NCBI GenBank assembly: GCA_035631375.1
Contig: DASQIW010000148.1
Location: 10,802 to 74,801, forward strand
Length of the DNA: 64,000 nucleotides
DNA from: Streptosporangiaceae bacterium
GTDB lineage: Bacteria > Actinomycetota > Actinomycetes > Streptosporangiales > Streptosporangiaceae
Direction of reading: 5' to 3'
Shown: piece after piece, positions 1-64,000 of the stretch
How positions within the stretch are numbered: the stretch's first letter is position 1
Layout of the letters: each line of letters opens with the position of its first letter
The notes under the pieces: model-generated
What the model was told of the DNA's origin: nothing
The model's database searches: none
The model's input: the letters and a program-made list of their open reading frames with translations, nothing else
Position numbers and translations under genes: made by a program

Positions 1-17
1 CCGGTCCACGGTCGTGC

Positions 18-413
18 TCAATCGCCAGTCCGGGCCTCGAGCGGCGACTTGTCGCCGACAAGCCAGCGGTGCCCGAACGGATCGGTAAACCCGCCCTGCC
101 GGTGCACCCCCCAGGGCGTCTCGTGATCGCGGATCTCATCCACCGACCCGTGCGCGCCCGCCGCAACCGCGCGAGCGATGAAGGCATCCGGGTCGTCGCA
201 GAACACCTCGACCCTGACCGTCGTCGTATCGAGGGCCGCCGGACTGTCGAACCTGGTAGTCGGCTCGTGCAGGAAGAACGGCGCGCTATCGATCTGCAAT
301 CCGACCACGCTGCCCAGGTCCCACATCCGCCTGGCACCGAGCGAGCGCTCGTACCAGTCAGCGGCGGCTTGCGCAGATGGCACAGCGAGCATGAGCGAGA
401 GCGCGAGCGTCAT
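18..413 (-). CDS. VOC (glyoxalase/bleomycin-resistance fold) family protein
   Basis: Frame of track ORF 18..485. Start moved to ATG at 413 (MTLALSLMLAVP...). C-terminal ...GFTDPFGHRWLV... is typical of PhnB/VOC proteins. Confidence 0.8.
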   Translation of the reverse strand: MTLALSLMLAVPSAQAAADWYERSLGARRMWDLGSVVGLQIDSAPFFLHEPTTRFDSPAALDTTTVRVEVFCDDPDAFIARAVAAGAHGSVDEIRDHETPWGVHRQGGFTDPFGHRWLVGDKSPLEARTGD

Positions 414-467
414 CGTGGTTCCCTTCGAGTCCCGGCTCTGCACGCTACCGCTTAGGCTGACGAGGAG

Positions 468-1103
468 ATGGCCATGAACACGCATCTGCTCGCGGTGTAC
501 GTCGTCGCGGTGTTCGCCGCCATGATCGCGCCTGGACCGGACATGCTGTTCATCCTCGCCACCGGCGCGCGCGGCGGTCCGCGGGCTGGCCTGCTGGCCA
601 CCCTCGGCGTCATGACGAGCGAGATTGTCCAGATCACCGCCGTGGCGGCCGGGCTGGCGGCGCTCTTTGCCGAGGCGCCGGCGGCCTTCCTCGTGGTTCG
701 CCTGTGCGGCGCTGCGTATCTGCTGTACCTGGGGGTGCAGGCGCTACGCAGCGCCCGCCGCGGCAGCCCGATCGCGGACGTCAGCGAGCAGGGCGGGGTA
801 GCAGGCCGCTACGCGTACCTGCGCGGCGTGATCACCAACCTCGCCAATCCCAAGCAGGTTACGTTTGTGGTCGCGCTGCTGCCGCAGTTTGTCGACCGGG
901 CGCTTGGTCACGTGCCGCTTCAATTCGTCATCCTGGGGGCCATCTTCATCGCATTCGAGCTTCTGGTCGACGGCACGGTCGGGCTCATGGCCGGCCGGAT
1001 TGCCACCTGGCTGTCGAGACGACAGCGGGCCCGGCAAGCTCTGGACGCTGGTGCGGGAGCCATCATGGTGGCTCTTGCGGCACGGCTCGCGGCCGAACAC
1101 TAG
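468..1103 (+). CDS. LysE/RhtB family amino-acid exporter
   Basis: 211 aa, multi-TM, N-terminal ...AAMIAPGPDMLFIL... (PGP motif of the LysE family). The in-frame ATG at 474 has better spacing to SD GAGGAG (462-467), so the start is uncertain by 2 codons. Confidence 0.85.
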   Translation: MAMNTHLLAVYVVAVFAAMIAPGPDMLFILATGARGGPRAGLLATLGVMTSEIVQITAVAAGLAALFAEAPAAFLVVRLCGAAYLLYLGVQALRSARRGSPIADVSEQGGVAGRYAYLRGVITNLANPKQVTFVVALLPQFVDRALGHVPLQFVILGAIFIAFELLVDGTVGLMAGRIATWLSRRQRARQALDAGAGAIMVALAARLAAEH

Positions 1104-1132
1104 CCTCTGCCGGGCGGTCTAGGGTGTGAGGT

Positions 1133-1555
1133 GTGCAGGCACGGCGCGCACAGAACTGGGCGGAGAAGCGCCTGTTCAACCCGTCCATGCGGTTCTGGGT
1201 CCAGCAGGGTGTCGCGCCGCGCTGCTACGTGCTGCTGGAGACCACCGGCCGGCGAACCGGCATGCGCCGGCAGACCCCGGTAGCTGGCAGTCTCGACGGC
1301 GACACCTATTGGTTCGTCGCCGAGCACGGCGCCGCCGCCGCGTACGTCAAGAATCTCGTCGCGCACGCCAGAGTCCGGGTGCTCATACGCCGCCGGTGGC
1401 GGTCAGGCACGGCTACCTGCCTCCCGGACGATGACGCGCTTGCTCGCCGGTCCTGGATTGACCGGCGCAACGGGCTCGTCGGCTGGTTCGACGGCCTGTG
1501 GTTCCGCGGCTTTTCGTCCGCGCCGATGACGGTGCGGATCGACCTCGACTCGTGA
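1133..1555 (+). CDS. Deazaflavin (F420)-dependent nitroreductase family protein (DUF385/Ddn-like)
   Basis: 140 aa; ...VLLETTGRRTGMRRQTPVAG..DGDTYWFVAEHG....YVKNL... matches the split-barrel Ddn-like family pattern. GTG start. Confidence 0.75.
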   Translation: MQARRAQNWAEKRLFNPSMRFWVQQGVAPRCYVLLETTGRRTGMRRQTPVAGSLDGDTYWFVAEHGAAAAYVKNLVAHARVRVLIRRRWRSGTATCLPDDDALARRSWIDRRNGLVGWFDGLWFRGFSSAPMTVRIDLDS

Positions 1556-1560
1556 CTGGC

Positions 1561-1971
1561 TCAGGCGCTGAGGTCGGAAGCGTTGATCCGGGTGGGGTGC
1601 AGCACGATCTGGGTCCTCGTCTCGCCGGGCCGGTCGTGGAGGGTGAAATCCGCGTTGTACTTCGACCCGGCCGTTGCGCAGAACGACTTGTCCGGGTCGG
1701 GGATGAGCTCCGCCCTCGCCCTGATCTCCAGCGTCCGGAGGCGGTTGGCCGGATCGAGGATGAACAGGGTGACGTGCGGGTCCCTGCGGAGGTTCTTCGA
1801 CTTCTGCCTGGTGTCGTTGAGCGAGATCTTCACCAGGTCGTCGTCCTTGTCGTGGTAGAACGCGACGGCCGTCACCTGCGGCAGCCCGTCGGGGCCGTTG
1901 GTGGCGAGAATGGCGGTGTGGGTGTCGAGAAGGTGCCGGTGCGTGTCCGGGACCTCTGCGCCTGCTGGCAT
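1561..1971 (-). CDS. PPOX-class F420-dependent oxidoreductase (pyridoxamine 5'-phosphate oxidase fold)
   Basis: Only the C-terminal 136 codons of track ORF 1561..2757 look real (MPAGAEVPDTHRHLLDTHTAILATNGPDGLPQVTAVAF...). ATG at 1971. Confidence 0.8.
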   Translation of the reverse strand: MPAGAEVPDTHRHLLDTHTAILATNGPDGLPQVTAVAFYHDKDDDLVKISLNDTRQKSKNLRRDPHVTLFILDPANRLRTLEIRARAELIPDPDKSFCATAGSKYNADFTLHDRPGETRTQIVLHPTRINASDLSA

Positions 1972-2145
1972 CGAACCTCCGTGGCACGTGCGGGGGAGTG
2001 GTCGGCGCGGTTGCGCAGCGGCCAGGTCCGTCCGGGCTAGCCGCCAGGTTGATATATAGCGCGCCGTTGTGCCCGGACGCAGCCACGCTGCCGCCCAGCG
2101 GCATAGCGTTGCAGCAGACACTCGCGCGCATAAGGGAGCTAACCC

Positions 2146-2994
2146 ATGGCAAGGTTCTCCGGTCAGTCCAGTGCTGGTCCTGCTGTCTGGGAGCCCCAGG
2201 CTGCCGACACCCGCCTGGCGAGCACCGCCGGCGCGGCAGAAGGAGCCCTGTTCACCTCGGACCTGACTGTCTCGGAGTACGTGCTGCTCGGCGAAGCCGG
2301 CTTCGAGCCACTCGGCTTCGTTGTCGGATCGTCGATCTACCACGTGGGCATTCAGATCGGCCGCTGGTCGCAGAACCAGGAACTGCAGGTCCTCACCCAG
2401 GCCATGTACAACGCGCGGGAACTGGCGATGGCTCGTATGCAGGCCGAGGCCGACCACCTGGGCGCCGACGGCATCGTCGGCGTCGACCTCAAGATGCAGA
2501 TGTACGCGTGGGGTCAGGGGGTGCTCGAGTTCATCGCGACCGGTACCGCGGTGCGCCACCTCTCGGGTGCCGGTGCGCACAAGGCGCCAGACGGCCGCGC
2601 GTTCACCTCGGACCTGTCGGCCCAGGACTTCTTCCGGCTGATCGCCGCTGGCGCGGTCCCGGTGGCCTTTGTGCTCGGTACCTGCGTGTACCACATCGCA
2701 CACCAGTCGGTCATGCAGTCGCTGCGGCAAACCGGCCAGAACCAGGAGATGCCGCAATTCACCCAGGGCGTCTACGAAGCCCGCGAGCTAGCGCTGGCCC
2801 GGATGCAGGCCGAGGCGACACAGGCCCGCGCATCGGGCATCGTCGGGGTAACCGTCGACGTGCTCAATCACGTCTGGGGTGAGCACGCGACCGAGTTCCT
2901 CGCGACCGGCACCGCGATCCGGCGGCTAGGAGCGGAGCACCGGCTGCCGGAGACGACGCCGAAGCCGACCTTCACGCTGGGCCTTGACGCATAG
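2146..2994 (+). CDS. Tandem-duplicated YbjQ/UPF0145 (heavy-metal-binding-like) domain protein
   Basis: Two internal repeats, each ending ...ARELA(M/L)ARMQAEA....GIVGV......W.......EF.ATGTA.R. Confidence 0.8.
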   Translation: MARFSGQSSAGPAVWEPQAADTRLASTAGAAEGALFTSDLTVSEYVLLGEAGFEPLGFVVGSSIYHVGIQIGRWSQNQELQVLTQAMYNARELAMARMQAEADHLGADGIVGVDLKMQMYAWGQGVLEFIATGTAVRHLSGAGAHKAPDGRAFTSDLSAQDFFRLIAAGAVPVAFVLGTCVYHIAHQSVMQSLRQTGQNQEMPQFTQGVYEARELALARMQAEATQARASGIVGVTVDVLNHVWGEHATEFLATGTAIRRLGAEHRLPETTPKPTFTLGLDA

Positions 2995-3196
2995 CCCGGC
3001 AGGGACTTTTCACGCGTACGACCACTCCGCTGGCATACCGGTTGCTGTAAGGGTCACTCTCATCACGAGGCCGCCCCTCATAACGGTCCTGCTAGTTACT
3101 CTCATGACGCGAGCTGACTCCGATTCGCGTGATCGCGTTGCGCGACGGCCAGGTCAGCGAGATGGTGACCAGCAGTGACGAACGGGGGCTGCGGTC

Positions 3197-3805
3197 GTGA
3201 TGACGATGCCAGTGCGCACGGGGCGCACGAACCAGAAGGAGCGGACCCGGCGGGCCATCGTGGCAGCGGCCCGTGAGGTCGTCGCCGATAGCGGCGATGT
3301 CACGATGCCCGAGGTGGCGCGGCGGGCGCTGGTGTCGGAGGCGACGGCCTACCGGTATTTTCCCGACCTGGCCTCCGTGCTGCGCGAGGCCCTGACGGGG
3401 ATCTGGCTCAGCCCTCAGCAGGCCATGGCGGCGATGACGCACTGTGACGACCCGGTCGAGCGCATCGGCTTCGCTACCGAGGTCCTCCTCCGCGAAGTGC
3501 TGGCGTATGAGGGGGCCGTGCGGGCAATGATCGCCGGGGCGGTCACCCGGCCTGGCACCTCGAGGCTGCCCGGGCGGCGCTTCGGCCTGATCGATGAGGC
3601 CCTGCGGCCGCTGGACGAGACCATGGCCGTCCAGCAGCCGGCCCGGTTCGAGCAGCTCAAGCGCGGCCTAGCGGTCGTCCTCACCGCCGAGACGTTATTC
3701 ACCCTGATCGACCTGTGCGGTCTCACGCCCGAGCTCGCGATCGCGAGCGCGATCGAGACCGCCCGCTCGCTCACCGCGGCCGCCGTCCGGTCGGCACCGC
3801 ACTGA
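3197..3805 (+). CDS. TetR family transcriptional regulator
   Basis: N-terminal HTH ...RTRRAIVAAAREVVADSGDVTMPEVARRALVSEATAYRYFPD... Confidence 0.85.
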   Translation: MMTMPVRTGRTNQKERTRRAIVAAAREVVADSGDVTMPEVARRALVSEATAYRYFPDLASVLREALTGIWLSPQQAMAAMTHCDDPVERIGFATEVLLREVLAYEGAVRAMIAGAVTRPGTSRLPGRRFGLIDEALRPLDETMAVQQPARFEQLKRGLAVVLTAETLFTLIDLCGLTPELAIASAIETARSLTAAAVRSAPH

Positions 3806-4065
3806 TCTGCGCCTGCCGGGCCGGCGGACCGGCTAGCGCCTGACTACGTCGCCGGGCCATCTCCACCCGGCACATCCGGTTCGACTGATCAGCCGGCCCG
3901 AGCACGGCGCTGAGGTGTTCTGACGATGTGATGCCGGACACATATCCGGACCAGCTTCGGGCTAGCTGCTGGCCGGCTAGCGTGGCCCGCTGGCGCTGAG
4001 CGAGAGGTCAGCGAGGCCAGAGGCGACGTCCAGGCAATGCGCAGGGTTGGCTCGTAGGCTCGCCG

Positions 4066-5559
4066 GTGAACGTGATAGGCAGGGCCGGAGCAGGAGGGAT
4101 CGGAACCGTGCCGGACTACTTCAGCATCTCCTACCGCGGCGCGACGTACGCGCTGGGACAGGGGCCGCACTTCTACGGCATCTGGTATGCCGCGGAGCCG
4201 CAGGGGCTGCCACTCGAGCAGTGGCCGCTGACCCCTGATGGCTGGACAGCGGCCTGGTCGAGATTTGCCGCGGTCGAGGTGCCTGGCACGATCACGCCGG
4301 TGACGCCCGCCGTCGCGCCGATGACCGGACCCGCCGGGCCGATGGCTGGCTCGGGCGGTCAGCTAGCCGCTGGCCCGCAGGCGGCTGGCGGCGCTACTGG
4401 CTGGGATGCCCGGTCCGACGCCGACCCAGCTGCCGCAACGCGCAACGGGCGCATTGCGGCGGCGCTCGTCGGCGTCGGGCTCGTGCTCGGTCTCATCGGG
4501 CTATTCCCGGCCTACATTGGCGGGGCCAGTGTTGCGTCGCAGTCGTTCAACCTCGCTCCCCACGTCATCTACCTAGTGACCTGGGCGCTGAGCGCCGCGC
4601 TGATCCTCACTGGCGGGGCGAGAATGCGAGCCGGGGCGCTGCTCGGGCTGGGGACGAGCGCCATCACACTCGGTCTGTTCATAGCTGACGCCGGGACCGC
4701 TGCCTCGGCCGGCTCGAATCTCACCGGCGCTGGCCTCGTGCTGACCATCCTCGGCTGGCTTGGCTGCACGGCAGGTCTCGTGCTCGCCGCGATCGCCGGG
4801 CGTGCTTTCCGCGCCGGGCTGGGGCCAGCACAGGGGCTCGTCGCCAGGTTCGCCTCGCGGCCCGGCTACGACATCGTGCCGCTCGTCACGCTCGTGCTCG
4901 CCGCGATCGGCGCCGCCGTCGCGTTCGCCCCGTCCTGGGACCGCTACACCCTGTTGGCCAGGGCCACCGGGCAGTCGCAGACCATCACGCTCGGGAACGC
5001 GTTCGCCAACGCGGGTCCGGTGATCTTCGGTGACATCCTCGCGATGATCGCGATCGTCGCGGTTGTGGTCGTGGCCGCCCTGTGGCGACCGCTGCGCCTG
5101 GGCGCGGCGCTGGCGCTCGGCGCTGCCGTTCCCCTGGTCGCCCAGGCGATCTCGGGCATCGTCCAGATCCGTGAGGCAGTGTCGCCGGCCCAGTTCGGCG
5201 TCTCGCCGTCTCAGGCTTCCCAGCTGGGCCTCACGATCGATTCCGGGCTGACAGCAATCTTCTGGGTGTATTGCGCCTTCGTCGGCACGCTGATCCTGCT
5301 CTGCGTGTGGATGCTGGTCGCACACGAGCCGCCGGTGGGCAGCCCGGTCCGGCCTGGCGCAGCGCCGGTCTGGGGCGGGCCGGCATCGGGTGGCCCGTCG
5401 GACGGTCCCGGCGGGCCGGCGGGAGCGTCTCCGGCGGTTGCTCCGATGACCGAGGGGCCTGCGGCCGACGGCCCTGTGCCCGACGGCCCTGTGCCTGGCA
5501 CCGCGACCGCTGGGACGCAGTGGTCCGGCGGATCCCAGCCGGGTCAGCCCGCGCCCTGA
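4066..5559 (+). CDS. Hypothetical polytopic membrane protein with Pro/Ala/Gly-rich linker and tail
   Basis: 497-aa ORF: about 60-aa soluble N-terminus (YFSISYRGATYALGQGPHFYGIWY), low-complexity linker, about 8 hydrophobic spans, P/G-rich C-tail. Alternative GTG start at 4108 lies behind SD AGGAGG (4092-4097). No family recognised. Confidence 0.7.
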   Translation: MNVIGRAGAGGIGTVPDYFSISYRGATYALGQGPHFYGIWYAAEPQGLPLEQWPLTPDGWTAAWSRFAAVEVPGTITPVTPAVAPMTGPAGPMAGSGGQLAAGPQAAGGATGWDARSDADPAAATRNGRIAAALVGVGLVLGLIGLFPAYIGGASVASQSFNLAPHVIYLVTWALSAALILTGGARMRAGALLGLGTSAITLGLFIADAGTAASAGSNLTGAGLVLTILGWLGCTAGLVLAAIAGRAFRAGLGPAQGLVARFASRPGYDIVPLVTLVLAAIGAAVAFAPSWDRYTLLARATGQSQTITLGNAFANAGPVIFGDILAMIAIVAVVVVAALWRPLRLGAALALGAAVPLVAQAISGIVQIREAVSPAQFGVSPSQASQLGLTIDSGLTAIFWVYCAFVGTLILLCVWMLVAHEPPVGSPVRPGAAPVWGGPASGGPSDGPGGPAGASPAVAPMTEGPAADGPVPDGPVPGTATAGTQWSGGSQPGQPAP

Positions 5560-5579
5560 CGGTTCCCGCCGACCAGCGG

Positions 5580-6392
5580 CTAGCTGGGCAGGAAATCAAG
5601 CAGCAGCTCGTTCACCTTGTCAGGGGCCTCGAGCTGCAGCCAGTGACCGGGGCCGTCGAGGCGCTCGTACCGCCAGGATGCCGTGATGTAGGCCGGGGAA
5701 TCGGTCATCTGCGTCTCGGTCAGCGCGAAGTCCCCGGTGCTCCAGATGCCCATGGTCGGGGCGGACACCGCCGGAAGCTGGATTGGCGACGCGGTCCAGG
5801 ACTCCGGCGGGACGTTGGCGCGGTACCAGTTCAGGCCCGGCGTGAGCGAGCCACCGGCTTCTAGCTCCGCGATGACCTGGTCAGCGTCCGGGTGACGCCC
5901 CCAGCTGCGGAAGTTGGCCCAGTTGTCGTCGCTGAGCCAGTGCTCGGCGATTCCGGCGAACTGGAACAGCAGCATGTACCAGGACTTCTGGCGTTGCTCT
6001 TCCGTTCGCCGGAACGTGCTGGGATGGCCGACAGACAGCACGACGAGGTGGTCAACTCGGTCGGGGGCGAGGGACGCGAGCCCCCAGGCGAGCGCGGCTC
6101 CCCAGTCATGCCCGACGACGTGGGCTCGGTCGATGCCGAGGCTGTCCAGCACCGCCAGCACATCTCCGGCGAGCGACAGCAGCGAGTAGGCCTCGACGGC
6201 CTCGGGCTTGTCGGACTTTCCGTAGCCCCGGAGGTCCGGGACGATCACCTGGAACCCTGCATTGGCCAGCGCCGGTACCTGGTGCCGCCAGAGACGGCCG
6301 GAATCGGGAAAGCCGTGCAACAGCACAACGGGCCGTCCCTGTCCAGTGATCGCGTACTCGATGCCGACCCCGTTAGCGTCTACCCGGCTCAC
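5580..6392 (-). CDS. Alpha/beta hydrolase (epoxide hydrolase/haloalkane dehalogenase-like)
   Basis: ...VVLLHGFPDSGRLWRHQ... and nucleophile elbow VVGHDWGAALAW. GTG start overlaps the stop of the upstream small ORF (GTGA). Confidence 0.9.
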   Translation of the reverse strand: MSRVDANGVGIEYAITGQGRPVVLLHGFPDSGRLWRHQVPALANAGFQVIVPDLRGYGKSDKPEAVEAYSLLSLAGDVLAVLDSLGIDRAHVVGHDWGAALAWGLASLAPDRVDHLVVLSVGHPSTFRRTEEQRQKSWYMLLFQFAGIAEHWLSDDNWANFRSWGRHPDADQVIAELEAGGSLTPGLNWYRANVPPESWTASPIQLPAVSAPTMGIWSTGDFALTETQMTDSPAYITASWRYERLDGPGHWLQLEAPDKVNELLLDFLPS

Positions 6393-6592
6393 TGGCCCTC
6401 CTTCTCAGACGCGTGCTCGATCCCAGTATCGAGCGTGCCGCGACGCCAGAATCGGTTCCGGCAGCGCCAGCAACGAGAAGGCCGCTCGCTGCCGACTGCA
6501 TCACCTTCGACGCAGACGTACTCCTCGATGCGGCAGGTGCCCTGAGCCGCGGCCAACCCATCGACGCCCGCGCGGCGCTGGATCGGCGACAT
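6389..6592 (-). CDS. Small Cys-rich hypothetical protein (possible zinc-ribbon), translationally coupled to the hydrolase
   Basis: 67 codons; C-x6-C ... C-x2-C pattern (GTCRIEEYVCVEG...RCWRCRNRFW). Third-position GC about 78%. Its 3' end carries AAGGAGG, the SD for the hydrolase. 4-nt GTGA overlap. Confidence 0.4.
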   Translation of the reverse strand: MSPIQRRAGVDGLAAAQGTCRIEEYVCVEGDAVGSERPSRCWRCRNRFWRRGTLDTGIEHASEKEGQ

Positions 6593-6698
6593 CCGCGTCG
6601 ACACGACCCGCGGCACGCCCGCTGATTCCGCGGTGTCCGTCGCCGCCTGGGTCCTGCGCTGCCTCTCGCCGCCCGCCACTGCGTCCGCGTAATTTCCG

Positions 6699-8195
6699 GT
6701 GGCAGGAATGCCAGAGCGATGTACTGTCCGAGGCGTGACCCTCGACATCGCGACGGCGACGGCGGCACAGCTCGCCCGAGCCATCCGGCAGAAGCAGATC
6801 TCCAGCCGCGAGCTGCTCGAGGACCTGCTGGCCAGGGCTGACCTGGTGAACCCGGCGCTCAATGCCATTGTGGCGTGGGATGTCGAACGGGCCAGGGCCG
6901 CCGCCTCCGCGGCGGACGAGGCAATCACCAGGGGTCAGCTGGCCGGGTCGCTGCATGGCCTGCCGATGACGGTCAAGGATGTGTGGGAAACCGAGGGCCT
7001 GGTTACGACCTCCGGTGCAACCGAACTGGCGGCGTACATCCCGGCCAGCGATGCGCTTGGCGTCGCACGGCTCAGACGGGCCGGGGCCGTCATCTTCGGC
7101 AAGACCAACACGCCCGCGTATGCGGGTGACTGGCAGACCTACAACGACGTCTACGGCCGCACCAGCAATCCATGGGATGTCAGCCGTACAGCGGGCGGCT
7201 CGTCCGGCGGGGCAGCAGCCGCTGTCGCTGCCGGGCTGACACCACTGGAGTTCGGCAGTGACATCGGCGGCTCGATCCGCGTCCCGTCGCACTTCAACGG
7301 TGTCTACGGGCTGAAACCCTCCTGGGGGGTCGTGCCCGTGCGCGGGCACATCCCCGGCCCGCCCGGCAGTCTGCTGACGGTCGACGTCGGGGTGGCGGGC
7401 CCGATCGCGCGCAGCGTGAGGGATCTGCGGATAGCGTTCGGCGTGCTGGCCGGCCCGCTGCCGGAGGACGCCCCTGGCTGGCGGCTCGACCTGGACCCTG
7501 GCTCCGAGCTGACCAATGTTGCCGGGCTGCGGGTGGCGATTGTGTTCGGCGAGGGCGCCGAGGTGGTGCCGATCGCGCACGACGTCCGGATGCTTCTCGA
7601 TGGGTTCGCCGCCCGGCTCAGCGCCGCCGGGGCCGTGGTCAAGGAAGCCCGGCTGCCGGTTCCGCTCGCCGACGGTCTGCGGACCTGGCGTGACGTCACT
7701 ATGCCAATCCTCGGTGCGGGTCTGCCGGACGATGTGTTCGCGGGCCTCGCGCGCCTGGCGGATGAACCGGACGACGATCCGACCCTCGCGATGGAACGGG
7801 CGATGGTGAGCCGGTACCGGGACGTGCAGACCGCGACGAACCTCCGTCAGCGGCAGCGCGTGGCGTGGGCGGAGTTCTTCGGCAACTACGACGTCGTGCT
7901 GGCGCCGGTCATGCCCGTGGCGGCGTTTCCCCACGACACCGAGCGGCCCTTCGACGAGCGGATGCTCGACGTGGACGGCGTAGCCGTGCGCCACCCGCTG
8001 GCGGCGGCCTGGGTGTGCGCGATCGGCGTGATGCTGCTGCCAGTGGTGACGCTGCCGGTCGGGCTGACCGGGGCCGGGCTGCCCGCCGGCGTTCAGGTTG
8101 TTGGCCCGTTCCTGTCGGACCTGTGGCTGCTGCGCGTCGCAGAGCTGATGGACGCCGCGGCCGGGCCGGGATTCAGCCCGCCCTCTGGCGGCTAG
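6699..8195 (+). CDS. Amidase (amidase-signature family)
   Basis: ...LHGLPMTVKDVWETEG... and GGSSGGAAAAVAAG...GSDIGGSIRVPS signature. Start may be further in (GTG near 6735). Confidence 0.9.
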   Translation: MAGMPERCTVRGVTLDIATATAAQLARAIRQKQISSRELLEDLLARADLVNPALNAIVAWDVERARAAASAADEAITRGQLAGSLHGLPMTVKDVWETEGLVTTSGATELAAYIPASDALGVARLRRAGAVIFGKTNTPAYAGDWQTYNDVYGRTSNPWDVSRTAGGSSGGAAAAVAAGLTPLEFGSDIGGSIRVPSHFNGVYGLKPSWGVVPVRGHIPGPPGSLLTVDVGVAGPIARSVRDLRIAFGVLAGPLPEDAPGWRLDLDPGSELTNVAGLRVAIVFGEGAEVVPIAHDVRMLLDGFAARLSAAGAVVKEARLPVPLADGLRTWRDVTMPILGAGLPDDVFAGLARLADEPDDDPTLAMERAMVSRYRDVQTATNLRQRQRVAWAEFFGNYDVVLAPVMPVAAFPHDTERPFDERMLDVDGVAVRHPLAAAWVCAIGVMLLPVVTLPVGLTGAGLPAGVQVVGPFLSDLWLLRVAELMDAAAGPGFSPPSGG

Positions 8196-9238
8196 CCGGT
8201 CCGCGAGGCAGGCTTGCGGGCGACCAGCACGTCGCGCACGATCGCCTGATCGACACGGTGCCGGAACTGCAAGTACGGCCCCGAGTCCAGCGGCTCCAGG
8301 CCCGCCCCGGCCAGGATCGCGACGGCTTCTGCGCGCGGCGCGACGAGCGTGTTCCAGGCGATCCCGACCGCGCCGCCTGGCCGCAGTAGCCCTGCCCAGA
8401 CCGGGACTGCAGCCGTCAGCAGGTCTTGCGGACGACGCGCGAGCCCGGTCGCGGTCCTGCTCCCATGCTGAACGCCGTACGGGGCATCGGTGACGATGAG
8501 ATCGAACGCCTCGGGCCGGAAGAACTCGGCCGCCCGCGTCGTATCCGCGCATACCACGTCGAGCCGCTGGCTTAGCCTGGCCTTCTGCTCATCCTTCGTC
8601 GCGGCGAGCATCAGCTGGAGACGGCGGCCGATCACCTTGCCATCGCGCCGCACCGGGGCGTCGTAGTCGGTGTGGTGCTTGAGCCGCTTGCGCTTCAGCC
8701 AGGTCTTGATGAACGCTGCGTACGCGTCGAAGTCCCGCTGGTCAGCGTCGAGACCCGCCACGTCCCAGCCGTACATGAGCGCCTGGTTGAGGGTGGTACC
8801 GCGACCGCACAGCGGATCGAGGACGGCGAGCTTGCGGCTGGTCAGGTCGGCAGCGAACGCCGACGACATCAGGGTCACGTTGAGCAGCAGCTTCGTGAAC
8901 TGCTCGTTCGTCTTACCCTGGTACTTCTGGATGGTGATGAGGTCGTCGTCGTAACGGTCGATGCGGCGCACTCCGACTGGCTTCAGCGCTGTGCCGTTCG
9001 CTTCGAACAGCGCATACAGCGCAGACAGCTGAGAAAGGAACGTGGTCGCTTCGTCAGTCAGCTGCTCGGTCTCGAACTCCAGGTAGGGCACGCCGCCCCG
9101 CTCAGTGACCTGGGCCGCCGGCAGCCCGCCGAGCACCGATTCGCCGAACACGGCTAGCTCGGCCCTCGCGAGCTCGGGCGATGCGCTGGCGTACACGCGA
9201 TTGGCGGAAGGCAGCAGCAACATCGCGTACCTGGTCAC
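8192..9238 (-). CDS. SAM-dependent methyltransferase (TRM11/UPF0020-like, N6/N2-type DAPYG motif)
   Basis: Motif I DPLCGRGTTL and motif IV IVTDAPYG. 4-nt overlap with the amidase stop. Confidence 0.8.
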   Translation of the reverse strand: MTRYAMLLLPSANRVYASASPELARAELAVFGESVLGGLPAAQVTERGGVPYLEFETEQLTDEATTFLSQLSALYALFEANGTALKPVGVRRIDRYDDDLITIQKYQGKTNEQFTKLLLNVTLMSSAFAADLTSRKLAVLDPLCGRGTTLNQALMYGWDVAGLDADQRDFDAYAAFIKTWLKRKRLKHHTDYDAPVRRDGKVIGRRLQLMLAATKDEQKARLSQRLDVVCADTTRAAEFFRPEAFDLIVTDAPYGVQHGSRTATGLARRPQDLLTAAVPVWAGLLRPGGAVGIAWNTLVAPRAEAVAILAGAGLEPLDSGPYLQFRHRVDQAIVRDVLVARKPASRTG

Positions 9239-9270
9239 CTGACAGGCTTATCACTCGCGGCGGCGCTGCC

Positions 9271-9516
9271 CTAGCGGTGTGCGGCGGCGCGGCTGCGGGC
9301 CCTGGCTGTTGGCTCGTGCACCAGCACGCCGGACGACCGGAACAGGAACTCGGCGTAAGTCTCAGGCGCCCTGTCCGAGTCGAGCAGGTATCGATCGGGC
9401 GTTGTGGCGAGTTCCGTCATCCTGCGCGTTGCGTAATTGCACTCCGCGACAGCGGCCGAGACCGTCCGGGCCAGCCGCAGGACTGTATCCGACCAAAGGG
9501 TCGCTGTGTGGTTCAT
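9271..9516 (-). CDS. Hypothetical small protein
   Basis: 81 codons from ATG 9516 (MNHTATLWSDTVLRLARTV...). Coding-like codon bias. No family recognised. Confidence 0.5.
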   Translation of the reverse strand: MNHTATLWSDTVLRLARTVSAAVAECNYATRRMTELATTPDRYLLDSDRAPETYAEFLFRSSGVLVHEPTARARSRAAAHR

Positions 9517-9609
9517 GTCACCAGCCTCGCCGGTCACCCGCCACGGTGACAGTGGCAGCAACGCCATACTCCGTGGATATCCTGCCAACCCCTGTGGCAT
9601 GATGGAGGA

Positions 9610-10635
9610 ATGATCAGCAACGTGGCGGCGATCGTTAACGACGGCTTCGGAGCCTTCGAGCTCGGCGTGGTATGCGAGGTATTCGGCGTCGACCGGACCG
9701 ACGATGGCCTGCCCCGCTATGACTTCGCGGTCGTGGCCGGCGAGCCCGGACCTCTGCGCTCATCCGCCGGATTCAGCATCGATCCCGCCGACGGCCTGGA
9801 CCGGCTGGAGTCCGCTCACCTCATAGCGGTGCTGCCTGCCAGTGACGACCGTTGCTACGGTGCCGGCTGGCCGCAGCCGATGCTGGTGGCCCTGCGCCGG
9901 GCCGTCGACCGCGGCGCGCAGGTGCTGAGCGTCTGCACCGGCGCTTTCGCGCTCGGCGCTGCCGGTCTGCTCGACGGCCGCACCTGCACGACCCACTGGC
10001 GCCATGCCGCACAGCTCGCGCGGATGTACCCGGCAGCCAAGGTCGATCCGTCCGTGCTCTACGTGGACGACGAGCCGGTGATCACGAGTGCCGGAACCGC
10101 CTCAGGCATCGACGCCTGCCTGTACCTGGTGCGCAAGGAGCAGGGCAGCCGGGTCGCCAACGCGATTGCCCGGCGGATGGTCGTGCCGCCACACCGAGAT
10201 GGCGGTCAGGCTCAGTACGTCGATATGCCAGTCGGCGAAGCGCACTGCGACACGCTCGGTGAAGTCATCGAGTGGATGCAGCGCAACCTAAACGAACTCG
10301 TGACGGTGGACGAGCTGGCCCGCCTGGCGGCCATGTCGCCGCGCACCTTTGCCCGCCGCTTCGTGCAGGAGACCGGCACCACACCGCAGCGATGGCTGAC
10401 GGGCCAGCGCATCTTGCTCGCACAGCAGCTTCTCGAGGACACCGACGAGACGATCGACCTCATAGCGGAGCGGGCCGGCTTTCCGAACGCGGCCACTTTC
10501 CGGCATCACTTCCGGGGATGGCGCGGTACGACCCCGCACGCCTACCGGCGGGCCTTCCGGCAGACGCTGCCGCGCGCGTCGGTGTCGCAGGCGGCCGGGC
10601 CCGGTGACGCGCCCGGCAGCCCGGGTCTGCGCTAA
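9610..10635 (+). CDS. GlxA-type transcriptional regulator (DJ-1/PfpI domain + AraC HTH)
   Basis: N-terminal DJ-1-like ...VLSVCTGAFALGAAGLLDGRTCTTHW... and C-terminal AraC HTH ...AERAGFPNAATFRHHFRGWRGTTPHAYRR. Confidence 0.9.
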   Translation: MISNVAAIVNDGFGAFELGVVCEVFGVDRTDDGLPRYDFAVVAGEPGPLRSSAGFSIDPADGLDRLESAHLIAVLPASDDRCYGAGWPQPMLVALRRAVDRGAQVLSVCTGAFALGAAGLLDGRTCTTHWRHAAQLARMYPAAKVDPSVLYVDDEPVITSAGTASGIDACLYLVRKEQGSRVANAIARRMVVPPHRDGGQAQYVDMPVGEAHCDTLGEVIEWMQRNLNELVTVDELARLAAMSPRTFARRFVQETGTTPQRWLTGQRILLAQQLLEDTDETIDLIAERAGFPNAATFRHHFRGWRGTTPHAYRRAFRQTLPRASVSQAAGPGDAPGSPGLR

Positions 10636-11348
10636 CGGCGGCGATAGACGAAGAACAGCCGGTCGGAGCTGTCAGTGACCGGGCTCCCGTCGAGGCTCTC
10701 TTCCTCCATCAGCTCGAACCGCCCGGCGAGCGCTGCGCGGATCTGGGCGACGGGCAGGCCGAGTTCGTAGATCGGCTCGTCATGCAGCCGGTAGATGTCG
10801 TCCTTCTGGTGCTCGAAGATCCGGGTTTCCCAGAGCACCAGCCCGTCGCGAGCCGACCTAACCGTCATGACCACGACGTTGCCGTCGAATTCGTCCAGGT
10901 AAGGCGGTGCGCCCGCCAGCCGCTGGAGCCGGCCCGAGGTGTTCACGTCAAAGATGAACAAGCCGCCGTCGGACAGGTGCTCATGCGCGCACCGGAAGAG
11001 GCTGTTCCACCCGTCCACTGTGGTCACGTGATTCAGCGTGTCGAACATGCACATCACGACGTCGAACCGGGCGGGCAGCGCGAACGCCGTGATGTCGGCC
11101 TGCACGAGCCTGGCGGCGGGAACGGTGCGCGCTGCTACCGACAGCATCTCCGGGGAGCGATCGATCCCGGTCACCGATAGGTCTGCCGCCAGCCCGGCCA
11201 GCAGAGCGCCGGTGCCGCAGCCGAGTTCCAGCAGCGACTGCGCGCCCGGATGGTGCTTACTGATGTATGTCCGGATCCGGTCGACCTCAGCTGTCCGGTC
11301 ACCCATGACCCGGTCATAGAACGGCGCGAAGCGGTCGTAATCAGCCAC
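10632..11348 (-). CDS. Class I SAM-dependent methyltransferase
   Basis: Motif I LLELGCGTGALLAGL; FAPFYDRVM N-terminus typical of the Methyltransf_25/11 group. Confidence 0.85.
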   Translation of the reverse strand: MADYDRFAPFYDRVMGDRTAEVDRIRTYISKHHPGAQSLLELGCGTGALLAGLAADLSVTGIDRSPEMLSVAARTVPAARLVQADITAFALPARFDVVMCMFDTLNHVTTVDGWNSLFRCAHEHLSDGGLFIFDVNTSGRLQRLAGAPPYLDEFDGNVVVMTVRSARDGLVLWETRIFEHQKDDIYRLHDEPIYELGLPVAQIRAALAGRFELMEEESLDGSPVTDSSDRLFFVYRRR

Positions 11349-11393
11349 GGCCCCATCGTGCCGTATCCGCCGAGCGGGAATGACCGGGCGGGC

Positions 11394-12551
11394 CTAGCCG
11401 GCCGGCGGGACGGCTGCGAGGGCCTTGTTGATGTCGGTGATGAGGTCGGCGGCTGGCTCGAGACCGACCGACAGCCGGATGAGTGACGAAGACGCCGTCT
11501 CGCCCGCCCACCGGCCGCGGCGTTCCCAGCTGGAGTCGACTCCTCCGAAGCTGGTCGCCGGGACGATCAGGCGGGCGGCCGCAACCACGGCGTCCGCAGC
11601 ACCTGGCGGGCCGGCGACCTCGAACGACAGCAGGGGCCCGAAGCCGAGCGGCATTTGGGCGCGGGCGAGCGCGAGCGTCGCCGCGTGCACGCCTGGATAG
11701 TGAACGGCCGTCACCTTCGGGTGCGCGGCCAGATGCTCGGCGACGGCCTGGGCGCTGGCTGACTGGCGCTCGATTCGCAGCGGCAGCGTCGTCAGCCCGC
11801 GCACTGCCAGCCACGCTTCCATCGGTCCGAGGATGCCGCCACCGAGCGTGCGCCAGAGCCGCAGCTCGGCGGCGAGCTCCGCGTCGCGGGTCATGACCGC
11901 GCCCGCGATGACATCGGAGTGACCGGAGGCGGATTTGGTCAGTGAGCACAGCGAGGCGACCGCACCCATGTCCAGCGGCCGCTGCAGCAGGCCGGTGGCG
12001 ACCGTGTTGTCCACCACCATCGGAGCTCCGGCCGCAGCGGCGAGCTGACCGAGCCTGGTCAGGTCGGCCACTCGCAGCAGCGGATTGGTGGGCGACTCAG
12101 CCCACAGGACTGCTGCGCCGCCCGACCTGAGCTCGTGCTCGATTCCTGGCAGGTCGGACTGGTCGACGAACACCGGCGCGGCGCCGTGCGGGCGTAGCCG
12201 CTCGGCCAGCACTCTTGCGTTGTAGTAACCGTCGCTGGGCAGCAGCAGCTTGTCCCGGCCGCTCGTCAGCGAGAGCATCAACGCCATCGATGCAGCCTGT
12301 CCGGAGCTGAACACAACGGCCGTCGCGCCCTCGAGCGACCCGAGCGCTTCCTCCAGCGCCGCCCAGGTCGGGTTTCCAGCCCGGGCGTAGTCTGCTGCGC
12401 CCGGCTCGCCCGCCGAGCCGAGGATCGTCGACAGCACCGGCGGCTGCACCACCGCCTCGCCGAGGCCGCGCCGCCTGCCCGCGTGGACCAGCGTGGCCTC
12501 GGCTGACGGGCTGGCGCCCTCGGCGGCCCGCGGCCCGTGGTGGTCGGTCAC
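11394..12551 (-). CDS. PLP-dependent trans-sulfuration enzyme (cystathionine gamma-lyase/synthase family)
   Basis: PLP-lysine context SLTKSASGHSDVIAGAV; ...YARAGNPTWAALEEAL.... Confidence 0.9.
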   Translation of the reverse strand: MTDHHGPRAAEGASPSAEATLVHAGRRRGLGEAVVQPPVLSTILGSAGEPGAADYARAGNPTWAALEEALGSLEGATAVVFSSGQAASMALMLSLTSGRDKLLLPSDGYYNARVLAERLRPHGAAPVFVDQSDLPGIEHELRSGGAAVLWAESPTNPLLRVADLTRLGQLAAAAGAPMVVDNTVATGLLQRPLDMGAVASLCSLTKSASGHSDVIAGAVMTRDAELAAELRLWRTLGGGILGPMEAWLAVRGLTTLPLRIERQSASAQAVAEHLAAHPKVTAVHYPGVHAATLALARAQMPLGFGPLLSFEVAGPPGAADAVVAAARLIVPATSFGGVDSSWERRGRWAGETASSSLIRLSVGLEPAADLITDINKALAAVPPAG

Positions 12552-13216
12552 AACTTCGCCTCTCCGGTGCCGTGAGCCGGGTCAAAGCCCGTCGCGAGAG
12601 CCCGCAGTGCCTGGTCCAGGTAGCTGGTCAGGTGAGCGTCAGCGCGGTCGATCCAGCGGTCATAGGCCGCCCGGCACACCGCGAGCGTAGCCCGCCCGAT
12701 GGCCAGCGGTTGCAGCGAGTCAGCTGGCTGGTCAAGCCTCGAGGCGGCAAAGTCGCTGACAGCTCGCTCCCAGGCGTCGTAGTGGTGGGCCGCGCTCGCC
12801 TGCAAGGCCGGCACCGAGCTGATGAGGCTCATCCGCGCGCGCAGCTCCGGGATGTCTTCCGGCCGGTAGCGGTTGACGCCGACGACGACCTGGCGAATCG
12901 CGACCATCATCGGAACGGTCGGCGGCACGGCCGCGAACGCCTCCCGCAGCGCGCGGACCTCGCCGTCGAACGCGTGCCAGAGCACATCGGCCTTCGAGTC
13001 GAAGTAGCGGAAGAAGGTCCGGCGGCTCACCCCGGCGGCAGCGGCAATCCGCTCCACCGTGGTCTCCTCAAATCCATCGCGGGTAAACAGCCGGAGCGAG
13101 ATCAGCTCGAGCTCGCGGGCGCTGGTGCCCGGCGGCCGGCCGCGTCGGCCCGGGGCCCGAGCGAGGTCGGTGACCATCGGCCCGCTGCTGCGCGGCGCCC
13201 GGTCGGCTGCGTCCAC
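12548..13216 (-). CDS. mftR: TetR family regulator, mycofactocin-system regulator by position
   Basis: TetR HTH ...TVERIAAAAGVSRRTFFRYFDSKADVLW.... Divergent from mftA, as in described mft loci. GTG start at 13216; alternative ATG at 13177. Confidence 0.8.
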   Translation of the reverse strand: MDAADRAPRSSGPMVTDLARAPGRRGRPPGTSARELELISLRLFTRDGFEETTVERIAAAAGVSRRTFFRYFDSKADVLWHAFDGEVRALREAFAAVPPTVPMMVAIRQVVVGVNRYRPEDIPELRARMSLISSVPALQASAAHHYDAWERAVSDFAASRLDQPADSLQPLAIGRATLAVCRAAYDRWIDRADAHLTSYLDQALRALATGFDPAHGTGEAKL

Positions 13217-13246
13217 GGGCCGGCCCGTTCCCCTCCTGGTCTTGAT

Positions 13247-13289
13247 TGTGTGACCGCGTGACGATTACCGTACTCCTATTCGTCACACA
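13247..13289. promoter_or_regulatory. Operator-like inverted repeats in the mftR/mftA divergent region
   Basis: GTGACGA (13258-13264) and TCGTCAC (13280-13286) form a perfect 7-bp inverted repeat. The outer TGTGTGAC (13247-13254) pairs with GTCACACA (13282-13289). Confidence 0.5.
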
Positions 13290-13314
13290 GTGCCGAAACT
13301 AAGGAGCCGACGAC

Positions 13315-13461
13315 ATGCCTGACAGCGCTGCCGACCTGCTGGAGCGGCCAGAGAGCGAGATTGCCGAAACGGAGATCGCCGACGTGCAGCAGGACGAGCT
13401 GGTCGCCGCGGATCTGCTGGTCGAGGAGATTTCCATCGACGGCATGTGCGGTGTCTACTAA
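13315..13461 (+). CDS. mftA: Mycofactocin precursor peptide
   Basis: Translated by hand, not in the ORF track: MPDSAADLLERPESEIAETEIADVQQDELVAADLLVEEISIDGMCGVY*. C-terminal IDGMCGVY is the MftA hallmark. SD AAGGAG at 13301-13306, 8 nt before the ATG. Confidence 0.9.
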   Translation: MPDSAADLLERPESEIAETEIADVQQDELVAADLLVEEISIDGMCGVY

Positions 13462-13747
13462 CGGTCCCGTGACGGGCTTCGACCTCGACGCGGCCTGGCG
13501 GCTGCACCCGCAGGTGTCGGTACGGCCGGAGCGGTTCGGCGCGTTGCTGTACCACTTCGGCACCCGACGGCTCTCGTTCCTGAAGAGCCCGGCGCTGCTG
13601 ACGGTCGTGCGATCCCTGGAGTCCGAGCCGAGCGCGCGGTCCGCGTGCGTGCGGGCTGGGGTCGGCGCGTCCGACCTGCCGGCGTACACGCGGGCGCTCG
13701 CGAGGCTCGCGGACAGTCAGATGATCTGCGGAAGGACGGCCGCATGA
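13451..13747 (+). CDS. mftB: Mycofactocin biosynthesis chaperone (RRE peptide-binding protein)
   Basis: ...WRLHPQVSVRPERFGALLYHFGTRRLSFLKSP... matches the MftB pattern. GTG start overlaps the mftA 3' end; stop overlaps the mftC ATG (ATGA). Confidence 0.85.
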   Translation: MSTNGPVTGFDLDAAWRLHPQVSVRPERFGALLYHFGTRRLSFLKSPALLTVVRSLESEPSARSACVRAGVGASDLPAYTRALARLADSQMICGRTAA

Positions 13748-15084
13748 CGATCCTGAGCGGGGGGTTTCGGGGGGTCGCCCCCCCGGATAGCAGCAACGGC
13801 GGGACTCGCGGGGTCGGCTCCCTGATCGAAGAGTTCCGGTACGGGCTGGACGCACCAATCTGCCTGACCTGGGAGCTGACCTACGCCTGCAACCTGTCCT
13901 GCGTGCACTGCCTGTCCAGCTCGGGCCGGCGTGACCCGCGTGAGCTGACCACCGCTGAGTGCCGGCGCGTCATCGACGAACTTGAGCGGATGCAGGTGTT
14001 CTACGTCAACATCGGTGGCGGCGAGCCGACGGTCCGGCCGGACTTCTGGGAGCTGGTGGACTACGCAACAGCCCACCACGTCGGCGTCAAGTTCTCCACC
14101 AACGGCGTGAAGATTACGCCGGAGATCGCCAGGCGGCTGGCCGGCAGCGACTACATCGACGTTCAGATATCCCTGGACGGCGCGACCGCGGACGTCAATG
14201 ACGCGGTCCGTGGCGCAGGCTCGTTCGAGGTGGCGATGCGGGCGATGCGCAACCTGGCCGCGGCCGGGTTTGCTGGCTTCAAGATCTCGGTGGTCATGAC
14301 GCGGCAGAATGCGGGCCAGCTGGATGCGTTCAAGGCCCTCGCCGATTCGCTGGGCGCGCAGCTGCGGATTACCCGGCTGCGGCCGTCGGGGCGTGGCGCG
14401 GACGTCTGGGATTCGCTGCACCCGACCGCCGCGCAGCAGCGCGAGCTCTACGACTGGCTGGTCGCGCACGGCGAGAACGTGCTGACTGGCGACTCGTTCT
14501 TCCATCTGGCGGGGTACGGGCAGGGTCTGCCCGGGCTCAACATGTGCGGGGCGGGCCGGGTGGTGTGCCTGATCGACCCGGTCGGCGACGTGTTCGCCTG
14601 CCCGTTCGCGATCCATGACGCGTTCCTGGCCGGGAACGTCCGGTCACCGGGCGGCTTTGCGGCCGTGTGGCGTGAGTCGCCGCTCTTCGCCGAGCTACGG
14701 CGGCCGCAATCTGGCGGTGCGTGCGCCTCGTGCGGCGCGTTCGACGCGTGCCAGGGCGGCTGCATGGCGGCGAAGTTCTTCACCGGGCTGCCGCTGGATG
14801 GCCCCGATCCGGAGTGCGTGCGCGGATTCGGCCAGGAGGCGCTGGCTGTGGTCGATGCGGCTGCGGCCCCGCGGCCGTCCGGCGACCACTCGCACCGGAC
14901 GGCCAGCCCTCACAGAACGGACCGCTCTCGGCGCGCGAGCGGGCCGGTGCCGGTGTCGATCGGACCGCGTCCAGCGGACGCGCTGGTGCCGGGCCTTGCC
15001 GGGGCACTCGGCCGGCGGACCGCCCCCGCGCACGCCTGCGACGAGAATCCGCTGGCAGGCTTCACGCCCAACGCCGTGGGATAG
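13744..15084 (+). CDS. mftC: Mycofactocin radical SAM maturase (SPASM domain)
   Basis: ...LDAPICLTWELTYACNLSCVHCLSSSG... (CxxxCxxC) plus C-terminal Cys-rich SPASM region. Start set at ATG 13744 inside track ORF 13645..15084. Confidence 0.93.
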   Translation: MTILSGGFRGVAPPDSSNGGTRGVGSLIEEFRYGLDAPICLTWELTYACNLSCVHCLSSSGRRDPRELTTAECRRVIDELERMQVFYVNIGGGEPTVRPDFWELVDYATAHHVGVKFSTNGVKITPEIARRLAGSDYIDVQISLDGATADVNDAVRGAGSFEVAMRAMRNLAAAGFAGFKISVVMTRQNAGQLDAFKALADSLGAQLRITRLRPSGRGADVWDSLHPTAAQQRELYDWLVAHGENVLTGDSFFHLAGYGQGLPGLNMCGAGRVVCLIDPVGDVFACPFAIHDAFLAGNVRSPGGFAAVWRESPLFAELRRPQSGGACASCGAFDACQGGCMAAKFFTGLPLDGPDPECVRGFGQEALAVVDAAAAPRPSGDHSHRTASPHRTDRSRRASGPVPVSIGPRPADALVPGLAGALGRRTAPAHACDENPLAGFTPNAVG

Positions 15085-15191
15085 CCGATGGGCCACATTG
15101 GGCAGTTCGGTGCCCCACTATGGGCCGCAAGGGTCCCACCACGCCCGCGCTTCGGTCGTGAGGCGGGTGCTGCCCGCCCGATCCGGTTGCC

Positions 15192-16019
15192 ATGAGCCAG
15201 GTCAGCGGGGCCAGCCAGACCGGCCGGGTAGCCCTGATCACCGGTGCGGGCCGCGGGATCGGTGCGGCAACAGTCCATGCGCTCGCCGCCGGCGGCTGGC
15301 GAGTCCTCGCCGTGGACCGTGCGGCCGATGACCCGGCGCTGCCCTACGGGCTGGCGAGCGAGGCCGAGCTGGCCGCGGTCGTGGCCGACGCCGGGACCGT
15401 GGCCGGCACAGCAGGCCAGGTGGCGGGGTTCGTCGCCGACGTACGGGACGCGGGCGCGCTGGCGTCGGCGGTGGCCGACGCCGAGACGCGCTGGGGCGGC
15501 CTCGACGCGGCGATCGCGTGCGCCGGCGTCATCGCGGGCGGCCTGCGGCAGTGGGACGTGCCGCTGGACCAGGAACAGGCCGTGCTGGACATCGATCTCG
15601 GCGGAGTCCTCAACCTCGCGAGGGCCGCGGTGCCCGCGCTGCTGCGTCGTCCCGCGCCGCGGAGCGGACGGTTCCTCGCGGTCGCGTCCGCCGCCGCGAC
15701 CCGCGGCCTGCCGATGCTGGCCGCATACTGCGCGGCCAAGTCAGGCGTCGCAGGCCTGATCCGCGCGCTCGGGGCAGAACTCGGTGACACGGGCGTGACC
15801 GCGAACGCGGTCAGCCCCGGCTCGACCGCCACTCCGATCCTGGATGAGAGCGCGCGGCTGTACGGCCTGACCAGCGCGGCGGATTTCGCCCGCAGCCAGC
15901 CGATGGGCCGGCTCGTCGAGCCGGCCGAGGTCGCGGCCGTGCTCGCATTTCTCGCCGGTCCAGGCAGCAGCGCCATGACCGGCGCCGTGGTGGCGGCGGA
16001 CGGCGGACTGGCGCTGTGA
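15192..16019 (+). CDS. Mycofactocin-coupled SDR family oxidoreductase
   Basis: Rossmann TGAGRGIGAA followed by the long insert ...VDRAADDPALPYGLASEAEL... characteristic of the mft-associated SDR subfamily. Embedded in the mft operon. Confidence 0.85.
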   Translation: MSQVSGASQTGRVALITGAGRGIGAATVHALAAGGWRVLAVDRAADDPALPYGLASEAELAAVVADAGTVAGTAGQVAGFVADVRDAGALASAVADAETRWGGLDAAIACAGVIAGGLRQWDVPLDQEQAVLDIDLGGVLNLARAAVPALLRRPAPRSGRFLAVASAAATRGLPMLAAYCAAKSGVAGLIRALGAELGDTGVTANAVSPGSTATPILDESARLYGLTSAADFARSQPMGRLVEPAEVAAVLAFLAGPGSSAMTGAVVAADGGLAL

Positions 16020-17605
16020 GCGAGACGCACGCCGCGGCGGCGTCAGCGGGCAATCCACGAGCGGATGCTTCCCAAGCGCGGTGCGGACCGGCGGGCCGGG
16101 CGCCATCGGCGGCGGAGACGCCGCTGCCGGCGGGCTTTGGCGTCGAGCTGGACCCGGACACCAAGAAGCTCAGTGACGGCAGCCTGTTCGGCGGATCGCC
16201 GGCGAGAGTGCTGCGCCTGACGCCGGCCGGGCACCGCGCGCTGGCGGAACTCCGGACCGGATCGGTGCGTTCGGCCAGGACGGGCGTGCTCGCCCGAAGA
16301 CTTACCGACGCCGGCCTGGCGCACCCAATCCCACCCGCGTACCTTCGGGCCGCTGATCGTGCTGCGCTGTCCGTGACCGTGATCATCCCGGTCAGGGACC
16401 GCACGGCGATGCTCGATCGCTGTCTGACCGCGCTCGGTGGCGAGTACCCTGTCGTGGTCGTCGACGACGGCTCAGCCGATCCGCGGGGGGTCGCCGCCGT
16501 GGCCGCGCGCCACCGGGCGACGCTGCGCCGGCGAGACATCAGCGGTGGCCCGGCTGCAGCGCGCAACACCGGCCTGGCCACGGTCAGCACCGAGCTGGTG
16601 GCGTTTCTCGACAGCGACTGCGTGCCGCCGCCCGGCTGGATCGAGGCCCTTTCCACGCACCTGGCTGACCCGCTCGTCGCTGCCGCGGCGCCGCGCGTGG
16701 TCACCCCCAGCCCGCCCGGCTCGGCTGGGCCGGCTGGCCAGCCGAGTGCCGCAGCCCGGTACGCGGTCGCGTGCGGCAGTCTCGACCTGGGCAGCCGCCC
16801 GGCCAGGGTTGCCCCAGGCACGAGGGTCTCCTACGTGCCCACCGCCGCGCTGCTGGTCCGTCGGGTCGCGCTCGACGGCGGGACGGCGGCCCGCGACGTA
16901 TTTGATCCCGCCCTGCGTTATGGAGAGGACGTAGACCTAGTCTGGCGCCTGCACGAGGCCGGCTGGCGGATCCGGTACGAGCCTGCGGTGCAGGTTCCGC
17001 ACGAAGGCCCGTCCGGCTGGCCGGGTCTGCTGGCCAAGCGGTTCCGCTATGGCACCTCGGCGGCCCCGCTCGCTCGCCGCCACCCAGCGAACATGGCGCC
17101 GCTCGTATTGCAGCCGTGGCCCGCCGCCGCGACGGCCGCGCTGCTTGCCCGCAGACCGCTGCTCGCTCTGGCCGCGGCCGGCGGCGGCTGGATGAACCTC
17201 ACCGCGCTGGTGCGCCGGGCCGGGGTGCCGGCCGACGGCACGGCCGCCGCCACCGTCACCGCGGTCACCCAGACGTGGCTCGGCGCCGGCCGGTACGCCA
17301 CCCAGTTCGCAGCGCCCCTGCTCTGCGCGGTGCTCGCGGCGCCCGGCGGCCGGACCGCCGCTCAGCGCTGGGGGCGCCGTGCCGCTGCGGCGTCCCTGCT
17401 CGCTGGACCAGCTCTCAACGCCTACCGGCAGCACAAGCCCGACCTGGACCCGGTCCGGTTCACGTTCGCGCACATCGCCGACGACGTGTGCTACGGCGCA
17501 GGCGTCTGGGCAGGCTGTGCGCGCGAGGGGATCCTGCTGCCGGTCCGGCCGGTAATCTCCTGGCGGCCGCTCGGCGTCAGCCGGCCGCCATCAGAAAAGG
17601 AGTGA
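16016..17605 (+). CDS. mftF: Mycofactocin glycosyltransferase (GT2 family)
   Basis: ...FGGSPARVLRLTPAG... N-domain, then GT2 core VTVIIPVRDR...VVVVDDGSADP and a multi-TM C-terminal half. GTGA overlap with the SDR stop. Confidence 0.85.
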   Translation: MSETHAAAASAGNPRADASQARCGPAGRAPSAAETPLPAGFGVELDPDTKKLSDGSLFGGSPARVLRLTPAGHRALAELRTGSVRSARTGVLARRLTDAGLAHPIPPAYLRAADRAALSVTVIIPVRDRTAMLDRCLTALGGEYPVVVVDDGSADPRGVAAVAARHRATLRRRDISGGPAAARNTGLATVSTELVAFLDSDCVPPPGWIEALSTHLADPLVAAAAPRVVTPSPPGSAGPAGQPSAAARYAVACGSLDLGSRPARVAPGTRVSYVPTAALLVRRVALDGGTAARDVFDPALRYGEDVDLVWRLHEAGWRIRYEPAVQVPHEGPSGWPGLLAKRFRYGTSAAPLARRHPANMAPLVLQPWPAAATAALLARRPLLALAAAGGGWMNLTALVRRAGVPADGTAAATVTAVTQTWLGAGRYATQFAAPLLCAVLAAPGGRTAAQRWGRRAAAASLLAGPALNAYRQHKPDLDPVRFTFAHIADDVCYGAGVWAGCAREGILLPVRPVISWRPLGVSRPPSEKE

Positions 17606-17609
17606 CCGC

Positions 17610-18782
17610 ATGGCGAGTTCCTGGTTCGAGTCCGTGGCCGTTGCGCAGCGCCGCGCCCGCAAGCGGCTCCCCGCATCGGTCTACGGCGCGCTCATGGCCG
17701 GGGCTGAGCGGGGTCAGACTCGCGAGGACAACGTGGCGGCGTTTGCCGAGCTCGGCTTCGCGCCGCACGTGGCCGGCAATCCGGCGCAGCGGGACCTGGC
17801 GACGACCGTACTCGGCCAGCCGATCTCGATGCCCGTGATCATCTCCCCGACGGGCGTGCAGGCCGTGCATCCGGACGGCGAGGTCGCCGTCGCGAGGGCC
17901 GCGGCCGCGCGAGGCACCGCCATGGGGCTGAGCTCATTCGCGAGCAAGCCGATCGAGGACGTGGTCGCCGCGAACCCGCAGACGCTCTTCCAGATCTACT
18001 GGTGCGGCAGCCGCGACGACATCCTCGCCAGGATCGAGCGCGCACGCAACGCCGGCGCGGTGGGGATCATCCTCACTACCGACTGGACGTTCACCCACTC
18101 CCGGGACTGGGGCAGCCCGCAGATCCCTGATCGCACCGACCTGCGCACGATCGTGCAGCACTTGCCGGAGGCGGTCATCCGGCCGCGCTGGGTCGCCCGG
18201 TACGCCCGGACTGGCCGGCCACCGGAGCTGACCGTGCCGAATATGGCACCACCCGGCGAGCCAGCGCCGACATTCTTCGGCGCCTACGGAACCTGGATGC
18301 AGACACCGCCCCCGAGCTGGGACGACGTCGCGTGGCTGCGCGAGCAGTGGGGCGGGGTCTTCCTGCTCAAGGGTGTCTGCCGGGTCGACGATGCCAAGCG
18401 CGCGGTCGACGCGGGCGTGACCGCGATCTCGGTGTCCAACCACGGCGGTAACAACCTGGACGGCACGCCCGCCACCATCCGGGCCCTGCCCGCGATCGCC
18501 GAGACTGTTGGCAGCCAGGTGGAGGTTCTGCTGGACGGTGGAGTCCGGCGAGGCAGCGATGTCGTCAAGGCGCTGGCGCTCGGCGCCCGCGCGGTCCTGA
18601 TCGGCCGGGCTTACCTGTGGGGCCTGGCGGCCAACGGTCAGGCGGGGGTGGAGAACGTCCTCGATATCTTCCGGAACGGGATCGACTCGGCGCTGCTCGG
18701 GCTTGGCCGGTCCTCCGTGCACGACCTGAGCAACGACGACATCGTCATCCCGCCCGGCTTTCTGCGTTCTCTCGGCGGCTAA
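17610..18782 (+). CDS. mftD: Pre-mycofactocin synthase (FMN-dependent alpha-hydroxy-acid oxidase fold)
   Basis: LldD/glycolate-oxidase-like: ...ISVSNHGGNNLDG...LLDGGVRRGSDVVKALALGA.... SD AAGGAG upstream. Confidence 0.9.
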   Translation: MASSWFESVAVAQRRARKRLPASVYGALMAGAERGQTREDNVAAFAELGFAPHVAGNPAQRDLATTVLGQPISMPVIISPTGVQAVHPDGEVAVARAAAARGTAMGLSSFASKPIEDVVAANPQTLFQIYWCGSRDDILARIERARNAGAVGIILTTDWTFTHSRDWGSPQIPDRTDLRTIVQHLPEAVIRPRWVARYARTGRPPELTVPNMAPPGEPAPTFFGAYGTWMQTPPPSWDDVAWLREQWGGVFLLKGVCRVDDAKRAVDAGVTAISVSNHGGNNLDGTPATIRALPAIAETVGSQVEVLLDGGVRRGSDVVKALALGARAVLIGRAYLWGLAANGQAGVENVLDIFRNGIDSALLGLGRSSVHDLSNDDIVIPPGFLRSLGG

Positions 18783-18914
18783 GCGATCAATTACTCAGGC
18801 GTGAGAGTGGGTGCGTGGCCCCAGGCTGCCACGGAGGCAGGTATGACAGCTGTAATGGGCAGGTAATGACATGGCGTTTACCCGCGTGTCAGTCCCAGCC
18901 GGGAGACTAGGGGC

Positions 18915-19880
18915 ATGACGCAGACGAGTACGTCCGGTGTAACCCCCTCAACCGGGGCGGCGCCGCTGGCCGTGGAGCTAACCGGTGTGCACAAGCACTT
19001 CGGTACCGTGCACGCGGTCGACGGCGTGGACCTCCAGCTGGCCTCCGGTGAGATCGTCGCCATCCTCGGCCCGAACGGCGCCGGGAAGACCTCCACGATC
19101 GATATCATCCTCGGCCTCTCCCAGGCCAACGCTGGCCAGGTGAAGGTGTTCGGGATGGAACCGCGCCAGGCGATCAGTCGCGGGCTGGTCTCTGCGGTCA
19201 TGCAGACCGGCGGGCTGCTTCGCGATCTGACCGTCGCTGAGACGGTTGAGTACACCGCGAGCCTCTTCGCCCGCAGTCAGGACCTGGGCACCGTGCTGCG
19301 AACGGCAGGCATCAGCACCATCGCCGACCGCCGGGTGGGAAAGTGCTCGGGCGGCGAACAGCAGCGCCTCCGGTTCGCGCTCGCGTTGCTCTCCAACCCC
19401 GACCTGCTGATTCTCGACGAGCCCACGACCGGCATGGACGTCGAAGGTCGGCGCGGTTTTTGGGCCACCATCCGTAAGGACGCCGAGCAAGGCCGGACAG
19501 TGCTGTTCGCCACCCACTACCTGGAGGAGGCCGACGCCTACGCCGACCGGGTCATCCTGCTGCGGCACGGCAAGGTGGTGGCGGACGGCACGTCGGCGGA
19601 AATCAGGGCGATGGCCGCGGGCCGGACGGTGCGGGCCACGCTGCCCGGCGCCAGCGAGGCGCTGCTCGCGCAGGTGCCAGGCGCCGAGACGGTCGAGGTG
19701 CGCGGCGAGTCCGTGTTCGTGCACTCCAGCGACAGCGACGCCACCGCCCGGTATCTGCTGACTCAGACCGCCGCGAAGGACCTGGAGATCATCGCGCGCG
19801 GAATCGAAGACGCATTTCTCGCGCTGACCGGCGACAACGCCGCCGAGTCTGGCGCCGCTACCTCAGGAGCGACCCGATGA
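18915..19880 (+). CDS. ABC transporter ATP-binding protein
   Basis: Walker [11 protein letters not shown], signature CSGGEQQRL, Walker B LLILDEPT. Confidence 0.9.
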   Translation: MTQTSTSGVTPSTGAAPLAVELTGVHKHFGTVHAVDGVDLQLASGEIVAILGPNGAGKTSTIDIILGLSQANAGQVKVFGMEPRQAISRGLVSAVMQTGGLLRDLTVAETVEYTASLFARSQDLGTVLRTAGISTIADRRVGKCSGGEQQRLRFALALLSNPDLLILDEPTTGMDVEGRRGFWATIRKDAEQGRTVLFATHYLEEADAYADRVILLRHGKVVADGTSAEIRAMAAGRTVRATLPGASEALLAQVPGAETVEVRGESVFVHSSDSDATARYLLTQTAAKDLEIIARGIEDAFLALTGDNAAESGAATSGATR

Positions 19881-20674
19881 GCACCCCGACCATCGCCGCC
19901 GACGTAGCGGGCCGCCGCACACCTGCCCTGGGCGGCTTCAACCTCACCCTGCTCAAGATCGAGATCCGCAGGCTGACCCGTAACCGGCGCACGGTCGTCA
20001 TCGCGATCGTCATCCCGGTTGTGTTCTTCCTCGTGTTCGGACTGGGCCAGACCTACGACACCCAGCGCGTGGGGCATGGGAACGTAGCGGCCTTCGTCAT
20101 GATCAGCCTGGCGTTGTATGGAGCCGTGCTCGCGACGACATTCGGCGGGGCCCTTGTCTCCATCGAACGCGCCCAGGGCTGGAGTCGGCAGCTGCGGCTG
20201 ACCCCGCTGTCGCCGGTCGCCTACATCGTCATCAAGGTGCTGACGGCGCTGGTGCTCGGCGCCGTCTCGGTGGCCGGTGTGTACATTGCAGGCGCCGTCA
20301 CGGGCAAGGCATCAATGTCCGTGGGTCTGTGGATCGGCACAGGGTTCTCGGTATGGATCGGCTCGCTGCTGTTCGCCGCGTTCGGGCTGTTCCTCGGCTA
20401 CCTGCTGCCGGCCGAGAACGTCATGCAGCTCCTGGGGCTGATCCTGGGCCTGCTGTCGTTCGCAGGCGGGCTGTTCATCCCGATCAGCCAGTTCAGCCAC
20501 GAGGTCCAGGACGTGCTCAAGTGGACGCCGCTCTACGGGCTGAACCAGCTCGTGCACACTCCGCTGCTCGGAAACGGCGTGGACTGGACCTGGATTGTCA
20601 ACGTGCTGGCGTGGCTGATCATCTTCAGCTGGGGCGCCGTGTGGCGGTTCCGCAAGGACACCGCGCGGGTGTGA
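19877..20674 (+). CDS. ABC-2 type transporter permease
   Basis: 265 aa, 6 hydrophobic spans; ATGA overlap with the ATPase gene. Confidence 0.85.
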   Translation: MSTPTIAADVAGRRTPALGGFNLTLLKIEIRRLTRNRRTVVIAIVIPVVFFLVFGLGQTYDTQRVGHGNVAAFVMISLALYGAVLATTFGGALVSIERAQGWSRQLRLTPLSPVAYIVIKVLTALVLGAVSVAGVYIAGAVTGKASMSVGLWIGTGFSVWIGSLLFAAFGLFLGYLLPAENVMQLLGLILGLLSFAGGLFIPISQFSHEVQDVLKWTPLYGLNQLVHTPLLGNGVDWTWIVNVLAWLIIFSWGAVWRFRKDTARV

Positions 20675-20765
20675 TCGCCACCGCCGCGGCCCGGCTGACC
20701 TGACCAGCCCGCAGCGTGCCCGTTACCTCCATGGGTAGGATCGCGCTACGTTTGCCCCCCGGAGG

Positions 20766-21491
20766 ATGATCATGAAACTGGACAACGAGTTCACTGTCGG
20801 CGTGCCCATCGGAGAAGCGTGGGGGGTGCTGACCGACCTCGAGATGATCGCACCGTGCATGCCCGGAGCCCAGCTGACCGGCGTCAACGACGGCGTCTAC
20901 ACCGGCAAGGTGCGGATCAAGGTCGGCCCCGTGACCGCCGAATACGCCGGCACCGCGCGGTTCTCCGAGAAAGACGAGGAGACCTACCGGGCGGTGATCG
21001 ACGCGCGGGGGCGCGACGCGCGGGGGAACGGCAACGCGACTGCGGTGATTTCCGCGCAGCTGGTGGCCGAGGGCGAGAGCACGCGGGTCACTGTGTCGAC
21101 CGACCTGACTATCGCGGGCCGGATCGCCCAGTTCGGCAGCGGCATGATCAAGGAAGTGTCCGCCAAGCTGCTCGGCCAGTTCGTTGAATGCCTGGAGGGC
21201 AGGCTCGGCGGCAACGTCGCCGAGGCCCGCGGACAGTGGGCGGCGGCTCCATCTGCGCCTGTCACGGAGGAATCAGCCCCGGTTCCGGCCGCCGCGTCAG
21301 TGAGCCAGACCCAGGCGGTGCCGGCTCCGGCAGGCTCCGTTGCCGCGACGGCCGGGGTGGCCGCCGGTGGCCCGGAGCCCGCTGCGCTCGACCTGATGAG
21401 CGTGGCCGGCGGCGCGATCTACAAGCGACTCGTCCCCGTCGCGGCCGCGCTCATCGTGCTCGGCCTCGTGATCTACCTGATCGTCCGCTAA
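20766..21491 (+). CDS. SRPBCC/CoxG family protein with C-terminal membrane anchor
   Basis: ...FTVGVPIGEAWGVLTDLEMIAPCMPGAQL...GKVRIKVGPVTAEYAG... (CoxG pattern), Ala/Pro linker, terminal hydrophobic helix LVPVAAALIVLGLVIYLIV. Confidence 0.8.
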   Translation: MIMKLDNEFTVGVPIGEAWGVLTDLEMIAPCMPGAQLTGVNDGVYTGKVRIKVGPVTAEYAGTARFSEKDEETYRAVIDARGRDARGNGNATAVISAQLVAEGESTRVTVSTDLTIAGRIAQFGSGMIKEVSAKLLGQFVECLEGRLGGNVAEARGQWAAAPSAPVTEESAPVPAAASVSQTQAVPAPAGSVAATAGVAAGGPEPAALDLMSVAGGAIYKRLVPVAAALIVLGLVIYLIVR

Positions 21492-21504
21492 GGCTGAGGA
21501 AGCC

Positions 21505-22662
21505 CTACTGCAGGTGGGGGGTGCGTCCGGCGGTGAGCACCTCCGCCAGGTTGTAATGCACGGGCTCCTCCAGCTGGTCGAAGCCGCAGGACGCCGGGTC
21601 ACGGTCGGGCCGCCAGTGCACCCACTGCGCGGTGTGCCGGAATCGGGTGCCCTCCATGTGCTCGTACCGGACCTCGGCCACACGCTCGGGCCGCAGTGGG
21701 ACGAACGACAGGTCCTTGCCCGCATTCCACCGGCTGCCCTCCGCTTCGCGCGGATGGCGCGCGCGCGTCGGCTGCTGACCGGCTGCAGCTTCGGGCTCGG
21801 CTCCGGCGTCCACAGCAGAACCGCCGAGGCCCGGCGCCGGCTCGCCACCCCAGTTCCATGGGTGTCCCTCAAAGCTCGTCACGAGCGGCTGGACCTCGGT
21901 GAACAGCTGCCGCCGCACCGCCATAGGGAAGGCGCCGACTACCCCGACGCTGGCGAGCCGCCCGGCTGAGTCGTACAGCCCGAGCAGCAGTGAGCCGATC
22001 GCGTCCGGGCCGCTCTTGTGCACCCGGTACCCCGCCACCACACAGTCCGCGGTCCGCTCGTGTTTGATCTTGAACATGACCCGCTTATCCGGCTGATAGG
22101 TGCCGGCGAGCGGCTTGGCCACCACGCCGTCCAGGCCCGCGCCCTCGAACTGGCTGAACCAGCGCACGGCCGTGTCGCGGTCCCTGGTGGCAGGCGTCAC
22201 GTAGACCGGCGCCGCGACGTCGGCCAGCGCCTCCTCGAGCACCTTCCGCCGTCGCTCGAACGGCAGTCCTGTGTAGTCCTCGTCGCCGAGCGCGAGCAAA
22301 TCGAACGCCACGAACGAGGCTGGCGTCTGCCTGGCGAGCAGCCGCACCCGGCTGTCAGCTGGGTGAATGCGCTGCAGCAACGCTTCGAAGTCGAGCCGGC
22401 TGCCGTCCGCTGCCGGGATCACGATCTCGCCATCGACGACGCACCGCTCTGGCAGGCTGGCCAGCAGGGCATCGACAACCTCGGGGAAATACCTGGTCAT
22501 CGGCCGCTCGTTCCGGCTCCCGATCTCCACCTCAGCGCCGTCCCGGAAGACTACCGACCGGAAGCCGTCCCATTTGGGCTCGTAGCCGAGGGCACCCGCC
22601 GGGATGTCCTTGACGGATTTGGCCAGCATCGGGGCTACGGGCGGCATCACCGGGAGATCCAT
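21505..22662 (-). CDS. ligC: ATP-dependent DNA ligase (LigC-type, adenylation + OB domains)
   Basis: Motif I YEPKWDGFR. Start set at ATG 22662 (MDLPVMPPVAPMLAK...); the 113 upstream codons of the track ORF are not ligase-like. Confidence 0.85.
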   Translation of the reverse strand: MDLPVMPPVAPMLAKSVKDIPAGALGYEPKWDGFRSVVFRDGAEVEIGSRNERPMTRYFPEVVDALLASLPERCVVDGEIVIPAADGSRLDFEALLQRIHPADSRVRLLARQTPASFVAFDLLALGDEDYTGLPFERRRKVLEEALADVAAPVYVTPATRDRDTAVRWFSQFEGAGLDGVVAKPLAGTYQPDKRVMFKIKHERTADCVVAGYRVHKSGPDAIGSLLLGLYDSAGRLASVGVVGAFPMAVRRQLFTEVQPLVTSFEGHPWNWGGEPAPGLGGSAVDAGAEPEAAAGQQPTRARHPREAEGSRWNAGKDLSFVPLRPERVAEVRYEHMEGTRFRHTAQWVHWRPDRDPASCGFDQLEEPVHYNLAEVLTAGRTPHLQ

Positions 22663-22821
22663 CGGTCCATTCTGACGGATGCGACCGCATCGGACGGAAC
22701 GGGCGGCGATGATTTCCGCTGCCGCCGGCTGGCAGACGGCCCCGGTGGCTAGTGCGGGGTGTCTGGTGTCCTGGTATGAAGGCAAGAGGGCGTCTGCAGA
22801 TACCTGCGAGAGGAAGCCGTC

Positions 22822-24372
22822 ATGAAGGTGCCGCTCACCATCGGGGACTACCTCAGCCGCGCCGCGGCCGTCTACGGGCACCGGACCGCTGTCTTCGATG
22901 AGCCGGGAGCGGTCGGGGCGCTCGGCACCATGACCTACGGCGAGCTGGACAGCCGGGCGCGGGGCATGGCGCTGGCGCTCGACGCCATGGGCATCGACCA
23001 TGGCGAGCGGGTAGCACTAATCAGCCCGAACGCGGCCAAATTCCTCATCTCCTACTTCGGCGTCAGCGCGTACGGCCGGATCCTGGTGCCGGTGAACTAC
23101 CGGCTGAACGCGGAGGAGATCGGATACATCGTCGATCACTCCGGATCATCTGTCCTGCTGGTCGACCCGGAGTCAGAGGACAGCCTGCGTGGCGTCAGCG
23201 CTAAGCACAAGATCGTCCTGGACGGCACCGCCGACGCTGATCTGTTTGCCGCCGCGCCGGATGGCGCGCAGCCCGCCGCCTGGGCGGCCGACGAGGACGC
23301 GACGGCGAGCATTAACTACACCAGCGGCACGACTGCCCGGCCGAAGGGCGTGCAGTTGACGCACCGCAACCTCTGGCTGAACGCGGCGACCTTCGGCTGG
23401 CATACGACGGTCACCGACCGGGACGTGTTCATGCACACGCTGCCGATGTTCCACTGCAATGGCTGGGGCATGCCGTACGCCGTGACCGGCCTCGGCGTTT
23501 CGCAGGTCATCGTCCGCAAGATCGACGGCGAGGAGATCCTGCGCCGGATCGAGGCCCACGGTGTGACGCTGCTCTGCGGAGCCCCTGCCGTGGTCGCCGC
23601 GATCCTGACGGCAGCGACGGACCGGCGAGCCGAGGGCCGGGACGTACCAGGCGCTGGCACCACCCGGATCGTCGTGGCCGGGGCGCCGCCGCCCTCGAAG
23701 ACCATCGAGCGAGTCGAGGCGGAACTGGGCTGGGAGTTCATCCAGATCTATGGGCTGACCGAGACCGCGCCGCTGCTGACTATCAACCGCGCGCGGCCGG
23801 AATGGGATGACCTGCCCCCGGCCGAGCGCTCCCGGTTGCAGTCGCGGGCCGGCGTGCCGGCGGTCGGCGTCCAGATCGATATCGACCAGGAGGGTGAAGT
23901 CCTGGCGAGGTCGAACCACGTGTTCGAGGGCTACTGGGAGCAGCCCGAGGAGACGGCGAGGGCGCTGGCCGACGGGTGGTTCCACACCGGCGACGGGGGA
24001 CATGTGGAGGACGGCGATTACCTCGTGATCTCCGACCGCAAGAAGGATGTGATCATCTCTGGTGGCGAGAACATCAGCTCGATCGAGGTCGAGGACTGCC
24101 TGTACCAGCACCCGGAGGTCGCCGAGGCCGCCGTCATCGGCGTCCCGGACCCCAGATGGGGTGAGACAGTCAAGGCCCTGGTCGTGCTCCGGACAGCGGA
24201 CGGCACCACCGAGGCGGAGCTGATCGAGCACTGCCGGTCCCGGCTCGCGCACTTCAAATGCCCGACGTCGATCGAGATCCGGGACGCCCTCGCGCGTACC
24301 GCCACCGGCAAGCTGCAGAAGTTCCGGTTGCGCGAGCCGTACTGGACCGGGCTCGACCGCAAGGTCAACTAG
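22822..24372 (+). CDS. Acyl-CoA synthetase (AMP-forming, FadD-like)
   Basis: AMP-binding motif INYTSGTTARPKGV; ...YGLTETAP...; C-terminal ...TATGKLQKFRLRE. Confidence 0.9.
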   Translation: MKVPLTIGDYLSRAAAVYGHRTAVFDEPGAVGALGTMTYGELDSRARGMALALDAMGIDHGERVALISPNAAKFLISYFGVSAYGRILVPVNYRLNAEEIGYIVDHSGSSVLLVDPESEDSLRGVSAKHKIVLDGTADADLFAAAPDGAQPAAWAADEDATASINYTSGTTARPKGVQLTHRNLWLNAATFGWHTTVTDRDVFMHTLPMFHCNGWGMPYAVTGLGVSQVIVRKIDGEEILRRIEAHGVTLLCGAPAVVAAILTAATDRRAEGRDVPGAGTTRIVVAGAPPPSKTIERVEAELGWEFIQIYGLTETAPLLTINRARPEWDDLPPAERSRLQSRAGVPAVGVQIDIDQEGEVLARSNHVFEGYWEQPEETARALADGWFHTGDGGHVEDGDYLVISDRKKDVIISGGENISSIEVEDCLYQHPEVAEAAVIGVPDPRWGETVKALVVLRTADGTTEAELIEHCRSRLAHFKCPTSIEIRDALARTATGKLQKFRLREPYWTGLDRKVN

Positions 24373-24450
24373 GCCACACCGAGAAGAAGAAGAAAGTATA
24401 TAAATAGGGGAAAACGTAATTATCGGCGTGTTGTGGCTCCTGGCTGGACC

Positions 24451-25068
24451 TCAGGGTGCTGACGAGTCCGCTCCAGCCTCAGGCCCGGCGGTTGCGCGAG
24501 CCATGATCTCCCGCACGATGGGGGTCTTGGCGTCGGCGTAGTGCTGGACGTGCCGCCAGGTGCGCCCCGCCAGCTCGCGCTTGACCCGCAGGTAGGCGTC
24601 GCGGTCGTCGTCGTGGCTGCGGAGCCAGTCGCGGAACAAGATCATCCGGTCGATCTCGGCTGCCCCCGCGCTGAACACGTGCAGGTTGACGTCAGCCTCA
24701 GGGCCCTTGAACATCCGATGCTCGAACCAGCCTGGCTCGCGGTTATGCAGCACATAGCCCGCCGCCTTCAGGGCCGAGACGTACGCGGCCTCGTCCGATG
24801 AATCCGGCACGGCGAGGACGATGTCGATGATCGGCTTGGCGTCGAGGCCCGGCACCGAGGTCGAGCCGACGTGCTCGACGCGGATCGCTAGGCTGGCGAG
24901 GGCTGCACGGATGCGACTGGCCTCGCGGTCAAACGTCGCCGGCCACCGCGGGTCGTAGGGCACGAGTACGATCGGCGCGTCACCGAAGTCCACCGGGCCC
25001 ACGGTGGCCCGGCGGATGTCCTCCTCGCTCGTCTGCGGCACCTGGCGGGGCCCCCATTCGGCAGACAT
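24451..25068 (-). CDS. GrpB family protein
   Basis: ...LVPYDPRWPATFDREASRIRAAL...VEHVGSTSVPGLDAKPIIDI.... Start set at ATG 25068. Confidence 0.85.
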   Translation of the reverse strand: MSAEWGPRQVPQTSEEDIRRATVGPVDFGDAPIVLVPYDPRWPATFDREASRIRAALASLAIRVEHVGSTSVPGLDAKPIIDIVLAVPDSSDEAAYVSALKAAGYVLHNREPGWFEHRMFKGPEADVNLHVFSAGAAEIDRMILFRDWLRSHDDDRDAYLRVKRELAGRTWRHVQHYADAKTPIVREIMARATAGPEAGADSSAP

Positions 25069-25123
25069 GGGGATATCCTCCCCGGTGAGCCGATAGCACG
25101 CACTCAACCAGAAGGGCCCGCAC

Positions 25124-26581
25124 GTGGCGAGTTCGGCCAGTTCGGAAGCGCTGGGCGACGGCACCGCGCCGTCTTTGACCACGGTCGAGCGGCGCGGCAT
25201 CGAGCATGTGCCGCACGACGACCGGTGGGGCAAGCCAAGCGGGCTGTTCTGGATGTGGGCCGGCGCAGTCTGGAACGTGGAGTTCCTCTACTACGGCGCG
25301 ATCGCCGTGGTGTTTCTCGGCCTGTCGTTCGCGCAGGCCGTCGTGGTCACCCTCCTCGGCAACATCTCCTACGTGCTCACTGGGCTGGCCAGCGTGCAGG
25401 GCCCGCAGGCCGGAACCACCACCTTTACGATCAGCCGGGCTCCGTTCGGCCCGCGCGGCAACAAACTCCCGTCGCTCTTCAACTGGGTGACCCAGGTTGG
25501 CTTCGAGATCGAGGGCATCGCGTTCATTGTCTTCGCTGCGATAGTCCTGACGACGAAGGTCGGCTTCACGGCGGGCACCACAGCGAAGATCATCTTTATC
25601 ATCCTGGCGGTGGCCATCCAGGCGGTCCTGCCGACCCTGGGCCACACCGCCGTGCTGAAGGTGCTCCGCTGGCTGGCTATCCCGTTCATTGTGCTGTTCG
25701 CCGTGCTCGGCGGGCTCACCGCGACCAAGGCGAACCTGCACGTCGTGTCGCACGGCGCCGGCTGGGGTCAGCTGTTCGTGTTCCTTGCCCTGGTGATCGC
25801 GGCAGGGGGCCTCGGCTTCTCGGAGAACGCGAACGACTACTCCAGGTACCTGCCGCGCACGACGGACAGGAAGCGGATCGTCGTGGCGGTGACGCTAGGC
25901 GCGGCGATCCCTTCGGCGGCGCTGGAGATTCTCGGTGCCGCTGTCGGGACAGCGGTGCCGGCCGCGGCGGACTCGCCGACGGGCCTGGTCGCCGGATTCT
26001 CGACCTGGTTTGTCGTGCCGTTCCTGATCTTCGCGATCCTGCAGTTGTTCGCCATCAACACGCTGGACTTGTACTCCTCGGGCGTGACCCTGCAGAGCCT
26101 GTTCCCGCGTCTGACAAGACTGCACTGCGTTGCCATCGACACGCTGGTCTGCGCCGCGCTCGCAGGCTATGCGGTGTTCTCGAATAACTTCTTCGGGCTG
26201 CTGACCGGGTTCCTGCTGTACATAATCCTGTGGCTAGCCCCGTGGTGTGCGATCTATCTAGTCGACAGCTGGCTGCGGCGGGACCGGTACGACCACGACT
26301 CGCTGCTCAACGAGCGAAGCAGCAGCCGCTACTTCCGTAACGGCGGCGTGCACTGGCCGGCCGTTATCGCGCAGGTCGTTGGGGGGGTATGCGCCTACCT
26401 CTGGCTGAACGCCTCGAGCGGCGGGACGCTGGCCTCGATCGGCCCGCTGTCGAGCCGTACCAGCGGTTCGGATTTCAGCGTGTTCATCGGCCTGTTCGTC
26501 GCGGGCGCCGTCTACTACCTGCTCGCGCGCGGTGCCGTGCGCGCAGAGGGCGAGGCGACGCCGGTGCCCGCCGCACGCTAG
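25124..26581 (+). CDS. Purine-cytosine permease-like transporter (NCS1 family)
   Basis: 485 aa, 12 TM; ...ERRGIEHVPHDDRWGKPSGLFWMWAGA..... Confidence 0.85.
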   Translation: MASSASSEALGDGTAPSLTTVERRGIEHVPHDDRWGKPSGLFWMWAGAVWNVEFLYYGAIAVVFLGLSFAQAVVVTLLGNISYVLTGLASVQGPQAGTTTFTISRAPFGPRGNKLPSLFNWVTQVGFEIEGIAFIVFAAIVLTTKVGFTAGTTAKIIFIILAVAIQAVLPTLGHTAVLKVLRWLAIPFIVLFAVLGGLTATKANLHVVSHGAGWGQLFVFLALVIAAGGLGFSENANDYSRYLPRTTDRKRIVVAVTLGAAIPSAALEILGAAVGTAVPAAADSPTGLVAGFSTWFVVPFLIFAILQLFAINTLDLYSSGVTLQSLFPRLTRLHCVAIDTLVCAALAGYAVFSNNFFGLLTGFLLYIILWLAPWCAIYLVDSWLRRDRYDHDSLLNERSSSRYFRNGGVHWPAVIAQVVGGVCAYLWLNASSGGTLASIGPLSSRTSGSDFSVFIGLFVAGAVYYLLARGAVRAEGEATPVPAAR

Positions 26582-26613
26582 GCGGCAGAACCGCGAGAAC
26601 GTCCGCGCGCTGT

Positions 26614-26641
26614 GCCGCCGGCCAGCTGCTTCCTCGGCGGC
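26614..26641. terminator. GC-rich hairpin between convergent genes (GCCGCCG-N14-CGGCGGC)
   Basis: 7-bp perfect stem between the permease (+) and ASCH-like (-) gene ends. No clear U-tract. Confidence 0.3.
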
Positions 26642-26661
26642 GTCGATCTGGACGCCGGCTG

Positions 26662-27252
26662 CTAGTCGGGCTCGCTCGCCCTCGCCAGGTACGCGCGGCC
26701 GCGCGGGGACAACCGGTAGCCCACCTCGAGGCTGATGGTCAGACCGAGTGCTTTGAGATGCCGGACGTGCAGCTTATAGTCAGGCCGGTCCCAGTCGAGG
26801 TCCGCAGCCAGCACAGCAGACGACACCGCTGGCTGGGTGGCGATCTGCTCGAGAACATCGGTCGTCCACGGCCCGCGCTTGCTAGCCGCGTCCAGCCGCG
26901 CGAGCCGCTTGCGGATCGCCTCGACGTCCGCGTCCGTCAGGCCTGCGGAGCTGGCCAGCTCGTCGCGCGGGTCGGGACCGTCAAGGGGCCGGAACCGGAT
27001 CGAGTACAGCGGCTGTTCCGGGTCGCCGCGCAGGTCACCGACTGCGGACCGGACATCGGGGAACCCGGCCGCTCTGGCGAGCTCGGGCGTGATCTCGTCC
27101 GGCGTGATCACCTCGATGGACTCGGCGAGCACCCGGCCGGCGCCGGTGCGGTACTCATGGCCGGCGACGACCTGGACCCGACGCCAGCGCCGGAACGCCA
27201 CCGTGATGCTGCCGTCCCGGAGCCCGTGACGCAGCCGCGGCTCGAACTGCAT
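26662..27252 (-). CDS. Hypothetical protein, probable ASCH/PUA-like N-terminal domain
   Basis: 196 aa with coding-like bias. The N-terminal ~100 aa resemble ASCH-domain proteins (weak, by eye). Confidence 0.6.
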   Translation of the reverse strand: MQFEPRLRHGLRDGSITVAFRRWRRVQVVAGHEYRTGAGRVLAESIEVITPDEITPELARAAGFPDVRSAVGDLRGDPEQPLYSIRFRPLDGPDPRDELASSAGLTDADVEAIRKRLARLDAASKRGPWTTDVLEQIATQPAVSSAVLAADLDWDRPDYKLHVRHLKALGLTISLEVGYRLSPRGRAYLARASEPD

Positions 27253-27273
27253 CCTGCGACTGTACTGCCGTGG

Positions 27274-28155
27274 CTAGCCGCCTGCCCTCGGCTGGCGCAC
27301 AGCGCGGGTGATCATCGAGAGGTCGACGGGCCGCAACGGATCGGCTCGGTCCCACAGGTCGCCCGGCACGGCATCGCGCTGCCGCACGTGCTCGTGCACG
27401 GCAAAGCCGTGCTCGCTGAGCACCGTCTGCACCTCGTCTGGTGCCAGGAAGCTCCGCCACGGCTCGCCGCCCTCGGCCGCGGCCTGGCTGACCTGGCTCA
27501 CATAGTCGTCGGCGTTCTGGTCGCGCAGGCCGGCGGGCAGCATGTAATCCACGATGAGCTCGGTGCCCGGCGCGCAGGCTGACAGCGCGGCCAGCGTGGC
27601 GGAGATGGCGCCGACGTCCAGGTACATCGTGACGCCGAGACAGGCGATGACCGCCGGGACCATCGGGTCGAAACCCGCCGCCAGCAGCGCGGCCATCAGC
27701 GGGCCAACTCCGAGCTCGGCTGGTACGAATGCGACGTGCGGTGACACGGCGCTGCCCGTCGCGGCCAGCGCACGCCGCTTCCAGTTCTGGGTAGCCGGGT
27801 GGTCGACCTCGAAAACGCGGAGGTGCCTGCTGAGCGGGGAACGGACGGCGAAGCTATCGAGCCCGGCGCCGAGCAGTACATACTGGCGGACGCCGCGGTT
27901 CAGGGCCTTGGCGACCCGGTCCTCGGTGTAACGGCTGCGGCATATCACCTGGCCGCGAGCGGTGGCCAGCACGGGGTGGCCGCCGTGCTCGCGGTGGTAA
28001 CGGATGAGGTCGTCGGCGTAGTTGCCGAGCAGCGTCACGGCGGCCGTGTCCTGGAAAATGAACGGGGAGTGGTCGACGATCAGGTGGGCGGCGCGCGCGG
28101 CCGCCGCGAGCATAGCGGTATGACTGGGCATCGGCGAGGTATTCACAGCCGCCAA
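27274..28155 (-). CDS. SAM-dependent O-methyltransferase (leucine carboxyl methyltransferase-like)
   Basis: ...ARGQVICRSRYTEDRV...RQYVLLGAGLDSFAVR.... Start uncertain: TTG 28155, GTG 28146 or ATG 28131. Confidence 0.8.
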   Translation of the reverse strand: MAAVNTSPMPSHTAMLAAAARAAHLIVDHSPFIFQDTAAVTLLGNYADDLIRYHREHGGHPVLATARGQVICRSRYTEDRVAKALNRGVRQYVLLGAGLDSFAVRSPLSRHLRVFEVDHPATQNWKRRALAATGSAVSPHVAFVPAELGVGPLMAALLAAGFDPMVPAVIACLGVTMYLDVGAISATLAALSACAPGTELIVDYMLPAGLRDQNADDYVSQVSQAAAEGGEPWRSFLAPDEVQTVLSEHGFAVHEHVRQRDAVPGDLWDRADPLRPVDLSMITRAVRQPRAGG

Positions 28156-28259
28156 TGCTAATCACTCTATTTGGACATAATACCACAAAATAATTTCTTC
28201 GGGAAGGCCAGCCGAATCACGATGTCATTTCACTTCCGCCCGGCGCGTTCGAGGGAGCA

Positions 28260-29165
28260 GTGCGCGAAACTGAAAGCGTGACTGGCAGCACCCAGGCTGA
28301 CGGTGCGCGTGGCGTCAGCGACCACGCGGCGTGTGCCGCAGCCGCCCCGCTGGGTGAGCTGGTGGGTCCGTACGCCGGCTACCGGGATACCGGCGTGCCG
28401 CCGGCGAATCACCGCGGGTTGCCCTCGCCATGGCTGACCGTCATCTTCACGCTCGATGACATGCTGACGATCGCCGAGCATCCAGACCCGGCTCAGCCTG
28501 CGGGCAGTTTCGACACGCTGGTCGGCGGGCTGCATACCAGGCCCGCGCTGATCACGCATCAGGGCAGCCAGTCCGGAATACAGCTGGCTCTGAATCCGCT
28601 TGGCGCGCGGGCGGTCCTCGGCCTGCCAGCCGCCGAGCTGGCCAGCATCGACGTCCACGGCCACGAGGTGCTCGGCGGCTTCGCCGCGCTCGTCCAGGAG
28701 CAGCTGCGCGCCGCCGGGACGTGGGATGAGCGGTTCGCCATCCTGGATCGAGCACTTCTGTCCAGACTGCGGGCAGCTGGCGAGCGAACGGGAGTCAGCG
28801 CCGAGGTGAGCTTTGCCTGGCGTCGCCTGATGCAATCGCGTGGCACGGTGCCGGTGCGTGAGCTCGCCGCCGAGACCGGCTGGAGCGACCGGCACCTGCG
28901 CGCGAAGTTCCAGGCCGAGACAGGACTAGCGCCCAAGGCGGCAGCCCGCGTGATGAGGTTCGACCGGGCCAGGCGCATCCTGCAGCGGCGCGCGGTCGGA
29001 GGTGAGCCACTCCGGCTGGCTGAGCTGGCGGCCTCCTGCGGCTATTTCGACCAGGCGCACCTGGACCGGGAATTCGGACAGCTGGCCGGCTGCCCGCCGA
29101 CCACCTGGGTCGTGCAGGAGTTCCGAAACATCCAAGTCAGCGCTGGTCAGCCATTGCCAGCCTGA
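28260..29165 (+). CDS. AraC family transcriptional regulator
   Basis: C-terminal AraC HTH ...LAASCGYFDQAHLDREFGQLAGCPPTTW. GTG start behind GAGGGAG. Confidence 0.85.
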   Translation: MRETESVTGSTQADGARGVSDHAACAAAAPLGELVGPYAGYRDTGVPPANHRGLPSPWLTVIFTLDDMLTIAEHPDPAQPAGSFDTLVGGLHTRPALITHQGSQSGIQLALNPLGARAVLGLPAAELASIDVHGHEVLGGFAALVQEQLRAAGTWDERFAILDRALLSRLRAAGERTGVSAEVSFAWRRLMQSRGTVPVRELAAETGWSDRHLRAKFQAETGLAPKAAARVMRFDRARRILQRRAVGGEPLRLAELAASCGYFDQAHLDREFGQLAGCPPTTWVVQEFRNIQVSAGQPLPA

Positions 29166-29169
29166 GGGC

Positions 29170-29577
29170 ATGAGCGAGAAGACACCACCACCAGGGGTAT
29201 GGCCCGCGCTGCGCGCCCGCGATGCCCGCGCACTCATCAGCTTCCTCGTCGAGGCGTTCGGCTTCGAGGAAACCGTCGTCTACGGAGAGGGCGACACCAT
29301 CAGCCACGCCGAGCTGTCCTGGCCACCCGGCGGCGGCATCATGCTCGGCTCGGCACGTGACCCGGCCGATGACGAGTGGCCGTTGGCACCAGGCGGCTTC
29401 GGCGCCTATCTGGTGACCGACGAGCCGGACGCCATCTTCGACAGCGCCATCGCGCGGGGCGCCGTCTCGCTGACCAGGCCGCACGACACCGGCTATGGCT
29501 CGCGGGAGTTCTCAGTCCGCGATCCTGAGGGAAATCACTGGTCCTTTGGCAGCTACCGCGGTGCTCCCCGCAGCTAG
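29170..29577 (+). CDS. VOC/glyoxalase family protein
   Basis: Start set at ATG 29170 (MSEKTPPPGVWPAL...); ...YGSREFSVRDPEGNHWSFGSY C-terminus typical of the fold. Confidence 0.85.
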   Translation: MSEKTPPPGVWPALRARDARALISFLVEAFGFEETVVYGEGDTISHAELSWPPGGGIMLGSARDPADDEWPLAPGGFGAYLVTDEPDAIFDSAIARGAVSLTRPHDTGYGSREFSVRDPEGNHWSFGSYRGAPRS

Positions 29578-29606
29578 CGCCGGGGCGCGTCCGGCAGACT
29601 GGGCGC

Positions 29607-31067
29607 GTGACCGATCTGCCCTCTGACGCCCGTGATCCGCGTGATCCGCGTGGTCTGCGTGCCTCTGCTCCGGCGCTGGCCGCCTGGCTGGATGTCACCG
29701 CGCGCGCCGGGCGTGGCGAGCTCGCGCCGATGTGCGTGCCCGGCCACAAGACTCGCGAGGACCTGGCGGGCGCGGTGATCGCGGGTGACGCACCGTTTTA
29801 CGGTGGCCTGGACACGATCAAGAACGCGGATGGCCTGCGGCTTGACGCCGAGCGGCGGGCCGCAGCGCTGTGGGGTGCTGACTGGTGCCGGTTCTCCGTG
29901 GCGGGCTCGACGCACGGCAACCAGGCGCTCGCGCTCGCCGTTGGCCAGCCTGGTCAGGAAGTGATCATCAACCGGACCCTGCACCGGTCGCTGCTGCTCG
30001 GCCTGGTGCTCGCAGGCCTGCGGCCGGTGTGGGTCAGGCCCGAGCTGGATCCCGCCTCCGGGCTCCCGGCTGGGGTGGCGGTGCAGGCGGTGCGGGACGC
30101 TCTGACCGAGCACCCAGACGCGTGCGCGGTCTTCCTTGGCGACCCGAGCTATGTCGGCACGATCAGCGACCTCGCGGGGCACGCTGAGGTCGCCCATGAG
30201 GCGGGCGTCCCGCTCCTCGTCGACGCCGCGTGGGCCGCGCATCTCGGCTTTCACCCCGAGCTGCCGCCGCACGCCATCGCGGCCGGAGCCGACGCGATGG
30301 TGACCAGCGCCCACAAGGCGCTGCCCGCCTATACCCAGGGCGCGCTCGTGCTGGCCAGGACAGAGCGACTGGATTCAGCGCGGCTTGACCGTGCGTTCGA
30401 CGCCACGCACACCACCAGCCCGGCCGGCTCCATCATGGCGAGTATCGACGCGGCTCGGGCGCTTCTCGCCGCCGACGGCGAGTGGCTGTGCGGCCGGCTG
30501 ATCCGGGGCGTCGCCGCCGCGCGCAAGCGGCTCCGCGAGGTGCCGGGTGTCGATGTCCTGGACGGCCCCGGTGTAGAGCCGACGAAGCTCGTGGTGCTGA
30601 TCGCGGGCACGGGAGCGCACGGGATCCGGGTGGAGGCCGACCTGATCGCGGCTGGCCTGCCGGTGGAGATGGCCGACCGCGACACGATCGTGCCGATCCC
30701 GACCATCGCCGACGACGAGGACCGCATCACCGCGTTTACCGACGCGCTCATCGCCGCGATCGAGCGGCACCGTGGCACGCCGCGACTGCCGGCGGCGGCC
30801 GCGTCGTGGACCGTCGAGCCCGAGACCGTGCTGGCGCCGCGTGAGGCGTTCTTCGCGGCGCACCAGACGGTGCCGGCCGCCGCGGCGATCGGGCGCGTCA
30901 GCGCGGAGCTGATCGCGCCCTACCCGCCCGGCGTGCCGGTGCTCGCGCCCGGCGAGCTGATCACTGCGGCCGCCGTCGACGCGCTGCGGGAGATCGCGGC
31001 CGACGGCGGCCGGATCGCTTACGCTGCCGATCCCAGCCTGGCGACCTTCCAGGTGATTGCCGGCTAG
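29607..31067 (+). CDS. Orn/Lys/Arg decarboxylase family PLP enzyme
   Basis: ...VPGHK....LDT...GSTHGNQA... and PLP-lysine context VTSAHKALPAYTQGA. Confidence 0.85.
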   Translation: MTDLPSDARDPRDPRGLRASAPALAAWLDVTARAGRGELAPMCVPGHKTREDLAGAVIAGDAPFYGGLDTIKNADGLRLDAERRAAALWGADWCRFSVAGSTHGNQALALAVGQPGQEVIINRTLHRSLLLGLVLAGLRPVWVRPELDPASGLPAGVAVQAVRDALTEHPDACAVFLGDPSYVGTISDLAGHAEVAHEAGVPLLVDAAWAAHLGFHPELPPHAIAAGADAMVTSAHKALPAYTQGALVLARTERLDSARLDRAFDATHTTSPAGSIMASIDAARALLAADGEWLCGRLIRGVAAARKRLREVPGVDVLDGPGVEPTKLVVLIAGTGAHGIRVEADLIAAGLPVEMADRDTIVPIPTIADDEDRITAFTDALIAAIERHRGTPRLPAAAASWTVEPETVLAPREAFFAAHQTVPAAAAIGRVSAELIAPYPPGVPVLAPGELITAAAVDALREIAADGGRIAYAADPSLATFQVIAG

Positions 31068-31853
31068 TCAGCTGATATCGCGGCGAACGGTGGTCCTCGC
31101 CGCGATCACGCTGACGGCGAGGGCGATCGCCGCGAGCAGCGCGGCCGCCGCTGCGAAGGGCAGCGGCGAGGCAGTGGTCCCGGCGCTGTGCGCGGGTCCG
31201 AACGCCGCGCTGCCCAGCGCCGTTCCGGCCAGGGTCGATGCGGCTGTGTATGGCAGGTACGGCTGTAGGCCGTTGAACAGGTCGCCGAGGATCGACTCGA
31301 TCACGATGGACCACACAAAGATGCCGATCACGACCGGGAGCTGGGCCCTGATCAGCGAGCCGAGCGCGGCGCCGATGGCCGAGAGCAACGCGGCCGCGAC
31401 CACATGGCCTGCTGCGTAGCGAGCGAGGGTGCCGGCGCCGATCGGGTTGGCGTAGCCGTCCGCGGCGACGAAGCCGAGGCCGATGGCGGTGGACGTCGCC
31501 CAGCCGAACAGGCCGAACACCGAGCCGGCGATGACCGCGGCGATCGCCTTGGCCGCCAGCACGCGGCTGCGGTTGGGCGTCACGAGATAGGTGCCGGTGG
31601 CCGTCGCATGCCGGAACTCGCCGCTGGCGAGAGTCGCGCCGAGAGCCGCCGCGAACATCAGCGACCAGACGCCGCCCGTGATGATGTTGTTCACCCCGGC
31701 GGCGGTCGAGAGCGGCGGCATGTTGTTCGTGCCGGCCCGCTCCGATTCGATGATGCTGAACACCGCCGTGAGCCCGACTGCCGCGGCTAGCAGCCCGTAG
31801 CTGGCCCGGACAGTGCGCAGCTTGAGCAACTCGACTCGGATTCCCCTGATCAC
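31068..31853 (-). CDS. ABC-2 type transporter permease
   Basis: 261 aa, 6 hydrophobic spans; overlaps the upstream ATPase gene by 4 nt. Confidence 0.8.
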   Translation of the reverse strand: MIRGIRVELLKLRTVRASYGLLAAAVGLTAVFSIIESERAGTNNMPPLSTAAGVNNIITGGVWSLMFAAALGATLASGEFRHATATGTYLVTPNRSRVLAAKAIAAVIAGSVFGLFGWATSTAIGLGFVAADGYANPIGAGTLARYAAGHVVAAALLSAIGAALGSLIRAQLPVVIGIFVWSIVIESILGDLFNGLQPYLPYTAASTLAGTALGSAAFGPAHSAGTTASPLPFAAAAALLAAIALAVSVIAARTTVRRDIS

Positions 31854-32572
31854 GACGGGACCTCCCGGGGGGCGTCGCGACCGGTCAGGCCGAGGAACAC
31901 GTCCTCGAGCGCGGCACCTGCCGTGAGCTCGTTGATCGGCGAGTGCGCCACCAGGCGGCCGGAGTTGATGATGATGACGTCGTCCACGGTCTGCGCGACC
32001 TCGGCGAGCAGGTGGCTGGACACCAGGACCGCAGCCCCGTCCGCGGCGAGGCCGCGGATCAGGTCGCGGAGCCAGCGGACGCCTTCTGGATCGAGGCCGT
32101 TGGCGGGCTCGTCGAGGATCAGCACGTCCGGGTCGGCAAGTAGCGCACTGGCCAGGCCCAGCCGCTGCCGCATGCCCAGTGAGAACGTGCCGGCCCGCTG
32201 ATCGGCGGCGCTGGCGAGGCCCACGAGGCCGAGCACGTCCTCGACCCTGGTCGGATCGAGGCCCGCCGCGAGGGCATGCACGCGCAGGTGGTTGCGTGCG
32301 GTGCGGCCCGGATGGCAGCTGGAGGCCTCAAGGACCGCGCCGACGTGGCAGGCGGGCGAGGGCAGGGCGACATAGGGCCGGCCGTCGACGCTGGCGCTGC
32401 CCTGGTCGGGCAGGACCAGACCGAGCAGCATGCGCAGGGTCGTTGTCTTGCCCGCGCCGTTGGGGCCCAGGAAGCCGACAACCTGGCCCGCCTCGACGGC
32501 GAAGCTGAGATGATCGACGGCCACGGTGTGGCCGTAGCGCTTGGTGAGGCCGGTGGCCTCGATGATCGCCAT
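31850..32572 (-). CDS. ABC transporter ATP-binding protein
   Basis: Start set at ATG 32572 (MAIIEATGLTKRYG...). Walker [11 protein letters not shown], signature FSLGMRQRL, Walker B VLILDEPANGLD. Confidence 0.9.
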   Translation of the reverse strand: MAIIEATGLTKRYGHTVAVDHLSFAVEAGQVVGFLGPNGAGKTTTLRMLLGLVLPDQGSASVDGRPYVALPSPACHVGAVLEASSCHPGRTARNHLRVHALAAGLDPTRVEDVLGLVGLASAADQRAGTFSLGMRQRLGLASALLADPDVLILDEPANGLDPEGVRWLRDLIRGLAADGAAVLVSSHLLAEVAQTVDDVIIINSGRLVAHSPINELTAGAALEDVFLGLTGRDAPREVPS

Positions 32573-32796
32573 AGCGGCGTCCTTTCGAGTGTGACGCGCA
32601 ACGCGGTGCGCCGGAACGTGCCCATGCTCGTCGCGCGGCTGCCCGCCCGTCGTCAGCCTGGAGGTCCGTCTGTGGTGGCCCCTGGGCACGCCGGCCGGGC
32701 CTGCGGAGGTCGACTCCGGGTGCAGGTCAGTGGGTCGCTTCGTCGACCTGAGGCCGATGCCGCTAGTGCGCGGCTGACGTAGCGTCGTAGCTAGCC

Positions 32797-33990
32797 ATGA
32801 CTGGACTCACGCTGCCCGCGCTCCGCCGAATGCCCGTGCCGCGCGGCTATGCGGCGGACATTGCCGTGGCGGTGGCGGTCACTGCGTTTCAGCTCGCGTT
32901 CATCCGGGCGACCTTGGCCTGGCATCAGCACCAGCAGCCGAGCGCGGGCGTGCCGGGCGTGACTGGCTACCTGCTGCTCGCGGCTAGCGGGCTGGCACTG
33001 ATCGGGCGCCGCCGGTTTCCGGTGGCCGTACTGGGAGTTGCTCTCGCGACGACGCTGGCCGCGGACGCCCTCGGTGCCGGTGCCTGGTTCGCTGTGATCG
33101 TCGCTTTCGTCAGCGCCGACGTCGCGCGCAGGCGCGCCGCAGCGATCGCGTCGCTGGTCATCGGCTATGTGGTGACGTTCTGGCCGCCGTGGCGCATCGG
33201 GCAGGCAGGTCATGGCTCGGTCGAGGTCGCCGTCGGCGTTGCCGGCTGGCTGGTCGTCCTGCTCGCGGTCGCCGAGCTGATCCGGATGCGGGGCCAGCGG
33301 GTCGCGGCTGCCGAGCGCAGCCGGGCTGATCAGTTGCGCCGCCGGGCTAGCGAGGAGCGCGTACTGATCGCGAGGGATCTGCACGACGTCCTCGCGCATA
33401 ACATCTCGGTGATCAACGTGCAGGCCAACACGGCTCTCCACCTGATGGACCGGCAGCCGGAGCGGGCCAGGGAGGCGCTGACGTCGATCCACGAGGTCAG
33501 CAAGCAGGCGCTGGCCGAGCTGCGGACCGTCCTGGGAGTGCTCAGGGCGGACGGGGATACGGCCCCGCGGGCGCCGAGTCCCGGCCTGGCGCAGCTAGCC
33601 GAGCTGGTGTCGGCCGTCGGCGCGGCGGGGCTGCGAGCACGGGTTGCCGTGCAGGGGGAGCCCAGGGAGCTGCCGGGCGACGTCGACCTCGCGGGTTACC
33701 GCATCGTGCAGGAGGCGCTTACCAATTGTGCCCGGCACAGCGCCAGCCGGTCGGCCGACGTGGTAGTCCGGTATCAGCCGGACGGCGTGCTGGTCCAGGT
33801 AGACGACGCCGGCCCGGCTCAGCAGCGGCTGCCAGGGAGCGACCGGGGACCGACGGGCACGGGGAATGGGATCACGGGCATGGCCGAGCGCGCGGAAGCC
33901 ATCGGCGGGACCCTGTCGGCAGGAGTCCGCCCGGACGGCGGCTTCCGCGTCGTAGCGTGGCTGCCATTCGCCGGGGAGAGCGCCCGGTGA
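32797..33990 (+). CDS. Sensor histidine kinase (HisKA_3/NarL-partner class)
   Basis: N-terminal TM bundle, H-box IARDLHDVLAHNISVINVQA, C-terminal HATPase (...GNGITGMAERAEAIGG...). Confidence 0.9.
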   Translation: MTGLTLPALRRMPVPRGYAADIAVAVAVTAFQLAFIRATLAWHQHQQPSAGVPGVTGYLLLAASGLALIGRRRFPVAVLGVALATTLAADALGAGAWFAVIVAFVSADVARRRAAAIASLVIGYVVTFWPPWRIGQAGHGSVEVAVGVAGWLVVLLAVAELIRMRGQRVAAAERSRADQLRRRASEERVLIARDLHDVLAHNISVINVQANTALHLMDRQPERAREALTSIHEVSKQALAELRTVLGVLRADGDTAPRAPSPGLAQLAELVSAVGAAGLRARVAVQGEPRELPGDVDLAGYRIVQEALTNCARHSASRSADVVVRYQPDGVLVQVDDAGPAQQRLPGSDRGPTGTGNGITGMAERAEAIGGTLSAGVRPDGGFRVVAWLPFAGESAR

Positions 33991-34646
33991 TCCGGGTCGG
34001 GCTGGCTGATGATCAGGAACTGGTACGGAGCGGGTTCGCCGCGCTGCTGGACGCCGAGGATGACATGAGCGTGGCCGGTGTGGCGGCCGACGGGGCAGCC
34101 GCAGTGCGGCTCGCCGAGCGCGAACGGCCCGACGTGCTGCTCATGGACATCCGGATGCCGGTCCTCGACGGCATCGAGGCGACCAGGCAGATAGCCAGCC
34201 GGCCGGAGCTCGCTGGCGTGCACGTCGTGATCCTCACGACATTCGAGATCGATGAGTACATCTTCGACGGACTGCGAGCAGGAGCGGCCGGGTTCCTGGT
34301 CAAGGACACCGACGCGGCCGAGCTGATCCGCGCGGTGCGGGTCGTGGCCGGTGGCGACGCCCTGCTGTCGCCGGCGGTTACCCGCCGGCTGATCGCCGAG
34401 TACACCGCCAACGCGCGCCGGCCACGCGAGATACCAGGCATCGCGGATCTGACCCCGCGGGAACGCGAGGTGGTGCGGCTCATCGCCACCGGGCTGTCGA
34501 ACGAGGAGATCGCGAACGAGCTCTACGTCAGCCAGTCGACGGTGAAGACCCACACCAGCCGTGCGATGACCAAGCTGTCGGCGAGGGACCGTGCCCAGCT
34601 GGTCGTCGCCGCCTACGAGGCCGGGATCGTGCAGCCTGGCTCCTAG
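33987..34646 (+). CDS. Response regulator, LuxR/NarL family
   Basis: GTG start overlapping the kinase stop (GTGA). Receiver ...VGLADDQELVR...VLLMDIRMPVLDG...; HTH ...LTPREREVVRLIATGLSNEEIANELYVSQSTVKTH. Confidence 0.9.
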   Translation: MIRVGLADDQELVRSGFAALLDAEDDMSVAGVAADGAAAVRLAERERPDVLLMDIRMPVLDGIEATRQIASRPELAGVHVVILTTFEIDEYIFDGLRAGAAGFLVKDTDAAELIRAVRVVAGGDALLSPAVTRRLIAEYTANARRPREIPGIADLTPREREVVRLIATGLSNEEIANELYVSQSTVKTHTSRAMTKLSARDRAQLVVAAYEAGIVQPGS

Positions 34647-34783
34647 GCGGTGCGCACAAGCCGGATAGATCTGGCATCTCATGCCATCTGTGGCGGGTGC
34701 CAGCCCGCGCCAGGGACAGCTGCCCCGAGACCGTGATCCGGCGTGCTCTGCGGGTATGCCGGAGACGTGGGGGGAGGTCTGCC

Positions 34784-35128
34784 ATGACCGGAGGGGTTAC
34801 TGCTGACATCGTGCTGCCGATCGTCATCGCGGTGGCGCTGACAACCTGGCTGTCCTTGCTCTTCTACGCCAACGCGCATCCCAGCCGCGGCCAGCACAGC
34901 GTCCAACTGCCCACAGAGGTCCGCGGCGGCGAATTCCAGGCGGTCGAGGGCGGCCGGCAGCTCATGCCGATTCCTGAGCACAGACCGGCGGTGCCTGGGC
35001 AGCGGGCGGCTGCCGCGGGGGAGAACTATCAGGTGCCCGAGCGTACGGCGGCCGCCGGTGCTGAGCACGAAGCGGCGTCGGAGGACGAGGTGGAGACGCG
35101 CCCCATGGCAGGCCACCCGCCCGTCTGA
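34784..35128 (+). CDS. Hypothetical small membrane protein
   Basis: ATG 34784 behind SD GGGGAGG. One N-terminal TM (IVLPIVIAVALTTWLSLLFYA), then a charged tail. No family recognised. Confidence 0.5.
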   Translation: MTGGVTADIVLPIVIAVALTTWLSLLFYANAHPSRGQHSVQLPTEVRGGEFQAVEGGRQLMPIPEHRPAVPGQRAAAAGENYQVPERTAAAGAEHEAASEDEVETRPMAGHPPV

Positions 35129-35143
35129 CGGGTCGCGCCGTGA

Positions 35144-35884
35144 TCAGGGTCCGTCCCTCAGCCGGTCAAGGCCATCCAGGATGAGGTCCAGCCCGAACTC
35201 GAACTCGGTCTGGTCGTCGCACCAGCCGAGGGTCGAGTCGGGGTCGTCATGGGCGACCTCCTCGAGCATTCCGGCTAGATGCGGGAACTGGCTGGCCAGG
35301 TCCTGAGGGCCGGTACCCGGGTCGGCACCGGCGCTGTCGCCCGGATCGAAGAGCTCTTGCGAGAATCCCAGCGCCCGGCTGCCGAGCGCGTGCAGGGCAT
35401 GGTGGGCTACGTCATTGGAGAAGCCGCCTTGTCGCATGAGCCGCACCAGCTCATCGTGATAGCGCAGGACCGCCATGCTCATGGTGGTGCGCGTCTCAAG
35501 GACGCGAGGTGCCCAGGGGTGGCGAAGGAGTACCTGCCGGGCGGCCAGGATGCGTTGCCGGACGGCGCTCTTCCAGCTCCCTTCCCTGGCAGGCACGTCG
35601 ATCTGGCCGACGACGTTGTTGATCTCGGTCACGATCACGTCAATGACCCCGTCGAGGACGTCTTCCTTCTTCGCCACGTGGTAGTACAGCGACATCGCCT
35701 CGGCGCCGAGTTCGTCGGCGAGGCGGCGCATCGTGAGGGCCTCGAGCCCGCCCTCGTCGGCGACCTTGATCGCAGCCGCCAGCACGCGTTCCCTGCTCAG
35801 CGGGAGCCGCGGCTGAGTCTCCGTCCCGCTGCCGGCCACCTGCATCAGTCCTTTCCGCGTACCTGATCGTAAAAGGTCGGCCAC
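35144..35884 (-). CDS. TetR family transcriptional regulator
   Basis: ...LSRERVLAAAIKVADEGGLEALTMRRLADELGAEAMSLYYHVAKKEDVL.... GTG 35884 or ATG 35845 as start. Confidence 0.85.
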   Translation of the reverse strand: MADLLRSGTRKGLMQVAGSGTETQPRLPLSRERVLAAAIKVADEGGLEALTMRRLADELGAEAMSLYYHVAKKEDVLDGVIDVIVTEINNVVGQIDVPAREGSWKSAVRQRILAARQVLLRHPWAPRVLETRTTMSMAVLRYHDELVRLMRQGGFSNDVAHHALHALGSRALGFSQELFDPGDSAGADPGTGPQDLASQFPHLAGMLEEVAHDDPDSTLGWCDDQTEFEFGLDLILDGLDRLRDGP

Positions 35885-35977
35885 CTGCCCGGCGCCACCG
35901 GCGCGCCGCGGCGGTCGCGCCGCACCCGGCGATGACCTTGACAGCCTTACACCGTACGAATTAGCCTTACCTCGTGA

Positions 35978-35994
35978 TTCTTACAGTGTAAGAA
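35978..35994. promoter_or_regulatory. Operator-like 8-1-8 palindrome TTCTTACAGTGTAAGAA in the TetR/dehydrogenase divergent region
   Basis: Perfect inverted repeat read directly. Preceded by two AGCCTTAC direct repeats (35943, 35963). Confidence 0.6.
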
Positions 35995-36029
35995 GTCGTC
36001 CCGATACCAGCCGATGGCGAGGAAGGGCA

Positions 36030-37016
36030 ATGAAGGCGTTCGTCCTGCGCTCCTATGGATCAGCCGACCAGCTTGAGCTCACCGATGTCGACACACCGGT
36101 GCCGGCCGACGACGAGGTCCTCGTGCGGGTGCGGGCCTCCTCGGTCAATCCTTATGACTGGCATCTCATGAGAGGCGAGCCCCTAGTCGCCCGCCTGCTG
36201 CCCGGGGGCATGGGCCTGCTCGGCCCGAAGCTGCGCATCCTGGGCTGCGACATAGCGGGCCAGGTCGAGGCTGCCGGACCAGCCGTCACTGCGTTCCGTC
36301 CTGGCGACGATGTGTTCGGCCTGCTCGAGCATGGCGGCTTCGCGCAGATGGTCAGCGTGCGCGACGAGCTGCTGGCCCCGATGCCGCGGGGCCTGTCGTA
36401 TGAGCAGGCGGCGGCGATGCCGATGGCGGCTGTCACGGCGCTGCTGGCGGTCAGGGACGCTGGCGCGGTTCAGGCCGGCCACGAGGTGCTGGTCACCGGG
36501 GCCTCCGGGGGCGTCGGAACGCATGCCGTTCAGATCGCGAGGGCTCTGGGCGCCTCGGTCACCGGTACCTGCAGCGCGCGCAACGCCGAGCTGGTCCGGT
36601 CCGTCGGCGCGGATCACGTCGTCGACTACGTCACCCAGGACGTTGCGCAGACCGGCTGCCGCTTCGACGTAGTCATCGACGTCGCGGGCAGCCGTCCGGT
36701 CACGGCGTACCGCCGGGTCGTTGCTCGCGACGGGAGGTTCGTTGTGGTCGGCGGTCCGGCTGGCCGCTGGCTGCAGCCCGCCGGTCACGTGATCGGCTCT
36801 TTCGCGCTGGCGCCCTTCGTGTCGCCGCGAATCGCGTCGCCTGATGTGGTGGGATGCCAGGCGAAAAAAGCGGCGCTGATGACGCTCACTGAGCTCGTCG
36901 AGGACGGCAGGCTGGCGCCCGTCATCGACCGGCGGTATCCATTCGACGACCTTCGCGCGGCGGTCAGCTACCAGGAGGCGGGCCATGCCGCGGGGAAGGT
37001 CGTCCTCGCGGTCTGA
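36030..37016 (+). CDS. NAD(P)-dependent oxidoreductase, medium-chain dehydrogenase/quinone reductase family
   Basis: ...VRVRASSVNPYDWHLMRG... and Rossmann VTGASGGVGTHAVQIA. Confidence 0.9.
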   Translation: MKAFVLRSYGSADQLELTDVDTPVPADDEVLVRVRASSVNPYDWHLMRGEPLVARLLPGGMGLLGPKLRILGCDIAGQVEAAGPAVTAFRPGDDVFGLLEHGGFAQMVSVRDELLAPMPRGLSYEQAAAMPMAAVTALLAVRDAGAVQAGHEVLVTGASGGVGTHAVQIARALGASVTGTCSARNAELVRSVGADHVVDYVTQDVAQTGCRFDVVIDVAGSRPVTAYRRVVARDGRFVVVGGPAGRWLQPAGHVIGSFALAPFVSPRIASPDVVGCQAKKAALMTLTELVEDGRLAPVIDRRYPFDDLRAAVSYQEAGHAAGKVVLAV

Positions 37017-37185
37017 AGCTCGCACCTTCGCATACGCCGCTAGGGCGGGCAGCTTCCGCAAAGAGCTACCCCCAGCCTGTGAACATCCTTGTGGATACCT
37101 TGGTGGATAAGCACCGACCTCGGGGGATAACAGATGGTTTCTTGTGGAGCCCAAAAAGAATCTTGAAATGCTTAGTAGAAAGCCC

Positions 37186-37216
37186 TTGCGCGCGGCGGGG
37201 CTGAGGCAGTAGAAAT
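37186..37216 (+). promoter_or_regulatory. Promoter-like element of copy 1: TTGCGC-N18-TAGAAAT
   Basis: -35-like TTGCGC (37186-37191) and -10-like TAGAAAT (37210-37216). The same architecture recurs in copy 2. Confidence 0.4.
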
Positions 37217-37222
37217 TCATTC

Positions 37223-37418
37223 ACCACCTGATGGGCGGGATCCCGGAGAGGCAACTCGAAGGGAAGCGTGAAGTCCGGGCAACCGACCTGATCGCAGCCC
37301 GCGTAAGTCAGGAGGCGGGTCCGGCCAAGAACTGACTCGGCTGAGCAATCGGCAGGTCAGCGGCATGGTTGGGTCCCCTGTGAGGCCCCTGCATCTCATA
37401 CATGGAGGGGCCTCACGG
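37223..37418 (+). ncRNA. Candidate structured sRNA, copy 1 (family not recognised)
   Basis: Inferred from the promoter-like element to the terminal hairpin 37380-37416. Helices shared with copy 2 include GNRA-capped hairpins. Ends are guesses. Confidence 0.35.
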
Positions 37419-37535
37419 CTGTCTGCGCCCACCTCCGTGTGGCGCTCAACAAGTGCAGCGTGCCATTCCGTCAAGGTCTCGGTGGAATTGTCGGTATGGG
37501 TTTGAACCCGGCACTTAGGAATCTTGCGAAACCGC

Positions 37536-37565
37536 TTGCGCCAGACCGTTGCGGCCGGTAGAAAT
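37536..37565 (+). promoter_or_regulatory. Promoter-like element of copy 2: TTGCGC-N17-TAGAAAT
   Basis: TTGCGC (37536-37541) and TAGAAAT (37559-37565), paralogous to 37186-37216. Confidence 0.4.
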
Positions 37566-37570
37566 CACTC

Positions 37571-37754
37571 ACGGTCACGAACGGATTCCGCCCCGGAGCA
37601 ATCCGCGGACGGCACTGCCGGGTAACCGCGCCTTGCCACCGGAATCTGCAGTGATCGCAGGCCAGCCCTGGCCCCGTCGCCGAGCGATCGGCGGTCGGGC
37701 GGGCGTGGCCGGACGGGTCCCTCCGCCTCATACGCGGAGGGACCCGTCTTGTTT
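37571..37754 (+). ncRNA. Candidate structured sRNA, copy 2, or 5' leader of the DUF2332 gene
   Basis: Promoter-like element upstream. Hairpins CGCCGA-GCGA-TCGGCG (37678-37693) and GGCCAG/CTGGCC (37660-37673). Ends in the intrinsic terminator at 37712-37754. Confidence 0.4.
37712..37754 (+). terminator. Intrinsic terminator: perfect 15-bp stem, 7-nt loop, TTGTTT tail
   Basis: GACGGGTCCCTCCGC-CTCATAC-GCGGAGGGACCCGTC followed by TTGTTT. The T-tract is on the + strand only. Confidence 0.75.
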
Positions 37755-37771
37755 CGAGGTTCGGGCGGCTC

Positions 37772-38908
37772 ATGGCGCAGGAAGACATGGCGGTCGGCCA
37801 GTGGACCGGCGCCTACAGTGACAGCGTGACCGCTCTCGGGGATCCGGGTCGCAGCGACGTGCAGGCGCGGACGGCGCGGATGCTGCGGTTGCAGGCTGGG
37901 GCCTGCCGCCAGCTTGGCAGCCCGCTGTATGGCGACCTTCTGCAGCGCGCAGCAGAGGATCTGCTGGCCGACGGTCAGCTCGGCGATGTTCTCGACGGCT
38001 TCCTCGACGACCAGCTCAAGAGCGCGCTCGCGCTGCGACTGCTCGGAGGCGTGCACGCGATCGTGCTCTCCGGCCGCGCGCCCGCGCTGGCGGCGTTTTA
38101 TCCGAGCGTCGGTGGCACGCCCGAGCGCCGGCCTGGCAGTCCGCGAGCCTGGGCTGCGTTCCAGCAGGTGCTCGCCGATTTCCGGGGTGAGCTCCGGTCC
38201 TGGCTCGACCACCCGCCGCAGACAAATGAGGTCGGCAGGGCGGCGGCGCTCCTCGGCGGTCTCCGTCATATCGCGGCCGAGGCGACCCTGCCCTTCCGCC
38301 TCGTGGAAGTCGGAGCGAGCGCCGGCCTGAACCTGCGGGCCGACCGGTTCTGTGTCCCCGGACCCGCAGGCAGCTACGGTGATCCGCACTCGCCCGTCGT
38401 CTTGACCGGCGGCTGGCTCGGCGACGCCCCGCCGGACAGCCGGATCGAGGTTGTCGAGCGCAACGGCGGTGACCTGGCACCGATCGATCCGCTCACCGAG
38501 GACGGCCGGCTGAGACTCACCGCCTACATATGGCCGGACCAGGCCGAGCGGCTCGCCAGGCTGCGCGGCGCGCTCGCCATCGCGGCTCAGGTCCCGGCCG
38601 CTCTCCGCATCGAGTCGGCGCCTGCGACGCTGGCCCGCACCAGGCTCGAAGCCGGCACATGGACGGTGCTGTGGCACTCGATCTTCCGGCAGTACCTCGA
38701 CGAAACCGAGCGTGCCGAGCTCGCCGTCCGGGTCGCCGAGATCGCTGCTACTGCCGCCGCGCGAGCGAGGTTCGCCTACCTCTACCTCGAGCCGTCGCGT
38801 GCGGGCGGCTGCCGGGTAACGCTGACGACGTGGCCCGGAGGGCATCGCCGGGTGCTTGGGTCGGCGCCGGCGCACGGTCTCCCCGTGCACTGGCAGGCGT
38901 CTTCCTGA
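37772..38908 (+). CDS. DUF2332 domain-containing protein
   Basis: 378 aa; ...CRQLGSPLYGDLL...LRLLGGVH...HPPQTNEVGR...VEVGASAGLNL...WHSIFRQY... matches my recollection of DUF2332. Possible alternative ATG at 37787. Confidence 0.8.
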   Translation: MAQEDMAVGQWTGAYSDSVTALGDPGRSDVQARTARMLRLQAGACRQLGSPLYGDLLQRAAEDLLADGQLGDVLDGFLDDQLKSALALRLLGGVHAIVLSGRAPALAAFYPSVGGTPERRPGSPRAWAAFQQVLADFRGELRSWLDHPPQTNEVGRAAALLGGLRHIAAEATLPFRLVEVGASAGLNLRADRFCVPGPAGSYGDPHSPVVLTGGWLGDAPPDSRIEVVERNGGDLAPIDPLTEDGRLRLTAYIWPDQAERLARLRGALAIAAQVPAALRIESAPATLARTRLEAGTWTVLWHSIFRQYLDETERAELAVRVAEIAATAAARARFAYLYLEPSRAGGCRVTLTTWPGGHRRVLGSAPAHGLPVHWQASS

Positions 38909-38951
38909 CAGCACGCCCGGGTTGCGACATGACGCGAAGCCTCATATCGTG

Positions 38952-38976
38952 CCGATGTATCAAGTCGATACATCGG
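38952..38976. promoter_or_regulatory. Perfect 10-5-10 inverted repeat CCGATGTATC-AAGTC-GATACATCGG
   Basis: Read directly. Lies between the DUF2332 stop and the methyltransferase start (SD AGGAAGG follows). Confidence 0.5.
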
Positions 38977-39000
38977 ACCGATAGTAGGAAGGCAGCTGAC

Positions 39001-39747
39001 ATGTCCGGCGAGCAGTTGTACGACACCATCGGTGCCACTTACACCGTGACGCGGCGCACCGAGCCGCGGATCGCCGCGCAGATCTGGGATGCCCTCGGCG
39101 ATGCGCAGACCGTGCTCAACGTCGGGGCGGGCACCGGCTCCTACGAGCCGCCCGGGCGTGACGTCACCGCTGTGGAACCGTCGGTGCTCATGCGTGCGCA
39201 GCGTCCCGCGGGCGCGGCGCCGTGCGTGGCTGCTGCCGCGGAGAGCCTTCCCTTCGAGAACCAGTCCTTCGACGCCGCGATGGCTGTGTCCACCGTCCAT
39301 CACTGGCAGGACCCGATCGCGGGCCTGCGCGAGATGAGGCGCGTGGCCCGCCGTGTGGTGGTGTTCACGCACGACAGCACTGCGGCCGGGTGGTGGCGTC
39401 GGTTCTGGCTGAGCCGCGACTACCTGCCTGAGGTCGCTGACCTCCTGATCGGCAGGCCTTCGCTGACCGAGCAGGCGCGCGTGATCGGAGCCCGCATCGA
39501 GCCGGTGCTCATTCCGTGGGACTGCGCCGACGGCTTCTTCGAGGCGTACTGGCGCCGGCCCGAGGCATACCTCGACGATCGTGTCCGTCGTGGACTGTCG
39601 GTGTGGGCCAGGCTGGGCCCGGACATCGAGCAGCGGGCAGTCTGCAGTCTCCGCGCTGACCTCGCGTCAGGCGAGTGGGCCGACCGCAACCGGGACCTCG
39701 TCGCTCTGGACGCGGCAGACCTCGGCCTCCTGCTGCTGATCGCCTGA
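39001..39747 (+). CDS. Class I SAM-dependent methyltransferase
   Basis: Start set at ATG 39001. Motif I VLNVGAGTGSY; ...SFDAAMAVSTVHHW.... Confidence 0.85.
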   Translation: MSGEQLYDTIGATYTVTRRTEPRIAAQIWDALGDAQTVLNVGAGTGSYEPPGRDVTAVEPSVLMRAQRPAGAAPCVAAAAESLPFENQSFDAAMAVSTVHHWQDPIAGLREMRRVARRVVVFTHDSTAAGWWRRFWLSRDYLPEVADLLIGRPSLTEQARVIGARIEPVLIPWDCADGFFEAYWRRPEAYLDDRVRRGLSVWARLGPDIEQRAVCSLRADLASGEWADRNRDLVALDAADLGLLLLIA

Positions 39748-39767
39748 ACTCGACGCGGACCGGGGAC

Positions 39768-41510
39768 CTAGGCGGGGGTCAGCGGTTCGTCCCCCGCGGC
39801 CAGCGCTGGCTGGCCGATAGCGGCGCTCGCCACCGCGAGCTCGCCGGCATCCGGCGCTGGCAGCACCGGCAGCACGAGTGCGGACGGATACCGGGCGCTG
39901 TGCTGGATCTGGTGGGTCACGGGTGCCGTCCGCGTGCCGTGCAGCGAGTCGTCCGTCCCCAGGTTCCTGGCGAAGCGCGGGTGCGCGCCACCGGCGACCT
40001 GCAACCGGATGCGGTGCCCGCTGGCGAACACGTGCGAGATGTCGGTGAGCGGCACGCGCAGGCGCCTGACCTGACCGGGGGTGAGGTCGGAAGGCGTGCA
40101 CCGGACGATCTGATCGGTGAGGTTGCGGGAGCGACCGCGGGAGTCCACGTCGCACACCCGGACGAAGACGTCGCAGTGCTGGTTGTCGGAGCTCAGGTAC
40201 AGCTCCACGACCGGCGCGCCGGCCACCTCCACCGGCTCGGCCAGCGTCTTCGTGCTGAACGTCAGCACGTCTGGGCGCGCCTCGATGGCGGAGTTATCGC
40301 GACTGCCGGCGTGGCGCACCGACATCACCCGGCCGCCCACCGACGGAGTCGGATCGGCCGGGTCATAGCGAAGGGCAGTGCTGGCGCTCGCACCGGCGGG
40401 GTCCTGGTCGGAAGTCAGCCCGCCGTCCGCCTGCAGGTACAGGGACTGCGCACGGGTGTCCTCGGGCGGCCAGTCCGGCAGGTCACGCCAGCGGCCCACG
40501 CCGGAGGTCCGGACGCGCACGGGCGACGGCCGGAAAGCTGCGGCGGCCCCGTTCGTGTCGGTTCCGTCGGCGTAGGCGTCGAGCCATGCCACCGTCTCCC
40601 GCAGCGCGACGCCGAGGTCCAGCGACATGTGCGACCACGGGCCTATGGTCAGGGCTGTCGGCACGCCGCGTCTGCGCAGCGCATGGTATTGCCCCAGCGT
40701 CTGCTCGACGAAGAAGTCGTGGAACCCGGTGACCAGCAGCGTCGGAACGCTCACCCGGTCCAGGGCGGACGCGGCGCTGAAGCCGTCCCAGAACGAGTCG
40801 CTGCGGTCAGGGTGGCTGAGCCAGTCCTGATACCACGGTGCGCCCGTGTGCGCCAGTTCCGCTCCGGTGGCGGAAATCGGCAGCCGGTTCATGGCCATGG
40901 CCAGCCTTCGTTCGGCGGTCAGCGTGCGCCAGACCATCGCCAGGCCGCCGAACTGTTCCTGGCTCGCCACCAGGTCACTCCAGCTCAGCAGGTTGTACAG
41001 TTCGAACGGGCCGCGGCCGAAGCCGGCGTCTGCCAGGTCGTGCGGGCTGATGTGCAGGGCCATCGCGGTGAGCTCGGGCGGCGGGTCCGCTGCGAGCGCC
41101 CACGCCGCGAAGGCCAGGTAGCTCTGGCCGACCAGCGCCAACTGACCGCTGAACCAGGCCTGGTCACGCAGCCACGTCACGGTGTCCTGCCCGTCGGCGG
41201 CCTCGTCGACGGCTGGCATGAACCGCCCGCCCGACCCGAATGTGCCGCGACAGCTCTGCAGCAGTACGTGGTAGCCGCGCTCGCTAAGCGCCAGCGCCTC
41301 GACCGCGAACTGCGGCCCGCGCCCGTACGGGCAGCGGATGAGGACGGTCGGCCGCGATTGAGCCACCAGCGGAACGTAGTGATCGGCAAGCAGGATCGTG
41401 CCGTCGCGCATCGGGACCTGCACCGAACGGTCAACGGTGATCTTGTTCCGGGCCGGCCCCAGTCGAAGGGCCCGGTTCATCGCCGCGGTGATCAGGTCCG
41501 CCCCCCTCAT
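39768..41510 (-). CDS. CocE/NonD family hydrolase (S15 X-Pro dipeptidyl-peptidase-like)
   Basis: ...VPMRDGTILLADHYVP...PTVLIRCPYGRG...GYHVLLQSCRGTFGSGG.... Start set at ATG 41510 behind SD GGAGGG (track ORF begins at TTG 41528). Confidence 0.9.
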   Translation of the reverse strand: MRGADLITAAMNRALRLGPARNKITVDRSVQVPMRDGTILLADHYVPLVAQSRPTVLIRCPYGRGPQFAVEALALSERGYHVLLQSCRGTFGSGGRFMPAVDEAADGQDTVTWLRDQAWFSGQLALVGQSYLAFAAWALAADPPPELTAMALHISPHDLADAGFGRGPFELYNLLSWSDLVASQEQFGGLAMVWRTLTAERRLAMAMNRLPISATGAELAHTGAPWYQDWLSHPDRSDSFWDGFSAASALDRVSVPTLLVTGFHDFFVEQTLGQYHALRRRGVPTALTIGPWSHMSLDLGVALRETVAWLDAYADGTDTNGAAAAFRPSPVRVRTSGVGRWRDLPDWPPEDTRAQSLYLQADGGLTSDQDPAGASASTALRYDPADPTPSVGGRVMSVRHAGSRDNSAIEARPDVLTFSTKTLAEPVEVAGAPVVELYLSSDNQHCDVFVRVCDVDSRGRSRNLTDQIVRCTPSDLTPGQVRRLRVPLTDISHVFASGHRIRLQVAGGAHPRFARNLGTDDSLHGTRTAPVTHQIQHSARYPSALVLPVLPAPDAGELAVASAAIGQPALAAGDEPLTPA

Positions 41511-41607
41511 AGCCGTTCTGCCCTCCAATGCGCGGTAAGACCGTTAAGACCTTCTAAGGTAACGCGGGTCACCTGGCCTGGCCAGCCTTGCGGCGTCGCG
41601 GCCGCTG

Positions 41608-42330
41608 GTGCGGATTGGCCGTGTGGTCAACGAGAATGGACTCGTGACTGGGCTTACTGATGGCGCGGCCGCCGTGGTTTTCGACTTCTTCGGCACCCTG
41701 ACTCCGGTAAGTCCGGATCAGGTGTGGGCTGGCAATGCTCGCCGCCTCGCGGCCGCGCTCGGCGCGCCCCCGGACGCGCTGCTGGCGGCGCTCGATGAGT
41801 CCTTTCCCGAGCGCATAACAGGCGAGCTTGGCGACGTGCGGCAGACCTTGCGGGTGCTCGCCGACCGGCTGGGCGTCCAGCCCTCAGCTGATCAGCTCGA
41901 TGACGCCAGCCAGGTCCGGCGCGAGATCCAGGAGTCAATGTTCGTGCTCCGGCCAGAGGCACTGCCGGTGATCCGCCGGCTCCGCGCTATCGGCCTGAAG
42001 ATCGGGGTGCTGTCTGACTGCACATCGGAGCTGCCGGATGCGTGGTCCAGGCTGCCGCTGGCCGGTTTGGTCGACGCCCCGGTGTTCTCCTGCATTGAGC
42101 GGACGCGCAAGCCCGACCCGAGGCTGTTCCGGACAGTAGCGGCGAACCTGCGCGCCGAGCCCGCGGCGTGCCTGTATGTCGGCGACGGCGGCGGCCGGGA
42201 GCTCACCGGGGCCAGCGACGTCGGCATGCGTGCGGTGCTGCTGGCCGGCCAGGACTGGCTCGCGCACCGCAGCACCGAGATCGGCTGGACCGGGCCGCGG
42301 ATCGGTTCGCTCACCGACCTGTGCCCCTGA
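41608..42330 (+). CDS. HAD family hydrolase
   Basis: Motif I VVFDFFGTL, motif III/IV ...RKPDPRLF...YVGDGGGREL. Start possibly GTG 41644. Confidence 0.8.
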   Translation: MRIGRVVNENGLVTGLTDGAAAVVFDFFGTLTPVSPDQVWAGNARRLAAALGAPPDALLAALDESFPERITGELGDVRQTLRVLADRLGVQPSADQLDDASQVRREIQESMFVLRPEALPVIRRLRAIGLKIGVLSDCTSELPDAWSRLPLAGLVDAPVFSCIERTRKPDPRLFRTVAANLRAEPAACLYVGDGGGRELTGASDVGMRAVLLAGQDWLAHRSTEIGWTGPRIGSLTDLCP

Positions 42331-42385
42331 CGGCCTGACGAATCGGCACCTGCCGCTCAGCCGCACCCTGGCGCACAATGGCAAC

Positions 42386-43261
42386 ATGGACGAGTTCGAG
42401 CGGATTGGCGCGGCGTATCTAGGCCGTCTGACTGAGGCGGACTTGCGCGCGCTTGTGCATGCCGACGAGATCTCCGCATCAGAAGCGGACACCAGGATCC
42501 AGGCGCTGCGCCGGGCGCCGGCGCTGCTGCTCGAGGTGCTCGACCGCCCGGCAGCCTCGGCCGGACTGCTGAACCTGGCCTCCGCGGGCGACGCGCAGCG
42601 GTACACGCTCATCTCGCCGTTCCTCGTGTTTGCCGCGGCGATCCACCGGGTGGCTGCCGATATCGGCAGCAGCGGTTACGTTCCCGAGCGGGCAACCCCC
42701 CGGCTCCGGATCCCGGTCTTCGACGGTCCTCAGCTCGCTGCGTACCTGGCCGAGCCCGCGCACCGGCTGTTCCTGACCGAGCTGCTGGCGTCCTTCGCGC
42801 GGTCGTCCAGTGGCGTCATCGTGACCCAGAGCGCGCAGGGACTGCGCCGCCGCCGATGGAACGACCTCGACCTCGGGCGGCTGGCGAACCTGCTCGACGC
42901 GCTGCCCGAGCAAGAGCGGCCGCCGGTGTGGCGCCGCCTGGGTGACCTGGCGCTGTTCCTGGCCGGGGTGTTCCCGGCGGCATTGGAGCGCGCGCTGACC
43001 GGCCGGCTCGACCCGATCCGGCTGGCCCTCATGACCGGTCTGGCACCGCCATCAGGCGGCCTCGGACCCGCCGAGCTGTTCGAGTGGTTCGGCGCGAGCT
43101 GGTACCGGCTGGCCGCACGGCGCACCAGCTCGGCCCGGGAGACCGCGGCCGTGCTCCGCGACAGCGCCGACCACATTCACGAGGCACGTCGCGTCCTCAA
43201 TGCCGCCGCCGACCGGTATCTGATACCGGTCAGCATCAGCTGGCTCAGCCCGCCCGACTGA
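42386..43261 (+). CDS. Hypothetical protein
   Basis: 291 codons from ATG 42386, strong coding bias. No family recognised. Confidence 0.6.
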   Translation: MDEFERIGAAYLGRLTEADLRALVHADEISASEADTRIQALRRAPALLLEVLDRPAASAGLLNLASAGDAQRYTLISPFLVFAAAIHRVAADIGSSGYVPERATPRLRIPVFDGPQLAAYLAEPAHRLFLTELLASFARSSSGVIVTQSAQGLRRRRWNDLDLGRLANLLDALPEQERPPVWRRLGDLALFLAGVFPAALERALTGRLDPIRLALMTGLAPPSGGLGPAELFEWFGASWYRLAARRTSSARETAAVLRDSADHIHEARRVLNAAADRYLIPVSISWLSPPD

Positions 43262-43303
43262 CGTTTTAACGGCGTGGTGGGACCAAGCCGCAACTGTGAG
43301 GTC

Positions 43304-46927
<3,624 letters not shown>

Positions 46928-47217
46928 GTTACCCGCCCCTTCCTGCCCGGCTTGCCCAGAAGAGGCGCGGATACCCGCGTGACTCTTTAGGCGTTTTTGT
47001 CCTGGTCGCCAAGCTGTCCGTCAAATCACTCCAGGTACCGGCAGACTATCGCATGGGCGCCTCGCATTTGTGTTGGTCCCCCATATTCATGGCCCATCAA
47101 TTTGGGTCATGCCACAAGCGGTGGCCGGGAGCCTGGATGCATCGGCGAGCGCAGGGTCACGCGGTCGCTCCGGCGGCCGCTCGTCTTGCTGCCTATCCAG
47201 CGGAGCCGGAGCCGGTG

Positions 47218-47865
47218 CTAGCTCTCCGCGGCAGTTGCGTAAGCGGCGAGGAAGGTGCTCACCCCGGCGTCGGCCTGGGCGGCGAGCTCGGCAGCGCTGA
47301 ATGACTGGTCACCGCAGAACAGGCTCTTGTCGACGGCCCGGCCCAGCACCAGGAAGGCGAAGTGGGAAGCCGCGACGCTGGGGTCGCCGCCCCGCAGCAG
47401 GCCGCGGGTGACGAGCCGGGCAAAGCACGTGGCCAGGGCGCTGATGGTCTGCTCGGGAGCTCGGTCGTAGTAGGCGCGGGCGAGGCCGGGAAGCTGATGC
47501 GAGGCGCCGATGACCAGGCGGCGCAGCTGCAGAACCACGGGCTGCATCACCGTGGCGAGGTAGCGGACCGCGAGCTGCCGGAGGTCTTTCTCGAGCTGGT
47601 TCGTCTCGGCCAGCGCTGTGAGCTCGGCGCGGAACGGATCTCCGGCCCGGTCGAGGGCGCCGAGCACAATCTCGGTAAACAGGCGCTCCTTATCAGGGAA
47701 GTGCTTGTAGACGGTGGGCTTGGACACCCCGGCCAGAGCGGCGATCTGGTCCATGCTCGTGCCCAGGTAGCCGTGTCGCAGGAAGAGCTCGGTCGCCGCG
47801 TCGATGATCGCGCCGCGCTTGCGCGCCGACCGGTTGCCCTCGGCCAGCTCCGGCCCTCGCGGCAT
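47218..47865 (-). CDS. TetR family transcriptional regulator
   Basis: ...RKRGAIIDAATELFLRHGYLGTSMDQIAALAGVSKPTVYKHFPDKERLF.... ATG 47865 preferred over TTG 47904. Confidence 0.85.
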   Translation of the reverse strand: MPRGPELAEGNRSARKRGAIIDAATELFLRHGYLGTSMDQIAALAGVSKPTVYKHFPDKERLFTEIVLGALDRAGDPFRAELTALAETNQLEKDLRQLAVRYLATVMQPVVLQLRRLVIGASHQLPGLARAYYDRAPEQTISALATCFARLVTRGLLRGGDPSVAASHFAFLVLGRAVDKSLFCGDQSFSAAELAAQADAGVSTFLAAYATAAES

Positions 47866-47959
47866 GCCCGGCGATGCGGTGAGCCCGCCGCCCGTGATGG
47901 TCAATGCGTCCTCCTCACCCGGATCGGTCGCGGTGTTGACGCCCGGAGTCTGTCAGGCT

Positions 47960-47996
47960 ACTGTACCGTGTAGTTTATTTTACTACACCGTTTAGT
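47960..47996. promoter_or_regulatory. Operator-like imperfect inverted repeat ACTGTACCGTGTAGT-N7-ACTACACCGTTTAGT
   Basis: 12 of 15 positions complementary. AT-rich spacer. Sits between the TetR gene and the divergent DUF1905 gene. Confidence 0.5.
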
Positions 47997-48023
47997 TTAG
48001 CAGCCCGAACAGGAGGAGGCGGC

Positions 48024-48293
48024 GTGACCGTGCGATTCAGTGCGGTGCTGGCGGCCACCGGAGGATCCACGACGGGGATTCCCGTCCCGCCGGAGGTCAT
48101 CGAACGGCTAGGCGGCGGAAAGCGGCCGCCGGTCAAGGTCACCATCGGCAGCTACACCTACAGCACGACGATCGGTGTCATGAAGGGCCAGACGCTGATC
48201 CCGGTCAGCGCCGACCGCCGCAAGCAGGCCGGTATCGCGGCAGGCGACGAGCTCGAGGTGGAACTGGAGCCAGACGCCTCGCGCGCCCGCTAG
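48024..48293 (+). CDS. DUF1905 domain-containing protein
   Basis: 89 aa; ...TGIPVPPEVIERLGGGKRPPVKVTIGSYTY...PVSADRRKQAGIAAGDELEVELE... fits the DUF1905 pattern. GTG start behind AGGAGGAGG. Confidence 0.75.
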   Translation: MTVRFSAVLAATGGSTTGIPVPPEVIERLGGGKRPPVKVTIGSYTYSTTIGVMKGQTLIPVSADRRKQAGIAAGDELEVELEPDASRAR

Positions 48294-49315
48294 CTCGTGA
48301 ACTCGGCGCGCAGTGTCTGGGCAGCCTGCGCCATCGATCCGAGCTTGCCAGCCGCGGACTCGCGGGGCAGGTACTTCATGCCGCAGTCGGGCGCGAGCAC
48401 GAGGCGATCGGCCGGCACGTACGGCAGCGCCCGGCGCACCCGGTCAGCGATCACGTCGGGCATCTCGACGCCTGTGTCGTTCAGGTCGATGACGCCGAGG
48501 ATGATCGTCTTTCCGGTCAGGTCAGCCAGCACGGCGCAGTCGAGGCCGGACTGGGCGGTCTCGATGGAGATCTGGTCGGCCGTCGACTCGGCGAGCTCGG
48601 GCAGGAATGAGTAGCCGGACGGGCGCTCGTGGATGATCGCCGCGTATCCGAAGCAGAGGTGCACGGCGGTGGTGCCCGCGCTTCCATCAAGGGCGGCATT
48701 GAGCACCTTCACGCCGTACTGCTTGGCAGCCTCGGGCCTTGCCTGCAGATAAGGCTCGTCCAGCTGGACGATGTCGGCCCCGGCCGCGAACAGATCGGCT
48801 ATCTCCGCCCGCACGGCCTCGGCGTAGCCGAAGGCAGCCGCTTCCTTGCTTGGGTAGTAGTCGTTCTGCGCCTGCTCGGCCATCGTGAACGGGCCAGGAA
48901 CCGTCACCTTGATGGTCCGGTCGGTGTGCGCGCGCAGGAAGCGCACGTTGTCGGCATTCACCGGGTAGCGACGGCTGATCGGACCGGTAATCCGCGGGAC
49001 CGGGTTCGGGTGGCCGCTGCGGTCGAGAGCGGTGCCGGGGTTGCCGATGTCGACGCCCGCGAGTGCGGTTGCGAAGGCGTTGGAGTAGCTCTCCCGGCGG
49101 ACCTCGCCGTCGGTAATGATGTCCAGTCCCGCGTCTTCCTGTGCGCGGATTGCCAGCAGCGCGGCGTCGTCCTGGGCCTGTTCCAGGTGCTCGGGGCCGA
49201 CCCGCCACAACTCAGTGGCCCGGACGCGCGGCGGGAACCGCCCGGCCAGCCGGCCGCGGTCGATCAGCCAGTCCGGCTGCGGGTAACTGCCGACTAGCGA
49301 CGTCGGGAAGAGCAC
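48290..49315 (-). CDS. Cobalamin-independent methionine synthase II family protein (MetE C-terminal-domain-like)
   Basis: ...FPTSLVGSYPQPDWL...ITDGEVRRESY...HLCFGY...APDCGMKYL... (Zn-ligand contexts of the MetE catalytic domain). Confidence 0.85.
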   Translation of the reverse strand: MLFPTSLVGSYPQPDWLIDRGRLAGRFPPRVRATELWRVGPEHLEQAQDDAALLAIRAQEDAGLDIITDGEVRRESYSNAFATALAGVDIGNPGTALDRSGHPNPVPRITGPISRRYPVNADNVRFLRAHTDRTIKVTVPGPFTMAEQAQNDYYPSKEAAAFGYAEAVRAEIADLFAAGADIVQLDEPYLQARPEAAKQYGVKVLNAALDGSAGTTAVHLCFGYAAIIHERPSGYSFLPELAESTADQISIETAQSGLDCAVLADLTGKTIILGVIDLNDTGVEMPDVIADRVRRALPYVPADRLVLAPDCGMKYLPRESAAGKLGSMAQAAQTLRAEFTS

Positions 49316-49376
49316 GGCGACCTCCGGGCGCTACGGGTAGGTTCCGGCCCACAGTATGCCGGGACCGTCATCTCGG

Positions 49377-50612
49377 TCAGCCGCCGACCTCGGCGAGGCG
49401 CCTCGACAGGAACCTGCGCTCCGGCCCGGTCGTGACCAGGCGCAGGGCTTCGGTGTAACTCGCCGCGGCATCCTCGCGCCTCCCGAGCCTGCGGAGCAGG
49501 TCAGCGCGAGTGGCTGGCAGGAGGAAGTAGTGACTGAGGGAGCCGCTCGTGGCGAGCTCGTCGACCAGGGCGAGCCCGGCAGCCGGACCCTCGGCCATGG
49601 CCACTGCCACTGCCCGGTTGAGAGCAACCACCGGGGTCGGCATCAGCCGGTACAGCTCGTCGTAGTGCCTCGCGATCTCGGCCCAGTCGGTGTCACCTGC
49701 CAGCCGGGCCTGTGCATGGCAGCCGGCAATGGCCGCCTGGAGCTGGTACGGCCCGCCGCGGCTCCGGCGACGCGCCTGACCGAGCAGGGCGAGGCCCTCG
49801 GTGATTCCGGCGGAGTTCCACCGGGACCTGTCCTGATCCTCCAGCGTGACCAGCTCGCCGTCGTCATCGAGCCGTCCCGCTCTCCGGGCGTCGTGCAGCA
49901 GCATCAGCGCGAGCAGGCTGGTGGCCTCGGGTTCGTCCGGCATGAGGGCGACCAGCAAGCGCGCGAGCCGAATGGCCTCAGCGGTCAGGTCGAGCCGGAG
50001 GATATCGTCGCCCGCTGATGCCGAGTAGCCCTCGTTGAACAGCAGGTACAGCACCGCGAGCACGCCGCTGGTGCGCTCAGGCAGCAGGTGTGCGGGTGGC
50101 ACCCGGTAGGGGATGCGGGCGTCGCGAATCTTGTGCTTGGCCCTGGTCAGCCGCTTGGCCATGGTGGCCTCAGGCACCAGGAATGCGCGCGCGATCTCCG
50201 CTGTCGTCAGCCCGGCGAGCGTCCGGAGCGTCAGTGCGACCCGTGCCTCGAGCGACAGTGCCGGGTGACAGCAGGTGAAGATGAGCCGCAGCCGGTCGTC
50301 GCCCACTCCGCTGTCATCCGGGGTTGCAGGCTCGCCGGGTACCGACAGCGCGCCCAGCTCCTGCAGTTTGGCTGCCTCGGTCTTGCTCCGGCGCAGCCGG
50401 TCGAGCGCGCGGTTGCGCGCGGTTGTGGTGAGCCAGGCACCCGGCCGGTCAGGCACGCCGTGGGTTGGCCAGCGAGCGAGGGCCGCGGCAAAAGCATCCT
50501 GAACACATTCCTCGGACAGATCCCAGTTGCCCGTCATCCGGATCAGGGTGGCGAGTACGTTTCCCCACTCATCCCGGAAGGCAGCGGCGACCGCGGCCTC
50601 GACTGCTGTCAT
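49377..50612 (-). CDS. ECF-like RNA polymerase sigma factor with C-terminal TPR-like extension (COG4941 type)
   Basis: Start set at ATG 50612 (MTAVEAAVAAAFRDEWG...). Regions 2 and 4 recognisable. 4-nt overlap with the upstream YciI gene, the usual pairing. Confidence 0.85.
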   Translation of the reverse strand: MTAVEAAVAAAFRDEWGNVLATLIRMTGNWDLSEECVQDAFAAALARWPTHGVPDRPGAWLTTTARNRALDRLRRSKTEAAKLQELGALSVPGEPATPDDSGVGDDRLRLIFTCCHPALSLEARVALTLRTLAGLTTAEIARAFLVPEATMAKRLTRAKHKIRDARIPYRVPPAHLLPERTSGVLAVLYLLFNEGYSASAGDDILRLDLTAEAIRLARLLVALMPDEPEATSLLALMLLHDARRAGRLDDDGELVTLEDQDRSRWNSAGITEGLALLGQARRRSRGGPYQLQAAIAGCHAQARLAGDTDWAEIARHYDELYRLMPTPVVALNRAVAVAMAEGPAAGLALVDELATSGSLSHYFLLPATRADLLRRLGRREDAAASYTEALRLVTTGPERRFLSRRLAEVGG

Positions 50613-50959
50613 ACGCTCGCCAGGACGGGGCGCACCTCCACCACGCCGCCGGCCAGCGCGGCCGGATGTCGCGACGCCGCGTAGATGGCCTCGTCCAGGT
50701 CGGCGCACTCGATCACGTCGTAACCAAGGATCTGCTCCTTGGTCTCGGCGAACGGGCCGTCTGTTACCAGCACCTCGTTGCCGGCGTTCCGCACCGTCGT
50801 TGCGGTCCGGATCGGCTGCAGCTGGGAGCCCTCCACCAGCAAGATGCCCCTGGCGTGCATCTCCCTGGCCCAGGGCGCCCAGCACGGCTCGCCATCGTCA
50901 TGGTCAGTCGCAGTGTCGTCGGCGTCTTCCTGGCCGCATACCAGCAGCATGTATCGCAT
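50609..50959 (-). CDS. YCII-related domain protein
   Basis: MRYMLLV......DGPFAETKEQILGY..IE..DLDEA......P pattern. SD GAGGAGG upstream. Confidence 0.85.
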   Translation of the reverse strand: MRYMLLVCGQEDADDTATDHDDGEPCWAPWAREMHARGILLVEGSQLQPIRTATTVRNAGNEVLVTDGPFAETKEQILGYDVIECADLDEAIYAASRHPAALAGGVVEVRPVLASV

Positions 50960-50995
50960 CGGGCAGGCCTCCTCAGTTCCGAGGTTAAGGCCTGG

Positions 50996-51997
50996 CTAGC
51001 GGCCTGACAGGCCGGCTTGCTCGATTATGCCGGGAATCGCGCTCTCTGCGCCGATGGCCATCACGTGCACGCCTGCCACGCCGGGTACGTCGGCGAGCTG
51101 GGCGATGATCTCGCTGCACAGTTTCTCGCCCTCGGCCCGCAGCCGGTCCGGGCTGAGACCCGCGAGGCGCTCCGTGACGTGATCGGGGATGACCACGCCA
51201 GGGATCGTCGCCAGGTGTGCCAGCGCGCGCTCCGAGCGGACCGGGCCCACGCCGGCCAGGATGGCGCAGCGCTCGTGCAGTCCCTGGTCGCGGACCCGCT
51301 GCATCCACGCGGCGAACGCGCCGACGTCGAATACGAACTGGGTCTGCACGAACTGCGCGCCAGCGTTGATCTTGCCCGCTAGCCGGCCAGTGGCCTTCTC
51401 CGCCGCAGCTTCGGCTTCGGCCGCGCTCGCAGCCCGGCCAGGCGGATTCTCCACGGCGCCCAGCAGCCAGGACGGTGGGGGGTTCAGCTGAGCGCCCGAC
51501 ATGAGCGTGCCCTCGTCCCGCATGGCGGTCGCCACGCTGAGCAGCCTGGTGCTGTCCAGGTCGAAAACTGCGGTGGCGTCCGGGTGATCGCCGTTGCGGG
51601 GATGGTCGCCTGTCATGATCAGTATGTTCGGCACGCCGAGCGCCGAGGCGGACAGCAGTTCGGATTGCAGCGCAATCCGGTTGCGGTCGCGGCAGGTGAC
51701 CTGCATGATCGGCTCGATCCCGGCCTGCAGCGCGGCGATGCTCCCGCCGAGGCTCGACAGCCGGACTGTCGCGCCCTGGTTGTCGGTGATGTTGACGGCG
51801 TCCACCCAGCCGCGCAGCGTCGCGGCCTTGTCGGCGATCGGCGCGGTGGCGGCGCCGCGTGGCGGGCCAATCTCGGCCGTAATCGCGAATTGGCGCGCCG
51901 CGAGCCGCTGCCGGAATGAGCTGGGTGCGCCCTCGGTCTGACGAGGATTCAGTCCGGCTTCGGCGCGATCGGGCCCGCTGCCCGCTTTGTCCGCCAT
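50996..51997 (-). CDS. metF: Methylenetetrahydrofolate reductase (actinobacterial MetF-like)
   Basis: ...FAITAEIGPPRGA...VDAVNITDNQGATVRLS...IMQVTCRDRNRIALQSELL...ILIMTGDHP.... Confidence 0.85.
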   Translation of the reverse strand: MADKAGSGPDRAEAGLNPRQTEGAPSSFRQRLAARQFAITAEIGPPRGAATAPIADKAATLRGWVDAVNITDNQGATVRLSSLGGSIAALQAGIEPIMQVTCRDRNRIALQSELLSASALGVPNILIMTGDHPRNGDHPDATAVFDLDSTRLLSVATAMRDEGTLMSGAQLNPPPSWLLGAVENPPGRAASAAEAEAAAEKATGRLAGKINAGAQFVQTQFVFDVGAFAAWMQRVRDQGLHERCAILAGVGPVRSERALAHLATIPGVVIPDHVTERLAGLSPDRLRAEGEKLCSEIIAQLADVPGVAGVHVMAIGAESAIPGIIEQAGLSGR

Positions 51998-52073
51998 GCG
52001 GGCGATCTTATCCCAGTACTGGTCGACGGCCTATGGGCGGCGAGTCGATTATCCGCGCCGCTGAGTTGTGGCT

Positions 52074-53333
52074 TCAGCCGAGAATGTCGGCCGTTTTCTC
52101 GGTGCTGAGGCGACGCCGTGCGACGGTTAGCCGTCCCAGGCCGGAGAGTGCTTCGAGAACCTGGGCGGCCAGCCCCGCGCCTGCCGACGTCGATTCGGCG
52201 AGGCCGATTGTCTGCACCGACGCGAGCATCGCCGGCTTGATATCGGACACGTCGCCGACGACCTGAACCCTCGTGCCCGAGTCACGGGCATGGCCGCACA
52301 CCTGCCTGGTGTCCGCAGACTTCGGGTCGCCGACCACCAGCATGAGATCGCTGCCGACCGCGACGGAGTAGATTGTGCCGGCCCGGTCGGACGGGGCGTA
52401 GCACACCTCCGCGGGCACGGCGCCCCGCGCGGCCGGGTAACGCGAGCGCAGCGCGGTCACGATCGGCGCGCCAGCCTCGAGTGTCAGCCCCGGCTGAACG
52501 AGGTAAGAGATCGGCCGGCTGTCGCTGGCCGCGATGGCTGCCGTGTTCGCGGGAGTCTCGACCATGGTCACCCGGCCGGGAGCCTGGCTGATGATCGGCT
52601 CAGTCGAGGCGTGATCCGGCTGGCCGACGAGGACGAGCTGATGGCCGCGCTCCGCGGTTCGGGCTGCGGCAGCCTGGGCCGCCGCCACCAGCGGGCAGGT
52701 GGCGTCCACCACGGTGGCACCACTGCGGGCCGCCTCGGCGCGGGCTTGCTGGGTCACCCCGTGTGCGGGGAAGACGACGACGTCGTCTTGCCCTACACCA
52801 TCAAGCGAGGTCGTGACGATCGCGCCGAGCTCGGCTAGTTCCGCCGCGGTTTCCGCCGGCATCGCCGTGGGCGCGAGCACGTACACGTGCCGTCCGGTCT
52901 CGCGGCCATCGGACGCGGCTTGCCTGGCCGCACTGGCCGCGTGCAGCGCGCCGCTGCACCACGGACTGCTCGCGATGAGCAGCGACCGGCTGCCGGATAC
53001 CGCGGCCCATTCCTCGACCGCGCCGCGAGCGGCGCTTGCCGACAGCGCATCGCCGGATGGAGCGGCGGCGGCGATCGCGGCCGTTCCGCCGTCCTCGCGC
53101 GGGCACGTCACCAGGAAAAGCCGCGCGTCCTCATCACCGCGCCAGTCAGCACGCGGCAATGTCGCGAGCCGATTCGGCCTGCCCTTGGCTACCAGCGAGC
53201 CGGCCACCAGCGGTGCAGCCGGACAGCTGAGCAGCCCGTTCGCGGGGTCGTTAATCTGCCTCGGGACGAGAACCTCGCCGCGCTTCATGCCCGTGCTGGC
53301 TACTGGAATCTCGCGTACGTCTAGTCGGCTCAT
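52074..53333 (-). CDS. IspH/LytB-like [4Fe-4S] protein, divergent paralogue with ~115-130-aa N-terminal extension
   Basis: Collinear with IspH motifs: SPWCSG (GFCAGV), VVFPAHGV (FSAHGV), VVDATCPLV, GQPDHAS (GHxGHPE), QPGLT (QTTLS), VCYAPSDR (ICYATxNR), VVGDPKSADT (VVGSxNSSNS). Alternative ATG at 53288. Confidence 0.7.
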   Translation of the reverse strand: MSRLDVREIPVASTGMKRGEVLVPRQINDPANGLLSCPAAPLVAGSLVAKGRPNRLATLPRADWRGDEDARLFLVTCPREDGGTAAIAAAAPSGDALSASAARGAVEEWAAVSGSRSLLIASSPWCSGALHAASAARQAASDGRETGRHVYVLAPTAMPAETAAELAELGAIVTTSLDGVGQDDVVVFPAHGVTQQARAEAARSGATVVDATCPLVAAAQAAAARTAERGHQLVLVGQPDHASTEPIISQAPGRVTMVETPANTAAIAASDSRPISYLVQPGLTLEAGAPIVTALRSRYPAARGAVPAEVCYAPSDRAGTIYSVAVGSDLMLVVGDPKSADTRQVCGHARDSGTRVQVVGDVSDIKPAMLASVQTIGLAESTSAGAGLAAQVLEALSGLGRLTVARRRLSTEKTADILG

Positions 53334-53524
53334 GTCATGTCAGCCGGCCCCCCGGCGATCCTGTCCCTCCGTGCCGATCGGCGTGGCGCATGCTCGCGCG
53401 CACACGACAGTCCTCCGTGTCGTGCCATGCCCTGAGTGGCGTCGTGATTTTCCCTGCGGCTGGCTAAGACTTCGTATCCGGCCGCAGACAATCGTCGCCG
53501 ATCCCGGTCAGAACCCGGCCGAGT

Positions 53525-54439
53525 TCAGGCGTCGTTCTCGCCGCGGCGCTGCTGCTCGGCCAGGAAGCGCTCGAATTGCGCGCCGAGTTCCTCTGCGGTG
53601 GGTACCTGCTCCTCGCCTGACAGCAGGTTGTCCCGGTCGGCGGTGAACGCGTCGTATTGCTGCTCGAGCGCCTGCACTACCTCGGCGACCTCGGCCGAGC
53701 CTTCGACCTGGCGGGCGATCTCCAGGTTGGTGCGGTGCGCAGCCTCGCGGAGGGCATCGGCGGGCAGAACGAGGCCGGTGGCCCGCTGCACGGAGTCCAG
53801 CAGCGTCGCCGCGGAGGCCGGATACGCAGCCTGAGCGAGGTAATGCGGCACGTGCACGGCGAACCCGACGGCCTGCCGTTCGGCAGCGCCGAGCCGGTAC
53901 TCCAGCAGTGCAGCGGCACTGCCCGGCACCTGAAGCTTGTCGACCAGTGGTCGGTAGCCGTCGATCAGGCCGGACTGGGTGGCATGCGCGGTCACTCCGA
54001 GCGGCCTGGTGTGCGGAGCCCCCATGGGGATGCCGTGGAAACTGACCGAGAGCCGCACCTGCAGGTCGGCGGAGAGCTGCAGGACTGCCGCGGCGAAGGT
54101 CTCCCATTCGCGGTCCGGCTCCAGTCCCGCGAGCAGCAGGAACGGGGTTCCTACCGCGTCACGCAGCAGCGACACCCCGAGTTCAGGCGCGTCGTAGTCG
54201 TCCCAGTGGTCCTTCGCGAACGTCATGATTGGACGGCGCGAGCGGTAGTCGAGCAGCGAGTCTATGTCGAACCTCGCTACCTGCTCGTGCTCCAGGCTCG
54301 AGAGCAGGTGGGCGGTCAGCAGTCGCCCAGCGGCGCCGGCGTCGATGAACCCGTCCAGGTAATACAGCATGACGAGGTCACCGGGTGGCTCCGGCGCTGC
54401 CGGGACTACCTCATACAGGTCAGCCGGATTGCGGGCCAC
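53525..54439 (-). CDS. PAC2 (proteasome assembly chaperone 2-like) family protein
   Basis: ...LVMLYYLDGFIDAGAAG...FDIDSLLDYRSRRP...FLLLAGLEPD..W...FHGIPMGAPHTRP.... GTG start behind GGAGG. Confidence 0.85.
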   Translation of the reverse strand: MARNPADLYEVVPAAPEPPGDLVMLYYLDGFIDAGAAGRLLTAHLLSSLEHEQVARFDIDSLLDYRSRRPIMTFAKDHWDDYDAPELGVSLLRDAVGTPFLLLAGLEPDREWETFAAAVLQLSADLQVRLSVSFHGIPMGAPHTRPLGVTAHATQSGLIDGYRPLVDKLQVPGSAAALLEYRLGAAERQAVGFAVHVPHYLAQAAYPASAATLLDSVQRATGLVLPADALREAAHRTNLEIARQVEGSAEVAEVVQALEQQYDAFTADRDNLLSGEEQVPTAEELGAQFERFLAEQQRRGENDA

Positions 54440-54522
54440 GCCAGCTGCCTCCGTCCGTGCGGTTCCGTGTCAATCGTTAACAACAACGAATGCGCGCCGC
54501 CGGTAATCCCGACGGCGGCCAT

Positions 54523-55098
54523 CTAGGTGTCTTCGCCAGCCTCGGATCCGGCGCGGTTGCCGGTCTCCCAGCGGGCCAGCAGCCCGGCCATCTCATGACT
54601 GATGAACTCAAAATACCGAACAGTCTCGGCCAGCCGGGCGCCTGCGGGCGAGCTCTGCCCCAGCGCGTCCACGCCGTGCCGCAACTCCGCGGCCCACGCC
54701 GTGAACTGGCGATCCCGTAGCCGGACCACGTCCTGCCAGATGGCAGTCGACATCCGATAGTGCAGCCGCCGGGAGCCTGGCTCTCCTTCGGCGGTGATGA
54801 GGCCGACCTGGAGCAGGTATCGGACGCCGCTGGATACCGATGCCGGGCTCGTCTGCAGCAGGTCCGCTAGCTCAGCGGCAGTGAGGGTGCTGGAATCGGA
54901 CGTCAGCATGGCGACGAAGATCCGGGCAGGTGTGCGCGGGAATCCGGCCTGGCTGAGCTGAGTGGTAAAGCGCTCGATGAAGGAACGGACCGCGGCCCGG
55001 TCGCGGGTTCCGCCGTCGCCCTGGTCAGTCGCGGACTGCCGCAGCGTGGACGGCGTGGCCGTCCCTGCTGGCTGGCTGCTCTGCTTGCTCACGAGCAC
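54523..55098 (-). CDS. GbsR/MarR family transcriptional regulator
   Basis: ...AGFPRTPARIFVAMLTSDSSTLTAAELADLLQTSPASVSSGVRYLLQVGLI.... GTG start at 55098 or 55092. The longer track ORF is antisense to the ABC gene. Confidence 0.8.
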   Translation of the reverse strand: MLVSKQSSQPAGTATPSTLRQSATDQGDGGTRDRAAVRSFIERFTTQLSQAGFPRTPARIFVAMLTSDSSTLTAAELADLLQTSPASVSSGVRYLLQVGLITAEGEPGSRRLHYRMSTAIWQDVVRLRDRQFTAWAAELRHGVDALGQSSPAGARLAETVRYFEFISHEMAGLLARWETGNRAGSEAGEDT

Positions 55099-55171
55099 GA
55101 CTGGGTCAGGCTCCTGTTCCCATACGGTTCCTATATTTAGTAGTTTCTGAATTTGGTGTAGGGTTCCTGCC

Positions 55172-56131
55172 GTGAACGCTATCGAAGTCGCTGGCTTGCG
55201 CAAAGTCTTCGGGAAGACCGTTGCGCTCGACGGTCTGGACCTATCCGTCTCGGCAGGCGAGGTGCACGGCTTCCTCGGCCCGAACGGTGCGGGGAAGACC
55301 ACCACGATCCGGATTCTGCTCGGCTTGCTGCGGGCGGACGGAGGGACGGCGCGGCTGCTCGGCGGGGACCCCTGGCACTCGGCTGTCGAGCTGCATAAGC
55401 GACTCGCCTACGTGCCCGGAGACGTGACGCTGTGGCCGACGCTGACCGGCGGCGAGGTCATCGACCTGCTCGGGAAGTTGCGCGGCGGCCTTGACAGCAA
55501 GCGACGGCGCGAACTGCTCGAGCGCTTCGATCTCAATCCGACCCAGAAGGCGCGCGCCTACTCGAAGGGCAACCGGCAGAAGGTGGCGCTCGTTGCTGCC
55601 CTCGCCTCGGATGCCGAGCTGCTGCTGCTGGACGAGCCGACATCGGGCCTCGACCCGCTGATGGAGGCGATGTTCCGGCAGTGTGCCGAGGAGGAGCGTG
55701 CCCGCGGCCGCACCATCTTGCTGTCCAGCCACATTCTGTCCGAGGTCGAGGCGCTCTGTGACCGCGTGACGATCATCCGCGCCGGGCGGACCGTTGAGAC
55801 CGGGACACTCGCGGACCTGAGGCACCTGACCAGGACATCGATTGCGGCGGAACTGAGCGGCCACGCGTCCGGGCTTGCTGACCTCGCCGGGGTGCACGAC
55901 CTGGTGGCCGACCCTGCCCAGGATGGCGGCAGCCGGGTCCGGTGCGAAGTCGACTCGGACCGGCTGGAGGACGTGCTCCGGCTGCTGGTGCAGGCCGGCG
56001 TCAAGACACTGACAAGCCAGCCGCCAACGCTGGAGGAACTGTTCCTGCGGCACTACGAATCGGAGCCGGCCGCCACCGGCGGGCACCCCGGCGTGACGGT
56101 CGCAGAAGCGAACGTACCGGACGCGCGATGA
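55172..56131 (+). CDS. ABC transporter ATP-binding protein
   Basis: Walker [11 protein letters not shown], signature YSKGNRQKV, Walker [13 protein letters not shown]. Confidence 0.9.
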
Positions 56132-57810
56132 GCAGGGCTGGCGCACACGCGGCGCCCGCCCGGCCGGCGGGCGCCGGGCCGGCGGCGCGGCCGGTTGATC
56201 GTCCGGCAGGCCCGCTGACCGGGGCGCGTGAGCTGCTCCGGCTCGCCCAGCGCCGGGACCGGATGCTGCTGCCGATCTGGATCTATGTGCTGGCGATCAT
56301 CGCGGTCTCCGGTGGCTATGTCGTCAAGAAGATCTACAAGACCCCCGCCGATCTGGCCTCGATTGCCTCGACGGTCCGCCACGACGCGGCGCTGCTCTTC
56401 ATCTACGGCCAGCTCCACGGCCACTCGCTGGGCGCGATCACCACTTGGCGCTATCTGGTCTACAGCGCCCTGACCGCCGGGCTGATGAGCATCTTCCTGG
56501 TCATCAGGCACACCAGGGCTGACGAGGAGGCTGGCCGCCTTGAGCTGGTCGGCTCCACGGTAGTCGGACGGCATGCCGCGCTAACGGCTGCGCTGCTGCT
56601 CGCCCTGCTGGCCAACGTAGTGGCGTTCGTCCTGGCAGTCGTGATCTTCGTGGCATTCGGCCTGCCAGCCGCCGGTGCGCTGGCTTACGGGCTGGGCCAG
56701 CTGACCTGCGGCCTGGTATTCGCGGCGATAGCGGCGGTTGCAGCCCAGGTGAGTGGTACGGCCAGGGGAGCCAGGGCGATCGCGATCACGCTGCTCGGTC
56801 TGGTCTTCCTGCTCCGCGGTGTTGGCGACTCCGGTGCGAGCCACGGGCTGACGTGGCTGAGCTGGCTCTCGCCGATCGGCTGGGCCGAGGAGCTGCGGCC
56901 GTTCGGCGGGGAGCGGTGGTGGGTGCTCGCGGTGCCGCTCGCCGCGGTGGCGGTTCTGATCACGACGGCGTTCGCGCTGGCAGGCCGGCGTGACGCCGGA
57001 GCCGGGCTCATCCGACCACGGCCCGGATCGGCCACCGCCGGCCGGCTACTGGGCGGTCCGCTCGGCCTGGTATGGCGGCAGGAGCGCGCCAGTCTCGCTG
57101 GCTGGTCGGCCGGATTCCTGGTGGCTGGCCTCGCGATCGGCGTGGTCGGCAACGGGATCGGCAAGCTGCTCGGATCGGGCGGCGGGGCGATTGAAAAAGG
57201 GCTGCTCAGGATCGGCGGCCAGAGCGCGTTGACCAACGCCTACCTCGCCGCGTGCATGGCACTGCTCGGACTGGTTGCCGCGGCCTACGCAACGGGCGTC
57301 GTGCTGCGCCTCAGGACAACCGAGACCGACGGGCTCGGCGAGCCGATTCTGGCGTCGCCCGTCAGCCGCTATCGCTGGAGCGGCAGCACCCTGCTGATGA
57401 CGCTGGCCGGCACCGCGGTGGTGCTGGTGACCGGGGGGATCGGGATGGGCCTGGGGTTCGGCCTGGCGACGTCCGGCCTGGGTACCTGGGTGTCGCGGCT
57501 GATCGTTGCCGGCCTGGTGCAGCTGCCGGCGGCGCTCTGCCTCGCCGGGTTCGCCTGCCTCGTCGTCGGGTTGCTTCCGCAGTGGAGCATCGGTCTCGGC
57601 TGGGCTGCCGTCGGGATCTGCGGGCTGATCAGCCTGTTCGGCCCGGCCGTCCAGCTATCGGAGAAGGTGCTCGACCTTTTCCCGTTCACGCACACGCCCA
57701 AGCTGCCAGGCGGCGAGCTGAGCGCGACGCCGGTGCTCTGGCTGTGCGCGGCAGCGCTTGCCATGACCGCGGTCGGCGTAGCGGGACTGCGCCGCCGCGA
57801 CCTCGGCTGA
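56128..57810 (+). CDS. ABC exporter permease (large 12-TM, polyketide-exporter-like)
   Basis: Start set at ATG 56128 (ATGA overlap with the ATPase stop). 560 aa, many hydrophobic spans. Confidence 0.85.
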
Positions 57811-58386
57811 TCAGTGGATCGTCTTGTGCGCGGCCAGCATCTCTACGTACTGGGCGATCTTCCTGGCCCGCGTCTCCGGCCGCTTCACGGCACCGATGCG
57901 GTGCAGGATGGAGTACCTGTTCTGGCTGCTGATCGTGGTGAAAAACGCGGCGGCTGCCGGGTTCGCGGCTAGTGCCTGCGCGAGGTCGGCAGGCACCTCG
58001 ATGGTCCGCTGACCGGCGTAGGCGGCGTCCCAGCGACCATCCGCCCGCGCTGCGTCGACCTCGCGCTGACCAGCCGGCTCCATGCGCCCGGCGGCGATGA
58101 GCGCCTCGGCGTGCTCAGTGTTGATCTTCGACCACCGGCTGCCTGGTTTGCGCGGGGTGAACCGCTGAAGCCAGTGATTCGTATCGAGGCTGCGCTTCTG
58201 TCCGTCGATCCAGCCGAAGCGCAGGGCCTCCAGCAGCGCCTCCGGGTAGGAGATGCCAGCCTCGGCGCGGCCCTTGCGGGCAATCTTCAGCCAGACGCCG
58301 CCCGAGGTCGCGTGGTCGGATTCCAGCCACTGCTGCCACTCCGCAGCAGACGAGACCGACAGCACCCGCACCTCGTCGCCCGGCAT
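57811..58386 (-). CDS. YdeI/OmpD-associated family protein
   Basis: ...WQQWLESDH....GVWLKIARKG......YPEALLEALRFGWIDGQKR...WLQRFTPRKPGSRWSKIN.... Confidence 0.85.
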   Translation of the reverse strand: MPGDEVRVLSVSSAAEWQQWLESDHATSGGVWLKIARKGRAEAGISYPEALLEALRFGWIDGQKRSLDTNHWLQRFTPRKPGSRWSKINTEHAEALIAAGRMEPAGQREVDAARADGRWDAAYAGQRTIEVPADLAQALAANPAAAAFFTTISSQNRYSILHRIGAVKRPETRARKIAQYVEMLAAHKTIH

Positions 58387-58448
58387 GCCCGCAGTTTAGG
58401 GCCCGGCAACCGGCCCAGGTCCCGCCTCAGTCACACTGCCAGGACCTG

Positions 58449-59114
58449 CTAGCTGGAAACGGGCGCTGCCTGGACGTCGGCGTCAAGACTGGTCTCGAAG
58501 GCCTGGCCGATGAGCTGCCCGAGGCGCCTCATGAGGCCCAGATCCCGAGCGGGCGGCAGGTACGGGCGCGGATAGTGCGTCGATAGCATGCCGACGAGCT
58601 GTCCGCTAGCGTCCACCAGCGGGGTCGAATTGACCGAACGGAACTTCGACGCAGCAGCGATCTCCCGGTGCGGAGCGAAGTCGGGGTCGGTGCTCACGTC
58701 GGTGATGACGGTCTGCGCATGCTGCGACGCTGCCCGCCCGCAAGCCGACCCGTCGTCGTCGACGACGGCGAAGTACTCCAGGAACTCGTCGCTAAAGCCT
58801 GTCTGCAGCACGAGTACCAGCGAGCCGGTGGCCGGGTCGACGATCTGGACATTTCCCCGGTCGGCGCGCAGCAGTGAGAGCGCTTCTTCGAGACCCTCTT
58901 CGAGCACTGAGAAGCCGATCGGCGGCAGGTGCTGTCCGCGGCCGTCTACCGACTGGACTGCATCTGCCAGGGCGGCATCGAAACTGTCTGGGAGCTGGCC
59001 TGATGCGTGCTGCGAATCGCCGTTCGTCCGCTGAGGGACGATGGGCATGGCTGTCGCCATCCCTGTGTCCGCTAGCAGTTGTACCGGCTCCGTTCGACCC
59101 TTCGGCCTCGCCAT
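58449..59114 (-). CDS. GAF domain-containing protein
   Basis: ...ALSLLRADRGNVQIVDPATGSLVLVLQTGFSDEFLEYF...FRSVNSTPLVDASGQLVGMLSTHY.... The start could be an internal ATG. Confidence 0.8.
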   Translation of the reverse strand: MARPKGRTEPVQLLADTGMATAMPIVPQRTNGDSQHASGQLPDSFDAALADAVQSVDGRGQHLPPIGFSVLEEGLEEALSLLRADRGNVQIVDPATGSLVLVLQTGFSDEFLEYFAVVDDDGSACGRAASQHAQTVITDVSTDPDFAPHREIAAASKFRSVNSTPLVDASGQLVGMLSTHYPRPYLPPARDLGLMRRLGQLIGQAFETSLDADVQAAPVSS

Positions 59115-59346
59115 GATGCCCCCCCGGGCTGCGCGGTCTTCTCAGTTTGCTAATACCAACGTAAACGCTGGTGCTAAATCATCCCGCTGCGGAAACTTTG
59201 ATCGCGAAAATAATTCAGCCACGTCGCGTTGCCCTCGATTTTATCGCTTTTCAATAATTAGGCATGTCTCGCTGTAAAGGTTTCTTATTCTCATTTCTTT
59301 CGGTCATTTCTTCCTGAAAGCGTCCAAGTACCGCGCAAGGTCACAG

Positions 59347-60150
59347 TCAGGGCTTCGTGTAGCCGTGAAGCAACTCCCTGACCCGAACCTCCGCCTGACC
59401 ACGCTCGGCTCCGGCCGCAGTCAGGACACGGGCTGCCAGGCTGTCCGGATCCCGGTAGAGCGCCAGCAGGATGTGCTCGGTCCCGACGTAGTTGTGGCCG
59501 AACTCCAGCGCGACCGCGACGGCGTTCACCAGCACAGTCCGCCCGGATTCGGACATCGGCAAGCGGCTGGCCGTCTGCGCGGCCGTGCCGGTGCCGGTGT
59601 CCGGGGCTCCGGATTGGGCGTCGGCTGCGCCGGCAGGGAGCATCGGCTCGTCCTGCGGCCCGGCCGCACGCGCCCACGCGGCGCGCAGGGCGCCCTCCAC
59701 CTGAGTGCGGCTCACCTGCAGGTCGGCCAGCACCTTGGCCGCGATAGCGTCCGGGTCGGCATAAAGGCCGAGCAGCAGGTGCCCCGTCTCGATCTGCCGG
59801 TGGCCGCTGGCCATGGCTGCTGCATTCGCGGCCGCCAGCAGGTTTCGCGCTCGCGGGGTGAAGTGCTCGAACGTCGGACGGTCGGTCGATTTTGCGAGCT
59901 GCTCGGCGAGCGGGCCAGCGAACCGCTTGTGCACGGCCTGCTTGGTCACGCCAAGGGCAGCGCTGATCTCCGACCACGACCGGCCCGCCCGGCGGCAGCG
60001 GTCAACGAAGTGGCCCAGCAGAGCGTCGGTGGTCTGCTCGAGGTCGGATGCTGTCGCCGAGGCGACGGCGAGCTGACCGATGGGGTCGTCGGTCTGGGCG
60101 TCCCGCCGGACCGTGTCGATGAGTTCCTGCAGCGTTGGTGGCGGCGTCAT
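59347..60150 (-). CDS. Clp N-terminal (Clp_N repeat) domain protein with N-terminal HTH
   Basis: HTH-like RSWSEISAALGVTKQAVHKRF, then two Clp_N repeats (...IETGHLLLGLYADPDAIAAKVL... and ...VGTEHILLALYRDPDSLAARVL...). Confidence 0.8.
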   Translation of the reverse strand: MTPPPTLQELIDTVRRDAQTDDPIGQLAVASATASDLEQTTDALLGHFVDRCRRAGRSWSEISAALGVTKQAVHKRFAGPLAEQLAKSTDRPTFEHFTPRARNLLAAANAAAMASGHRQIETGHLLLGLYADPDAIAAKVLADLQVSRTQVEGALRAAWARAAGPQDEPMLPAGAADAQSGAPDTGTGTAAQTASRLPMSESGRTVLVNAVAVALEFGHNYVGTEHILLALYRDPDSLAARVLTAAGAERGQAEVRVRELLHGYTKP

Positions 60151-60152
60151 GC

Positions 60153-60197
60153 GTCAACTCTAGGTTGACTACTCTCATTCGTCAACTTCTGGTTGAC
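60153..60197. promoter_or_regulatory. Two tandem 6-5-6 palindromes GTCAAC-N5-GTTGAC, 28 bp apart
   Basis: GTCAACTCTAGGTTGAC (60153-60169) and GTCAACTTCTGGTTGAC (60181-60197) fill the 73-bp divergent region between the Clp_N/HTH gene and the MFS gene. Confidence 0.65.
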
Positions 60198-60223
60198 CAA
60201 CTGTCAGGGGGATACTGGAGTCG

Positions 60224-61720
60224 GTGTCATCACACGAGCTGAGTCGCGCGCGCCGGGCGCTCATCCTGGCGATCTGCTGCACGAGCCTGTTCATCGTCGG
60301 GCTCGACACGACGATCGTCAACGTGGCGCTGCCGTCGATCGGGCGTGAGCTGCACGCTGGGGTATCCGGCCTTCAGTGGGTCATCGACGCCTACATCCTC
60401 GTCATGGCCAGCCTGCTCATGCTGTCCGGGTCGACCGCCGACCGGCTGGGCCGCCGCCGAACGTTCCAGGCAGGCCTGGCGGTGTTTGCTGTCGCGTCAC
60501 TGCTCTGCAGCCTGGCCCCTGGCCTCGGATGGCTCGTCGCGTTCCGGATGCTGCAGGGCGTCGGCGGCTCGATGCTCAATCCGGTGGCGCTGTCGATCGT
60601 CACCAACGTGTTCATCGAACGCCGCGAGCGTGCCAGGGCCATCGGCGTCTGGGGTGCCGTATTCGGGCTGAGCATGGCGCTCGGGCCGATCGCCGGCGGC
60701 GCGCTCGTGGAGACGGTCGGCTGGCGCGGCATCTTCTGGGTGAACGTCCCCGTCGGCGTCGCGGCCATCATCCTGACCGCTCTGTATGTGCCTGAGTCGA
60801 GGGCAGCACGGGCGAGGAGGCCCGACCCGGTCGGGCAGGCACTGGTGATCGCGGTGCTGTCGAGCCTGGTCTTCGCGCTCATCGAGGGACCGGGACGGGG
60901 CTGGACCGCCCCGGGGATCCTGGCCTGCTTTTCGATCGCAGTAACCGGTCTCGTCGGCCTCATCGGATACGAACGTCGCCGCGCTGAGCCGCTCATTGAC
61001 CTGCGCTTCTTCCGCAGTGCGCCGTTCTCTGGCGCGGTCGCGCTGGCTATCTGCGCATTCGCCGCCCTCGGCGGATTCCTTCTGGTGAATACCCTCTACC
61101 TGCAGGATGTCCGCGGCTACTCGCCGCTGCTGGCGGGGCTCTACGTCCTGCCGATGGCGGTGATGTCGGCAATCTTCCCGCCGGTGTCCGGCATGCTCGT
61201 CGGGCGTTTCGGCACGCGGCCGCCGCTGCTGATCGCCGGCATCTTCCTGACCGCGTCCGGCCTGCTACTCACGGGGCTCGCCAACGACACCTCGGCGGCC
61301 ATGCTCGTCGGCGCCTACGTGGTGTTCGGCATCGGATTCGGCTTCGTCAACCCCCCGATCACCAACAGCACGGTGTCCGGCATGCCACGGTCGCAAGCAG
61401 GGGTGGCGGCCGGAATCACGTCCACGAGCAGGCAAATCGGCTCGTCGCTCGGAGTGGCTGTCATCGGCTCGGCCACCATTTCCGAGCTGCACGGCCCGTT
61501 CCGAGCGGACTTCGCGACCGCGAGCCACGCAGGCTGGTGGATCCTGACGGCCTGCGGGGTAGCCGTGCTCGCGCTCGGCTTCCTGGTGAGCGGCGGCTGG
61601 GCACGGGGCACCGCCCGGCGGACCGCGCGCCTTCTCATGCCCGCGAGCGACGGCGACGCGCAGCCCGACGAACCGGACACCATCGGTGGTGACTCGGAGG
61701 ACCTTCAGACCGCCCGCTGA
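60224..61720 (+). CDS. MFS transporter, DHA2 (EmrB/QacA, 14-TM) family
   Basis: ...FIVGLDTTIVNVALPSI...ADRLGRRR.... 498 aa. Confidence 0.9.
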   Translation: MSSHELSRARRALILAICCTSLFIVGLDTTIVNVALPSIGRELHAGVSGLQWVIDAYILVMASLLMLSGSTADRLGRRRTFQAGLAVFAVASLLCSLAPGLGWLVAFRMLQGVGGSMLNPVALSIVTNVFIERRERARAIGVWGAVFGLSMALGPIAGGALVETVGWRGIFWVNVPVGVAAIILTALYVPESRAARARRPDPVGQALVIAVLSSLVFALIEGPGRGWTAPGILACFSIAVTGLVGLIGYERRRAEPLIDLRFFRSAPFSGAVALAICAFAALGGFLLVNTLYLQDVRGYSPLLAGLYVLPMAVMSAIFPPVSGMLVGRFGTRPPLLIAGIFLTASGLLLTGLANDTSAAMLVGAYVVFGIGFGFVNPPITNSTVSGMPRSQAGVAAGITSTSRQIGSSLGVAVIGSATISELHGPFRADFATASHAGWWILTACGVAVLALGFLVSGGWARGTARRTARLLMPASDGDAQPDEPDTIGGDSEDLQTAR

Positions 61721-61748
61721 GAGTGAGCCGCCCGGCCGTTCGGCCGGG

Positions 61749-62531
61749 TTAGCTCTCTCCCGGCGGTGCGGACGTCATGACCGCGAACGCCGCGCCCTGG
61801 TCGTCCGCCACAGCAGCCATCCGGCCGTACGGAGTGTCAAACGGCGGCGCGATGACCATGCCGCCCAGCTCGACGGCCTTCGCCACCGCCGCGTCGGTAT
61901 CCGTCACGGCGAAGTACGAGACCCAGCTCGCAGGCCTGGAGGCCGGCTGCTCGGGCCCGAGCCCGCCAATGCCCCCCACCGGTCCGCCCGCCAGGTCGAG
62001 CGTGGCGTACTCCATATCGCCGCCGCCGATGTCGGTGTAGTCGTAGCCGAACACCTCGTGGTAGAACGCCTTGTTGACCTCGAAGCTCCGGCTCATGTTC
62101 TCATTCCAGGCGAGCGAGCCCGGCTCGTTGGCCATGCCGACGCCGGTGTGCGCCCTGGCCTGCCAGACCCCGAACGCGGCCCCACCGGGGTCGCTGGCGA
62201 CGAACATCCGGCCGACGTCCATGACCTCGAACGGCTCCATCATGACCTGCCCGCCCGCGGCCGTGATCTTGGCAGCAGTGGCGTCGGCGTCGTCACTGGC
62301 TAGGTACGTCGTCCAGAAAGGCGGAGTGCCGGGGTTCATCTGCTGTCCGATCCCGGCCACTGCCCGGCCGTCGAGCATGCACATCGAATAACCGCCGGCT
62401 TCGGGCGGCCCCGCCTGGATATCCCAGCCGAACAGGCCGCGGTAAAACGCCGTCGCCTTGGCGACGTCGCCGACGCCGAGGTCGACCCAGCAGGGCGTCC
62501 CGGCCGGCCACGGAGTATCGCGAGTAACCAT
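61749..62531 (-). CDS. Two-domain VOC/glyoxalase family protein
   Basis: Start set at ATG 62531 behind GGAGGG (MVTRDTPWPAGTPCWVDL...). Duplicated ...A..FY..(L/V)FG(W/Y)D... modules. Confidence 0.85.
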   Translation of the reverse strand: MVTRDTPWPAGTPCWVDLGVGDVAKATAFYRGLFGWDIQAGPPEAGGYSMCMLDGRAVAGIGQQMNPGTPPFWTTYLASDDADATAAKITAAGGQVMMEPFEVMDVGRMFVASDPGGAAFGVWQARAHTGVGMANEPGSLAWNENMSRSFEVNKAFYHEVFGYDYTDIGGGDMEYATLDLAGGPVGGIGGLGPEQPASRPASWVSYFAVTDTDAAVAKAVELGGMVIAPPFDTPYGRMAAVADDQGAAFAVMTSAPPGES

Positions 62532-62656
62532 GGTTCCCTCCAAACCTTGCGCTGGCGCGCGAAGGTGGTCCCTGGCTCGATTGGCGAGGGCAGGGTACAG
62601 GCAGGGAACGGGGTCGTTCCACCCGGTTGCGCCGGCGCTCACGCGGCCGCCGTCGG

Positions 62657-62833
62657 CTAACCGGCAAAGCGGCATAACTCGCCCGCACTTCGCCGCCGCG
62701 CAGCCTGACCCGGCCTAGTCGGCGACCCGGTACTGCTCGCCGAGGCCGCCCACAGATAGCGTGCGCCGATCGAGGCGATCAGGACGCCGATGAGGCGGCG
62801 GATCACGGGGGTCTGGCCCGATCTGGCCGTCAC
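62657..62833 (-). CDS. Candidate 58-codon small membrane protein (below the ORF-track cut-off)
   Basis: Hand translation: VTARSGQTPVIRRLIGVLIASIGARYLWAASASS.... GTG 62833 sits 5 nt after SD GGGAGG. Third-position GC is about 90% over the first 33 codons and lower afterwards. One hydrophobic helix. Confidence 0.3.
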   Translation of the reverse strand: MTARSGQTPVIRRLIGVLIASIGARYLWAASASSTGSPTRPGQAARRRSAGELCRFAG

Positions 62834-62842
62834 GGTAGCCTC

Positions 62843-62858
62843 CCGTATCCGGATACGG
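62843..62858. promoter_or_regulatory. Perfect 16-bp palindrome CCGTATCCGGATACGG
   Basis: Read directly. Abuts the SD of the candidate small ORF on the minus strand and lies 55 bp upstream of the GH3 start on the plus strand. Confidence 0.5.
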
Positions 62859-62913
62859 TGTGAATCAGGGGGCTGGATCGCCGGAATCCGCCGGGTCCCT
62901 GGGAGGTAGCTGG

Positions 62914-64000
62914 TTGCATAGTGGCAGGTCAGCGGCCGAATATTCGCGCCGGGGCCGCTGGCGCACGCAGACTGGCCGCGCAGCGCTGGCCGGACTTGTC
63001 ATCGCTGCGCTCGGGCTCGGCGCCGGCTGCAGCTCAGCACGCCCGCCCGCGCACGCGTCGTCGCCGCGGCCCCCGGTGAGTCATTCCGCGTCGCCTTCAC
63101 CCAGCCCCAGCCCGACGCCCCCGCCGAGCGCTGCCGCGAAGGCTGCCGAGGCGGTACAGGGACCAGCCGCGACCGCGACTAGTGTCCAGCTGACCGACCT
63201 CAACCTTCAGGCCAACGAGATCGACAGCATGACGCCCGAGCAGATGGCAGGCCAGCGCGTCATCTATAGCTACAAGGGCCTGTCCCCGCCCCCGGACCTG
63301 CTGACGGCCATCGCGCATGGCGACGTTGGCGGCGTCATCTTCTTCGGGTCCAACATCGCGAGCCCGGCGCAGCTGCGCGGTGTTATCGCGCAGCTGAACT
63401 CCGCGAACGCCAGCCCGGACAACCCAGCGCACAACTACCCGCTGCTGCTCATGACCGATCAGGAGGGTGGCATGGTCAGAAGGCTGCCCTGGGCTGGGCC
63501 CAGCCAGTCTGAGGCGCAGGTCGGCGCGGCCGCGAACCCGGCCGCCGCGGCGTCCGCGGCGGGCAGCCAGTCCGCCTCGGGGCTGCACGCCGTCGGCATC
63601 AACGTGGACCTGGCGCCGGTACTGGACGTCTTTCGCCAGCGGGGCGACTTCGATGACCAGTTCCAGCGCTCCTACAGCATGAACCCGAACGTGGCGGCTG
63701 CGGCCGGCGCGGCGTTCGTCCGAGCTCAGCAGGCCGGCAGCGTCGCGGCGACCGTCAAGCACTTTCCTGGCCTCGGCGCGGCCGGCGCGGCGCAGAACAC
63801 CGATAACGGGCCCGTGACCATCACGCTGCCGGCCGCCACGCTGCGCTCGGTCGACGAGGCGCCCTATCGGCCGGCGATCAGGTCGGGCGTGCAGCTGGCC
63901 ATGGCGTCCTGGGCGAAGTACCCGGCGCTGGACCCGCGGCTGCCGGCCGGGCTATCGCCGACGATCATCCAGGGTGACCTGCAGGGCCGGCTCGGCTTCG
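62914..64000 (+). CDS. Glycoside hydrolase family 3 lipoprotein (NagZ/beta-N-acetylhexosaminidase-like), 3'-truncated by the window edge
   Basis: Open frame to the window end, so absent from the ORF track. TTG 62914 behind GGGAGG. Lipobox LGLGAGC; GH3 motifs ...LLLMTDQEGGMVRRL..., ...GINVDLAPVLDV..., ...VKHFPGLG.... Start uncertain. Confidence 0.85.
   Translation, partial: MHSGRSAAEYSRRGRWRTQTGRAALAGLVIAALGLGAGCSSARPPAHASSPRPPVSHSASPSPSPSPTPPPSAAAKAAEAVQGPAATATSVQLTDLNLQANEIDSMTPEQMAGQRVIYSYKGLSPPPDLLTAIAHGDVGGVIFFGSNIASPAQLRGVIAQLNSANASPDNPAHNYPLLLMTDQEGGMVRRLPWAGPSQSEAQVGAAANPAAAASAAGSQSASGLHAVGINVDLAPVLDVFRQRGDFDDQFQRSYSMNPNVAAAAGAAFVRAQQAGSVAATVKHFPGLGAAGAAQNTDNGPVTITLPAATLRSVDEAPYRPAIRSGVQLAMASWAKYPALDPRLPAGLSPTIIQGDLQGRLGF

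Follow-up and report, generated by a model that had tools for sequence, protein, structure and literature searches.

A tandem pair of candidate small-RNA genes of an uncatalogued structured family, preceded by a DnaA-box-like array, in Streptosporangiaceae

Introduction

Ms1 (MTS2823 / scr3559) and 6S RNA are among the closest known systems to the kind of molecule considered here, i.e. an actinobacterial, separately transcribed and structured RNA of ~200-300 nt with its own sigma-70-like promoter and a terminal hairpin. Both are widespread over orders and act by binding RNA polymerase, not by base pairing. The synteny described for Ms1 places it between a HAD-IB hydrolase (or CpaE) gene and a gene for an oxidoreductase or glycosidase (PMC9130861). 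A DnaA-box-like array and hairpin modules in varying number, two features of the family described below, are not mentioned in the Ms1 literature examined.

Intergenic arrays of multiple DnaA boxes, to which the box-like sites of the present locus may be compared, are represented by the DBCs of Bacillus subtilis, datA/DARS of Escherichia coli and the D78 cluster of Streptomyces; some of these clusters control a neighbouring promoter, others titrate DnaA. Both Firmicutes and Actinobacteria possess such clusters away from oriC with a role in regulating initiation (PMC3245932). Unlike these known clusters, the putative array reported here is fixed to a conserved RNA gene, is shared across orders and has its positions set relative to a promoter.

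Three further groups of RNAs invite comparison. The CsrB/RsmZ sponges carry repeated short hairpin modules on a constant framework, as does the present family (2 to >10 modules), although their loops are GGA motifs whereas those of the present family are GNRA tetraloops, which limits the likeness to one of design; to our knowledge, CsrA is absent from Actinobacteria. OmrA/OmrB, AbcR1/2 and Qrr are, like the present pair, diverged head-to-tail copies that are kept in many species, and each has its own promoter and terminator, to which a putative promoter and a candidate terminator correspond in the present copies; they are ~80-110 nt long and act by seed pairing, whereas the present RNAs are ~190 nt long, have a complex fold and carry an upstream array on the first copy only. 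Finally, raiA, OLE, ROOL and GOLLD resemble the present RNA in their strong covariation, their junctions of several stems, their multiple GNRA tetraloops and their orphan function, but they are unmatched here in Rfam, and the basic form of the present RNA is smaller than they are and comes with a distinctive promoter module.

Here we describe a locus that we read, with a probability of about 0.6, as two paralogous genes of one structured small-RNA family, with putative promoters and terminators, proposed control by DnaA and a presumed action in trans.

The locus and its two copies

The window, i.e. the whole 64-kb stretch of DNA analysed, contains a gap of 755 nt between a quinone-oxidoreductase-like gene and a DUF2332 gene (Table 1), and the GC content of this gap (0.56-0.63) is below that of its flanks (0.68-0.74), as had been claimed in an earlier, sequence-only reading of the same DNA. 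That reading had also proposed a tandem pair of diverged units with collinear blocks at offsets of 332-363 nt. A repeat search recovered these blocks, and the pair is borne out at z = 6-9, the alignment of units U1 and U2 being collinear and scoring 6.3-9.2 SD over dinucleotide shuffles under three scoring schemes. In a local alignment, CTCGGGGGA..TAACAG of copy 1 is aligned with CTCGGTGGAATTGTCGG of copy 2, in support of relics of the box array and of the A-rich motif in the spacer between the copies. A 15-bp hairpin with a CTCATAC loop occurs at just two sites in the 64 kb, both of them here, for an expected number of 0. Each unit appears to be a complete gene and not part of one long RNA, and the duplication is older than the divergence of ~43 Streptosporangiaceae MAG species.

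Table 1. Coordinates of the features at the locus (window numbering; sites and transcripts are predicted).
Feature	Position	Strand	Details
Gap	37017-37771		755 nt
Unit U1	37085-37425
Unit U2	37455-37760
DnaA-box-like array	37078..37151	+	Five 9-mers in a single orientation, ahead of copy 1 only
Box-like site	37078		TGTGAACAT
Box-like site	37090		TGTGGATAC
Box-like site	37102		GGTGGATAA
Box-like site	37122		GGGGGATAA
Box-like site	37143		TGTGGAGCC
A-rich upstream motif	37155..37168	+	AAAGAATCTTGAAA; about -68 to -55 from the putative copy 1 start
Putative copy 1 promoter	37186..37216	+	TTGCGC 37186-37191 (-35-like), 18-nt non-conserved spacer, TAGAAAT 37210-37216 (-10-like)
RNA copy 1	37223..37420	+	~198 nt; putative start at the invariant A 37223
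Copy 1 P1	37224-37232 / 37307-37315		The two strands pair
Copy 1 P2	37248-37257		GNRA hairpin, GCAA loop
Copy 1 P3	37275-37286		GNRA hairpin, GCAA loop
Copy 1 domain II	37317-37377		Cap GCUGA-GCAA-UCGGC 37340-37353
Copy 1 terminal hairpin	37378-37418		CUCAUAC loop 37395-37401
Spacer between copies	37421..37535	+	Degenerate box relics and truncated A-rich motif
Box relic in spacer	37481		GGTGGAATT
Truncated A-rich motif in spacer	37516-37529		TAGGAATCTTGCGA
Putative copy 2 promoter	37536..37565	+	TTGCGC 37536-37541, 17-nt spacer, TAGAAAT 37559-37565; architecture as copy 1
RNA copy 2	37571..37752	+	~182 nt
Copy 2 P1	37572-37578 / 37651-37657		The two strands pair
Copy 2 P2	37594-37605		GNRA hairpin, GCAA loop
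Copy 2 P3	37617-37629		GNRA hairpin, GUAA loop
Copy 2 domain II	37660-37710		Cap CGCCGA-GCGA-UCGGCG 37678-37693
Copy 2 terminal hairpin	37711-37749		CUCAUAC loop 37727-37733; UUGUUU tail after

It would be most surprising if the gap were a decayed protein-coding gene or housed genes for small proteins. Several ORFs of 40-105 aa do overlap it, in a number as by chance at 60-70% GC, but a Pfam search of these ORFs gave nothing above the curated cutoff, the sole match being Etmic-2 at 16.6 bits against a cutoff of 27. Moreover, indels between orthologues are of 1 or 2 nt in 180/195 cases for U1 and in 306/329 for U2 (mostly 1 nt), and a stop-free frame is kept in at most 44% of orthologues, whichever frame is considered. 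The absence of Pfam matches above cutoff, the short indels and the frames broken by stops agree with the earlier statement that the gap is not decaying coding DNA.

Predicted fold and covariation

Both copies are predicted to adopt the same fold, in which the stem at the 5' end closes a three-way junction, so that a Y-shaped domain bearing two GNRA hairpins results; next come a long GNRA-capped hairpin and a terminal hairpin whose CUCAUAC loop is invariant. The minimum free energy (MFE) is -102.3 kcal/mol for copy 1 (z = -4.3) and -116.8 kcal/mol for copy 2 (z = -5.6), the order of the domains being the same in both. Covariation, for which the sequence-only reading had recommended a check, is strong within U1, within U2 and across the family. 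Among 44 orthologues of U1, 90% of cells are standard pairs and compensatory change affects 36/54 pairs, versus 11-21 in slid controls, while among 41 orthologues of U2 the corresponding values are 89% of cells and 28/50 pairs, versus 8-19 in controls. Across 46 family representatives that share less than 72% identity, pairing is kept in 88% of cells versus 33-49% in slid controls, compensatory change is seen at 37/43 pairs versus 15-21, and the covariation score is 0.43 versus 0.06-0.12, values that were reached by 0/500 shuffles. The frequency of G-U pairs, set against the scarcity of A-C pairs, points to the + strand, and the alignments demonstrate selection on the predicted fold at the RNA level, specific to that strand. 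The shared three-domain fold, the covariation and the lack of a coding signal are what would be expected of the old duplication of a structured RNA that had been proposed.

Some of the details of that proposal require revision. The notion that the units are RNA applies to their structured part and not to the first ~70 nt of each, which is promoter-like and in which no helix is predicted; the blocks GAATCTTG, CTTGCGC, GTAGAAAT and CAYTCAC, which had been listed among the collinear blocks of the units, fall into this helix-free portion. The helices AGTCAG/CTGACT, GGCCAG/CTGGCC and CCCGG/CCGGG, as claimed earlier, are not the MFE pairings; instead, AGUCAGG pairs with CCUGAU at the 5' end to form P1, and CUGACU pairs with AGGUCAG. 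Similarly, TGATCGCAG had been listed as an equivalent block of the two copies, yet it occupies non-equivalent positions, belonging to the outer part of the P3 stem in U1 but to the 3' strand of P1 in U2.

As a side observation, the CUCAUAC loop may mimic the anticodon loop of tRNA(CAU). No tRNA genes are present in the 64-kb window, and GTATGAG, the pairing target of this loop, is not enriched in it (6 occurrences vs 2.9 expected, two of which are the hairpins themselves).

Relation to catalogued RNA families and to Ms1

A search of the whole window against Rfam 15 gave 0 matches at the gathering score. When positions 36950-37850 were searched permissively (E<=10), chance matches only were obtained (miRNA models and the hairpin, <=19.8 bits), and among seven orthologous loci searched at E<=1 nothing was found inside the units. 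The earlier statement that the element could not be matched to a known RNA family, made with the advice to consult Rfam, is upheld by these searches. The available evidence supports the view that the RNA family is undescribed, in that nothing was found in Rfam 15 or in the literature searched, Ms1 having been compared by means of sequences from Mycobacterium smegmatis and Streptomyces coelicolor.

The possibility that the RNA is a local, duplicated version of Ms1 or of a 6S-like RNA, both of them abundant in actinobacteria and able to bind RNA polymerase, deserves attention, even though we consider it improbable. Ms1 has been predicted in Streptosporangiaceae and Propionibacteriales, which is the broad range of the present family, and the published Ms1 intergenic regions of Streptosporangiales measure 0.9-1.5 kb, so that tandem copies are conceivable there; furthermore, an oxidoreductase gene lies on the left flank here, as it does for Ms1, and the mapped 5' end of Ms1 is an A, like the putative start of the present RNA. 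However, sequence similarity to the characterised Ms1 of M. smegmatis and S. coelicolor is undetectable. Against the full M. smegmatis Ms1 and ~137 nt of primer/probe fragments of S. coelicolor Ms1 (PMC9130861, PMC4191392, PMC8539372), nhmmer profiles of the present family returned E = 0.26-1.4 with negative bit scores for the former and no match for the latter, while blastn-short of Ms1 against the region gave chance matches only, none of them within the units. The folds also differ, M. smegmatis Ms1 forming a long rod with a central bubble and the present RNA, in its MFE as well as its covariation-supported structure, a three-way junction followed by hairpins. In terms of gene context, the locus lacks the HAD-IB neighbour that defines Ms1 (the HAD gene closest by, at 41608-42330, belongs to class IA and is three genes off), the oxidoreductase neighbour is seen in this species only, and the flanking genes are unrelated across the present family, whereas Ms1 synteny is conserved. 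The 6S RNA model (RF00013), finally, was unmatched in the Rfam searches of the window and of the orthologous loci.

Putative promoters and transcript ends

Each copy consists of a promoter-like block followed by a predicted structured RNA of ~180-200 nt, an arrangement that is evident from the alignments. The A-rich motif has one occurrence in the window, is near-invariant in orthologues of both U1 and U2, and degenerates to a general A-rich stretch in distant family members. Downstream of it, the pattern TTGCGN - variable spacer - TAnnAAT was recovered in 144/179 units examined, with a spacer of 17 nt in 40 and of 18 nt in 103 of them (143/144), so that -35- and -10-like blocks at 17+/-1 nt point to a promoter of the RNA's own. 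RNAalifold predicts the region upstream of the putative start to be helix-free, and P1 begins at nucleotide 2 of the presumed RNA in both copies and in the family alignment. We infer from these features that transcription starts at ~37223 and ~37571 from sigma-70-type promoters. A scan for generic E. coli-type sigma-70 promoters and terminators gave zero matches. The -10-like 7-mer TAnnAAT fits TANNNT imperfectly.

All family members possess the GC-rich terminal stem, which measures 15-17 bp. The U tract is weak, amounting to UUGUUU after copy 2 and missing after copy 1. U-poor terminators occur in Actinobacteria, and the terminal hairpin is a candidate terminator of this type.

Distribution, boundaries and expansion of the family

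In GTDB, 43 loci from Streptosporangiaceae MAGs carry the tandem pair, mostly directly upstream of DUF2332 and on the same strand, while a metagenome scan yielded at least 120 contigs with the family, ~96 of which carry full units among the matches listed. Most of these metagenomic contigs, again among the matches listed, contain a single unit in an unrelated gene context, and one unit was found in an NCBI MAG labelled as Propionibacteriaceae. The family is widespread in soil Actinomycetota and mostly single copy. A search for homologues had been suggested by the sequence-only reading, and it was answered by both related genomes (~43 Streptosporangiaceae MAGs) and metagenomes; the wide distribution, the single copy as the canonical form and the DnaA-box-like array ahead of this single copy go beyond what that reading contained. 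With regard to the adjoining protein, all 120 matches listed in a search for DUF2332 homologues are metagenomic or from MAGs, and zero matches were obtained against PDB sequences.

The proximity of DUF2332 raises the alternative of a cis-acting leader, riboswitch or attenuator for the downstream DUF2332/methyltransferase genes, which would be consistent with the position and strand of the pair in most GTDB loci, with the distance of ~22 nt between the end of the copy 2 terminal hairpin and the annotated ATG of DUF2332, and with the hairpin-only copies that flank DUF2332 in more distant genomes. We nevertheless regard this alternative, also raised in the sequence-only reading as a 'tandem leader', as very unlikely, because a separate promoter-like block precedes each copy and a strong 15-17 bp hairpin closes it, the gene contexts are mostly unrelated and genes may be inserted. 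In fact, DUF2332 is nearby in 2/120 metagenomic loci among the matches listed, other neighbours include MFS, ETF, ABC, AraC, TenA, GNAT, ACAD, IS66 and accA genes in either orientation, and genes intervene between copy 2 and DUF2332 in loci L008-L012, L030, L032, L052, L053 and L063.

The single-copy module measures ~350 nt and is sharply bounded: homology begins at the first box-like site and stops where the hairpin ends, and flanking sequence is common to just 12/722 pairs. Such sharp limits between unrelated flanks could also denote a mobile or selfish element of small size, whether MITE-like or left over from an integrative element, or a plasmid or phage origin. In favour of this explanation, one copy adjoins an IS66 transposase gene, one locus (L194) holds two full units plus part of a third within 4.3 kb, and DnaA boxes beside an A-rich stretch recall replication origins. 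Against it, target-site duplications and terminal inverted repeats at the module ends are at chance level (longest direct repeat 5.7 nt vs 5.8 in the null), the family is unmatched in 72,556 plasmids and 50,697 phages and its hairpin pattern in IMG/VR, a protein gene accompanying the module was not seen, synteny with DUF2332 is kept over ~43 species, and the family occurs at one locus only within the 64-kb window. Taken together, an element of any of these kinds seems very unlikely.

Across relatives the number of GNRA-capped hairpin modules ranges from 2 to >10, whereas the rest of the RNA is constant. Variants of 712 nt have more than 10 GNRA hairpins added to domain I (z = -10.8), and the loops of the hairpins in expanded variants are GNRA or GAAA.

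The DnaA-box-like array

The five sites of the array, read on the + strand, match TGTGGATAA, the reverse complement of TTATCCACA (DnaA-box consensus sequences from PMC4285127, Table 1), and are spaced by 12, 12, 20 and 21 nt. Just two sites in the 64 kb have <=1 mismatch to the consensus, and both are within the array. The block GGTGGAWW, noted earlier in both copies, corresponds at 37102 to one of these five sites, the matching block in U2 being a degenerate relic. Across 45 U1 copies, box-like sites lie at about -75, -63, -52, -32 and -11 from the A-rich motif, in one orientation and fixed phase. At <=2 mismatches these copies have a mean of 4.9 sites per 160 nt versus a background of 0.11 (~40-fold), and at <=1 mismatch a mean of 2.1 versus 0.004 (~500-fold), while a mean of 0.28 sites is found upstream of U2 copies. 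Among the matches listed, 85/88 metagenomic units with enough upstream sequence have 3-8 box-like sites, and divergent family members carry the actinobacterial box form TTGTCCACA; several sites near TTATCCACA or TTGTCCACA within ~150 bp are thus conserved across species, as in a DnaA-box cluster. The array may consist of DnaA-binding sites, or an alternative factor with a similar site may bind to it instead.

It has to be considered whether the element acts mainly as DNA, namely as a cluster of DnaA boxes that titrates or modulates DnaA, with any transcript being secondary. Nothing accompanies the module as constantly as the box-like array does, and in one locus (L049) it leads straight into the terminal hairpin, the RNA body being absent. 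On the other hand, the ~200 nt downstream of the array are under strand-specific pairing selection, with many G-U pairs and compensatory changes, which DNA titration leaves unexplained; in addition, copy 2 is conserved in 41 species without the array. For these reasons a primarily DNA-based function appears rather unlikely. A role at the DNA level and a role as RNA would be compatible with each other.

Proposed function and significance

Returning to the reading of the locus as a pair of small-RNA genes, our best guess is that their product is a DnaA-controlled, protein-binding RNA. DnaA would bind the array and tune transcription of copy 1, and copy 2, having lost the array, would escape this control. 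The RNA would act in trans on a protein that it binds, serving as scaffold or sponge, a role that is suggested by the variation among relatives in GNRA-hairpin modules, from 2 to >10 with the rest fixed. A variable count of such modules on a constant framework is what one would expect if an RNA were designed for multivalent protein binding.

More speculatively, and with low confidence on our part, these elements could form a hitherto unrecognised regulatory circuit of soil Actinomycetota, in which the phased DnaA-box array would tie transcription of a modular RNA rich in GNRA hairpins to the state of the replication initiator. The RNA, in turn, would sequester a protein, for which DnaA itself, RNA polymerase and a nucleoid factor are possible candidates, and the more hairpin modules it has, the more it could hold. 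If true, replication initiation and cell physiology would be linked through an RNA of a rank comparable to 6S, Ms1 or CsrB. In the literature searched on DnaA boxes with sRNA, on Streptomyces DnaA regulons and on DUF2332, nothing relevant was found and no link of this kind between replication initiation and an RNA regulator is described; the joining of an RNA gene to a conserved, helically phased DnaA-box-like array is suggestive of one. If real, the family would constitute a new class of structured RNA with a wide distribution in soil Actinomycetota, a group that is abundant although most of its members are uncultured. Its >100 examples, well-supported fold and clear gene limits make a strong case and are enough for a family model. 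The tandem pair provides a natural comparison, with copy 1 possessing the array and copy 2 lacking it.

Tandem RNA units in the gene-free gap

The gap upstream of the DUF2332 gene (see table) has a GC content of 0.56-0.63 versus 0.68-0.74 in its surroundings, and a sequence-only reading had proposed that it holds an undescribed duplicated structured RNA or, alternatively, a tandem leader. The tandem-unit observation is real: collinear alignment of the two units scored 6.3-9.2 SD over dinucleotide-preserving shuffles, and a repeat search recovered the shared blocks reported earlier. Each unit ends in a hairpin with a 15-bp stem and a CTCATAC loop, a combination present at two sites in the whole 64 kb (expected number, 0). 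The view that the region is not decaying coding DNA was likewise borne out, and a protein-coding reading was rejected, on three grounds: no ORF in the gap matched a Pfam family above the curated cutoff, indels between orthologues were overwhelmingly of 1-2 nt, and no reading frame that is open in most orthologues was found.

Features of the RNA locus (window coordinates)
Feature	Position	Strand	Remarks
TetR gene	35144-35884	-	between orf145 and the RNA module
Quinone-oxidoreductase-like gene	36030-37016	+	left border of gap
Gene-free gap	37017-37771		between quinone-oxidoreductase-like and DUF2332 genes
DnaA-box-like 9-mer	37078		TGTGAACAT; all five in one orientation, upstream of copy 1
DnaA-box-like 9-mer	37090		TGTGGATAC
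DnaA-box-like 9-mer	37102		GGTGGATAA
DnaA-box-like 9-mer	37122		GGGGGATAA
DnaA-box-like 9-mer	37143		TGTGGAGCC
RNA copy 1	37223-37420	+	MFE -102.3 kcal/mol, z = -4.3
RNA copy 2	37571-37752	+	MFE -116.8 kcal/mol, z = -5.6
DUF2332 gene	37772-38908		right border of gap

Promoter-like block and RNA fold

Alignment A1 comprised 85 units, namely 44 orthologues of copy 1 and 41 of copy 2. The leading 70 nt or so of each unit are not RNA-like, and RNAalifold predicted no helix there. This part consists of a near-invariant AAAGAATCTTGAAA, about 17 semi-conserved nt and CTTGCGCG, followed by a fixed-length spacer without sequence conservation, GTAGAAAT and TCAYTCAC. TTGCGN and TAnnAAT, separated by 17 nt in 40 units and by 18 nt in 103, were found in 144 of 179 units, and this layout, in which a spacer of variable sequence keeps two conserved hexamer-like blocks at a constant distance, is a promoter signature. 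An invariant A lies 7 nt 3' of the 7-mer, and because the first covarying helix begins just past it, at the second nucleotide from there, transcription would start at about 37223 (copy 1) and 37571 (copy 2).

Folded from these putative starts, both copies adopt the same predicted architecture: domain I, a three-way junction with two GNRA-capped hairpins, closed by the stem (P1) that the 5' end forms; domain II, a long, irregular hairpin with the cap GCCGA-GNAA-UCGGC; and domain III, the terminal hairpin of 15-17 bp with its CUCAUAC loop. Paired cells, compensatory changes and covariation score all exceeded their controls. Standard pairs filled 90% of cells in copy 1 orthologues and 89% in copy 2 orthologues (slid partners, 32-46%), with compensatory changes at 36 of 54 and 28 of 50 pairs, respectively (controls, 8-21). 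Among 46 family representatives of less than 72% identity (alignment A3), the corresponding figures were 88% paired cells versus 33-49% when slid and both-side changes in 37 of 43 pairs versus 15-21, while the covariation score was 0.43 versus 0.06-0.12 and none of 500 shuffles reached such values. G-U pairs are frequent in the family and A-C pairs rare, and therefore it is the + strand that is under selection. Several helices proposed earlier (AGTCAG/CTGACT, GGCCAG/CTGGCC and CCCGG/CCGGG) are not the predicted pairings.

The invariant 7-nt CUCAUAC loop (37395-37401 and 37727-37733) is laid out like an anticodon loop (C32 U33 C34 A35 U36 A37 C38), CAU being the anticodon of tRNA-Met and tRNA-Ile2, and it is also complementary to GUAUGAG, which has a start codon inside. 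Either property could be functionally relevant.

Orthologues at the DUF2332 locus

A DUF2332 protein search of GTDB species representatives yielded 79 loci, 43 of which keep the tandem pair upstream of DUF2332, all in MAGs labelled Streptosporangiaceae or uncultured Actinomycetota. Copy 1 orthologues cluster together, as do copy 2 orthologues, and thus the duplication is older than the carrier species (DUF2332 protein identity, 65-82%). The left neighbours of the pair vary, and the oxidoreductase and TetR genes are confined to the window's species. Upstream of the module in L007, L009, L011 and L012, the closest homologue detected is one of orf145. The segment 35144-37016, which holds both genes, has the appearance of a recent insertion after which the box array stayed joined to the RNA gene.

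Single units occur in L038, where copy 2 was lost, and in L052, L053 and L063, where domain II of the copy-1-like unit contains about 25 inserted nt. The one unit of L045 (1671-2059) matches the profile to position 206 in its 5' part and restarts at 113 in its 3' part, consistent with a copy 1/copy 2 recombinant produced by unequal crossing-over. In more distant genomes (L054-L058, L061 and L065, with DUF2332 54-59% identical, and also L091), the terminal hairpin alone survives as GGCCCCTCCAG-CTCATAC-CTGGAGGGGCC, directly 3' of the DUF2332 stop codon (e.g. L058:5065-5098), with a conserved CACATGATGCCCAA after it in 5 of 7 distant loci. The hairpin, surviving without the RNA body, would thus appear to serve a function independent of it.

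A wider family in varied gene contexts

A hairpin-pattern scan of metagenome contigs returned at least 120 stretches, among which, as listed, a profile search recognized at least about 96 full units (promoter block and RNA). Among the matches listed, metagenomic units are nearly all single, and DUF2332 is nearby for two only; their neighbours are unrelated (MFS, ETF, ABC transporter, AraC, TenA, GNAT, acyl-CoA dehydrogenase, IS66 and acyl-CoA carboxylase). Even at the DUF2332 locus, genes intervene between the RNA unit(s) and DUF2332 in ten cases. Such varied contexts among the loci listed contradict a leader or riboswitch for DUF2332 and, with it, the tandem-leader option. A divergent member lies upstream of accA in a Propionibacteriaceae-labelled NCBI MAG (GCA_045806785.1), and thus the family is present in at least two actinobacterial orders.

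Ms1, the RNA polymerase-binding RNA of actinobacteria, is predicted in the same orders and also has an oxidoreductase neighbour. However, the family showed no similarity to the Ms1 sequences compared (full-length from M. smegmatis, about 137 nt from S. coelicolor), Ms1 folds as a rod with a central bubble, its HAD-IB neighbour is missing here, and its synteny is conserved whereas that of the family is not; identity with Ms1 is quite improbable. Rfam 15 gave no match at the gathering score and only chance matches at E<=10, and with no match in the literature searched either, the proposal of an undescribed duplicated structured RNA stands.

Homology between units extends from 75-100 nt before the A-rich motif to the hairpin end, and flanking sequence is common to only 12 of 722 unit pairs. 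Neither target-site duplications nor terminal repeats were found at module ends, nor any matches in plasmid, phage and IMG/VR collections. Metagenomic contig L194 has full units at 674-933 and 2934-3194 (- strand), about 2 kb apart, and a third, partial one at 7-77, and thus the module has also multiplied locally outside the DUF2332 locus. In L095 (2562-3345), L152 (4396-5181), L167 and L178, about 520 nt interrupt the unit; the expanded 712-nt RNA (MFE -383.5 kcal/mol, z = -10.8) retains P1 as well as domain II and the terminal hairpin, and its domain I gains more than 10 extra GAAA-/GNRA-capped hairpins, which are made up of a repeat of about 38 nt in which GCCACC(C)GG recurs. L164 and L132 carry shorter insertions at the same site.

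The DnaA-box-like array

The five 9-mers upstream of copy 1 are similar to the E. coli (TTATCCACA) or actinobacterial (TTGTCCACA) DnaA box in reverse complement, TGTGGATAA and TGTGGACAA, respectively (PMC4285127 Table 1), and the two best are the sole sites with <=1 mismatch in the entire window. Across 45 copy 1 units the sites lie at about -75, -63, -52, -32 and -11 from the A-rich motif, and thus at spacings near one or two helical turns. Copy 1 units average 4.9 sites (<=2 mismatches) per 160 nt versus a background of 0.11, and copy 2 units 0.28. Among the matches listed, 85 of the 88 metagenomic units with enough upstream sequence have 3-8 box-like sites, and the textbook boxes TTGTCCACA and TTATCCACG occur in divergent members, in either orientation. 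The canonical module thus comprises array, promoter block and RNA, in that order, and the window's copy 2, judged from its upstream sequence, is a derived duplicate without the array, of which only degenerate relics persist. In L049 (3380-3520), the CTCATAC hairpin comes straight after six box-like sites, without promoter block or RNA body in between and about 175 nt upstream of DUF2332; the module may here be minimal in form or have been reduced by deletion.

Proposed mechanism and local gene context

In the window, a structured RNA that is itself widespread has undergone a lineage-specific duplication, and it is accompanied by a conserved regulatory array of an unusual kind; this goes beyond what was first proposed. 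We place the probability of the whole package (a new structured sRNA family, tandem paralogues and a DnaA-box-array promoter) at roughly 0.6. Each copy would be an independent gene, starting at a sigma-70-type promoter and ending at the terminal hairpin. Transcription of copy 1 would be tuned by DnaA, or by another factor that prefers such sites, bound to the phased array (79-145 nt before the start), and copy 2 would be constitutive or under different control. The array may in addition act at the DNA level, for instance through titration of DnaA. The complex fold, the three GNRA loops, the strong conservation of the terminal loop and a constant frame with varying numbers of hairpin modules argue for a protein-binding RNA over a seed-pairing sRNA. 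Taken alone, a sponge function is less certain than the package, and doubtful.

The true start codon of DUF2332 probably lies downstream of 37772, since homologues align from about residue 31 and many are annotated with 342 aa. The ORF at 38530-39747, listed as a methyltransferase, overlaps DUF2332; identical contigs have it as a 248-aa product (about 39001-39747). At 5.5 kb downstream of the RNA pair, beyond two methyltransferase-type genes, is a full-length cobalamin-dependent methionine synthase gene, metH (43304-46927, - strand; 1804 bits to NF007024).
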